Source of the DNA: the human T2T-CHM13v2.0 reference genome, Homo sapiens
NCBI GenBank assembly: GCA_009914755.4
Contig: CP068257.2
Location: forward strand, 13,152,001 to 13,216,000
DNA: 64,000 nt
Direction: 5' to 3'
Of the stretch, positions 1 to 64,000 are shown piece by piece (positions within the stretch are counted from its first letter, which is position 1; every line of letters starts with the position of its first letter). The notes beneath the pieces were generated by a model, which saw nothing but the letters and a program-made list of their open reading frames with translations, searched no databases and had not been told where the DNA came from. Made by a program: the position numbers and the translations under genes.

Positions 1-539
1 AAAGTGAGAGAGAAGTACGTGCCCAGTTTCCCCAACCTTGGGAATGCTGTCCACCAAAACACTGAGGGAAGTGGAACAACTGAATGGCCTGGGGGGAGTT
101 AGAAGGAGAGAGAAAGGGTAGGAAATCATAGCAAATGAAATGCTAATTTCAATAGCTAGCCACAGATCATGCTAACCCACATAAGGACACCACCAAGAGG
201 TCTGTTCATGAACCCCACACAACAATTAGCCTATGAACTTATCCAACAAGCCAACATATACATCCAGCACTCCTTGTGTACCCCTCTGGAAGATGTCATG
301 CAATACATCCCCATTCATGGTACCTGCATGTTCCCACATGTGTGATAGCATATGATCACAATAGCAAGTACAGATCTTAGTAGTTGGCTCAAGTGGTAGA
401 TTAGAAAATGGTGTACAACCTTGAACAGTTCAGTGCATGGGCCTAGGGAAAATAAATCAGAGACTCTCAGAACCAGGCCTGACTTTGCAAGATTGAGAGA
501 AGGTACATGACACAAAAATTTCCTCCACAAGAAGAATAA

Positions 540-1795
540 GAGAAGTGGAGCAGAAGTGGATGTATCTGCACAGAAGGTCTGAGAGATCCCAGAATCTTTT
601 ATCCATCTCCTAGCAAAGGTCTTTCACTCCAGAAACCATTCAGTAAAGACTGGAGGAGATTACTACTTCTTCCAATGTGAAGACAGTAATGCATGCCTTC
701 AAGAAACTAGAGGAAGCAAGGAAATTAAACACTACCCAAGGGAAAAAATGAAGTTTGAATGACTAGCTCCAAAGAAATGGAGATATATAAATTGCCTGAA
801 AAAGAAATCAAAGTAACTGTCAGTGAAGCTCAACAAGCTACAAAAGAACAAAGACAATAAACAATGTCAGGAAAACAATATATGAACAAAATGATAAGTT
901 CAACAGAAATAGTAATCATAAAAAAAGAATCAAATAGAAATTATGGAGCTGAAGAATCCAATGTCCAAAGTGAAAAATACAATAGAGAGCTTCAACAGAA
1001 GACTTGATCAAGCAAAAAAAAAAAAAAAAGAGTAAGCAAACTCAGAGACAGATCATTTGAAATTATCCAATCAGAGGAACAATAACATCAGAAAGAGTGA
1101 AGAAAGAAAACAGGGCTTAAGAGACACCATCTAGAAAATGAATATATGCATTATGAAGGCTACAGAAGGAGAAAGGCAGAGAAAACTTATTTTATGTTAA
1201 AAATAATTACGTAAAATTTCTCAAATCTGTATAGGGAAATGAGCTTTCAGATTCATAAAGACTAAAGAGTCTTAAATATGTTTAATATAAGGGGGTCTCC
1301 ATTGGGACACATTATAATCACATTGTAAAAAGTCAAAGACAGAGAATTTTGAAAACAATAAGAAAAAAGTGATTTTTCATATACAAGGCAACTACTATAA
1401 GTCTATAAGCATATTTCTTAGCAGAAACTTTACAGACCAGGAGAGAGTGAGATGATAAATATTTAAAGTGCTTAAAGAAAACAAAATCACTGAGAATACA
1501 ATGTCTAGAAGAAAGTCTTTACCTATCAATTATTACTTTAAATATGACTGGATTAAGTTCATGAATCAAATACCTATAGTGGCTGAATGGACTTTAATAA
1601 AACATGATCTAACTACATACCACTTCTAAGAAACTCCCCTTTAGCTTGAAGGACACACGTAAGCTGAAAATAAAGGACAAATGGGTTCTTTATTACAAAA
1701 TTAAATGGTAAAATTATAAATATCTTGAAAAAAACAAAAATGGAAATGCAACATAACAAAACTAATGAGATGCAGCAAAAGCAGCTCTAAAAGGG
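540..1795 (+). mobile_element. Ancient LINE-1 (L1M-like) fragment covering ORF1 C-terminal region through the ORF2 start, degenerate
   Basis: Translation-level similarity to L1 ORF1 and to the ORF1/ORF2 junction (THRLK..KGW-type motif region). Many stops; A-rich block at 1010-1030. Left boundary uncertain. Confidence 0.5.
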
Positions 1796-3750
1796 ATTTT
1801 TTTAAATTAATTTTTCTTTTTTCACTTTTGTGGGTCCATGTTAGGTGTATATATTTATGAGTCATGTTAGATATTTTGATACAGGTATGCAATGTGTAAC
1901 AATAACATTAGGGTAAATAGAGTATCCACCACCTCAAGCATTTATCCTTTGTGTTTCAAACAATTATATTATACACTTAGTTGTTTTTAAATAAACAATT
2001 AAATTATTTTGCTGTAGTCTTTCTGTTGTGCTAGGAAATACCAGTTCTTACTTATTCTTTCTAACTATTTTTGTACCTATTAACCATCCACCTTCCTCCA
2101 TACCATCCCCACTTCCAACTATCCTTCCCAGCCTCTGGTAACCATCTTTCTAGTCTCTAACTCCATGAGTTCAATTGTTTTAATTTTTAGCTCCCAGAAA
2201 TAAGTGAGAACATGCAATGTTTCTCTTTCTGTGTGTGGTTAATTTCATTTAACATAATGACCTCCAGTTCCATCCATAATAACATAATAATGTAATAACG
2301 CAATAATGCAAATGATTGGATGTCACTTTTAATGGCTGAATAATATTCCACTGTGTATGTGTACCACATTTTCTTTATCTGTTGATGGACACTTAGGCTG
2401 CTTCCAAATCTTGGCTGTTGTAAATAGTGCTTCAATAAACCTGGGAAGGTGGGTATCAGTTCAATATACTGTTTTTCTTTATTTTGGGAATAGACCTATG
2501 AGCAGAATTGCTAGTTCACATGGTAGCCCTATTTTTATTATTTTGAGGAACCCTCCATACTGTTCTCCATAGCGGTTGTACTAATTTACATTTCCACCAA
2601 CAATGTATGATGGTTCTTTTTTCTTCACATTCCTGTCAACATTAGTTATTGCCTGTCTTCTGGATATAAGCCATTTTAAGTGGGGTGAGAAGATATTGCA
2701 TTTTAGGTCTGATTTGCATTTCTCTTATGATCAGTGATTTTGAGCACCTTTTCTTTTACCTGTTTGCCATTTGTATGTCTTCTTTTGAGAAATGTCTATT
2801 CAAATTACTTGCCCATTTTTTAATCAGATTATTAAATTTTTTTCCCTATACAGTTGTTTGAGCTCCTTATAGATTCTGGTTATTAATCCCTTGTCAGATG
2901 GGTAGTTTATAAATATTTTCTCTAATTCTATGGGTTTTCTCTTCACTTTGCTGGTTATTTCCTTTGCTATGCAGAAGCGTTTTAGCTTGATATAATCGCA
3001 TTTGTCTATTTTTACTTTGCTTGCCTATGCCTGTGTGGTATTGCTCAAGATGTCTTTGTCCACTCCAATGTCTTGAAGAGTTTCCCCAGTGTTTTCTTGT
3101 AGTAGTTTCATAGTTCGTGGACTTAGATTAAGTGTTTAACTAATTTTGATTTGATTTTTCTATATGGCAAGAGATAGGGGTCTAGGTTTATTCTTCCACT
3201 ATGGATATTCAGTTTTCTCAGTACTATTTATTGAAGAGACTTCTTTTCCCAAAGTATGCTCCTGGAACATTTGTCAAAAAAGAGTTCAGGGTAGATGTAT
3301 GTATTTATTTCTGGGTTCTCCATTCTGTTCCATTGGTCAATGTGTCTCTTTTTATGCCAGTAGCATGCTGCTTTGGTTACTATAACTCTGTAGTATAACA
3401 TGGAGTCAGGTTATGTGATTCTTCCAGTTTTATTCTTTTTGCTCAGCATAGCTTTGGCTATTCTGGGTCTTTTGTGGCTCCATATACATTTTAGGATTGC
3501 TTTATCTATTTCTGTGAAGAAAATCCTTGGTATATTGACAGAAATTGCATTAAGTCTACAAATTGCTTTGTGTAGTATGGATACTTTAACAATACTAATT
3601 CATCCAATCCATGAACATGGAAGCTCTTTCCATTTTTCTTGTGTCCTATTTACTTTCTTGCATTAATATTTTAAACTTATTATCGTAGAGGTCTTTCGCT
3701 TCAGATAAATCCAACTTGGTTATGATTATGATCTTTTTAATGGATTATTG
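1796..3750 (-). mobile_element. LINE-1 3' portion (L1PB/L1MA-like), minus strand: 3' UTR and ORF2 C-terminal half
   Basis: Poly-T at 1793-1800 followed by the reverse complement of a typical older L1 3' end (tgtgggtccatgttaggtgtatatatttatgagtcatgttagatattttgatacaggtatgcaatgtgt). Reverse-complement translation of 3590-3640 gives EKWKELPCSWIG, which matches L1 ORF2 [15 protein letters not shown]. The plus-strand ORFs 2357-2572, 3164-3398 and 3400-3666 are antisense artifacts. Confidence 0.75.
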
Positions 3751-3891
3751 ATCATAAAGCTGTTAGAACTCACAAACAAGTTCAATAAAGTTGCAGGATA
3801 CAAAATCCACATACAAAATTCAGTTACATTTCTATACACTAACAACACACACTATACTTTAATAAATTAAGAATATAGTCCCATTTAAAAT
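3751..3891 (+). mobile_element. Old L1 ORF2 fragment (plus strand), upstream half of an L1M copy that is split by the L1PA insertion
   Basis: Sequence caaaattcagttacatttctatacactaacaa ... cccatttaaaatg corresponds to L1 ORF2 ..[16 protein letters not shown]. It is continued after the L1PA insert at about 9546. Confidence 0.5.
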
Positions 3892-4363
3892 GGGGGCAGG
3901 GAATAGCCAAACAAAAGGCAGCAGAAAACTCTGCAGACTTAAATGTCCCTGTCTGCCAGCTTTGAAGAGAGTAGTGGTTCTCCTAGCATGCAGCTGGAGA
4001 TCTGAGAACGGACAGACTGCTTCCTCAAGTGAGTCCCTGACCCTCGAGTAGCCTAACTGGGAGGCACCCCTCAGTGGGGGCAGACTGACACTCACATGGC
4101 TGGGTACTCCTCTGAGACAAAACTTTCAGAGGAATGATCAGGCAGCAACATTTGCTGTTCACCAATATCTGCTGATCTGCAGCCTCCACTGCTGATACCC
4201 AGGCAAACAGGGTCTGGAGTAGACCTCCAGCAAACTCCAACAGACCTGCAGCTGAGGGTCCTGCCTGTTAGAAGGAAAACTAATGAACAGAAAGGACATC
4301 CACACCAAAACCCCATCTGCACATCACCATCTTCAAAGACCAAAGGTAGATAAAACCACAAAG

Positions 4364-5378
4364 ATGGGGGAAAGACAGAGCAGAAAAATTGGAAACTCTA
4401 AAAATCAGAGCACCTCTCCTCCTCCAAAGGAATGCAGCTCCTCACCAGCAATGGAACAAAACTGGATGGAGAATGACTTTGACGAGTTGAGAGAAGAAGG
4501 CTTCAGACGACCAAACCACTCTGAGCTAAAGGAGGAAGTTCGAACCCATGGCAAAGAAGTTAAAAACTTTGAAAAAAAATTAGAAGAATAGCTAACTAGA
4601 ATAACCAATGCAGAGAAGTCCTTAAAGGACCTGATGGAGCTGAAAACCATGGCATGAGAAATATGTGACAAATGCACATGCCTCAGTAGATGATTCAATC
4701 AACTGGAGGAAAGGGTATCAGTGATGGAAGATCAAATGAATGAAATGAAGCGAGAAGAGAAGTTTAGAGAAAAAAGAATAAAAAGAAATGAACAAAGCCT
4801 CCAAGAAATATGGGACTATGTGAAAAGACCAAATCTACATCTGAATAGTGTACCTGAAAGTGACAAGGAGAATGGAACCAAGTTGGAAAACACTCTGCAG
4901 GATATTATGCAGGAGCACTTTCCCAATCTAGCAAGGCAAGCCAGCATTCAAATTCAGGAAATACAGAGAATGCCACAAAGATACTCCTTGAGAAGAGCAA
5001 CTCCAAGACACAATTGTCAGATTCACCAAAGTTCAAATGAGGGAAAAAATGTTAGGGGCAGCCAGAGAGAAAGGTCGGGTTAGCCACAAAGGGAAGCCCA
5101 TCAGACTAACAGCTGATCTCTCAGCAGAAACTCTACAAGCCAGAAGAGAATGGGGGCCAATATTCAACATTCTTAAAGGAAAGAATTTACAACCGAGAAT
5201 TTCATATCCAGCCAAACTAAGCTTCATAAATGAAGGAGAAATAAAATCCTTTACAGACAAGCAAATGCTGACAGATTTTGTCACCACCAGGCCTGCCCTA
5301 AAAGAGCTCCTGAAGGAAGCGCTAAACATGGAAAGGAACAACCAGTACCAGCCACTGCAAAAACATGACAAATTGTAA
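4364..5378 (+). pseudogene. L1 ORF1 (nucleic-acid chaperone) pseudogene
   Basis: Starts MGERQSRKIGNSKNQSTSPPPKECSSSPAMEQNWMENDFDELREEGFRR like L1 ORF1p. Premature TAG at 4589-4591 and further stops and a frame change before the native TAA at 5376-5378. The ORF track fragments 4283-4591, 4721-5083 and 5037-5378 reflect this. Confidence 0.85.
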
Positions 5379-5441
5379 AGGCCATCGAGTCTACGAAGGA
5401 GCTGCATCAACTAACGAGAAAAATAACCAGCTAACATCATA

Positions 5442-9276
<3,835 letters not shown>

Positions 9277-9545
9277 ACAATGAGAACACATGGACACAGG
9301 AAGGGGAACATCACACACCGGGGACTGTTGTGGGGTGGGAGGAGGGGGGAGGGATAGCATTAGGAGATATACCTAATGTTAAATGAAGAGCTAATGGGTG
9401 CAGCACTCCAATATGGCACATGTATACATATGTAACAAACCTGCATGTTGTGCACATGTACTCTAAAACTTAAAGTATAATTAAAAAAAAGAAAGAAAAT
9501 ACAACTGTAAGAAAGACCATAACAAAATAAAAAAATAAAATAAAA

Positions 9546-10383
9546 AATAAAATGCATTGAAAAGAAAAAAAGCTTACGTATAAATTTAACTAAGAAGGTG
9601 AATGATCTGTATACTAAAACTACAAAACAATAATAAAAAATTACATTGGACACAGTAAGTGGAAAGATGTTCCATGTTCACAGATTAGAAGAATTAATAT
9701 TGTTAAAATGTCCATACTACCCAAAGCAATCTACAGATTAAATGTAATCCTTATCAAAAATTCCAAGGGTATTTTTCATAGAAAAAAAAATCCTAAAATT
9801 AATATGTAACTACAAAAGACCCTTAACACCCAAATGAATCTTGAGCAAGTGTACAAGAAAGCTGAAGACATCACACTTCCTGATTTCAAATTATGTTACT
9901 AACCTCTAGTAATCAAAATAGTATGGTACTGGCATAAAAGAGACATAGACCAATGGAACAGAATACATAACCCAGATATAAACCCATGCATATATGGTCA
10001 ATTAATTTTCAACAAGGGATCCAAAGATATACAATGAGGAAAGGACAGTTTCTTCAATAAATGGTGTTGGAAAAACTAGATATCCGTATGCAAAATAATA
10101 TAATTGGGTGTTGTTTTACACCATACAGGAGAACCAACTCAAAACGGATTAATGACTTAAATGTAAGACCTGAAACAATAAAACTCCTGGAAGAAAACAG
10201 AAAAAAAGCTCACTGACATTGATCTTGGCAATAATATTTTGGATATCACACTAAAATCTCAGGCAACAAAAGCAATAATATATAAGTGGGAGTTATGTAA
10301 AACTAAAAAGCTTCTACATAGCAAAGGAAACAATCAACAAAACAAAAAGGCAACTGCTATGCTTTTAATGTGTTTCCCAAATT
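9546..10383 (+). mobile_element. Old L1M ORF2 region resuming after the L1PA insertion (..KDLYTKT.., NKWKDVPCS.., PDFKLCY..)
   Basis: Translation similarity to L1 ORF2 from the [12 protein letters not shown] region through ..KRQPTEWEK. Heavily mutated. Confidence 0.6.
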
Positions 10384-10796
10384 TTATAAGCAAGAAACTT
10401 AATCCACGATATGGCAGTATTGAAAAGTGGGGCCTGTAAAAGTTAACAGGATTATGAGGGCTCATAAATGAATTAATCCATTTATGGATTAGTGGTTTAA
10501 TAGATTAATCGGTTATGGGAATGGAACTGGTGATTTTATAAGAGAAGGAGAGAGCTAAGCAAGTATGATCCGTCCCCTCACTACCATGTGATGCCTTTCA
10601 CTGCCTCAGGACTCTGCAGAGAGTCCCCACCAGCAAGACGTTCTCACCAGATATACCTCTCTACCTTGTACATCTCAGCCTCCATAACCCTAAGAAATAA
10701 ATTTCTTTTCTTAATAGATCAGACAGTTTCAGGTATTCTGTTATAAGCAACAGAAAATAGCAACCTATGAAATGGGCTAATATCCAAAATATACAA
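10384..10796 (+). mobile_element. MLT1-type (ERVL-MaLR) solo LTR inserted into the L1M ORF2 sequence, 5-bp TSD CTATG
   Basis: Contains MLT1 hallmark 3' region ccatgtgatgcctttcactgcctcagg...cataaccctaagaaataaatttcttttcttaatagatcagacagtttcaggtattctgttataagcaacagaaaatagcaac. Flanked by ctatg at about 10379-10383 and about 10797-10801, interrupting L1 codons ..[13 protein letters not shown]... Confidence 0.6.
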
Positions 10797-11030
10797 GGAT
10801 CTCATACAACTCAACAGCAAAACAAAACACAAAAACAAAGAAAAAGAAAACTAAAAAAAAAAAACTAATTACAAAATGGGTGAAGGAAATGAATAGACAT
10901 TTCTCCAAAGAAGATATACAAACAGCTGACAAATTTGTGAAAAGGTGCTCAACATTACTAGTCATTAGGGAAATTCAAATCAAAACCACAATGAATTAGC
11001 ACCACAGCTATTAGGATGGCTATCCTAAAA
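10797..11030 (+). mobile_element. Old L1M ORF2 C-terminal fragment (..[41 protein letters not shown]..)
   Basis: Translation similarity to the L1 ORF2 segment [42 protein letters not shown]. Confidence 0.55.
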
Positions 11031-11180
11031 TGTTTTTGTCATCCACAGACAATTGTTATCTTGTTTTAGTCCTCTTTAAAAGATGTTTTTATAACCAGCT
11101 ACAAAATTTAACAGGTGTTCTTAAATGCAGGATTGTGATTAATAACTCTGGAGATTGTGACATTAGAATAGACGAAAAAC

Positions 11181-11535
<355 letters not shown>

Positions 11536-13229
11536 TTATGGGAAACTTCTATAATTCTGACATGATTTAGTGTACATTACTAATAATTAGCATTGTCATG
11601 TAAAATTGTTGTATGCCACAGAAGTAACCAAAATTCCTAGTCAGTTGTAGCTTTAATAGTGGCTATCCTAATTATTTTGTCATCCACAAACATTTTGTCT
11701 TGCTTAGCTCCTTTTCAAAAGGCAGTTTATAATCAGATATAGGACTCTGAGTGCAGGTCCCTGATACTTTAAAAATTGTGATATTCAAATAGAGGAAAAA
11801 CAAACAAACTTCTAGGATTCTCACAGAAAACTAATGTGTTAAACACCGCTAAACCTCTTGTTTTCAAAGTCAAGATAACCTATTTTTTTAGAGCTATTGG
11901 CAACTTTTAACAAGTGAGTAAAATAATATACTCCTGTGAACAAAATGTATAGCATATATGTTTCTCTCTACCTGATTTCTCCAGAATTTGGGAACTATGT
12001 CTGAGTATTCTCAATTTACAGTAGTATAGTTAATTGTGTAAGTGCAATAAGAATCTGTTTTCTTTTGTAATAGGACCCAATTGGAGAAATTGGTCATTTT
12101 ACCAAGACTGACTGGAATGGCATGCTCCCTTTAAAGAATCAAAGATCAAACTTGACTTATAGAGCCAATTAAAGCCCGTTCGGGAATCTGGCCTCATACT
12201 TTGTGCACAGAGTCCCTGTACAAGGTTTCTGACCTGTGCTAAGTAAAGAATGTCACTTTCTAACAGGCCCGGAAACCCCTAGTTATCTTGGACCTCAAGA
12301 GAAGAGGAATTTGCTCAACTCAAAGATATTTGAGGGTACAGACCCATGGCTGGACTTGGCTTTTAAAAATTCTTATCTGAGATGTTTCATAGAATAGAGT
12401 TCCATCAAAGCCAATTAAAGCCTACATGAAAAATAATTATTCTTGCTGCACTTTATGCAAATAATCAGGCCAAGTACAGTAAGACTAAAGTTTTATTTTG
12501 TAAACTGTAAATCAGTTCGATCATTATTTGTTTTTTTTTAAAAAATGGAGACTGGAGAGAGAAAAATTATGCCTCAAAAGAAAAACTATAGTACACTGTT
12601 GTTAGCTGTTCTTGAAGTTTTTTCCTGCCATTTAGACTAAATTCTAAATTCTTTGTAGGCTAGAAGTCTCCAAACTAATGCTTTCAAATCTTTGCTTTTA
12701 AAATTGGGAATTGTACTCCTCATCCTAGGACTCATTATTTACCTTATAGTATACAGTTCACTTAAATACTGTCCTAAAACTGTAGATGGAAGTAATAATG
12801 TTTTTACCATGCTAGCCTTGAAAGCCCAGCCATGCCTGCATGAGTATGCTCAGGCAATTGCAAAGTAGTTCCATTCTTCTCACCTTGTGGCCAGAGCGAT
12901 TGATGGCCTTTTCCCATCTTCATAGCATACACCTTAAGATTAAATTGTTATACAACCCAAAGGGAGGGATTGAAACCATAATTTTGCAAAATTATGACTG
13001 AAACAGTGAAACAGAGCTAACTTAACCAACTCCATCTTGCTTCTAATCTCCAAGCTGTCTTGTTCATTCCTGGGCATAGGCTGAACTAAGTTTGGGAGAA
13101 AGTTTATAGTTTAAACAAAGAGAGTAACAACGCTTTCCCAAAGCACACCTCCTTCCTGCCTGGGGACTAGATAGCCTTTGTAGGACTAACATTAGTGACA
13201 GTATTAGAAATTATGGTTTAGGAGTCATG

Positions 13230-13556
13230 CAGCTGGAATCTACAAGATTCTGACCGTCCCTATACTGCTCCTAAGACCAATGCTTGAGATATTTTGTAGA
13301 CCCTGCATGTGATAGATCAGCTGGCACCACCCAGATCAATAAACTAACTCATCTAATCTTGTGGCCCCCACCCAGGAACTGACTCAGTGCAAGAAGACTG
13401 CTTCTACTCCCTATGATTTCATCTCTGACCAATCAGCACCCTGGCTCACCAGCTTCCCCTCACCCACCAAGTTATCCTTAAAAACTCTGCTCCCCTAATG
13501 ATTGGGGAGACTAATTTGAGTAATAATAAAACTCCAGTCTCCCACATTAAAAAAAA
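13230..13556. repeat. Unclassified LTR-like segment (possible ERV LTR 3' portion)
   Basis: gaccaatcagcaccctg box, then ccttaaaaactctgctcc and aataaaactccagtctcccaca (promoter and poly-A-signal-like arrangement ending in CA) directly abutting an L1M fragment. Family not recognised. Confidence 0.25.
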
Positions 13557-13574
13557 AATCCAATGTCTTTTTTC

Positions 13575-15585
<2,011 letters not shown>

Positions 15586-15938
15586 AGTCCCCCATTATCA
15601 GCAGGAGATACATACCAAGACCTCCTGTGGCTATCTGAAACCCCAGATAGTACCAAATCCTGTATATACTATGTGTTCTTCCATCTGATAACTGATAACA
15701 GCAACTAAGTGACTAACAGGTGGGTAGATATATAGTGTGAATATGCTGGACAAAGGGATGATTTACATACTGGGCAGTAAGAGCTGGACAATGTGAGATT
15801 TCATCACGCCACCTAGAATGGTGCACAATTTAAAATTAATTATCAATGTCTGGAATTTTCCATTTAATATTTCCAGATCATGGTTGACCACAGGTAACTG
15901 AAACCACAGAAAGTGGAATCATGGATAAGGTTGTACTA
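15586..15938. mobile_element. Tigger/TcMar-like non-autonomous DNA transposon (MER-type) with degenerate terminal inverted repeats
   Basis: Starts cagtagtcccccattatcagcagg and ends ...ggttgaccacaggtaactgaaaccacagaaagtggaatcatggataagg. These resemble the cagtagtccccccttatccgcgg.../...ccgcggataaggggggactactg termini of Tigger-family MITEs. Family assignment from memory. Confidence 0.45.
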
Positions 15939-16059
15939 GTGTAATAAGAGGTCTAAATCATAACCAATAGTCATGTTAAACGGAATCATAATGAAAATTC
16001 AAAAGCAGGCAGAAAAGAAAAAAAAAACAGGTGGAACAAATAGAAAACAACTAGCAGGC

Positions 16060-16930
16060 TGGGCAGATTATAACCAGACCTCATAAAAGTGGTTACATTA
16101 AAGGTAAATGGTCTAAAAATACTAAGTAAAATACAGAGATGGTCAAATTAAATAATAAAACAAGAGCCAAATATATGCTGTATACCACAAACTCTATATA
16201 TAAAAACATGGAAAGGTTAAAAGAAAACTGATGTAGAAAATACACCATGCAAGCCCACCTCCAAAGAAAGCTGGAGGGGTTATATTAATATCAAAGTAGC
16301 CTTCAAAAACAGAAATATTATTTGGAATGAAGAGAAAATTAATAATGGTAAAGGATAACCAAGATGACATAAAAATCCTAGATGTGTACCTAGGAAAAGA
16401 GTTCCAAAAAACAAGAAGCAGAAACTGATACAACTAAAAGGAAAAATACGCAAGTCCACAACTATTGATTAAAATTTCAACACAACCTTTTCAGTAATTG
16501 AATGAACAAATATACAGAAAATCATTACGTGTCAAGACTTCAATAACAATATCATCTGACTTAACCAACGAGCAGCCGATTAAACATTCTTCTCAAGTAG
16601 ACATTCAGCAAGATAGACAACAGTTGTGCCATGAAACAAACCTCAACCAATTAAAAAGAAATGATATCATACCAGGTGTTTTCTCTGACTATAATAAAAT
16701 TAAATTATACATCTATAACGGATATCTGTAAAACCACAAATATTCGGAGATTAAAAAATATACTTCTAAATATCCCATGCCAAGAGCAAGTTAAAAATAA
16801 AATTAGAACATGTTTTAAGTTGAATAAAAATTAAAACCCAATGTATTAAAATGTATAAGGTTCTAAAGAAATGCTTGAAGTGCAATGGATGGTGCAAAAC
16901 ACTTCCATTAGAAAAAAGAAACAGGTTTCA
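16060..16930 (+). mobile_element. Ancient L1 (L1M-like) ORF2 N-terminal (endonuclease) fragment
   Basis: Translation similarity to ..LNVNGLNSPIKRHRL..W..KQDP.ICCLQETH..KGWKKIYHAN..KAGVAILISDK... Multiple stops. Confidence 0.55.
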
Positions 16931-18132
16931 TTCAGTTGTCTAAGAACAATGACCCTAACACCTGTTCCCTTTTCCTTTCCATCAGAGTTAATTATCTGTA
17001 AGGAAGATATACACATCTAAAGACAGATTTTCCAAACACATGCATGTGCATTTTGAAGCCAGACATTATAATCAATTAAGATTCATTCCTAGAACATCTG
17101 GTCACCAGTCAGGCATTCAATTTAGGAACTATCACTTTAAGCATTAAATGCAACTACTTTCAATAACATTTTGTCTTCTTCCTTTGAAAGTAAAAATATC
17201 TGCTTCAAAACTATAGTTTTGTAATTCAAAGGAAAGTTTACCATATTGTTTACTACTTATTTTCTTAAAGCTGGAAACAGACAAAATACACCACTGGAAA
17301 GCATAATTAATATGTGTATCATAACATCTAAAGCTACAGTTATAAATAATGTGTCTTGAGCTTAAAGTGACCAACCATCACAGATTGCCCAAACTATAGG
17401 GATTCCAGAGACATGGGATTTTCAATGCTGAAACTGGGCAATTCCTGAGCAAAGTATGACAAGTTGGTGACCCTAGGCATACATGTCTAATGAATCATAC
17501 AGATCTATTTTAATTGAACAATTATAAAAATAAATTGTTAATAGCAAGTATCTTAAAACAAAATAATTCAATGTTTGTCTTAAAACATGTTAACTTGATT
17601 TGTTACTTATTTTCATGGGATCTACGTTTGTGTTGTTAAATCCACAGGTTGTGTCTTCATGGCCCCAGTCACAGGCCCACTGATGCTTCCTAGCCTGGCT
17701 CTGTGCATGTTTTCAGTTTGTTCTCTCTTTCTTCATAACTACCACAACTTCCTCTAGTTCTCAGTATTACTAAGATTGTTGGTGCAAATATACTTGAGAT
17801 CCCCAGTTCAACTTGCCCCTATTTTCCCAAATGTGTAGCAAACTAACTAGGCTAGACCTGCCGCTGACTAGCCTTTCTTTTTCTCTCGTTTTTAGATGGT
17901 TCTCAATGGATGTGTCAGTGTCTGTGTGTGTTAGCATGTAAGAATGTGTGAAAGTATGTTTTGGGGGAGTACCACAACCACTAAAAGCACTTTTACAAAT
18001 AACACAGATTTCCACCCTCAAAAGATTCTAGACTGTTTCCTAGAGAACGGGAGTGGGAAGTAGCAAAGAGTAGTTTGAATATGTCTCACGAATAATTCTG
18101 ATATGTATATCCCAACTCTCCAAGCTCTGCCA

Positions 18133-18159
18133 ACACACACACACAAACACACACACACA
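18133..18159. repeat. (CA)n microsatellite, interrupted
   Basis: acacacacacacaaacacacacacacaa seen directly. Confidence 0.8.
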
Positions 18160-19699
18160 AACTTATACACTCCACTGGAATCTTGATGAACCAATTATCT
18201 ATTTCATTCTTGGTAGTAGTGAGCTAGTAGAGATTACGCTATGTTAAGCCTATAATTTTATTATTTATTCTTTCCCCATTAGGAAACATTATTGTCAGGG
18301 ATGTTCTATAGTATACTTACGTAAAGTATTACCATACTTCATTCTTTTTTCTCTTGTAACTTCTTACACAGAAAAGAAATCTGGAATGGATTATGTGTCA
18401 GTTATTACATCAGGCCCAAGAGAACGTGTTGCTTTCACATGGGATGTGGCAAACTTCCCAGGGCCCCTAAATGGACTACTTAGGGAATCCCAAGCCCCAA
18501 AAAATGGTCCCTGGAAGATACCTGGTCTGTTGATTCACATCCTGGACTCATTTAATCATTGGTGTTTGTTCATTGGCTTAGCCAAGATGAGAGATGAGGT
18601 AATGATATCTGAATTTATCAGACAATTTTCCTTTCAATGTCATATAAATTTGTGGAGGATCCAAGTAAGACTCTATGTATTTATATGAGGATGCTCTCCT
18701 CACTGGACATGAATGTGGCCACCATTAATACTATATTCTTAAATAAAATAAAGACATCCTTCTTAGGTTGTTTGAGGCAGTAATTTCCAACTTCATTGCT
18801 TTATTTTGTTCGAAATAAACATTCTTCTCTATTTGCCAGCACTCATTATTCCTGAAAACAAAAATGCAAAATAAAAACAAAAGTGGTCTAGGACATATCA
18901 GGGGGAGACAGCCAGAATCCCTGACATCTATTGTTTGCTTCTTGATTGGTAATCATGGTGTTTGCTTGTAAACTAAACGGCTAAGAGGACTGAAAAGAAT
19001 CTCGAAATAGGTTTACAAGTGTTACCAGATTCAATAGTATATTTCTGAAGGTCAAGGCAAGCCAAAGGAGAAGAATTTTCTTGTTATCAGATGCCCAAAT
19101 GGTATCACCAACATCCAAATCACCACCAGCAATACTGGTAGTAGGGTAACATTTTGGAATTCTTAGTAAAGTCTCATTAATCAGACTTTTCTAATAGGAA
19201 ATTTGTGACTATCCAGACAGAAATTGAGTTAAATTTTACTTTTGTACTCTGAACGAGAATTGAAAATGTAAGCATAAAATATTAACCAATTTGAAATGAA
19301 TGTAAACTGTTTAATCACTTTATAATAGTATTGACAAACACATAGAGATAGAGAGCAGAATAGAAGAACAGTGTTAGACAGAGAGTAGAATGGAACTTAC
19401 TGGGTCAAAATGAGATGATGAAAAGTTCAGGAGATGGATAGTGGTGATGCTTGCCAAACAATGTGAATGTACTTAATGTTACTGAACTGTCTACTAAAAA
19501 ATGGTTAAAATGATAAAAGAGAAAAAATAGTACTGAATGCAAACAATTATTTCAAATCTTAGTTCAACTCCTATGTTCTTCCAAGTAGAACATATATGCT
19601 CTTAAAAATATTCTCTCATTTTGAAACATTGGACAATTCAATTCTACCTACCATAAACATTTATTTCCAGTAATCTGGAAATGTTAGTATACATAGTGC

Positions 19700-19925
19700 T
19701 GTGCCAGCCTGACTCAGTCGTTAGACTACTGGAAATAAATCCTCACTTCACTAGATTCTAGCTGTGAGAGTTAGACAAGTTTCTTAGTTTTCTCTTCTAT
19801 GAAATGATGCTGGTGATGGTAATTACCTTACAGGATCTTTATAAGATTTAAATGAATTCATATATGTAAAGCACTTTGAATAGTTCCTGGCATACAGCAA
19901 ACGTTCAATAAATGTCAGCTAATGT
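19700..19925 (+). mobile_element. MIR (mammalian-wide interspersed repeat) fragment
   Basis: Core-SINE motifs ...ttcttagttttctcttctatgaaatgatgctggtgatggtaattacc...atgtaaagcactttgaatagttcctggcatacagcaaacgttcaataaatgtcagc. Confidence 0.55.
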
Positions 19926-22689
19926 ATATTGTAATGGTATAACAAAAATGTGAAGTTTTGTTAGTATGGAAAACATGTATACATGGATAAAGTAGGGATA
20001 GCTATTTTTTAGATAATATACAAGTTGTGATGAAAGCAAATAAAATATGCTGAATAATTTGCGAAAACATTTTAATAAAACTATTCCAGTTGTTTAAGTT
20101 TAAAGGTTTATAGACAACTTATCTTTCTATTGTACAATGATTCTTCAACTGAAGAATAATGCTTATATATGTATGTCCTCTAAGCAGTAGACGATGCAGG
20201 ATAACAGCCTTTGCCACATTTCATTTGCAGACTATTAATGGGCAACAACTTTAATTGTTATTTATTTATGTTTAAAATTTAATGAAGATATGAATAATTT
20301 AAAATTTTTGTCATATTACAAAAGTGGAATATTAAACTTGCAATGTATCTAGCCATCTCATTTTCTAGAAGTATATCAAATGGAATTTATCACAGGAAAG
20401 ATTTATTTAAAATGTGAATAAGCATGAATAATGAATAATAGGAGTAGCCATTACCTATTAAAACTGCAATTACACAAAGAAGGAAATACTATACCAGAGT
20501 CATTATTTTCCTGTTCATAAATCTTATTGAAGGGACCACCCTTCTATGAACTGACACTAACTGTTTACTGCCTATTCCAAAATTTTCTCCAACTGTTGAC
20601 AAACCAATCACAAGGGTGCACAGCAGGGGATGGGACCATTTCTTCTACTAATCTTTTAGACCATTTCTCCTACGTATCTTGGCAGAAAACCTGTAACAGT
20701 TTGAACAGAATTGTGCACAATATGTGCAGCTCAGCCAAAACTCATTAAGTGCCTTTGTCTCATGCATCTTGTGAAACACAATATTGCACCCCTGATGAGC
20801 AATGCCTCCAAATGTTATGTTAACATTAAGATCACCAGAAACCATTAATTTACTAGTCAAATTACATCTCTCAGCAGCATTCAGACAATGTTCTGGGGAA
20901 TGATCTGCCTATCACCAAGTATAAATAAAATTTTAATGAGTGTTTTCCAGTACTTCAAACACAGGTTAAGAAAGTGCTCTAGAATATACTTCATGACTCA
21001 TGTGTTACAGGATAAGACTTTAATTTAAAGCTAACATATTCCGTACATTTTTTCCAGGTACAAACAGTATTTACACCGCTCTCTGGCTTTATTAAAAGGT
21101 GGCTTTCTTTCAGAGAATTAAGGGACGTCTTCAATTTTTAGCTCTATCTTCTTTTCATTGATGTCTATTTCCAGGTCCACATTTTACTTTGCCTCTGTTG
21201 CTGCATTGCATTCCACATCTGTATTTTCCCATGTCATAGGCTACTCCTAGAATGCCTTTTCTTACCTCAAATAAAGCCAACTACCAGTTATTTCCCTCTC
21301 TTTCTAACTGCTCTCAAAAATACACTCCATCAATGAATTATCTCTGACTAGCTAGAAGGCAGGGTGACCTCTTCCAATTCCCTTTGTTAGATATTCTCAA
21401 ACGGTCCTTGGTAACAGAAAGTGCAGTTATCACTATACCTTTCCACATATAAACATATTCATTATTTAAACTTACATTTTAAAATTAGGCTTGCTGTTTC
21501 TGTCCCAGATTATAAACCAAAAGCTATAAGGCTCTTTGCCTGACTTGGCATAGACTCTACAGCATCATCATATACCAAGAGGCATTTAATAAGTCGCATG
21601 CACATTGTTATCTACAAAATGTGGTAAACATAATAGCCAAGATGGTTAAATACTAATAAGTTATATTCCTCAACATTAGTCATTTCTTCAACTAAATTTT
21701 CTAGCATCCTTATTGTCTATCTTTACCTGGGACATAACCTTGATTGATAAGTGAGCAATACTTTATCTTCCAATGACAAAATCAAATAAACTACATGACA
21801 ACCTGAGCAATAAGGCAAAAATTGATCTTTAACGTTAATAAAAAAACCCCAAAATCATCAAAAAATAGATCAATTTAGCCATTGACTGTGGACAAGGCCA
21901 TCACATATAGGTCAAAATTCAACTGCGTTTGATCTAACAATCAAGAGGTCATTGTTTTCCCTTTGCCATTTGCTAAATTCTAGCTTCAGTCTGTCTCCTT
22001 TACTTCATTTTTTAAAGCATCTTAAGGCAATGATAATATCACATTTATTGATTTTGAAAATAATTCCAATTTAGAAAATAGTTATAAATGACAAAATTTT
22101 ATTGGTTTTGTTTTTAATAGATAATGGGCTAAGATATAAAAACATATTTTACAAATGTAAAATCCTCTTATTTTGAGTAACAACACAAAACGAAATACTG
22201 CTTCCTAATTTGCTGATAAATATATTAAAGGAGAAGGCAAATAAAATGATTTGTACAAGCAGCTGAGCTCATCATTCAATAAAATCCATAAGAATGATAG
22301 GTCATGTCCTATAATGGTTATTTCTAGAGACCTGAACGTGGCAATAATATAAGATCAGCCTTATTCAGAATTCGTGGCTGATGATTCAGACCAGAAACAA
22401 ATGAAAGCTTAGAACAACTTCTCAAAAGTTAGTGCTCAGTTTTGTAGCAAATACATTTTACTATTTTTTAAAAATATTTTTAAGCCTCAATAAAGAAGGA
22501 TTAAAAATATGAAAGTTCACAAGAATGTTTGCTCAAAAAAATAACAAGTTAGAAAAAAACAATCAAATGAAGACTTTGGAGCAAAGACATTAATGGCATG
22601 AAGCCTGTGATTAAATATGATGACTGAGGGATGATTCTGAAGCCTAATCACCTAGCACCAAATTGTACCTGTCCTGCCTTCTAGCTGGG

Positions 22690-22850
22690 CAATTAGGAAA
22701 ACTTCCTTAAGCTCTCTTGCCTTCTTTCTCTCATTGGCAAATAGGGATAATAACAGTACCTACCTCAAACACTTACGTGTTAATACAGACACAGCTCCTA
22801 TAACAGTGCCAGGTACATAGGATGTGCTACATTTGATTTTTTATTATTAT
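22690..22850 (+). mobile_element. MIR fragment
   Basis: ...gggataataacagtacctacctcaaacacttacgtgttaatacagacacagctcctataacagtgccaggtacatagg... matches the MIR 3' half. Confidence 0.6.
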
Positions 22851-22918
22851 TTCTGATAAGCTTTCATCATATCTTTAGTGCATTTTCTAATGGCATCTGT
22901 TTGTTTTCTTTCATTTGA

Positions 22919-23182
<264 letters not shown>

Positions 23183-24177
23183 TGAGACCTATTTCAGTGA
23201 AGCGTTCTTTTTAAAGTAGCAATTGAAAGTCCCCAACATGATGAGTCCACCGGGGTGAATAGTCTTCAACTGAAAGCCAGAGATAAAAAAAGAAATTTCT
23301 AAATATTAAAAATGCCATGATGATAACTTTGAAACTTAATTGCAAAAGATGGCGATAGCAATATCTAAAATGGCAATTGTCTGAAATGAGTGCCAATTAA
23401 AGGTCACAGGAACCTACAAAAAGGCTATGAGTGCTCCATTACACATTGCTAATTTGAGTAAATAGGGAAAGCGGCATTTATATGCAAATTGTGCGAAGAG
23501 AACATATTGCAAATATATTTCTACAGCTATGTTACCCATTTTCCTACTGCGTGTCTAATGAACAAGGGAGTTCCAGTCTTTATTAATAGCCTGTAGGATT
23601 AGCATTTGCTTTACAAAGAAATTGTCAATAAAAGAAAGGGGAGTTCCCAGAAGTTACCCACTCTACGAATCAGCACACTTACTACTAACACATGGATTTC
23701 AAAATTGACCAACACAGAATCAGAAACCTGTACCACAGTGTTTTAAACACTTCAGGCATGGAATGTAAAATGAGCACTAGCCGTGTCCTAAGAACAAATG
23801 TATTTTGAGCAAGAAAACATTTCAAAACTATCTTTGTTGTGTCCTAATGCTTCAAGCACTTTGGCCAAACAGTCCTACCATGTAAGTATCCCCCCCACTG
23901 GGATGCAATGGTTGAGGAAATTTCAAAATAGCTGTATCCTTTTAAGGAAACTATTCCTGTTGTTCGCTAAGGCAAAAGCTTGCGTGTAGATTTGTCTTCA
24001 AAGATCTTTGTCAACAGGTGTTAATAAGTTTGTTAATATCACAATTGGCTACTCTTTATGTACATTAAACACTAAGTATTAGAGAATAGAGTGATGATAT
24101 GTAGAACTTGCTATATAGAATTATTAATTTTCCATTTTTTCTGAGAAGCCTGCTGCCATTAAGGAACATCAGTTGGC

Positions 24178-24200
24178 AAAAAAAAAAAAAAAAAAAAAAA
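24178..24200. repeat. Poly(A) tract (23 A)
   Basis: Seen directly. No recognisable retroelement body upstream. Confidence 0.9.
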
Positions 24201-27200
24201 TCACTATCCCCTACAGCACCACTTCTGCGGTAGCTTTCTAGAAACACCAAACGCTACAAGCTTCTTAGGGATGAAAACAGTTTTTTATGCAAACATAGAT
24301 GAGGGCTTCACTTGGTGCCTTTTCAATTAACAGTTCTCAACAAAACCATTTCTGTACTGATTATTTCTGACTCTCTTCTATTTTGAAATGATTTCTCTGA
24401 CCAAAATTTATGTTGAAAAAACTCACAAAGATAAAGAAAATGTTACCTGTTTCCATAACACAATTTTTAATAGCATTTTCCTCTAAGATAGGCCAATTGT
24501 TTTTTTCTTATAGAATGTATTTCTCATGAAAAACTATTTTAGACATGAGAAGGTATTATTTTTCAAATGAATCATGACAGAATTTTTGTGAAGATGCTAC
24601 ATTACCCATACGAGGAACACTGTTTCACATTTTCCAGGTATTTTGGAATCCTACCTTGAGGAGAAATTCAACAGAAGACACTGTGGTCAGGACCTCTCTA
24701 GCTAAATGAAAAATTGACATAATTTTCTTCTACAGACAGCCTTAAAAAAATATTTATTCAATTCTCCAGATAATTTAGATAAAAATGATGTTTGGAGTTT
24801 GATTTGACTAAAAATATCACCTTTCCTTCAGCTATTTGACTATATGGACATGACCTCAGATGAACACAGCAGAAATGTGGAGTTTAGGTCAATGAAAAGA
24901 AATTAATTTATAAAATCTAGTGTTTCCAATTCTAGTGATGGCTTAGGAAACTTCACTTTCTCTGTTGATAAGAAAAATAATTATTAGTGATAGATTAATA
25001 AAATAACTTTAAAACCATGTATTTGACAGTTTAAGTAAAGTTTATGCTGTATAAGTTCAAATTTTACTGCCTTTTTAATAATGTGTAAATCATGTTGACA
25101 CTTGTAAGAAAAATGTCCATATTATTTTAAGTCCAAATTTTACTGCTTTATCATTTCTATTACGTATTTTGGAAATGGAAATCTTTTGACCTTAAAATAA
25201 TCAAGTAATAAAATAAAGTAGTAAAAGAAATTGAAAAGCCGTGCATCTGACTCTTTATTTCAAACCATTAAGATGGAAGTAAGAAAAAAATTGATGACTT
25301 CTATTCATAACCAATTGAAAAAGGAAGGAAATCTCTCTTTAGCCTGAAAGTGTATATCTAGATGAGAATGACCAAAAATGGATAAGCTCTGGTTGGTCAA
25401 TATAATGAGTAGTTACTGATGTACTGATATTTTTAATAGCTTAGCCTAGATGGTATTACTTTTGTAAGTTATATGTAAGAAATTATTTGGCTATTCACTA
25501 AACTTATTTTCCAAAAAGTGCTTTCTATTTCAGAAGCACTATGTTACAAATACTGTATCATAAAGAAAAATAAGAAAGGATAATGTCCTCTACCTTTGAA
25601 ATCTCAGTAACATTTTAATGTTAACAATGGTCTGCTTCTTTTTATATCAATGCTAACATAATACTGAACAGTCTTGCTTGAAAAAAATTCAAAAAGAAGA
25701 TAATGAAATATCCCAGAAATTTGTCACATTGTAGAAAGAAAGCCGCAATAAAAAATGTGAGATCCCTTTACACAACATATTTCTTAGCATTTGATCAGAA
25801 AGCTTTGTTATTGGCACTCACGTAATATTTCAATATAATTACCATGTTGTCTGCTAATCATTACTCACTAACTAAAATTACTAAACACAAAAACTATGCT
25901 TATTCCTATGAAAATATTCAGTTAAGGAGTTTCAAAGCATAAAATCTTTATTTTTAATATTACCTATTACATATTAAATCAAATGAATTAGAATACTAAT
26001 CCTGAGAAGTAACTGCTTACAATATAAAAATAGTATATCTAAATCTATTACTGATCTACGATTATTCTTCAGTCCAGTTCCCTGTACAAATCCAATCTGT
26101 GTCCAAGCTTATTTAAAGATGTCAATCTCATCAGAATTTAAATATGACACAGCATTATAAAACATATCTGGTTACTCAAGATTTCTACTAGCAAACATGG
26201 CTTTAAGCAGACCCCAAAGGCAAACCCTGCCAGAGGGGGGATTCTGTATGCCTATCCTTTTCCAAATTCATCTCACTAGAGTGACCGAGCCACCAAAGAC
26301 AGGCCACATCCCTGAAATATTGCTTAGCCCTTGTGTTGAACTATCGGGCATTTTGATACCTTTTCAGAGTTGCAGTCCACATTTCCCCAGTATTGGTTTC
26401 CATTTTCACGACTATTACAGGCTATTCTTTGAAAATTGTGTTTATAAGGGAAAATATAAAGTTCTCATCCATTGAACAGACCAAACTCCTAAGCTCAATA
26501 TATTTTTATCTTCTATGTATTTATGGTCCATGGCTGCCCTTCAGTTAAAGAATAAAAAACTCAAGTGAGATAAAGCATCAAAATATATATTATAGTTCCA
26601 TTTAGGTTTTAGCTTAGAAGGCCAAGGACATTGCCACTTAGGGAGAATCTCTGCCTCTCAACAAATCAAAGTGTATTTGCTTTGATTAGTTTCTTAACTG
26701 AAATGAAAAGGTAATTTGGATCATTTGTTGAACATACCAAACCCACTGGTAAATTCAGCCAATCAGCTATAAGGAGTAAAACAGGCAGTTAATATAATTT
26801 GTATTAATCATAACCACTGCAATTATGTAAATGTAGCTTGAAATGTTATGTGTTAATTTAGTATGCTACTGTTGCTTCTAGAGAACCTACGAATTTCTAA
26901 ACTCAAAGGCACCTCCAGAATTCCTGAAAGGTGTTGACACTGTCATCAGTTATGTTCCCAGATGACTTGGGTATTACGGGCTAAAAGCTACATTTTGTCA
27001 CATCTCACAAATATATCTGTGGTTTGACTCCAACCTAGTACTCTGGTTAAGCACAATTAAATAAACAAGCATAATTTATCCCTTATATTACATTAAGAGT
27101 TAGTGAACAGAGGTTATTCATTTACATCTAGGGGCCGGAGAAAAAAGAAGCACTCAATTGTCTTTTAGAATGTTTAGCCCTGAAATCTATTTTTGTACAT

Positions 27201-27879
27201 GAGTCTTAGATGCCTTCTGGATAAGGGCTCAGATCATTACACCAAAATGCATTAGTCTATGGCAAAAAAAAAAAAAAGAGTTTGATTATGTGAATGAAAC
27301 TAAACAAAAATCCTGGGTCCAGAGGAATGCCTTAAAACTAGGATAAGAAAATTGTGTTCTCACATACTATAAAAATACAACTTCAGGGACATCTATCTCT
27401 GGTTTTGGTTTTGTAATTTTAAGTTTTAGTCAAAAATTATTGCTCAGTCATGTCTTTTTTCTCTTCCTATTCCAGAGATATATCTCATGTGATGTAACAA
27501 GACGAAGGCTGTTAAGGCAGCTGCTCAAAATAAAAAGTCTCTAAAAAGCAATAGCTTCAGCTGTATCAAGTCTTCCCTGTGGAGCCATATTCAGGCACAT
27601 GAGCCAAACACATATCATGCGTCTTCTTCCTCTTGTACAAACTGAAAAACCAAAACACTAGGGGAAAGAGAAGACAGTAAAATCAACATTAGGCTTGTCA
27701 AGGCAACTTAATTATTTCGCCACAAATTATTGAATTTTATGTCATGGACTCACCCAAAATTATGTATTCTTATAAAGTAAGCATCTTTGATAATAGATAT
27801 TGCTATTTAACTTATGCCTTATCTTCAATTTAGAAACTGCAGTGTTTTAATGTCCCACATTTTAGATAATAAATGGAGT

Positions 27880-28198
27880 CCCCCATGTATAGCAGCATGA
27901 TTTATAGTCCTTTGGGTATATACCCAGTAATGGGATGGCTGGGTCAAATGGTATTTCTAGTTCTAGATCCCTGAGGAATCGCCACACTGACTTCCACAAT
28001 GGTTGAACTAGTTTACAGTCCCACCAACAGTGTAAAAGTGTTACTATTTCTCCACATCCTCTCCAGCACCTGTTGTTTCCTGACTTTTTAATGATTGCCA
28101 TTCTAACTGGTGTGAGATGATATCTCATAGTGGTTTTGATTTGCATTTCTCTGATGGCCAGTGATGATGAGCATTTTTTCATGTATTTTTTGGCTGCA
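27880..28198 (-). mobile_element. Inverted 5' segment of a young L1PA2/3-like insertion (ORF2 C-terminal region in reverse orientation)
   Basis: Minus-strand ORF 27862-28182 translates [98 protein letters not shown], near-identical to L1HS ORF2 C-terminus. Confidence 0.9.
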
Positions 28199-28744
28199 TA
28201 TACCCAAAGGATTATAAATCATGCTGCTATAAAGACACATGCACACGTATGTTTATTGCGGCATTATTCACAATAGCAAAGACTTGGAACCAACCCAAGT
28301 GTCCAACAATGATAGACTGGATTAAGAAAATGTGGCACATATACACCATGGAATACTATGCAGCCATAAAAAATGATGAGTTCATGTCCTTTGTAGGGAC
28401 ATGGATGAAATTGGAAACCATCATTCTCAGTAACCTATCGCAAGAACAAAAAACCAAACACCGCATATTCTCACTCATAGGTGGGAATTGAACAATGAGA
28501 TCACATGGACACAGGAAGGGGAATATCACACTCTGGGAACTGTGGTGGGGTGGGGGGAGGGGGGAGGGATAGCATTGGGAGATATACCTAATGCTAGATG
28601 ACGAGTTAGTGGGTGCAGCGCACCAGCATGGCACATGTATACATATGTAACTAACCTGCACAATGTGCACATGTACCCTAAAACTTAAAGTATAATTAAA
28701 AAAAAAATAAAAATAAAAGAAAAATAAACAAGAAAAAAAAAAAG
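28199..28744 (+). mobile_element. Direct 3' segment of the same L1PA2/3-like insertion (ORF2 end, 3' UTR, long patterned poly-A tail)
   Basis: tacccaaaggattataaatcatgctgctataaagacacatgcacacgtatgtttattgcggc... through ...gatgacgagttagtgggtgcagcgcaccagcatggcacatgtatacatatgtaactaacctgcacaatgtgcacatgtaccctaaaacttaaagtataattaaaaaaaaaa. Diagnostic triplet GAG (not Ta ACA or pre-Ta ACG) suggests L1PA2-3. Very few differences from my recollection of the L1HS consensus. Confidence 0.95.
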
Positions 28745-31050
28745 CATCAGAAATAAAACTTGCCTGCTTTTCCAATCAGAGGCAACTCAACTGTGTAGTC
28801 ATCTAGGAAACCACCAGGGACTTCACAGATGAAGTTTCAGATGATACAGCCAATTTCAGTTTCACCTAACAGAAGCAAGAATAAAATTTAACTTTCCCAG
28901 CGTTTGATTAAATGAGTATTTTGATTCATTCTATTAGAATTCTACATAACTGGTAATATAAGTGTGCCACCCAAGCAATAGCGTTATGAAATCAAGAAAT
29001 GACTTTTGCTGGGAGCTTAACTCTAGAACCATCTTTGTTTCAAATGTATGACATTAGAGAAAAATGATTAGCCTCAGACCAAATAAATTGTATATTTAGT
29101 CATATTCACCACGGCTATGAATTTCAGTTCAGAATTCTGTCATTTTATTTCACTCACCAAATTCCTTAAGACTGAATATATGCCATAGTATCATATGCAT
29201 AAATGATGGTAAATGGCTTAGAAAAAAACAGAAAGTGGAAACACTCATATTCTTTCACCCAATGATGTACAGTTCCTGAGAAAATGTCTGAAGAAACTAA
29301 TAAACAACAGCATCAAAATAAACATATGTATAAACATGCTCCATACATTACTAATAATTTTAAGAGAAAAATAATTCTACATGTTTGCTAAATTATGTTA
29401 TATTCATTATGTGCCATATTACATAACTGTTAAAACTATGGAAAGGTGTATATTGTTATATGAAATAAGGAAAAGACAATATTTGAAGTTGCTGTTTTAG
29501 TTTGCTCACTTCTCAGTGCTATCTGTTCTCTCTCATTCCTCTTGTGAATTGCTAATACTCTGATCACCAATAATCTCTTAATTGTTCAATTCTGTGCCAC
29601 TGTCAAGTTGTTATTTTGGGTGACTTCAACAAAAGACAAAATAAACTCCACCATTTCTGCCACCACCCTCCCTTCCCTCATTTCCTACCACTCCTCTCCC
29701 TCTCCCCCACCCACCCCAAAATCACATATACTTTGCTCCTTTATTTGTGTTCTTGAGTCAGAAATTTGGAGATGTTCTCCTACCCTCTAAAATTATCTCC
29801 TAAATATCTGTTTAAATCCTGAGTTCGTCTCTATCTCCTGCACCAGGTTGTCTTAGTTCAGGCCCTCATAATCTCTTCCTTAAACTACTGCAACTGCCAC
29901 CCTCCTCATCTGCTTCCAGTTCCTCCCCAGCCTAATTCATCCTCCACCTTCCTACCATGTGCTTTTCAAAAATCTATTTCTGATCATGTCACTTTCTCTT
30001 TAAAATCATTGACTCCTTCAAAGTAAGAGATGCTCAAATAGTTTGTATAGCACGCGAGAACTTTCTCGCACCCCTCCTTTTCTCAATCGCCTCATTTCTC
30101 ATTGTTATGTACCATACCCCGTACTCTTTCTCACATGGAACTACTCGCATCTTCCCTAGATTCCACGACCTATCAGAAGCCCTGTCTGGTCTGTTTTTCA
30201 CCTCATTTGCCCCATGGACTCTCCTGTGTTCCCCTTTATAAATTTGAAAGCACTCTTTACATTATTCTAAGTTAATGGTTTATGTATGGATCTTTTTCAC
30301 TGCCTATAACCTGTGGTCAGGCATATTTATTTTGTAATACCAACTATATTATAGCACCTGGTACTGAGTAGAAACTTAATATTTCTTGAATGAATGAACA
30401 AGCAAATAAATAAAGGACCTGCAACTATGCAAAATATGCATAGATTAAAAGTAAATGTGGGAAAGTAAAAACAGCTAAGTTCTAATAAGTAAATAAAAAC
30501 TTTTTTCTGTTTTTAGTTAATTTTTGAGCAAACTACTATTCAAAATAAAATATCTTAAAAATCTATAGTAAATGCCTACTTTACTTTCATTGATCAGTAA
30601 ATGCTGATTAGCAATACTCTCACTGCTTATATCACCAGTAACTTTTGTATAGACTAGAGCAAAATTAGATTTTTTAAAACAATTTTTAGGCCAAGTAGAT
30701 TTCCTGTGTAAAGAATGATTGGCCCAAAGTCACGATATATTCAAATCATTTAAGATATTATAATTTGGTCGTTTTCTTCTTATTTAAAATGAACAGGCAA
30801 TTTCCAAAAGGTTAGTTTAAGGTTTCTATCCTAAGTAGCAACCTTTGCAAGCTCATATATGCAGTTCTGTCTGTATGCAGAATGTGAAATTGCAAATGGG
30901 AATGAAATGCTCATCAATCAAACATCAAATACCAACAGAATCCAGGAAACACTTTGCATTTCCAATTATTCTATATCACTTTACATATCCCAAGATCACT
31001 GGCACATAAAACACCCTGTGAGAGAGAATAAAATATTGCGCTTTCTTAGA

Positions 31051-31110
31051 TTTTATATATATTTTATATATATCTGTATATATATCTCTATATATAGTTA
31101 AAGATATATA
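31051..31110. repeat. TA-rich simple/low-complexity repeat
   Basis: ttttatatatattttatatatatctgtatatatatctctatatatag seen directly. Confidence 0.6.
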
Positions 31111-31123
31111 AAGAGAAGAATAG

Positions 31124-31437
<314 letters not shown>

Positions 31438-31866
31438 AGAGATATTATCTCTTTAATCTGCCATGATTTGTCATGTATCTCAACTGATACTACTTTCCAC
31501 AGAAATATACTTTGCCTTTGATTTTATCATTAGCTAAAGTTACAGTGGAAAAAGCAAAAACAATAAATCTTGTATTATTATCGATCTATAAAATAATACA
31601 AGAGCAGGAGCCTAAATATTTTTTAGTCCTTACTTAAATCATATGATAGCAGTATTTTCCCACTATGCTGGCTGACATCCTCCCCTCATGGCCTAAGAAG
31701 CTTAGAACTAAATTAAAAACTGTAGAGATTATCTAGTCCAGTACTTCCCACCTTTTGCATGCCCTGTTACATTGAAAATAGTAATATTTAAGCAGAATAC
31801 TATGGGAGAGGAGTGATTACATGTGAACTACTATAGGTCACTGCTCTTAAAATCTTAGGCCAGGCA

Positions 31867-32092
31867 CGATGACTCAGACCTGTAATCCCAGCACTTTGGG
31901 AGGCCAAGGCAGATGGGTCATCTGAGGCCAGGAGTTCGAGCCCAGCCTGGCCAACATGGTGGAACCCCATCTCTACTAAAAATACAAAAATTAGCTGGGC
32001 GTGATGGCAGATGCCTGTAATCCCAGCCACTGAGGAAGGCTGAGGCACGAGAATCGCTTGAACCCAGGAGGCGGAGGTTGTAGTGAGCCAAG
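31867..32092 (+). mobile_element. Alu, plus strand, 3'-truncated at about consensus position 235 with no A-tail beyond AAAA, perfect 11-bp flanking direct repeats
   Basis: ggccaggcacgatgactcagacctgtaatcccagcactttgggaggccaaggcagatgggtcatctgaggccaggagttcgag...ggaggcggaggttgtagtgagccaag. aaaatcttagg occurs at 31858-31868 and 32093-32103. Confidence 0.9.
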
Positions 32093-33679
32093 AAAATCTT
32101 AGGCATCAGAATTTCAGAGAGTTTATAAAAGATGCCATATAAACTCTTTAATGGAATTTCAACTATTGTAAATTCTTAAGTAGTCGTAAAAAAAAACAGA
32201 TTTCAATTTAAGGAAATTCTGCCCCAGATATTTTATTTACAGAAATTACAAAATCACAAGTTCCATCCCATTGCATTTTAAATACCACACTTTGTTTTAA
32301 AATCTGAGGATCTGAGCAGGCTGAAGCCTGGTCTGGCCTATGGTCCCTGGGGTTGGAGAATTTGTGTGGCTATGCTTTCAAATCAACTGAAATGTGTCCC
32401 TATCCTTGCTCTTCTCCTCTTACCCTGCCACTGCCAAAGTACTGGGCTCAGAATCCTGACTCTCCTTCCTTTCACTCCCTTCTCTAGGTCCTGCTGTGTT
32501 CGCAGGAAGCTGTGGTCTGCAGCTGCTGTCCTGGACACAGGACAACTTGGTTAGGGCTTCAGCCCCTATCTGGACTCTAATTCCACCTTGGTGTGTTTAT
32601 TGCAGCTTCGTGCATCCTTATCATTTTTCATCTGGTCTCTGGCAGGCAGAGTGTATGATGACTTCTCTGTCCCTCCTTGTCTTTAACTCAAATGATGATC
32701 TTCTCTTTGGTGTTTTTTTTTTCCCCCGTTTTTCTCAGCTGTGCTGTTGTGAGAGTGCTTCATCACTGGAGCCTTCAGATGAACTAGGTGAGGGACTCTG
32801 GGCCCCACAACCCTTCTCCCAGAGCTGTCTTGTGGCATCATTCAAGTCCTCTGGGTCAGGCAAGGGAGAGAGGCAGGAAGTTGGTAATTTCATTATTGAT
32901 CAACTCGAATAGTTCTTCCCTTGATCTTGATTCCATTAAAATTGTCAATGGCCAAAATGGTACTCCTCTGGCCCTCATAGCAGGTAAAACAGAATCCTTT
33001 GGACGCATTCCTGACTTCCTGTCCTGTACAAGATTAATGTTAATATATCTCCCCTTATTGAGAGGCTACACAGATGACATCACCTTCAGTCAGTTCATAA
33101 CAAAGCCCTCCCGGGAACATCCAGGAGCTGTCCTTGTACACAGAGGACGGGATGCTTTAGGAGCCACTGCAATATCAGCCTGCCTTTTATTCAGCTTCAG
33201 GGCTAGCTTCACATTGATTAATGAGTTCATCTTTGTGGGGTGGAGTGCCACACAATGGTGCCTGGGTGGCTGAACCATGCCCACTTCTAGAGAACAGACA
33301 AGGGAGGATACCACTTCTGGTGGAGGCCCTCAGGGCACCTCCACAGTCTCTTCTCCACCCTCCCCACATGCCTTCCTCTGCCATTTAATGTTCAACTTTT
33401 CATGGTAGTCCAGTCACCACACAGAAGTATGCTACTGCTCACTAGTTGGAAAGATCTAAACTAGTCGAGTTTCAAAATAGGATGGCCAAGCTGCAACAAA
33501 GACTTCTGTTCTGAAATGGTTCCTGATCATGGAAGTTTTAACTCTACTATTTCACCTTTTGTCCAGGTAATAAATCCTTTCGAGAGCCTATAACATGTTA
33601 TGTTCACTTGGGCCAAATTATGAAAGGTAAATATTTGATGTGTTACAAAGAAAAAACTTAGACTAAGCTTTGCTTTGAG

Positions 33680-34200
33680 TGTACCTATTATATTAGTCAG
33701 GGATCTACAGAAAAACAGAACCAACAAGATGTTTGTATAGATAGGTACATTCATTATAAGGAATTGGCCCAGGGATTATGGAAGCTAGTGAGTCCCAAGA
33801 TCTGCAGTCGGATAAGTAAACACCCAGGAGATCCAAGGTTAAGTTCCAGTCTGAGTCCAAAGGCCTGAGAACCGGGAAAGCCAATATTATATGCTACAGG
33901 TTCTAAACCCAAGAAGAGCCAATGTTACAATTCAAGTCTGAAGAATGGAAAGAGCAATATCCCAGATCAAAACAGTCAGACATAAGGAGTTCCCTCTTGC
34001 TCCTGGGAAGGTCAGGCCTTGTTCTATGTATGCCTTCAATTGATTGGGGTGGGACCACCAACATTGTGGAAAACAATCTGCTTTACTCAGTCCACCAATT
34101 CAAATGTCAGTCTCATCCAAAAACACCCTCACAGACACACCCAAAATAATGTCTGACCTAAAATCTACACACTCTGTGGCCTAGTCAAGTTGACACATAA
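33680..34200 (+). mobile_element. Ancient MaLR-type LTR (MLT1/MST-class)
   Basis: Begins tattagtcagggatctacagaaaaacagaaccaacaagatg... and ends ...caatctgctttactcagtccaccaattcaaatgtcagtctcatccaaaaacaccctcacagacacacccaaaataatgtctgacc...gtcaagttgacacataaaat. This matches a common mammalian LTR consensus. Exact subfamily from memory only. Confidence 0.5.
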
Positions 34201-35824
34201 AATGAATCATCATAGCTACCATGTTTCCAGATTGAATGAGCCCTAAGCAGTAATAATTCTGCTCCATATTATACCTATTTGAGTGATATAGAAGGTGATT
34301 CTTTGCTCTTAAAAATGGCAGTTCTCAGGGTGAATATAGTACACATTTGTGTGCACAGCTTCAAATGGCACTAAGAAACCAGTAGCCACTATCAGTGGCA
34401 AAGGCTCCAGTGTGTAGCTGCAGTGGCATTTTGGAGAGCCTTATTTTGATTTGATATCTCAAAATAAGCCAACCAATTTCTTATAAAACTATTGCTACTT
34501 CTGTAACCCACAACTCTGTAAAAACTGTGATTGTTCCCCCAAAGATGTGCTTCACTTGGTATTTCAAGTCATATGATGGCAATCCCATTGAAAGTTCCAT
34601 AAAACAGTCACTTAGGTGTATTGCTCATACTCAGTCTACTCACTAGTCCAACCTATTCGACTTGAAACTCAGTAAATAATTGCAGACTTGTCATCCTGCC
34701 TTTATTTCCTTTATATCATTATTGTTAGCACAGATAAAAGGACTCAAAAATGGCACATAATAGGGAAGCTGAATATGTCTTAGAAGTCCCTTACACATCC
34801 GTAGGACAGAAAATAAACCTTACCATTGTTCAATTTGACCCACAATTAAATATCATCTTAAAAGCAAGATATATGTATTTCCCAGTGAAGACAGCAGGCT
34901 TCTTGATTTATTTTACTTATGAAAATAGACTAATGTAACATATGCTTCGGTGACAATTTATCATGGATATAGGTGGTAAAATATAACACTGAGTATTGGA
35001 GAAAGATTTGAAAAAATACTCCAGTATAGTAAAAATACTTAGTCCAGGAGCTTAAATAGGTTACCCCAGGCCTTTTCCCTAGTAAATATTTAAGGAATTC
35101 TATACCCTTGACACCGTATGGTAATCAGGAAGTGGAAGTCAACAACTTTAACTTATAAATATGAAAGGCATTGAGATGGAGGAACAGAAAAGGAAAAAAT
35201 CCTCTCTGGCATTGGTATTACTTGTATCATCATCAACAAGACAAGTTACAAACGTTTCATAGAAAGACAGCGGGAGGAAAAGGCTTTACAAAAGTATAAG
35301 TAAATAGGAACACACCGCTATCCATATAAATCCCCTCTTTCTTTAAAAAGTCCACTTCACCAAAAAAGCCACATTAGGCACCGATGGCCCAGTGCCTAGG
35401 GCCCACAATACTTAAGATGCTCATGAAAATGTCTTAATTTCTTTTACATAAAAAAAACTTTCATGTTAAAGAAAATATTTTACTATATAGTAACCTATTG
35501 TTATATTAACGTAATGATAAAACATAATTTTTAGGTTCCTTTTGTGTGTGGGTATGAGGTTAGGACCTATGAAGACAAAAGTGCCTGGGGCCCATAAAAG
35601 TCATAATATGGTCCTGTTCCTAGATTCATGTTTGTCTTATATGGCCCTATTTCTCTGGCCATAGCTGGCTAGAATAGGGATAGACCTTGACCTAAGTCAA
35701 GCCTATCAAATTCTGCCTCCTATGAGTTTAGAATTGAGATTTAAACTTGCTTGGTAGTGCTAGATAGTGTGTGAGGACCTATATCCTTTGAAGTAGTCAT
35801 GAGTAAAAAAGTGACAAAAGATCG

Positions 35825-36202
35825 TGTATTAGTCCATTCTTACATTGCTATAAAGAACTACCTGAGACTGGATAGTTTCTAAAGAAAAGAGGTTTAATTG
35901 ACTTACAGTTCCACATGCTGTATAGGAAGCATGGATGGGGAGGCCTCAGGAAATTTGCAATCATGGCAGAAGGTGAAGGGGAAGCAAACACATCTTCACA
36001 TGGCAACGAGACAGAGAGAGCTAAGGCAGAAGTGCTGCACACCATTAAACAACAAGATCTCATGAGCACTCACTATCACAAGAAAAGAAAGGGGAAAATC
36101 TGCCCCTATGCTCCAATCACCTCTCACCAGGTCCCTCCCCCACCACTGGGGATTACAATTCAACATGAGGTTTGGGTGGGGGCAGACAGCCAAACCATAT
36201 CA
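35825..36202 (-). mobile_element. THE1/MST-class (ERVL-MaLR) LTR, minus strand
   Basis: tgtattagtccattcttacattgctataaagaactacctgagactggatagtttctaaagaaaagaggtttaattgacttacagttccacatgctg...caatcacctctcaccaggtccctcccccaccactggggattacaattcaacatgaggtttgggtgggggcagacagccaaaccatatca, the reverse complement of the THE1/MST LTR consensus. Confidence 0.75.
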
Positions 36203-36439
36203 GACCATCTGCAAGAGAAAGAGAAGAATGAGAGAACCTGTGAGACAGAGAGAGAATGAGAGAGACTTGAGGCTGTGGCCTGAGATCCTGATGTTCTCCA
36301 GTCTCTGTATACTAAAGGTTGGTTATTCAAACTTTTAAAAATCTATGAGGTGTCCCAGTATCCTTCCATTCAATCAGAATTTTTGGCTAAGCTGTTTGAA
36401 ATTATTTTCTGCTAATTTTCATCCAAGAATACTGTATTC

Positions 36440-36780
36440 GTTTGCTAGAGTTGCCACAATAAAGTATCATAAACATGGTGGCTTAAAGAACAGAAATGTG
36501 TTGTCTTCCAGTTCTGGAGGCTGGAAGTCTGAAATAACATCAGTAAGGTTGATTCCTTCTGAGGGCTGTGAGGGAAAGATCTGCTCCAGGCCACTGTCTT
36601 TGGCTTATAGACGGCCTTCCTCTACCTATGTCTCTTCACGTTGCCTTCCTTCTATACTTGCCCGTGACCAAATTTCCTGGTTTTGTAAGCACACCAGTCA
36701 GTGGATTAGGGCCCACCCACATGACCTCACTTTAGCATAATTACCTCTGTAAAGCCCTTTTCTCCAAATGAGGTCATAAT
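36440..36780 (-). mobile_element. MLT1-type LTR fragment, minus strand
   Basis: ...gtggcttaaagaacagaaatgtgttgtcttccagttctggaggctggaagtctgaaataa...ccagtcagtggattagggcccacccacatgacctcactttagcataattacctctgtaaagccc, the reverse complement of MLT1 hallmark regions. Confidence 0.5.
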
Positions 36781-37084
36781 CTAAAGCAACAGAGGACAGG
36801 ACTTCAAATATAAATTAGTGCAGAAGTGTGGAGACGATCTAACCCAAAAAAAGTACTAACTAAAACAGGAGCACAAACATAGACTCAATTATAGCATGTT
36901 CATTTATTACTGTCATTAATACTTTTTTGATATATTTTTCTCATTTTTTGAATTTTAATTTTAAAAGGCATTTTCTATATTTCCTCTTCTTTCTCCTAAA
37001 CCTTAATAAATTACTTAAGATCTTAAGTTCCCCAAATATGACACAATATCCCATAATGGCAAAGAATATGGACTCTAGCATGAG

Positions 37085-37290
37085 ACTGCCTGAGTTCAAA
37101 GCCTGCCTTTGTCATTACAGCATTCATAGGCAAGTTACTCAATCTCTTTATGTGTCAATTTCCATAACAGTAAAATGAAATAGAAAGAATATTTATCTCT
37201 TAGGGGTGTTATGAAGATTAAATAAATTGCTATATGTAAAGTGCCTGACAGACAGCAAGTTCCATCTGAGGGCTTGCTATTATTATTATA
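37085..37290 (+). mobile_element. MIR fragment
   Basis: ...caagttactcaatctctttatgtgtcaatttccataacagtaaaatgaaatag...attaaataaattgctatatgtaaagtgcctgacagacagcaagttccatctgagggcttgctattattatta. Confidence 0.55.
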
Positions 37291-37384
37291 GAGCTCAAGC
37301 CTTTACTTGTGCATTGGTCTTTCTTTATGAAGTTTGCCCTTTAAGACAATCACAAGGCAAATCTCAACTGCTGACTGCCTTTTC

Positions 37385-37595
37385 TGGGTAGGGCCTAGTA
37401 GCACAGACTCATCTTAAGGCCTTATCTTGCCTGCATTTGCATATGCCACTGAGTTCCTCAGGACCACTGAGTATCTTTCTTCAATTTCCTCACCTGTGAA
37501 ATGGAGACAATAATGGTAACTACCATAAGGAGTTTGTTGTCGTAATTAAATGAGTTAATTTATGTAAAGTACTCAGTACATACTGTGTATACCCT
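37385..37595 (+). mobile_element. MIR fragment (second copy, 100 bp downstream of the first)
   Basis: ...ctgagtatctttcttcaatttcctcacctgtgaaatggagacaataatggtaactaccataaggagtttgttgtcgtaattaaatgagttaatttatgtaaagtactcagtacatactgtg. Confidence 0.55.
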
Positions 37596-39627
37596 TAATG
37601 TTTTGACCAGGTGGCAATCTCTGACACTGACCAGAGAGCCCAATGACATAGCACTGACTCTGATGAAGTTCATGGCCAGATCACTGCTCTACCCTACAGA
37701 GTCTTGTGAATTTGCAAATACTCTCTACTTTATTGGAGTTCATAGTCAGGATAAAAGCCCTAATTTTGACTTGCTTTGGTCTAATATAAACACCATTTAG
37801 TTTCTTTTTTTACTATTTCAAGTGTAATGTTTTTAATATTATAAGAACAATACTTGAGACATATGAATCTTAAATTTGTCATTTTAATTGTAAGTTAAGA
37901 GACAGAGATAGCCTGTATATAAAATATCCATAACCACATGCCATGCAATTAAATATTTCTGCACAACTGTTCCAAAAGAGTATTTTAGCCTTGCTCTACA
38001 GGGAGGGAAATGATGTACAAAGATTCATTTATATTTATACAGTATATAAAAATACTTGAAATTTGTTGGCCTCTCTTTGAGGAAGGGAATCTAATTCTCT
38101 TATAATTAAAAAGAAAACATTTCTCTCAGCTAGAGAAATTAATAGAATTTATAGATATTTAATAATTTGATAACCACTTTCTTCAAAGTCTCTATATATG
38201 TGGTATATAGAAAACAACAATTATCTAGAAAATATACAAAACAAGCTTCTATTTTATTTGCATTCCAGAACAAGCAAATTGATACCACAATATGTGTTGC
38301 CTATATTTTAGAACAAGAAAGAAATTTAGTTACACCTCTGATGAAGGAACAATTTGGAATTATATCATTGTAAAACTGGGGAAATCCAATACATAGAAGT
38401 AAGAACATTCCCCATAATGGTACTAATTACTGCACAGTATCCATAACCTTTAGAGCACTGAGCTTAACTCAAACAAAATAACAGATGGTGTTTCAGGGAA
38501 ACAAGCATTATATTGCCTTGGTTTTTCTTTTCATGTGCGACTGTTAGAGAAAATTATGTTGGGAGTTCACTGGGACCTAATTATATTTGGTCTTCTATTC
38601 TGAATTCTGAATTCCGTCTATCTCATTCCAAATAAATAGTATAATTATATTAATTTAACCCAAAATAAGATAGTACACTGATTAAATATCATATTAGAAA
38701 ACTTATTCTACATATCTGGCCAAACATTTTACCATCTGATAGGGTAAAAGAATAAGCTCTTCAAATGTGTATTTTATTTCAGATTACTGTTTATTTTTTT
38801 CATGCTTTAAGTTTGCATTTTGAAGTTAACCACTATGGGGGAATTCAGACAACAGCAGATGAAAATACTAGCTAGAATATTATACAAGTGGCATTTTCCT
38901 GTGTCAATTTGTATATGTATCACTTCCTGTAAATAAACAAACAAACAAAGCCTGGTTAAATCTAAAACAATAATTGAGACACTTGTAGGCAGACACACAT
39001 GTAGATGATCTCTCAAGAGAGTGATAGTATGATTTATATCCATCTTGTTAAACTTAAAAAATACATTCCTCTTGAGTATGACAACTTCACCTGCTGAGTT
39101 TTGAAAGGCGTGCTGACTCAACTTCACAGCTTTTAGTCTCTTCCTCCAGATGATCAATTAGATAGTTTTTCAACAGAAGACCAGCTAAAGGGCTGTTGTC
39201 TTCTGGAATGGTACCAAGCAGTCTCACTGCTGATCTAAATATCAGCTCAACGAGAACCGCCACAATGCAGATCTGTGTATCTACTTTACACCTATTCCGT
39301 GGCCTCCATTTTTTCACCTCTACTTCTATGAATATTCACTTACCCAGAAGAATTGGACATCAACTCATTAGTTACTGAATTAAACAGACCAATCCCTGAA
39401 TTTTGGAAAAAGACTGAAGTAAAATTTTACTGTATAATACATAGAACCCAACATATGGCAGACAACAAATGTAGAATGACCTACACTGCGTATTTGTTGC
39501 ATTAGCTACTACTGCTTAACTTACTATCTAGATTCCCCATCCTCCAATAAAATAGCTGGACTCATTTTAATCATCAATACCCTTGAGTAGAAACTGTAAA
39601 CTACTTGCTCTGATTGTTACTATATAG

Positions 39628-39965
<338 letters not shown>

Positions 39966-42900
39966 CTGACCATTTTTTTTAATTGATCAATGATACTTGT
40001 TCTTTAAAGTCCAATCCCTGTTCAGATTCTTCCCTGCTTTGTTGTTCTATGAGTCTCTGCTGAAAATAATTGACAATCACGTACCTTTTGGTCTGACCAT
40101 CAAGACTGTGTTATAAGTGAGTTGATGTCTTTCTTGGTCATTTGGGCAGAGCCAAAGCATTCTTTCATTAAATAGTTCTTATGCTTTTTCAAGTAATGTT
40201 ACAAGGAAATTTCAGTGCCTAGAATAAGGACTAACACAAATATAACAAAATCTTACCTTAGCTGTAATGTGACTAACCCTCCTGGATATTATGCTTGGAA
40301 TCTCACAAATAAACTAGAAATACTTCATTCCTCACATCAGAATATATAGGGCCAGAATTTGGCTCATGTGATCAGACTGAAGATGAAATTTTCACTAAAC
40401 CATGAACTCTACTTGGCAATGGAAATGACACTTTTTTCAAAATGAATCACATCCTGAAAGCCATTGGTCCACACGCCCCACATCAGTATAAATCCTTGCA
40501 GAGTCTGGAGATTTATGTTTTCAGTTTGGCCTTTCTTTCGATTATTGGAGAGCTTTAATTTCTTTTCATTATTTTGGATTCCCTCATTTTTTTCCCTACT
40601 TCTAATTCTCTGCATACATCACACACCTGTATTTGTCTTTGATAATGGAAAAAAAGACTCATCACTTTTAATGCCCACTCAACATATCTTCATTATCTTG
40701 GGAATATCTTCACCAAAATATATTAAAAAGTCACTAGAGAAAAATGAATGCATATACAATGTATGAATATTGCTGGGCTAAATGGGTACCTCTATCTCAT
40801 TAGTCAGCATGGAGCCTCCTGGCTGCATGCCTACATTTCAAGCCCAGCCAGAAAAACAACAACAACAAAAACAACAAATAGATTTGAGACATCCAAATGA
40901 AAAGAAATGGTCCTTTTTCTGATTGTGTTAACATTCTACTAGTTATTTATTCATTTATGTCTTTTTCTTAGTCTTCTGCAGCAGAATCAAGCAAATCCCA
41001 TTTGTTCCTTCACTCCGCCAATATTTATTGTATACCTTCTACATACCAGGAACTATTGTAGGCACTGGAAAAAAGAATGAACAAAATCAGTAGATCTCCT
41101 GTTTTCATAACATTTGCATTCTAGAGGAAGACCAGAGACAAACAAATAAATACACAATATGTCATACAGGTAGTAAGATCTAAGGAGAAAATAATAACAA
41201 GGGAGGGTGAGAACGAAACTGTGCTCCTGGACAGTGAGGATTCTATTACATCTAGGTGTTATTTGAGTGGGAACTTGAAAGGAAAATAAAGAAGAAAGTC
41301 ACGTAAGTATCTGGGAAAGTAGTATCCTTGACGGAAAACTGAATTTACAATAAAAGCCTTCATTTATACGATCTGATTGGCACTGGCTTGAGGGGAGCCA
41401 AGTTCATTCCATTTTCAAGTAAAGAATAAGTCAGAATTATATATCCTTTAAACCACTGTATACTTTTAGAAACTCTGCAAAAGTCCTCTGAAAATATTCT
41501 TCACTTAACCCTTACTCATACTTTGCTAAACTCTTCCAACTTTGCATTACACAATTGATAACTTTAAACTAACCTACAGTACTCTAAGTTTACTTTACAT
41601 TTTTTTAATCAATGGTGGGTACATTAGTGAGCATCCACCATCAGTGAGTACATTTTATTATACTTCCTAGTTGTTTGGTTACTTGCTAAGGAAATTTTCT
41701 GCAAGTTTGCAGACTGTGGGAATATAAGGAGCACAACGAGTAAGGCCAGATGTCCTCCCTCTTGTTTAAGAGCTTAGATTTCAAGTGACACTTGTATACT
41801 TTAAGTAGAGACTGCTGCTTTTCGTAGCGGTGTGAATGTTTGCTATACCAAGATGCTGTGATCGTTCAAAGTGAATGCAAATGCCTGTCCTCACAGGCAG
41901 TCTCTAAAGGCAATCTGATAAATGCATGTAGATGTTTGAACATAAACTGAAAGCAAGAGGAAAAGAGCACTTACCAAATGGAGTAGAATACCCAATGAAT
42001 AGAGTACAAGCCATTTTGTTCTTGGAGAGAAACAATATGACTCCTTTCTTTTGGGAAGTCTGTTTCTTTTCTTTAGGTCTGAGCCCATTAAATGATTCAA
42101 TTTATGTTTAGCACTTAGACAATAAACATTATATCCCTTTCCTCTCTGACTGTAAGACCAGAAGGAAGGTGGGAGAAAAAAAGCAAAGATTTCCCGAGGT
42201 TCACAGATACCTGAATTCAAATACAGAGAATATAAATGAGAAACAACACTTTTGTCACTGAATTTAACCTGCCTTTAAACCTGATAAAGTTGCAAATTCA
42301 ACATTGATTTTTCTCTAAAAATAAATAACTTATTTTGAGGAACAGCAGATGAATTTACACCCTATAGAAATAATTTAGGATGCTGGTTCCCTAAGGTTTT
42401 TCCCAAGACTAAGAAATATTGATCAAGAGCAACAGGAAAACTCCCCAGCAAAATAATGTGAGCAGTTTGAAATTTTGTTTTCATATTTTGCCTTTATTCT
42501 CAGTATCTCCTATAAGGAGCTTAGTTGTCACTTTGACATTTATTGTCTCAATATTCACATGTATAAAATAGTGAAGAGAAAAAGTATCATTTTTAATGAT
42601 TGACAGTAACAGGGTTTAGATAAAACTTCCAAGAGCTAAGTGGATTGTTGAAGGAATTAAACAGATAATTCATGCAAAAAATTCACAGATGTGGCTGAGA
42701 TAAAAAATTGTTTATTAGGTTTTATGCCTATATATTTTAGATAATCACCTTGATTTCTTCTTTGTTCTTCATGGAGAGATACAGGCTGAGTAATTTGTGT
42801 AACATATATTACCTATATGCTGCTTTTGGTACCATGATCTGTTTAATCAACATTTATGCTTGGTTGACTTTTCTTAATTAAAAAAGGAAGATTAACTTAG

Positions 42901-43789
42901 CTATTAATTTATGACCTAAAAGTATAAGCTTCCACCTTGCCAAACTACTATCTAGTGCTTGTAAATGACTGTGTGTTTCCATTTGACTGATTTTTAGTGA
43001 CAGCATGGCATAGTGACCTTAAAAGGGATAACATGGTGATAATGTACAATAATGATATATCGAATGTTTGGTGAAAAAAAAGTAGCATACATTAGTGCAT
43101 CCCTGCTATGATTAAACTATGTTACAAGTAAGACAAGGATCGAATGGAAACCAGAGAAAATATAGGCAGGTTAGTTTGTTGCCATCGTGGGAAGTTGGAT
43201 CCAAGTAGATTTAGCTTCAACTGAAATGTATTGGATGCCTACTATGCGCCAAGCAGTCTGCCAAGTTCTTTCATCTTTTTTATCTCCTTATATCTCATCA
43301 GTCCTGCGAGAAGATTATTATTATTCTCACTTCACCAACAAATACAAAAACAACTTTCAAAGAGCAGACTCGAGATTACACAGCTTCATGAGAAACTGAA
43401 ATGTAAGCCATGGTTTCTGATTTCTTTCACACATTCCCTACGTCATGTAATGCGTTAAAAAGAAATAAATATAACTAAAACACCTAATTAGTTCAACTAC
43501 CCCCATGGCTTAAATATATACATAATATATGCTATATTTAATACATAGAGCATCACTGTCATTAGTTATGAGACTTTCAGGAATTATGTCTTATGTATAC
43601 AAATGTATTATGTATATAGCAAACCTGGAAGTGAAAATGGGTAACAGCTGTAATAGGATTGTGGTGGAGAGATCCAGGATATACAACTGTGAAGTCTTTT
43701 TCTGAATTCTCCTTATCTACCTAGAAGTAGAAACTTTCAAAAGAATTCAACTATCATGAATACCCCTCTGAAGGAGTCTGACGCTACGA

Positions 43790-44110
43790 AAAGACCGCTT
43801 GCACCTGCATAAATAACACAATTTCTCCCACTTGTTCCCCTAAGAATCTATATGTCTTTCCTAAACATGTATGTTCTTCTCATCAAAGCCTTTTCTCTCT
43901 CCTTCACTTTTTCTTTTAAATTAGGCCTATAAGACCCTAACTTTAGCTATTTAGTGAGGCCACTTCTTTTGTGTGCTCCCGTATGCATATATAAATAAAC
44001 TTTAGTTTTTATTTCTCCTGCTAATCTGTCTTTTGTCAGTTTAATCTGCAGGCCTCCAAGCCAGGAACCAAAGTGAGTACAAGAATAGTTTTCCCTCCGC
44101 AACACTTTGG
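43790..44110 (+). repeat. Unclassified interspersed-repeat segment, paralogous (about 75-80% identity by eye) to 50223-50545. Possibly the 5' end of a MaLR internal region
   Basis: Shared blocks cacctgcata...tgtctttcctaaa...tcttctcat...agccatttagtgag.ccacttcttttgtg.gctccc..atgcatat...tctgtcttttgtcag.ttaatctg. Copy B follows a THE1 LTR terminus directly. Confidence 0.4.
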
Positions 44111-44770
44111 CAATGAAGATGGGATGGTTGGGACTCCCCAGTCACTCTGAAGGCTGCAGCTGAGATCTCAGGATCTCTTGACCAAGCCAGCAAAGGTAAA
44201 TTTCCTTGCTGATCTCTGCTCAGCATCCAGCTGAGTGCGTGCAGTAAGAACTTGTCTTTGTTCAAACAGGAAAAGTTCCCTGATCCTCTCACAGGGCATG
44301 TGATGGGGGTGTGGCTTGCTTCTTCGTGCCCCACTGCTCAAACCTCTAGGGAAACTTACAGACGGGCAGGCTGTGGGGCTCTGACTCCTCGGCAGTGTCT
44401 AGGGGTGGATGTTTACAGCTCCTGAAGCCTCAGTGGGCGTGTGTCAGAGGGTGCTTAGAGGTTTGCCGTCTATCCGTCTACGGGTGGCTTATGTTAACCA
44501 GCTCAATTAGACCCTCTACCTTGTCACAAGGACAGAGGGCTGTTTCCTGAGTTCTTGCCTTGGTGTAGTGGAAGAATTGGACCACACGTGGGCTTGGAGA
44601 ATGAGTGTAAAGTTTTATTGAGTGGAAGTAGCGTTCAGCTGATGGGGCAGCCAGAAATGAGATAGTCTTCCGCTGGAGTTGGGCCACTCAGCAGCCTGGG
44701 CTCTCCTCCGACTGCCCTGGCCAAACTCCGCCTCATCTGGTTGGCCCATGGCCTGCCGGCATCTGTTGGT

Positions 44771-45496
44771 GTGCTCCTCCGCCAGCGTGCTTCCCCGCCA
44801 GCATGGTCCCCGACAGGTGCTCCTCCGCCAGCGTGGTCCTCGGCTAGGTGCTCCTCTGCCAGCGTGCTCCCCCGCCAGATGCTCCTCTGCCAGCGGGGTC
44901 CTCAGTCAGGTGCTCCTCTGCCAGCGTGCTCCCCCGCCAGGTGCTCCTCTGCCAGCGTGATCCTCGGCCAGGTGCTCCTCCACCACTGTGCTCCCCCGCC
45001 AGCGTGCTCCTCTGTCAGGTGCTCCCCCGCCAGGTGCTCCTCTGCCAGCATGCTCCCCCGCCAGCATGCTCCTCTGCCAGGTGCTCCCCCACCAGGTGCT
45101 CCTCCTTCAGATGCTCCTCCAGCAGGTGCTCCCCCGCCAGCGTGCTCCTCCACCAGCGTGCTCCTCCTCCAGCGTGCTCCTCCACCAGGTGCTCCTCCAC
45201 CAGCGTGCTCCTCCACTGCTCCTCCGCCAGCGTGCTCATGCGCCAGGTGCTCCTTCGCCAGCGTGCTCCTCCGCCAGGTGCTCCTCCTCCAGGTGCTCCC
45301 CCACCAGCGTGCTCCTCCGCCAGGTGCTCCTCCACCAGCGTGCTCCTCCACTGCTCCTCCGCCAGCGTGCTCATCCGCCAGGTGCTCCTTTGCCAGCGTG
45401 CTCCTCCACTGCTCTTCTGCCAGCGTGCTCCTCCGCCAGGTGCTTCTCCGCTAGGTGCTCCTCTGCTAGGTGCTCCCCTGCTAGGTGCTCCCCTCG
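44771..45496. repeat. GC/CpG-rich minisatellite (VNTR-like): about 45 tandem copies of a 15-16-bp unit (GTGCTCCTCCGCCAGC alternating with GTGCTCCCCCGCCAG; about 31-bp higher-order period)
   Basis: Seen directly: gtgctcctccgccagcgtgcttccccgccagc...gtgctcctctgctaggtgctcccctgctaggtgctcccctcgacg. All six frames are open across it, which gives the ORFs 44679-45815. Confidence 0.95.
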
Positions 45497-46721
45497 ACGT
45501 CTTGTCCCCGTCCAGCTGCTTGTGTCTTCTTCCGCTGATGTGCTCCTCTCCACACCCGGCCGCCTGTGTGTCTGCCCGCTAGGGTCTCAGGTTTTTATAG
45601 GCTCAGGATGGGGGCATGGCAGGCCGGGGTGGTCTCGGAAAATGCAACATTTGGGTACAAAAGCAGGGGTGCCTGTCCTCACCCAGGTCCGTGGGAGTAG
45701 AGCCCTTGCCAGGGACCACACCGCACTTCCCTCTCCCCTTCAGTATCATTTAAAGGGACCATGGTCTTCCCTTCCCAGTACTACCATATCATTGTCTTTT
45801 CTTTACAATATTTAGATTAGCTGGAGAAAACACTTATGGGAAATAGTTATTTGGGTATTGTGACTTTTAGTTTGCGTTCTCTTGTTATAGATCCTTTTGC
45901 TCACAGGGATAGTCATTGTGCCCTGTTTGTCTTGTTTTGTGTCTTGAAAGCTTGGCTTGGATTTAGTAAGAGAGTTCTCTCTCTCTGGTTTTCTGCCTGC
46001 CAGGAGTACAGGTTGCCAAGTCTGTGCTAAGAGATGGCCAAACATCAGATTGGGATCCCAAGAATTTGTAGTTAGCTGGATAAAAATCTGGGTAGCCCGG
46101 GCATTCCATTTGTTGCTGGCATTCTATCCACCATTGCTAATTTTCAGCAGTTTCATCACAGAAAGACAGAGACTTAGAAGTGGTGTTTATAGAAGTGGCT
46201 TGAGAAACGACCTTAGATTCCAGGGGCTGTATGTTCTGCACCCTTTCTGGGAATGCCTCTTGTGTCCCCACTGTTAAGCCACAGAAAGTCTTACTACTTC
46301 TGAGTCGCATTTTGGAACAGGTATACCTTTGGAGATCCTAAATCATGAATGGCCAGATGACAGATCCTTTGATCTGAAAAAGCTTTTATATTTAAAAGGA
46401 TTTTTAGAGAGCTTCCCCCCTAAACAAATGACCTGTTTGTACCTATGGAAAAATCAAATTAAAAGAAGAAGAAGAGTATCATGGCTAGCCTAAAAGGATC
46501 CCTTGGCAAAATTAAATAGCAGAAATCACATTTACAACAAAAATTGAAATCCACACAGACCATAAACCCTTCCACTGACAGTTATTCTGTAGTTGTGCCA
46601 CAAGCCAGATGGCCCCCTGAAAAAAATTCTCCTCACCAACATAACAAATGGCCAGACCCTTTTCTAGGCCTTCCTGTAAATAATCAGAAGTTGGCTGATT
46701 TGGAGGCTGATATTCAGGGCC

Positions 46722-47069
46722 TGATATGGTTTGGTCCCCACTCAAATCTCAAGTTGAATTGAATATCCCAGAATTCCCACGTGTTTTGGGAGGGACCCAG
46801 AGGGAGGTAATTGAATCATGGGGGCCAGTTTTTCCCATGCCATTCTTGTGATAGTGAATAAGTCTCACAAGATCTGATAGTTTATCAGGGGTTTCTGCTT
46901 TTGCTTCTTCCTCATTTTCTCTTGCCACCACCATGTAAGAAGTACCTTTCACCTCCCGCCATGATTCTGAGGCCTCCCCAACCATGTGGAACTGTAAGTC
47001 CATTTAATCCTCTTTTTCTTCCCAGTCTTGGGTATGTCTTTATCAGCAGCATAAAAAAGGTCTGATACA
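46722..47069 (+). mobile_element. THE1/MST-class solo LTR with 5-bp TSD GGGCC
   Basis: tgatatggtttggtccccactcaaatctcaagttgaattgaatatcccagaattcccacgtgttttgggagggacccagagggaggtaattgaatcatggggg...ccatgtggaactgtaagtccatttaatcc...gggtatgtctttatcagcagcataaaaaaggtctgataca. gggcc at 46717-46721 and 47070-47074. Confidence 0.85.
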
Positions 47070-48384
47070 GGGCCTGATGGGAGTTATTTTAGAAGCCTTC
47101 CCTCTGAAGTCTGCTTGGACTAACATGGAACTATGTATTCCGAAGGAGGGTCTCATCCCAAAACCTGTGTCAAACAATTGGCACATAGCTCTAAATCCAG
47201 AAGCCCTAGAACATAGAAATCTTTTGATTTCTACCTTAGTTAGAAGTCTTCTTCCTTAGATGTAAAGAAACAATTAAAAAAAAAATCAGGTATAAGCCAC
47301 AAAGTGTTGTGTCTTTAACAAAAGAGACTGCCTCAGAGAACCTTAGAAAGGACTGTGACAGATACTGTGTGGTACAGGCTTCTGATGACATCACTTAAAT
47401 AACTTTAAGATTATACCACTGACCTAAGTAAAAGAAAATTCAGAACTTATGGAGATGCTGATAGGTCATAAAACCACTAACCCAAGATCAAGCAAAACAA
47501 GAATTACATGAAATTGAATGAACTGATGAAAAATGATTATCATTTTGCTTGTGACTCTTGCTCAAAATATTGCTAGCTGTTTAGTATTCTGTTTTCTGGA
47601 TATAAGGAATCCCTTTCCTTTTCTCTCCAGCTATCTAGAAATCAAAACAATTTAGTAGATTATATTCACAATAGCAAAGTCACAGAATCAACCTAAGTGT
47701 CTACCCTAAGTGGATGATTGAATAAAGAAAATATGTTATATATACACTATGAAATAGTATGCAGCCATATAAAAGAATGAAATCATGTCTATTGCAGCAA
47801 CATGGATGGAGATGTAGGCCATTATCCTAAGTGAAATAACTCAGAAACAGAAAATCAAATATTGTACATTCTCACGTATCAGTGGAAACTAAACAATGGG
47901 TACACATGAATGCACAGAAGGAAATAATAGACACTAGGAACTCCAAAAGTGAGGATGTTGGGAGAAGGCATGAGAAATGGAAAATTACCTGTTGGGTACA
48001 ATATTCATTATTCAGGTTCTGGGTACACTAGAAGCCCAAACCCCACCACTACACAATATATCTACGTAACAAACCTTCACATGTACCTCCTGAATTTAAA
48101 TTTATTTTTTTAATTTAGTAGATTAAACTTTGTCAACAAAAATAAAGCATTTATCTTTTTCTCTCTACCTAATCCTGTCAGAAATTGGAGGATACTTTTG
48201 AGTATTTTTATTTTTCTGTAAATATAGTTATTTGCATAAATTTAATAATAATCTGTTCTCCTTGTAATAGAATGTCTTTGTTTTGTGCTGCTGTAATAGA
48301 ATATCTGAGACTGAGTAAAAGCAAAAATTTATTTCCTCACATTTCAGGAGGCTGTGAAGTCCAAGATCAAGGTTCTATGTATTT

Positions 48385-48753
48385 GTTTGGTCTCACATTA
48401 CTATAAGGAAATACCCAAGATTGGGTAATTTGTAAAGGAAAGAGGTTTAATTGAATCACAGTTTATCATGGCTGGTGAGGCCTCAGGAAACTTACAATCA
48501 TGGTGGAAGGCAAAGGGGAAGGAAGGCACCTTCTTCATAAGGCAGCAGGAAGAAGTGCTGAGCAAAGGAGGAAAAGTCCCTTATAAAACCATCAGATAAG
48601 GAGAGAACTCACTCAGTATCACAAGAACAGCATGAAAGAAACCACACTCATGATTCAATTACCTACACCTGGTCTCTCCCTTGACACTTAGAGATTATGG
48701 GAAATATAATTCAAGATGAGATTTGAGTGGGGACACAAAGCCTAACCATATCA
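48385..48753 (-). mobile_element. THE1/MST-class LTR, minus strand (3' LTR of a minus-strand MaLR element)
   Basis: ...ctataaggaaatacccaagattgggtaatttgtaaaggaaagaggtttaattgaatcacagtttatcatggctggtgaggcctcaggaaacttacaatcatggtggaaggcaaagg...gatgagatttgagtggggacacaaagcctaaccatatca. Confidence 0.85.
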
Positions 48754-49935
48754 TTCCACTCCTGACCCTTCCCAAATCTCATGTTTCATTCACATTTCAA
48801 AACCAATTATGCCTTCCCAACAGTCCCCCAAAGTCTTAATTCATTCCAGCATTAACCCAAAAGTCCAAGTTTAAAGTCTCATCTGAGAAAAGGCAAGTCT
48901 CTTCCACCTATGAGACTGTAAAATCAAAGCAAGTTAGTTGCTTCCTAGATACAATGGGAGTAAAGGCATTGGGTAAATACACCCATTCCAAATGGGAGAA
49001 ATTGGCCAGAATGAAAGGGCTACAGGCCCCATGGAAGTCCAAAATCCAGCAACACAGTAATTAAAGCTTAAAGCTCTAAAATGATCTCCTTTGACTCCAT
49101 GTCTCACATCCAAGTCATGCTGATGCAAGAGGTGGGCTCCCATGATCTTGGGCAGCTCTGTCCCTGTGGCTTTACAGGTTACAGCCCCCCTCCCAGCTGC
49201 TAGTACAGGCTGACATTGAGTGTCTGCAGCTTCTCCAGGTGCATGATGCAAGCTGTCAGTGGATCTGCCATTCTGGGGTCTGGAGGATGGTGGCTGTCTT
49301 CTCACAGTTCCACTAGGCAGTGCCCCCATGGGGACTCTGTGTGGGAGCTCCCATCCCACATTTCCCTTCTGCACTGCGCTAGCAGAGGTACTCCACAAGG
49401 GCTCCACCCCTGTGGCACACCTCTGCCTTGACATCCAGACGTTTCCATGCATCCTCTGAAAAATATAGGTGGGGGTTCCCAAACCTCCAAATGGTGGCTT
49501 CCATGCAGAGTTGACTTCTGTGCACCCCCAGGCCCAACTCTGCATGGAAGCCACCAAGGCTTGGGGCTTGCACCCTCTGAAGCAATGACCTGAGCTCTAT
49601 GTTGGTCCCTTTTAGCCAGGGCTAGTACACAGAGCACCAAGTTCTAAGACTGCACAAAGAAGCAAGGCCCTGGGCCTGGCCCAGGAAACCATTTATTCTT
49701 CTTAGGCCTCTGGGCCTGTGATGGGAGGGGCTGCCATGAAGTCTTCTGACATGCCCCAGAGACATTTTCCCCATTGCCTTGGCAATTCACATTTGGCCCC
49801 TTGTTACTTATGCAAATTTCTGCAGCTGGCTTGACTTTCTCCCTAGAAAATGAGTTTTTCTTTTTTGTCACATCATCAGACTGCAAATGTTTTAATCTTT
49901 TATGCTCTGCTCCTCTTTTAAACAAGAAGGGAGCT
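48754..49935 (-). mobile_element. THE1/MST internal region (MaLR-int), minus strand. Non-coding ORF remnants
   Basis: Contiguous with the LTR above. A very similar segment at 63296-64000 again follows a minus-strand THE1 LTR (shared strings such as agtcccccaaagtcttaa.tcatt.cagcattaaccca.aagtcca, ggtcatgctgatgcaag.ggtgg, cccccctcccagctg). ORFs 48934-49557(-), 49302-49640(-) and 63688-63945(+) lie inside these. Confidence 0.7.
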
Positions 49936-50222
49936 GATTGGATCATGGGGGCATGAGATATGCTATTCTCATAATAATGAGTGAGTTCTCACAAGATCTG
50001 ATGATTTCATAAGTGTTTGAAGTTCCTTCTTCATTCTCTCTCCTGCCACCATGTGAAGAATTGAAGAAGGTTCTTGCTTCCCCTTTGCCTCCCACCATGA
50101 TTTTAAGTTCTCTAAGGCCTCCCCAGACATGTGGAACTGTGAGTCAATTAAAACTGTTTCCTGTATAAATTACCTAGTCTAGGACATTTCTTTATAGCAG
50201 TGTGAAAATGAACTACTGTTAC
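49936..50222 (+). mobile_element. THE1/MST-class LTR, 5'-truncated, plus strand (5' LTR position relative to the following segment)
   Basis: gggagctgattggatcatgggggcatgagatatgctattctcataataatgagtgagttctcacaagatctgatgatttcataag...ccatgtgaagaattgaag...gacatgtggaactgtgagtcaattaaaactgtttcctgtataaattacctagtctaggacatttctttatagcagtgtgaaaatgaactactgttaca. Confidence 0.75.
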
Positions 50223-50545
50223 ACACCTGCATACACATTATCATAAACTGTATTTCCCATATGTTCCTCCAAAATCCATTTGTCTTTCCTAAAGAAATTC
50301 ATGTTTTCTTCTCATAGAAGTCTTTTTATCTTCCTTCTCTTTTTAAACGAGGTACATAAACCTCTACCTTTAGCCATTTAGTGAGCCACTTCTTTTGTGC
50401 GCTCCCACATGCATATGAATCAACTTTCTGATTTTGTTTTCTCTTGCTAGTCTGTCTTTTGTCAGGTTAATCTGGGGGTCCCAACCACTGAACTTAAATA
50501 GGGAGAGGAAACTTTTACTTCCCAGACAATGGTTGAGCATTTAGT
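50223..50545 (+). repeat. Second copy of the unclassified repeat (paralog of 43790-44110). Position fits the 5' end of a MaLR internal region
   Basis: Immediately follows the LTR terminus ...tgttaca. See copy A for shared blocks. Confidence 0.4.
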
Positions 50546-51436
50546 TCTCAAAAAAAAGGCAGGGGACCAGCAGAATTAAAGAGAGCAAATAGATAATGAT
50601 GCCTGCTGAAGACAAAAAAGAAGTGGAACAAAGGAAAAATGTAGAAAGAGCAGAAGGTCAAGAGAAACATGGCATTCTTTAGTTGGTATTAAAACAAGCC
50701 TATAGACTAGACATTACATAAATAAATATGGCATAATAAAACTCAGTAAACTAAAGTCAACTCCTTATCTACATAGACCACTGAAAAAGTAAGAGTTGGA
50801 ATCAGAAGAACTTGTGTGACCCAAAACTATTTAGGAAATAGAATACTTATCTAATGGCTGTATTTAATTCCTTTCAAAAGGATAGAATGATAAAATTTAT
50901 TGTTTCCTACTGTTCCAACACGATCATTACAAAATTTTCTGTATAAACTGGAACTTTCAAATTTCATGCTCGAACTAAATCTGATATGAAGATGACTGTG
51001 GCCCCTTGGGAAGAATTATGATCCAACAATGAGAAGCCTTGGCCTTCATCTTTATGGTACATACATCATTCATTATAGATATCTATGTTTCATAATAGAC
51101 CTTGCCAGTATGAATTGTATTTCTAGCACTAGGCTGATAAAACTGACACCTCAGCCTTCCAAAGTGATATCTAAATATGGAATGCAGAGGCAATTATTGT
51201 GACCTATGGCTACAAACATAAACATTCCACATAACCCTCCACCACCACGACACCTACAAATGCACAAATTACCATGGATATGTCATTTCCTAAGGTTGAA
51301 TTATGGGCCAGCCTACCCACAGGACAAGAAGAAGCACCCTAAGATTAATTAATTTGCATAAATTCTGAGGTGTTTTCCTCCCAAAGTTTATGCCCACATT
51401 GGCCTTCCTGACTCACAGTTAAACCTCTCTTTGGGA

Positions 51437-52510
51437 TAAAATAAGGCATGGGCAAAGCCTTCATAACTAAAACACCAAAAGCAATGGCAACAAAAGCCAA
51501 AATTGACAAATGGAATCTAATTAAATAAAGAGCTTCTGCACAGCAAAAAAAACTATCATCAGAGTGAACAGGCAACCTACAGAATGAGAGAATTTTTTTG
51601 CAATCTATCCATCTGAAAAAGGGCTAATATCCAGAATCTACAAAGAGCTTATACAAATTTACAAGGAAAAAAAACCCATCAAAAGGTGGGTGAAGGATAT
51701 GAACAGACACTTCTCAAAAGAAGATATTTATGCAGCCAACAAACATATAAAAAAAGCTCATTTTCACTGGTCATTAAAGAAATGCAAATCAAAACCACAA
51801 TGAGATACCATCTCACACCAGTTAGAATGGCGATCATTAAAAAAGTCAGGAAACAACAGATGCTGGAGAGGATGTGGAGAAATAGGAATGCTTTTACACT
51901 GTTGGTGGAAGCGTAAATTAGTTCAACCATTGTGGAAGACAGTATGGCAATTCCTCAAGGATCTAGAGCCAGAAATACAATTTGACCCAGCAATCCCATT
52001 ACTGGGTATATACCCAAAGGATTATAAAACATTCTACTATAAAGACACATGCACATGTATGTTTACTGCAGCACTATTCACAATAGCAAAGACTTGGAAC
52101 CAACCAAAATGCCAATCAATGATACACTGGATAAAGAAAATGTGGCACATATATACCATGGAATACCATGCAGCCATAAAAAAGGATGAGTTCATGTCCT
52201 TTGCAGAGACATGGATGAAACTGGAAACCATCATCCCCAGCAAACTAACACAGGAACAGAAAGCCAAACACTGCATGTTCTCACTCACAAGTGGGAGTTG
52301 AACAATGAGAACACATGGACACAGGGAGGGGAATATCACACACCGGGGCCTGTCAGGGGGTGGGGGCCTAGGGGAGGGGTAGCATTAGGAGAAATACCTA
52401 ATGTAGATGATGGGTTGGGATGCAGCAAACACCATAGCTCATGTATACCTATGTAACAAACCTGCATGTTCTGCACATGTACCCCAGAACTTAAAGTACA
52501 ATTAAAAAAA
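51437..52510 (+). mobile_element. LINE-1 3' end (older L1PA/L1PB-like), 5'-truncated in ORF2, poly-A at 52503-52510
   Basis: ORF2 C-terminal similarity (..[16 protein letters not shown]..,..[25 protein letters not shown]..,..[43 protein letters not shown]..) and 3' UTR ...atacctaatgtagatgatgggttgggatgcagcaaacaccatagctcatgtatacctatgtaacaaacctgcatgttctgcacatgtaccccagaacttaaagtacaattaaaaaaaa. Confidence 0.9.
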
Positions 52511-52891
52511 ATACCTATCCTCAGATTGAATTATGCTGTAAATGTGAAAGAACCTGTCTCAGTGCTAGCTACATAGAACAACTTCAATAAATATTTGCTG
52601 AAAAAGTGAGCCATGCCTCCAAATAAACGCCCTAGACAATTACAGACAGAGCTAGCATATTACGACCACTTGATAACCACTGTTGATTGTACAATTATCT
52701 TTTCTACTCCTTCAAGCATATGGAGCAGCACAGAGCTTTGTCACCATTTTCTCCACTTATCCTGCCTAATTGCCTCATAAACTTTGCTCCATGAATAATC
52801 CTATATTAGTCTGGTATTTTCAATCACTTATTCTCCAGTGTCTTTCTCTCTCAGGCCAAAATATGGTTGGGGCTCTCACATACTTAAATGA

Positions 52892-53306
<415 letters not shown>

Positions 53307-54354
53307 ACTGAACTCATTTTAAACTGGCTTCTCCTTTACAACTACAAAAAATGTGGCAACTAAGGCTACTACAAGCTTCTTAGCTGCTCCTTTCAATAAA
53401 TGTGGTTCAAAATTCATATAACTTTATTTTTATTTTTGTTTAGTGATACTTGTCTTCCTGGAACTCACTTAGCTTCAATTACACAAAATCCTCCAAGTTT
53501 TCCTCTTTCTGATTTTTCTTTCTTAATCTGTTCTTCTAGTTCATTTTTCTCCTTTTCTTCATAATTCTTTCCTTGATTCCTTCCTTTTCTCAGTCTGCAT
53601 ATACTTTCCTTGAGTGATCTCAACCATCCTCACAGTTTTAATCTCACCTATGTCCCTAAATTTCTCTCTAACACTAGCTACTCTTCAGTCTTCCTATAAA
53701 ATATTTGCAGCTGTTCCTTGATAGGTACTCCACAGGAACTTCAAGCTCCACATGTTCAAAATGGAATGTTTCTTTAAATATTGTCATCCAGCAGTAATTT
53801 CAATTATGCTCATTACCAAACAATTCCCAAGATTTGTTCATTCTAAGTCATAAATATGTCTGGAATCTGTCTTTTCCCCTCAATCCCCACCACTCTCCCT
53901 GAGCTCATGTCTTGGACAGTTATGATACTGTAAATTTTATTCTCTTGGTTCCTCAATCTTCTCCTTGAATATGTCTCTCTGTTACTAACATAAGAACAAA
54001 ATAAAATCTTTTGCTTAGCTAATTCACTCAGACTTCTTCTAATCTTCTACCATGGCCACACGATTTATTCATTCATTCAAGAAATCTTTATTATAATTAC
54101 TTAATATGTGTTCTTGTAAATGGCAGAGATATAATGATGAATAAATGGTGGTCACTAAACTTGTGAAATTTACAACCTAGTAGAGAGGAAAAGCAAACAA
54201 AAAAGGTTACAAAAGTGGTAGATGCTATGTATTTAGGATATATATATTCAGTACAGCAGAGGCATTAGAGAATGAGTGGACGACTTTTCTGATTCTTAGG
54301 CCCACTGATGCCACACTGGACTCTTGAAAGAACAGAATGATGAGGAAGGGAAGA

Positions 54355-54925
54355 GTTTTTTTTCTCATCTTTTATTTTAGGCTCAGGGGATACATGTGCA
54401 GGTTTGTTACATGGGTATAATGTGTGTCATTGGAGTTTGGTATACAAATGATTTCATCACCCAGGTAGTGAGCATAGTACCTGATAGGTAGTTTTTTTAC
54501 CCTCACCATCCTCCCACCCTCAAGTAGGCCCTAGTGTCTATTGTTCTCATCTTTGTATCCATGTGTGCTCAATGTTTAGTTCCCACTTATAAGTGAGAAC
54601 ATGGGGTATGTGGTCTGCTGTTCTGCATTAATTTGCTTAGGATAATGGCCTCCAGCTTCATCCACGTTGCAGCAAGGACATTATTTCATTTTCTTTTGTG
54701 GTTGCATAGTATTCCATTGTGTATATGTACCACATTTTCTTCATAATCCACTATTGATGGGCATCTAGGTTAATCCCATGTCTTTGCGAATGTGAATAGT
54801 GCTGGCATGAACATATGGGTGCATGTGTCTTTCTGTTAGAGCGAGTTATATTCCTTTGGGTATATACCGGAAATCGGATTGCCAGGTCAATGGTAGATCT
54901 GTGTTAAGTTCTTTGAGAAACCCGA
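54355..54925 (-). mobile_element. LINE-1 3' end fragment (older L1PA/L1PB-like), minus strand
   Basis: Poly-T at 54355-54365 followed by the reverse complement of an L1 3' UTR/ORF2 end (...cacccaggtagtgagcatagtacctgataggtagtttttttaccctcaccatcctcccaccctcaagtaggccctagtgtctattgttctcatctttgtatccatgtgtgctcaatgtttagttcccacttataagtgagaacatggggtatgtggtctg...). Confidence 0.8.
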
Positions 54926-56390
54926 AAAGTGAGTTTTGAAAAGCCTTGTGCTCTAGATAAACCAAATTACTTAAGATTTCTTTTATTCTCTCTCTCCTTT
55001 AATATGTCGTATAACTACACATATTGCTCCTAATTAAAATGTCTCCTCTTTCAGACACCCAATTCACTCCTTCTAAGCCATCTCAAAAGTCATCTATCAT
55101 GCAGACCTTTTATGACTCTCCCAAAAACTAAATCATTCTCTTCTCTCTGATCCATAGCTTATTGGTAACTCTAATCTACACTGTAGTCATTTGCTTCCAC
55201 TTCAGTTATTTAGAGGGAGGAGTTATGTGTTTTCCATCTTCGCATCCTGATTTCTGGCAAATAACAACCAGAGTCTCCATTATCATCTGTTGAATGGTTA
55301 CAGCACACCAAGTGTTTGATGTACATTATCACTAATTTTCACAATAATCCTTAACTGTAAACATTATTATCATGCTTACATCTGACTAAGGGGCAGAGAG
55401 GCTGTGTTTACCTAGCTCAACACAGTTAGTAAGTGGTGAAGCTGAGTTTGAAATTTAGGTGTCAATCTCTCTCCAAAACCTATATATTCTTATTGATGAA
55501 CTACAGTATCATCCTAGTCGATAGTGAAGGAATGTTGAAAGGATAAATAGATAGATTCATGAATAAATCAGTGGTTGAGTACATGATCTTCTAGAGTTGA
55601 AATAATAAAATATTAGCACAAGCTCCATACCCATTAGCTTCTTCTCATATGTGAGATAATACTGAAACCCACAAAATTTTATTGTAGTCTTGCTGCGTAT
55701 ATCCTAATTGTCTGTCTTGATCTGCTTATGTCTTATATAGACATATACACAAAAATAATTGCTTTTTTAAATGAAAACTTCCATAAGATTCCACCTAGTA
55801 GAACATAAAATAATACAGCTGAACATATGTAATTACATTATGTAATTATGCTATGTAATGCCACATAAGGTATTATCAATAGATTAAGTGTTTTTGTCCA
55901 GATAGAAAACAATCTGATAAATAAAATGTGATTATTGCTGTCATTAGATATACTTTAGAAAGATATTTTCACTTGTTTCAGATCTTATACCTAATATCCT
56001 AAGTTATGTTGTAACTTCATCACATGTAATGTGTGATATATAAATACCCAAATAGGAATAGATCATATTTTGGTGTCATTTGGTGTTTATCTTGCCTGGA
56101 AATCCTAGAAACCAGAAACCAGAGGGTGACAGACAATTCTCAGTTTTGTGCATTTTGTATTAACTTTCATAAGCAAGTTCTATAATTTGCAACCTCATGA
56201 AGACAACAAAAAGTTGAGGCTGATTATGTCTACTAAATAGTTACCTTGGGCATACTTCTATAGTTAATGTCCAGTGAGATTTTAGTATTAACTTACTATG
56301 GCTTCCATATTCCTCAGCATACATTAAACTATGCTGCAGTAACACATCAACCCCTAATTCCAAGGATATGGTAGGTCAAATAATGATATC

Positions 56391-56744
56391 TGATATGACG
56401 TGGATGTTTGTCCCCTCCAAATTTCATGTTGAAGTTTGACCCCCAGTGTTGGAGGTGGGCCTAGTGGGAGATGTTCAGGTCATGGGAGCTGATACCTCAG
56501 GAATGGCTTGGTGTTGTCTTCATGGTAGTGAATGAGTTCTCACTCTACGAGTTCACGTGATGTACTGGCTCCCTCTTTGCCTTCCACCATGACTGTAAGC
56601 TTCCTGAGGCCTCACCACAAGCCAAACAGATGCACGTGCCATGCTTGCACAACCTACAGAAACATGAACCAAATAAAACCCTTTTCTTTATAAATTACCC
56701 AGTCTCAAGTATTCCTTTATAGCAATGCAGAATGGCTTAATATA
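56391..56744 (+). mobile_element. MST/THE1-class (ERVL-MaLR) LTR, plus strand
   Basis: tgatatgacgtggatgtttgtcccctccaaatttcatgttgaagtttgacccccagtgttggaggtgggcctagtgggagatgttcaggtcatgggagc...ccaccatgactgtaagcttcctgaggcctcacc...aataaaacccttttctttataaattacccagtctcaagtattcctttatagcaatgcagaatggcttaatata. Confidence 0.75.
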
Positions 56745-57238
56745 GTCTCCAATGGTGTCCATATCCTAATCTCAAGAACCTGTAACTATGTTACCTTATT
56801 TAGCAAGAGGGACTTTGCAGATTAAGTTAAGAATGTTGGAATGGGGAACTCTGCTGGATTATTTGGGTGGGTCCGAGTAATCACACAGGTCCTCATAAGA
56901 TGGAGGCAAGAAGGTCAGAGCGAGAGAAGAAAATGTGAAATTAGAAGTAGCAAACAGGGAGACAAGGAGAGGAAAACACAGATTTGAAGATGTTATGCTG
57001 TTAGCTTTGAAGATGAAGGAAGGGGCCACAAGCCAAGGAATACTGGTATCCTGTAGAAGTTGCAAAAAGCAAGGAAATAGATTCTCCCCAAGAGCATCTA
57101 GTAGCACTATACAGCTTTGACAACATCTTGATTTTAGAACTTCTCAATCCCACAACTATAAGATAATAAATTTGCTTTGTTTTAAGCCACTTAGTTCACG
57201 GTAATTTGTTATAGTAACAATAGGAAACTAAGATAAAG
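56745..57238 (+). mobile_element. MLT1-type (ERVL-MaLR) LTR, plus strand, immediately downstream of the MST-like LTR
   Basis: ...gtgtccatatcctaatctcaagaacctgtaactatgttaccttatttagcaagagggactttgcagattaagttaag...ctttgaagatgaaggaaggggccacaagccaaggaatactgg...tataagataataaatttgctttgttttaagccacttagttcacggtaatttgttatagtaacaataggaaactaagataaag, the MLT1 hallmark. Confidence 0.6.
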
Positions 57239-60200
57239 GTCCTTAACATAAAAAAGAGTTACCACTTTAGACATGCCACATGTCCATCACTGGTCAGTGG
57301 CAGGGCTTTTCCTTATATAGTCACTTAAGAACTCAGGTAGACATAGATTCTACTATTTGAAAAGTCACTGGTCACCAGAGCAGGAAGAAGAAAGTATATG
57401 GAGAACTCAGACCCATTCTTCTATACTTCAGTCTAGATGGTAACACATGTCACTTCTGTTCATTATCAGTTGGCCAGAAAGTCATATAATCTTGCAAACT
57501 ACAGAGAGTTGACAAGTGTAACCTCCTATGAGCCTGAAGGGAAAGAAGAACTGGATTTTAATCAGCACTGAATTCGACATTTTAATATCTACCTTAGCCT
57601 CATACTAGGGAGTCCATGAAAATCTTGAGAAAAGGTGGAAAGAAATGTTTCTTACCTGATGGGTCTAGATTCCTCTCTTTCATAGTTCCAGATCTGCTCT
57701 TGTGTGCCAGTGTGTGTTGAAATGACCTGCTCCTTATGTTACCAGAGCCTATGTTGTTAACTACAGAGAATTCTCAGTATCTGAAATTCTTCACATTTAG
57801 ATGTCATGCAAAGAATATTAACTCTTTCTACAGCTCTAGTTATTGCAATGCAATACACAATCAATGAATTTGAAAAATTTGTTTCTCCAAAGTTGCAAAT
57901 ACAAATCATGCTGAGCCTTGCATCTCTTTATTTCTCAGTTTTATTGCTTTCTTTATCATATTTGATGCATACTTCAGAACAGCGGAAAGATATAACCCAC
58001 TTTTTCTTTTCATAGTTGACAGCAAAGTACAGGTAGGGCAAAATCTGAAAACAGCTCCCAACACAGTTGGACACCAACCCTGCTAGAGTACTCTAGAGAG
58101 GATGCTTAACCATGTCATGCAAATTTTTTGTAATTTTTTTGCATATGTACCTTACAATATTCACATTTGGCTGTAATGGCATAGTATATGTAATGAAATG
58201 TGATAGATAAGCAAAATCTTTTTAAATATTTCCATAAAAGAGAGACAATATTAAACTATTAACAACTGACCACTCTATGATACATGGACTCCTAAGACAG
58301 GCCCCATTGATCCCTGCCTCCTATATAATCTCATACCCTTGTGTGATATCTTTCCCTTGAGTATGCCCTGGACTTAATGACTTGTTTCTAATGAATTGAA
58401 TGTAACAAAAGTGATGGGATGTCATTTCAGTCCTTAAGTTGCAAAAGACTGACTTTCCTCTTCCTTGCAGATTCTCTCTCTCTTGCTGTTTTTGATGAAG
58501 CAGGCTGCTATGTAGAAGTGGCCAGGTGGCAAGAAACTGAGGTTAGCCTCTGGCCAACAGTCAGCAGGAAACTGAGGCCCTCTGACCAAGAGCCTGCAAG
58601 GAATTGAATTATGCCAACAACCAAGTGAGTGAGCTTGCAAGTGGATCTTTCCACAGTTGATCCTTAAAATTAGACCTCAGCCCCAGATGTCACAATGATT
58701 GTAGCCTGTGGAAGATCCTAAGCAGAAAACCCAATTAAGTTTTACCTACATTCCCAGCCCACAGAAACTGTGAGATACTCAGTATGCTGTTTTAAGTCAT
58801 TTAGTTTGGGGTAATTTATTACATAGCAGCATATAATTAAGACACTAGACATTTTATTTCTTCGGGATTTTTGTTTTTGTTTTTCTTTATTTTTTATGTT
58901 GTTCCAACATGTTTGCTTTTTCCTCTTCTAATAGGTTCAAGAATAGTGAGAAAAAGGAAAATTAAAGTGTTGGAGTAAATGGTTTTGGCAATAATAAAAT
59001 GTAGATTCAATTTTTTTGATATTTAAGAATGAAATTTTGTAAGAGATATTTATTTTTAAAGGGAGCTGCTCTAGAATCTAGACATTAATATGTCCCCAAA
59101 ATGTGTTTACAGATTTCTCCATTCACACACACAAAATCTAATTTCTACCTTAGTTTACAGAAATCCACCCTTTGTGTAAGGTGAGTTATACCTAACAGAA
59201 GTTTATCACTTTCTTATTAAAGAACTCTATGTCTTTGGTCTCTTCTTCCTAATGAATATCAACATTTGAGGAGAAAGATATATAATCAGGAGGGAAAAGT
59301 GATCTGAAATAAAGACTTGAATATTGTTATTAGATTTAGACTATGTTAAGATGAATTGCTCTCTCATGGAAAGACTCAATAACTTATGCCTAAGAATAAT
59401 ATAATAATCACAACGATAGCCATATTGTTGTTTTGAATTTGGGTAACAGAAGAACATAGATCTTTAAACTATTAGGCATATCTTTTCTGCTCAAAACAAT
59501 TTCTTTACATTTTATCCCTTTAAGTCCTTTAAAGCTTATCACACAGAAAAAATAACAGTCTGGGAGAGGAAGACTAAAGAAATCAACTTTCTTCAGAGCA
59601 CATATAGATTTATTGTAGCCAATTGATGACACTGCAAAACTGGCACAAAGGCAAATACTTAATAAATAAATGAAAATCAGAGTGGATCAGTTCAGTGCTG
59701 TATGTTTTGAACCGGGTCCTCAAAGGCAAGTCATCATCAGAAGAAAGAAAAATGCATTTAAGGAGCGTTAATTATTGTCTATCTCCAAGACCAAAATAAA
59801 AAAAGCTTAAAACTTTTAGACTGTTAAAAATCTACTATACTAGGATATTAAAGTATTTTAAAGAAAATGAGATTTATGCTTAATAAAAAAATTCCCATTA
59901 AACAGCAAACTATTAGAAGAGAAAATCATTCTGAATCTCTACACTTCTCAATCCAAATACAATGCCATGAGCTATAATTCAGTAAAAAGCTCTATATTTT
60001 GGATCCTGAAGCTTGACTCATAATTGAAAGGAAACCCTCCTAATTCATGATTGCTTGTCTCACGTACATTACAGAGTAACCTTTACTGTAGTTTCAAAGT
60101 TTAAGATTTTATTTACAGTAGTTTTTGCGAGGTCGTCAATTGACACAATGTAGTTGCTATTTGTGAAAGACAACAATTTGAACTGCAACTTGAAATCAAT

Positions 60201-60649
60201 TGGAAACCAGTCCAGTCTCTAGAGGACACTTGCAATATGCTTCACGGGGCTAACCCCATTAAGCATCAAATGCAGCTACAAACTCAGCACACTAAATGAA
60301 GCTTTTCTATTGCACAAGAGAATAACTTCACATGAATGACAATTTCTGTAATGCTTAGGCTTGACAAAATCTTTAACCTTAAGTGTAATACTAATCAAAA
60401 TAATTCCAGGAAATATTGTTTACACATTATCATCTGGAACTAGCTGGTAAGGATTGAGAAGTTTGTCAATAATTAGGTGCTCTGACTTTTATATAACTTA
60501 TAAGTAGAGTTGTCAACTCTAAAATCTGGGGAGTTTGGTAGCTCTGTTAAGTTGGGGAAAATGTAGATCCCCAGCCTCAGTATTCTCATCTCTAATATGG
60601 GAATTCTGGAACAAATGATCCTGTATCGATACACTATTGCTGTACAACA

Positions 60650-61060
60650 AATTAAGCTTAATGGATGAAGATAACCACTTATTATTTTGTTTCAACTCAG
60701 GGACTGGCTCAGCAGCTCTGCTGCTCTGGGCCATGCTCACCTGCTCTCAGCTGGGCTCACTCATGCATCTGCTATCAGCTGGCTGGTTAACTGTAGTTAG
60801 TTTATCTTGATGGCATCATTGGGGAAACTCAGCTCTCTTTCACTGGACTTCTCTTATATTTCTCCAGCAAACTGGAAAGGGTGTGTTCTCGTGGCAGGGG
60901 CAGGAGTCTACAAAAGAAAGCAGAAATGCAGAAACACATTTCAGGCTTCTGCTTGCATCAGTTCCACTAAAATCCCATTGTTCTCGTCATGTAGCCAACT
61001 TAGAATAAGAATGGGGAGGTCACTACCAAAGGGCATGAAATAGAAAGGCATGAGGCATGG
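60650..61060 (+). mobile_element. Ancient LTR-like repeat (MLT-type 5' region), family uncertain
   Basis: tgctgtacaacaaattaagcttaatgg...ttcaactcagggactggctcagcagctctgctgctctgggccatgctcacctgctctcagctgggctcactcatgcatctgctatcagctggctgg. This resembles a widespread mammalian LTR consensus beginning tgctgtgtaacaaattacc... Confidence 0.35.
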
Positions 61061-62329
61061 AAAATTAGATCCATTAGTATAATCACCTTACAATAATCTT
61101 AAAGTTGCTTTTCTGCAGATAATTGTTTGAGTATAGGTTTTTTAAAAGAGGCATCCAACACAAAATACTGGAAAATATACTGTGAGTGAGGAGGGAATAT
61201 AAGAGAAAGAAAATCAACTACCTCTTCTCTGCCAATAAGTCTTTGTGTAATTAGATATGAAAGGCCCACACTTGAAAAAAGATCAGATATATTTTAATTA
61301 AAAGTGAGTACCTTACAACTGACTGATCTACTTTTCATGCATTTTTCTCTTAACATTTTTCTGTCAAAGTTTTTCAAAATATAATAACCAAGCAAGGAAA
61401 ATACAACAGATAACTATGTTTGATGAATGCCTGATTACATACATTCATTTTCACTTCTCATTCTCATTCGAGTAAGAGCAAAAGAAACATGAATGGGGAG
61501 AAAAGGGGAGTAATATAGTATTTTTAAAAAGAAAGAATATTAGGGGTTTTATTTTTACACATTTCCTTTAATGCCCATCAGAGACCCATTATAATATCGA
61601 AGGGCATCTTTTGTTCGGTGTAGTTGTACTGATAGATAATGAGGAGTAATCTGAACCAAGTACATTGCACTGTGATGTCATACCCAGGAACTGTTTTATA
61701 AACCACTACTAGATAAAAGACCTCTTCCCTTATTGACTTCTTCTTTTAGGACTCTAGAGGAACCCTATTAAATTTCATCTTCAAATTCTGCCCATAGACA
61801 GTCTTAAAATTCAAGGTTATAAGTCATATTCTTGACCACTGGTTAAATCACCCAGTAATAAAAATGCATTTCTTCCCTGTTTTGAAGGATAACCCTGAGA
61901 ACTAAGGTATGGTAAAGGACAAAGCTATGTAAGCACATATAAATCACAGTTATGTTTTTGCAGTAGGTCATGATATTTCTGCCTCCAACCCCTCTCTTCT
62001 TTTCCTCTGAGGTAGATTCTAAAACTTTGAACGAACACACTTACAGTGATGTTTATACATTTATACTTTACAAATCATTTAAAGTAATACAGTATTCAAC
62101 TCTATAATTCTAATTTTCTAATAATTCCTCAATTGAGTTAAAAGCTATGACCAATTTGACTAATGCATGAAAAATTAACTGACTTATCAGAGGTCACATC
62201 AATCAACCACTCTGCCAAGACAAGAAATCTCATAGTTTGGCTGTTGAAGCATTTATTTAACTAATATCCCTAGAGGAGTCAAGCTATAGCAGACCTTTAC
62301 ATATTCAAAATGTCTTGAAGGCTCATCTT

Positions 62330-62700
62330 TTAAAAGTTGTCTTAGTCTGTATGGGCTGCTATAACAAAATGTCATAAATGGGGTAGCTTATGAGCAACAG
62401 AAATTTATTTCTCATAGTTCTGAAGGCTGGGAAATCCAAGATCAAGGCACTGACAGATTTGTTGTCTAGTGTAGGCCCACTTTCTGGCTCATCAATGACA
62501 TCTTGCTATGCAGTCACACGGTGGATGGGGTAAGAAATCTCTCTCTGGCATCTTCTGGAAGAACTCTAATCCCATTTGTGAGGGTTCCTCCCCCAAGACC
62601 TAATCATTTCCCAAAGGCCCCACCTTCTAATACAATCACCTTGGGGGTGAGGATTTCAACATATTTGGACATAAATGTCAGACCATAACAAAAATCATTT
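62330..62700 (-). mobile_element. MLT1-type LTR, minus strand
   Basis: agtctgtatgggctgctataacaaaatgtcataaatggggtagcttatgagcaacagaaatttatttctcatagttctgaaggctgggaaatccaagatcaaggcactgacag...cccaagacctaatcatttcccaaaggccccaccttctaatacaatcaccttgggggtgaggatttcaacatatttggacataaatgtcagaccataaca, the reverse complement of the MLT1 hallmark regions. Confidence 0.6.
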
Positions 62701-62941
62701 TATATTCTATGTCATAACGTGACCCTGTTAAGATAGCATAAAGGCATTTGGAATTTCTAATCTTTTATTCCCAGTCCACATGTAAACTGGCACAAGAGGA
62801 ATAAGCTGTAGGCTCATCCTGTGGTTTCAATAACCCATATCCCACTGCCATTTGTTCCAGCTTGGGAAACATGACCCTAAGCCAGTCTGTGCTGCACTGT
62901 TTGTATTATTCCAACAATCAAAGTTTCATTTTTTCTATATT

Positions 62942-63295
62942 TGTATCAGTCCATTTTCACACTGCTGATAAGGACATACCAGAGACTGGGAAGAAAAAGA
63001 GGATTAATTGGACTTACAGTTCCACATGGCTGGGAAGGCCTCAGAATCATGGTGGAAGGTGAAAGGAACCTCTTACACGGTGGTGGCAAGAGAAAATGTG
63101 AAGGAAGCAAAAGTGGAAACCCCCGATAAACCCGTCAGATCTCGTGAAACTCACTCACTATCACAAGAATAGCACAGGAAAGACCAGCCCCCATGATTCA
63201 ATTACCTCCCTGTGGGTCCCTCCCACAACACGTGGGAATTCTGGGAGATATAATTCAAGTTGAGATTTGGGTGGGGACACAGGCAGACCATATCA
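62942..63295 (-). mobile_element. THE1/MST-class LTR, minus strand, followed (63296 to window end) by THE1/MST internal sequence on the minus strand
   Basis: tgtatcagtccattttcacactgctgataaggacataccagagactgggaagaaaaagaggattaattggacttacagttccacatggctgggaaggcctcagaatcatggtggaagg...gttgagatttgggtggggacacaggcagaccatatca. The internal part shares extended similarity with 48754-49935. Confidence 0.85.
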
Positions 63296-64000
63296 TTCTG
63301 TATCATTCTGCCCCTGGCCCCTCCAAATCTCACGTCCTCACATCTCAAAACGAATCATGCCTTCCCAGCAGTCCCCCAAAGTCTTAACTCATTTCAGCAT
63401 TAACCCAGAAGTCCACAGTCCAAAGTCTCATCTGAGACAAGCAAATCCCTTCCATCTATGAGCCTGTAAAATCAAAAGCAAGCTAGTTACTTCCTAGATA
63501 CAATGGGGGTACAGGTATTGGGTAAATACAGCAATTCCAAGTGAGAGAAATTGGCCAGAACAAAGGGGTTACAGGGCCCCTGCTAGTCCAAAATCCAGCA
63601 GGGTAGTCAGATTTTAAAGCTTAAAAGTTACTTTTTTTGACTCCTGATCTCACATCCAGGTCATGCTGATGCAAGGGGTGGATTCCCATGGTGTTGGGCA
63701 GCTCTGCTCCTGTGTCTTTGCAGGGTACAGCCCCCCCTCCCAGCTGTTTTCATGGGCTGGTGTTTAGAGTTTGTTGCTTTTCTAGGCACATGGTGCAAGC
63801 CATCAGTAAATCTACCATTCTGGGGTCTGAAGGATGGTGGTCCTTTTCCCAGAGTTCCACTGGGCTGTGCCCTAGTAGGGACTCGGTGTGGGGGCTCCTA
63901 CCCCACATTTTCCTTCCACACTGCTCTAGCAGAGGTTCTCCATGAGGGCCCCACTCCTGCAGCAAACTTTTGCCTGGGCATCCAGGCATTTCCATACATC

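What the first reader, a model, noticed from the sequence alone, without database searches (positions are those of the whole stretch)
44330..45760. CpG-dense, island-like block around the minisatellite within an AT-rich repeat desert
From about 44.33 to 45.76 kb the sequence is visibly GC-rich and retains many CpG dinucleotides (acgggcagg, ctcggcag, gccgtctatccgtctacgggtgg, cacacgtggg, tagcgttcag, tcttccgctgg; about 2 CpG per 16-bp unit through the array; then cctcgacgtc, ccccgtccagc, cacccggccgcc, ggccggggtggtctcgg, gtccgtggg, caccgcac). Genomic background in primates is CpG-depleted through methylation-driven deamination. Retention over about 1.4 kb therefore implies recent origin or expansion, germline hypomethylation (a CpG-island-like element, perhaps a cryptic promoter or insulator), or biased gene conversion at a recombination hotspot. 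Minisatellites are classic hotspot markers.
Basis: partly seen in the sequence, partly recalled or inferred. Interest (0 to 1): 0.5.

Follow-up and report, generated by a model that had tools for sequence, protein, structure and literature searches.

The report
Old retroviral LTR with expanded minisatellite
The GC- and CpG-rich block is a lone long terminal repeat left by an ancient endogenous retrovirus, in which a 16-base motif has been amplified about 47 times; it is ordinary repeat DNA whose CpGs are decaying, not a true CpG island.

Summary
The block is real. Positions 44330-45760 have 63% GC and 62 CpG, with observed/expected (o/e) 0.45 against 0.16 for the rest of the window. It is not a CpG island: no 500-bp window passes the Takai-Jones criteria. 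Only 45120-45565 passes the lenient 200-bp rule, and three Alus in the window pass it too. The array has 0.8 CpG per unit, not 2.

The enrichment stops exactly at the ends of a 1530-bp solo LTR (44262-45791, sense on the minus strand). The LTR is flanked by a 4-bp target-site duplication (TTGT) and carries a TATA box and AATAAA. At least 17 other copies of this ~830-bp family were recovered from host-contaminated contigs, with different flanks. They are 70-88% alike and hold only 2-3 proto-units where the window has 47.

CpG decay is plain:
- The unique LTR parts keep 12 of 34 ancestral CpGs, mid-range for the family.
- At the main CpG position of the array, units read CG 19, TG 11, CA 11.

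The block has no PRDM9 13-mer and shows no significant weak-to-strong substitution bias.

Verdict: this is a known kind of TE-derived minisatellite. Its CpG density comes from LTR composition and amplification of a CpG-bearing unit. Methylation, polymorphism and hotspot status could not be tested.

The parts
44258..44261 (.). Left copy of the 4-bp target-site duplication, TTGT
   Evidence: This TTGT lies immediately outside the LTR end and is identical to the 4 bp at 45792-45795. The family copy L002 has its own 4-bp duplication, GAAT.
44262..45791 (-). Solo LTR, 1530 bp, of an old dispersed family that is about 830 bp without the array. On the sense (minus) strand it runs 5'-TGATATGG...CCTGTTTGA-3'; the family ends in TTTCA.
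   Evidence: Homology to at least 17 other copies with unrelated flanks starts and stops at these positions. CpG enrichment stops at the same limits.
44262..44613 (-). LTR segment 3' of the poly(A) signal on the sense strand (U5-like; this assignment is inferred)
   Evidence: It aligns with the family consensus. The 44262-44770 segment has GC 55% and CpG o/e 0.34.
44614..44619 (-). AATAAA poly(A) signal on the minus strand
   Evidence: The position is. CAATAAAAC is conserved in nearly all family copies.
44771..45491 (-). Minisatellite of about 47 units of 15/16 nt. The sense unit is GCTGGCGGAGGAGCAC; on the plus strand it reads GTGCTCCTCCGCCAG(C). It was amplified from a 2-3-unit proto-repeat in the LTR.
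   Evidence: TRF scores it 728-745. Other copies have 60-120 bp here, with 2-3 units. GC is 69%, with 39 CpG and o/e 0.50.
45158..45272 (.). Higher-order duplication inside the array, first copy
   Evidence: It is 96% identical over 115 nt to 45293-45407, which lies 135 bp further on.
45293..45407 (.). Higher-order duplication inside the array, second copy
   Evidence: Shown.
45120..45565 (.). The only sub-block that passes the lenient CpG-island rule (200-300-bp windows, GC>=50%, o/e>=0.6)
   Evidence: Shown by the sliding-window scan. No window passes the 500-bp criteria.
45592..45599 (-). TATAAAAA on the minus strand (the LTR's TATA box; its function is inferred)
   Evidence: The position is. 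CCTATAAAAACC is conserved in most family copies.
45749..45791 (-). 43-nt 5' extension that repeats the start of the LTR, specific to a subfamily
   Evidence: It is shared with L005, L008, L011 and L015, where unrelated flanks begin just upstream of it.
45792..45795 (.). Right copy of the 4-bp target-site duplication, TTGT
   Evidence: Shown.

Best explanation
The block is a solitary long terminal repeat of an ancient endogenous retrovirus, most likely class I / ERV1. It lies on the minus strand at 44262-45791, in AT-rich DNA full of L1 and Alu.

The provirus inserted with a 4-bp target duplication. It was later reduced to one LTR by recombination between its two LTRs (inferred from the duplication flanking a single LTR).

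The ancestral LTR carried 2-3 imperfect copies of a 16-nt motif (GCTGGCGGAGGAGCAC) between the TATA box and the poly(A) signal. At this locus alone, slippage or unequal exchange amplified that motif to about 47 units, including a later duplication of a block about 135 bp long.

The CpG density has two ordinary sources:
- The GC- and CpG-rich composition that every copy of this LTR family brought with it.
- The amplification of a unit holding one or two CpGs.

The CpGs are not protected. They are being lost to TpG and CpA at both strands, as expected for methylated germline DNA. The loss is perhaps slowed by the very high local GC content (established knowledge, not tested here).

Shown: the element's limits, the target duplication, the family, the locus-specific expansion and the decay pattern. 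Inferred: the ERV class, the mechanism of expansion and the methylation state.
For: **Family**
- ORF-based and pattern-based retrieval gave L002-L016, L018 and L020. These are copies 70-88% identical to each other and to the window, with unrelated flanks.

**Limits and target duplication**
- The LTR spans 44262-45791 and is flanked by TTGT on both sides.
- L002 is flanked by GAAT on both sides.

**Signals**
- TATAAAAA and AATAAA lie on the same strand and are conserved across copies.

**Array unique to this copy**
- The alignment has 682 window-only columns. Other copies have 2-3 units at that position, and TRF finds 2.5 units in L004.

**Age**
- Non-CpG divergence from the family consensus is 12.6%.

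**Decay**
- 12 of 34 ancestral CpGs are retained and 18 are now TG or CA. The family range is 0-59% retained.
- Array site 1 reads CG 19, TG 11, CA 11.
- About 30% of bases at the CpG position have changed, against 8% elsewhere in the unit.

**Composition and island criteria**
- CpG o/e is 0.34 on the U5 side, 0.50 in the array and 0.44 on the U3 side. It falls to 0.23 and 0.09 outside the LTR.
- Other family copies have o/e 0.14-0.44 (excluding one 256-bp fragment with no CpG), against 0.41 for the window copy without its array.
- Island criteria fail at 500 bp.

**Known kind**
- 23% of human minisatellites and satellites derive from transposable elements, LTRs included (PMC3389668).
Against: - No transposable-element library was available, so the family has no name. 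Its ERV1 class rests on the 4-bp duplication and the TG...TTTCA ends. No provirus with gag, pol or env was found for it.
- The window's own 3' end reads TTTGA, not TTTCA (one substitution).
- The unique LTR parts keep 35% of ancestral CpGs. My rough expectation, not a computed model, would be about 15-20% for fully methylated DNA at this divergence. Several other copies keep as much or more.
- The sub-block 45120-45565 does pass the lenient island rule.
- Unit variants spread by duplication, so the TG and CA counts are not independent events.
- No methylation, transcription or recombination data could be consulted.
Confidence: 0.8

Rival explanations
1. The block, or its right-hand third at 45120-45565, is a germline-hypomethylated CpG-island-like element. 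It would be a cryptic promoter, enhancer or insulator that uses the LTR's own regulatory sequences, and its CpGs would be kept because they are not methylated.
For: - The 45120-45565 sub-block passes the 200-300-bp rule of GC>=50% and o/e>=0.6.
- The LTR has a conserved TATA box at 45592-45599 on the minus strand.
- CpG retention in the unique parts (35%) is above the family median of about 23%.
- LTRs with tandem repeats that act as regulatory elements are known (general knowledge).
Against: - Overall o/e is 0.45, and no 500-bp window passes either island rule.
- Alus in the same window score higher.
- Half of the array units carry TG or CA at the CpG position, in equal numbers.
- CpG bases changed 3.5-4 times as often as others.
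- Retention in the array does not differ from the unique LTR, and other family copies reach 45-59%.
Confidence: 0.07
2. The array is a recombination-active minisatellite. GC-biased gene conversion at a meiotic hotspot keeps or raises its GC and CpG content.
For: - GC-rich, strand-asymmetric minisatellites are classically linked to meiotic gene conversion (general knowledge; also stated in PMC3389668).
- The window copy shows a slight tilt to weak-to-strong changes: 30:22 against its subfamily, and 19:25 against 160:308 in other copies.
- Internal block duplication shows ongoing exchange.
Against: - The tilt is not significant (P=0.25), and another copy without an array (L005) shows the same tilt.
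- The PRDM9 13-mer CCNCCNTNNCCNC is absent from the block on both strands.
- The GC content of the unique parts (57%) is within the family range of 46-58% (51-58% once a 256-bp fragment is set aside).
- CpG loss is the dominant change in the array.
Confidence: 0.08
3. The CpGs survive simply because the array is very young, for example a human- or ape-specific expansion, and has not had time to decay.
For: - The expansion is specific to this locus.
- A 115-nt stretch repeated 135 bp on at 96% identity shows some late growth.
Against: - Units differ from their consensus at about 8% of non-CpG positions and at 60% of site-1 CpGs. This is not much less than the 12.6% divergence of the LTR itself.
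- TRF reports only 78-80% matches between units.
- No orthologous array could be examined. L019 stops inside U3.
Confidence: 0.15

Closest known systems
TE-derived minisatellites in the human genome (Ahmed and Liang 2012, PMC3389668)
   Same: A tandem array has grown by local duplication of a short segment inside a transposable element after its insertion. Loci with many units are rare among copies of a family. The window has about 47 units, against 2-3 in at least 17 other copies.
   Different: That survey required at least 95% identity between units. This array is older and more degenerate, at 78-80% matches.
LTR12 (ERV9) and other LTRs with internal tandem repeats
   Same: A GC-rich tandem repeat sits inside a class I ERV LTR, and unit number varies between loci (PMC3389668).
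   Different: In LTR12 the repeat was already long in the active element and spread by transposition. Here the family consensus has only a 2-3-unit seed, and the long array is private to one locus. Sequence relatedness to LTR12 was not tested.
Classical GC-rich hypervariable minisatellites (Jeffreys type; MS32 is reported to lie in an LTR-like element, from memory and not checked here)
   Same: The unit is 15-16 nt, GC is 69%, and there is strong strand asymmetry, with the C-rich strand on plus. Decayed variants read CCACCAGC, the reverse complement of the chi-like GCTGGTGG (unit list).
   Different: Hypervariability and meiotic instability are unknown for this array. The unit does not match the Jeffreys core as I recall it. 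The PRDM9 13-mer is absent.
CpG islands (Gardiner-Garden and Frommer 1987; Takai and Jones 2002 criteria)
   Same: The block is a GC-rich segment longer than 1 kb, with CpG density about 7 times that of its surroundings.
   Different: Its o/e is 0.45, below the 0.6-0.65 thresholds. It is a repeat. It shows the TpG/CpA decay that islands lack.

Membership tests
CpG island | Length of at least 200 bp with GC of at least 50% | tested here: met
   The block is 1431 bp at 63% GC.
CpG island | CpG observed/expected of at least 0.6 over the candidate (Gardiner-Garden and Frommer) | tested here: not met
   The o/e is 0.448 for 44330-45760 and 0.436 for the whole LTR. Only 200-300-bp windows within 45120-45565 pass.
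CpG island | At least 500 bp with GC of at least 55% and o/e of at least 0.65 (Takai and Jones, designed to exclude repeats) | tested here: not met
   No window between 43000 and 47000 qualifies.
CpG island | Unmethylated in the germline, or associated with a transcription start | not testable with these tools
   No methylome, CAGE or ATAC data were available. The indirect evidence is against it, because TG and CA decay products are abundant.
Solo LTR of an endogenous retrovirus | Member of a dispersed multi-copy family with discrete, shared ends and unrelated flanks | tested here: met
   At least 17 copies were found (L002-L016, L018, L020). Their ends coincide.
Solo LTR of an endogenous retrovirus | TG...CA termini | tested here: met
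   The family runs TGATA...TTTCA. The window copy starts TGATATGG and ends TTTGA, with one substitution in the final CA.
Solo LTR of an endogenous retrovirus | Short target-site duplication directly flanking a single LTR | tested here: met
   The window has TTGT at 44258-44261 and at 45792-45795. L002 has GAAT on both sides.
Solo LTR of an endogenous retrovirus | Promoter (TATA) and poly(A) signal in the same orientation within the element | tested here: met
   TATAAAAA is at 45592-45599 and AATAAA at 44614-44619, both on the minus strand and both conserved in the family. Their activity was not tested.
Solo LTR of an endogenous retrovirus | Family found flanking an internal gag-pol-env region, with a primer-binding site and polypurine tract | not tested
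   No provirus was recovered. All copies seen lack a TGG... primer-binding site after the 3' end. No retroviral Pfam domain occurs in the window's long ORFs.
ERV1 (class I) LTR specifically | 4-bp target-site duplication (5 bp in ERVL, 6 bp in ERVK; established knowledge) | tested here: met
   Two copies have 4-bp duplications. No match to a named Repbase or Dfam family was possible, because no such library was available.
Minisatellite / VNTR | Head-to-tail array of units of 10-100 bp | tested here: met
   The array has about 47 units of 15/16 bp and a TRF score of 728-745.
Minisatellite / VNTR | Length polymorphism between individuals | not testable with these tools
   The only short-read contigs touching the locus are chimeric or stop at the array.
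PRDM9-type recombination hotspot | Presence of the 13-mer CCNCCNTNNCCNC | tested here: not met
   The window has three matches, none within 44000-46000.
PRDM9-type recombination hotspot | Double-strand-break or crossover enrichment | not testable with these tools
   No DMC1, PRDM9 or linkage-disequilibrium maps were available.

The most novel reading that the evidence does not exclude
The LTR-borne array is a length-polymorphic VNTR whose right-hand part (45120-45565, next to the LTR's TATA box) escapes germline methylation. It would act as a copy-number-dependent regulatory element, or as a gene-conversion-active site, in an otherwise inert AT-rich region. The evidence does not exclude this reading.
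Probability: 0.08. Interest if true: 0.35.

Novelty: already known. Interest (0 to 1): 0.1.

Why it matters
It matters little in itself. The case shows how a GC-rich, CpG-bearing patch in AT-rich primate DNA can be explained by a retroviral LTR plus amplification of a CpG-containing motif, with no need for an island, promoter or hotspot.

Practical value:
- Patches like this should be screened against transposable-element families before being read as regulatory.
- The array breaks short-read assemblies. Two public metagenome contigs are chimeric at it.
- If the array proved to be a polymorphic VNTR with regulatory or recombination activity, it would be a modest addition to known LTR-derived VNTRs.

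Tried and rejected
**Searches that found nothing**
- A second LTR or provirus in the window: blastn of 44000-46000 against the window found nothing beyond a 43-bp match.
- Rfam over the whole window: no match.
- Exact-pattern scans for the array doublet in viral, metagenome and prokaryote-genome contigs: 0 hits each.
- Full-text search for the unit and for conserved LTR strings: 0 papers.

**Readings rejected**
- Bacterial-type promoter and terminator scan: uninformative for a primate sequence.
- Coding reading of the array: the long ORFs of 237-275 aa are mechanical. The period of 15/16/31 is not in frame and there are no Pfam hits.
- My first guess at the LTR limits (44308-45753, then 44268-45762) was wrong. 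Family alignment and the target duplication corrected it to 44262-45791.
- A short allele or orthologue without the array: L001 and L018 looked like this. However, their left halves belong to other family copies (about 79-81% identity to the window, different left flanks) and are joined at k-mers conserved in the family. They were therefore rejected as chimeric assemblies.

**Tests that were inconclusive**
- Orthologue search with a right-flank ORF gave one contig (L019, 98.8% identity) that ends inside U3. It says nothing about the array.
- The GC-biased gene conversion test by substitution direction was not significant.
Full report
**1. The observation**

- The block has 63.0% GC and 62 CpG, or 4.3 per 100 bp. 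That is 15% of the window's 405 CpGs in 2.2% of its length.
- CpG observed/expected (o/e) is 0.448. The rest of the window has 0.16, and the 2 kb on either side have 0.23 and 0.09.
- At the background o/e, about 22 CpG would be expected (Poisson P about 5e-12), so the enrichment is real.

Two parts of the description are overstated.
- The array has 39 CpG in 47-48 units, or 0.8 per unit. The figure of 2 applies only to the idealised 16-mer.
- The block is not island-like by the usual tests. No 500-bp window reaches GC>=55% with o/e>=0.65, or even GC>=50% with o/e>=0.6.
- With 200-300-bp windows, only 45120-45565 passes GC>=50% with o/e>=0.6.
- Three Alus in the same window (about 11.2-11.4, 15.1-15.4 and 23.0-23.3 kb) pass that lenient rule too. 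Their element-level o/e is 0.62-0.72, higher than the block.

**2. What the block is**

Tandem Repeats Finder gives one array at 44771-45491. It has period 15/16 (31-bp doublet), about 47 copies and 78-80% matches, with consensus GTGCTCCTCCGCCAG(C). The window holds no second copy of the surrounding sequence.

No transposable-element library was available, so I looked for relatives indirectly.
- A mechanical ORF running from the array into the right flank found two predicted proteins. Their contigs gave L001 and L002.
- L002 matches the window on both sides of the array, at 82-83% identity. It has only 117 bp where the window has about 780 bp.
- A translated, degenerate-pattern scan of metagenome contigs, using the most conserved stretch, returned 14 more copies, L003-L016.
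- A second protein search gave L018 and L020.
- One source contig is labelled human gut metagenome, and the loci also carry Alu-like repeats. These are therefore host (primate) sequences.
- The copies are 70-88% identical to one another and have unrelated flanks. The block is thus one member of a dispersed repeat family of about 830 bp.

**3. Anatomy**

The multiple alignment and inspection of the ends place the family's ends at TGATA... and ...CCTGTTTCA on the window's minus strand.
- The window copy belongs to a subfamily, with L005, L008, L011 and L015, that has a 43-nt 5' extension repeating the LTR start (window 45749-45791).
- The element is therefore 44262-45791, or 1530 bp. It is flanked by TTGT at 44258-44261 and again at 45792-45795.
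- L002 is flanked by GAAT on both sides.
- On the same (minus) strand there is TATAAAAA at 45592-45599 and AATAAA at 44614-44619. Both are conserved across copies.

Together, TG...CA ends, a 4-bp duplication around a single unit, and promoter and poly(A) signals in one orientation define a solo LTR.
- The 4-bp duplication and the TTTCA end point to class I (ERV1). This rests on established knowledge of target-duplication lengths. No provirus was found to confirm it.
- No retroviral domain occurs in the window's long ORFs. The window does contain L1 ORF2 remnants at 5472-8677 and Alus.

**4. The array is a local expansion of a seed present in the family**

- In the alignment, 682 columns are occupied by the window alone.
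- At that position the other copies have 60-120 bp containing 2-3 imperfect units, for example GGGAGCACGCTGGCAGAAAAGCACAC. TRF detects 2.5 units of GAGCACACCGGCAGAA in L004 and nothing comparable elsewhere.
- The array lies between the TATA box and the poly(A) signal.
- A 115-nt stretch (45158-45272) recurs 135 bp further on (45293-45407) at 96% identity. The array therefore also grew by block duplication.
- The likely mechanism is slippage or unequal exchange. This is inferred.

**5. Are the CpGs protected?**

Unique LTR parts:
- I inferred 34 ancestral CpG sites from the other copies. The window keeps 12, and 18 are now TG or CA. The family range is 0-59% retained, with a median of about 23%.
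- Non-CpG divergence from the family consensus is 12.6%, so the insertion is old. My rough estimate is tens of millions of years.
- CpG o/e of the other copies is 0.14-0.44 (excluding L013, a 256-bp fragment with no CpG). The window copy without its array has 0.41.

Array:
- The main CpG position reads CG in 19 units, TG in 11, CA in 11 and something else in 6. The second CpG exists only in 16-nt units, where it reads CG in 19 and CA in 3.
- Each base of the main CpG position has changed in 30% of units, against about 8% at other positions.
- Equal numbers of TG and CA are the mark of deamination of methylated cytosine on either strand.
- Retention in the array (19-21 of 47) does not differ from the unique LTR (12 of 34; Fisher P 0.5-0.8).

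The high CpG density therefore reflects what was amplified, not protection.

Caveats:
- Variants spread by duplication, so the counts are not independent events.
- Retention of 35% is somewhat above my rough expectation for this divergence. Slower CpG decay in very GC-rich DNA is a known effect that could contribute. It was not tested here.

**6. Hotspot and gene conversion**

- The PRDM9 13-mer occurs three times in the window but not in the block.
- Against the strict family majority, the window copy has 19 weak-to-strong and 25 strong-to-weak private changes. The other copies have 160 and 308 (P=0.25).
- Against its own subfamily the counts are 30:22, similar to L005, which has no array.
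- The GC content of the unique parts (57%) lies within the family range of 46-58% (51-58% once the 256-bp fragment L013 is set aside).
- There is no positive evidence for this reading, and it is not excluded either.

**7. Things that looked interesting but were not**

- L001 and L018 carry the window's right flank at 99.3-99.7% identity but lack the array. Their left halves are other family copies, with different left flanks.
- The joins fall on k-mers conserved in the family: TGCCTGTCCTCACCCAGGTCCGTGG, and the TCCAGCTGCTTGTGTCTTC region. They are low-coverage short-read chimeras.
- L019 matches 45638-46824 at 98.8% but stops in U3. No orthologous or allelic array could be examined.
- The long ORFs across the array are mechanical. 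They have no Pfam hits and the period is not in frame.

**8. Comparison with what is known**

This is a TE-derived minisatellite in an LTR.
- A published survey found that 23% of human minisatellites and satellites derive from transposable elements. In that survey, unit number grew locally after insertion and long arrays were rare among copies. LTR12 was a special case in which the repeat predates transposition (PMC3389668).
- The present case fits the local-expansion pattern.
- It fails the defining tests of a CpG island and lacks the PRDM9 motif. VNTR polymorphism, methylation and hotspot activity remain untested.

**9. Verdict**

The feature is an ordinary, already known kind of repeat, and if the window is from a reference genome it is presumably already annotated. 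Interest is low.

Noticed in passing
window 5472-6770 and 7040-8677 (+): These are L1 ORF2 remnants. They match Pfam endonuclease (PF03372) and reverse transcriptase (RVT_1) and lie in an A-rich stretch.
   Followed up: partly
window about 11180-11440, 15110-15410 and 22965-23270: These Alu elements have CpG o/e of 0.62-0.72 and pass the lenient CpG-island rule, so they score higher than the LTR block. The Alu 5' consensus matches at 15371-15406 on the minus strand.
   Followed up: partly
window 49100-49760: This is a GC-rich (55%) block with almost no CpG (2 CpG, o/e 0.04). A 207-aa mechanical ORF covers it, with no Pfam hit. From memory it resembles the interior of an old retroelement. It shows what a fully decayed GC-rich repeat looks like in this window.
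   Followed up: no
L001 (ENA ERZ505017) and L018 (ENA ERZ981202, human gut metagenome): These public metagenome contigs fuse another copy of the LTR family to the window's right flank (99.3-99.7% identity). The joins fall at short conserved k-mers next to the array, so the contigs are probably assembly chimeras made from host reads.
   Followed up: yes
L003, L010 and L012: These three copies of the LTR family share flanking sequence at 92-98% identity. They are either orthologues from different primate hosts or segmental duplicates.
   Followed up: no
L019 (Logan ERR1759394) against window 45638-46824: L019 is the same locus at 98.8% identity over 1187 bp. It comes from a closely related species or from noisy reads, and it ends inside the LTR before the array.
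   Followed up: partly
window 45749-45791: A 43-nt 5' extension of the LTR repeats the LTR's own first bases. It is shared by a subfamily (L005, L008, L011, L015) and absent from L002, L007 and L010.
   Followed up: partly
window 44006-44048 and 50432-50474: These two stretches share a 43-bp match at 88% identity. It probably comes from another old dispersed repeat just left of the LTR.
   Followed up: no
window 44972-45340 (array units reading CCACCAGC): CpG decay (CCGCCAGC to CCACCAGC) has created several copies of the reverse complement of GCTGGTGG, the E. coli chi sequence often compared with minisatellite cores. This is a curiosity seen in the unit list.
   Followed up: no
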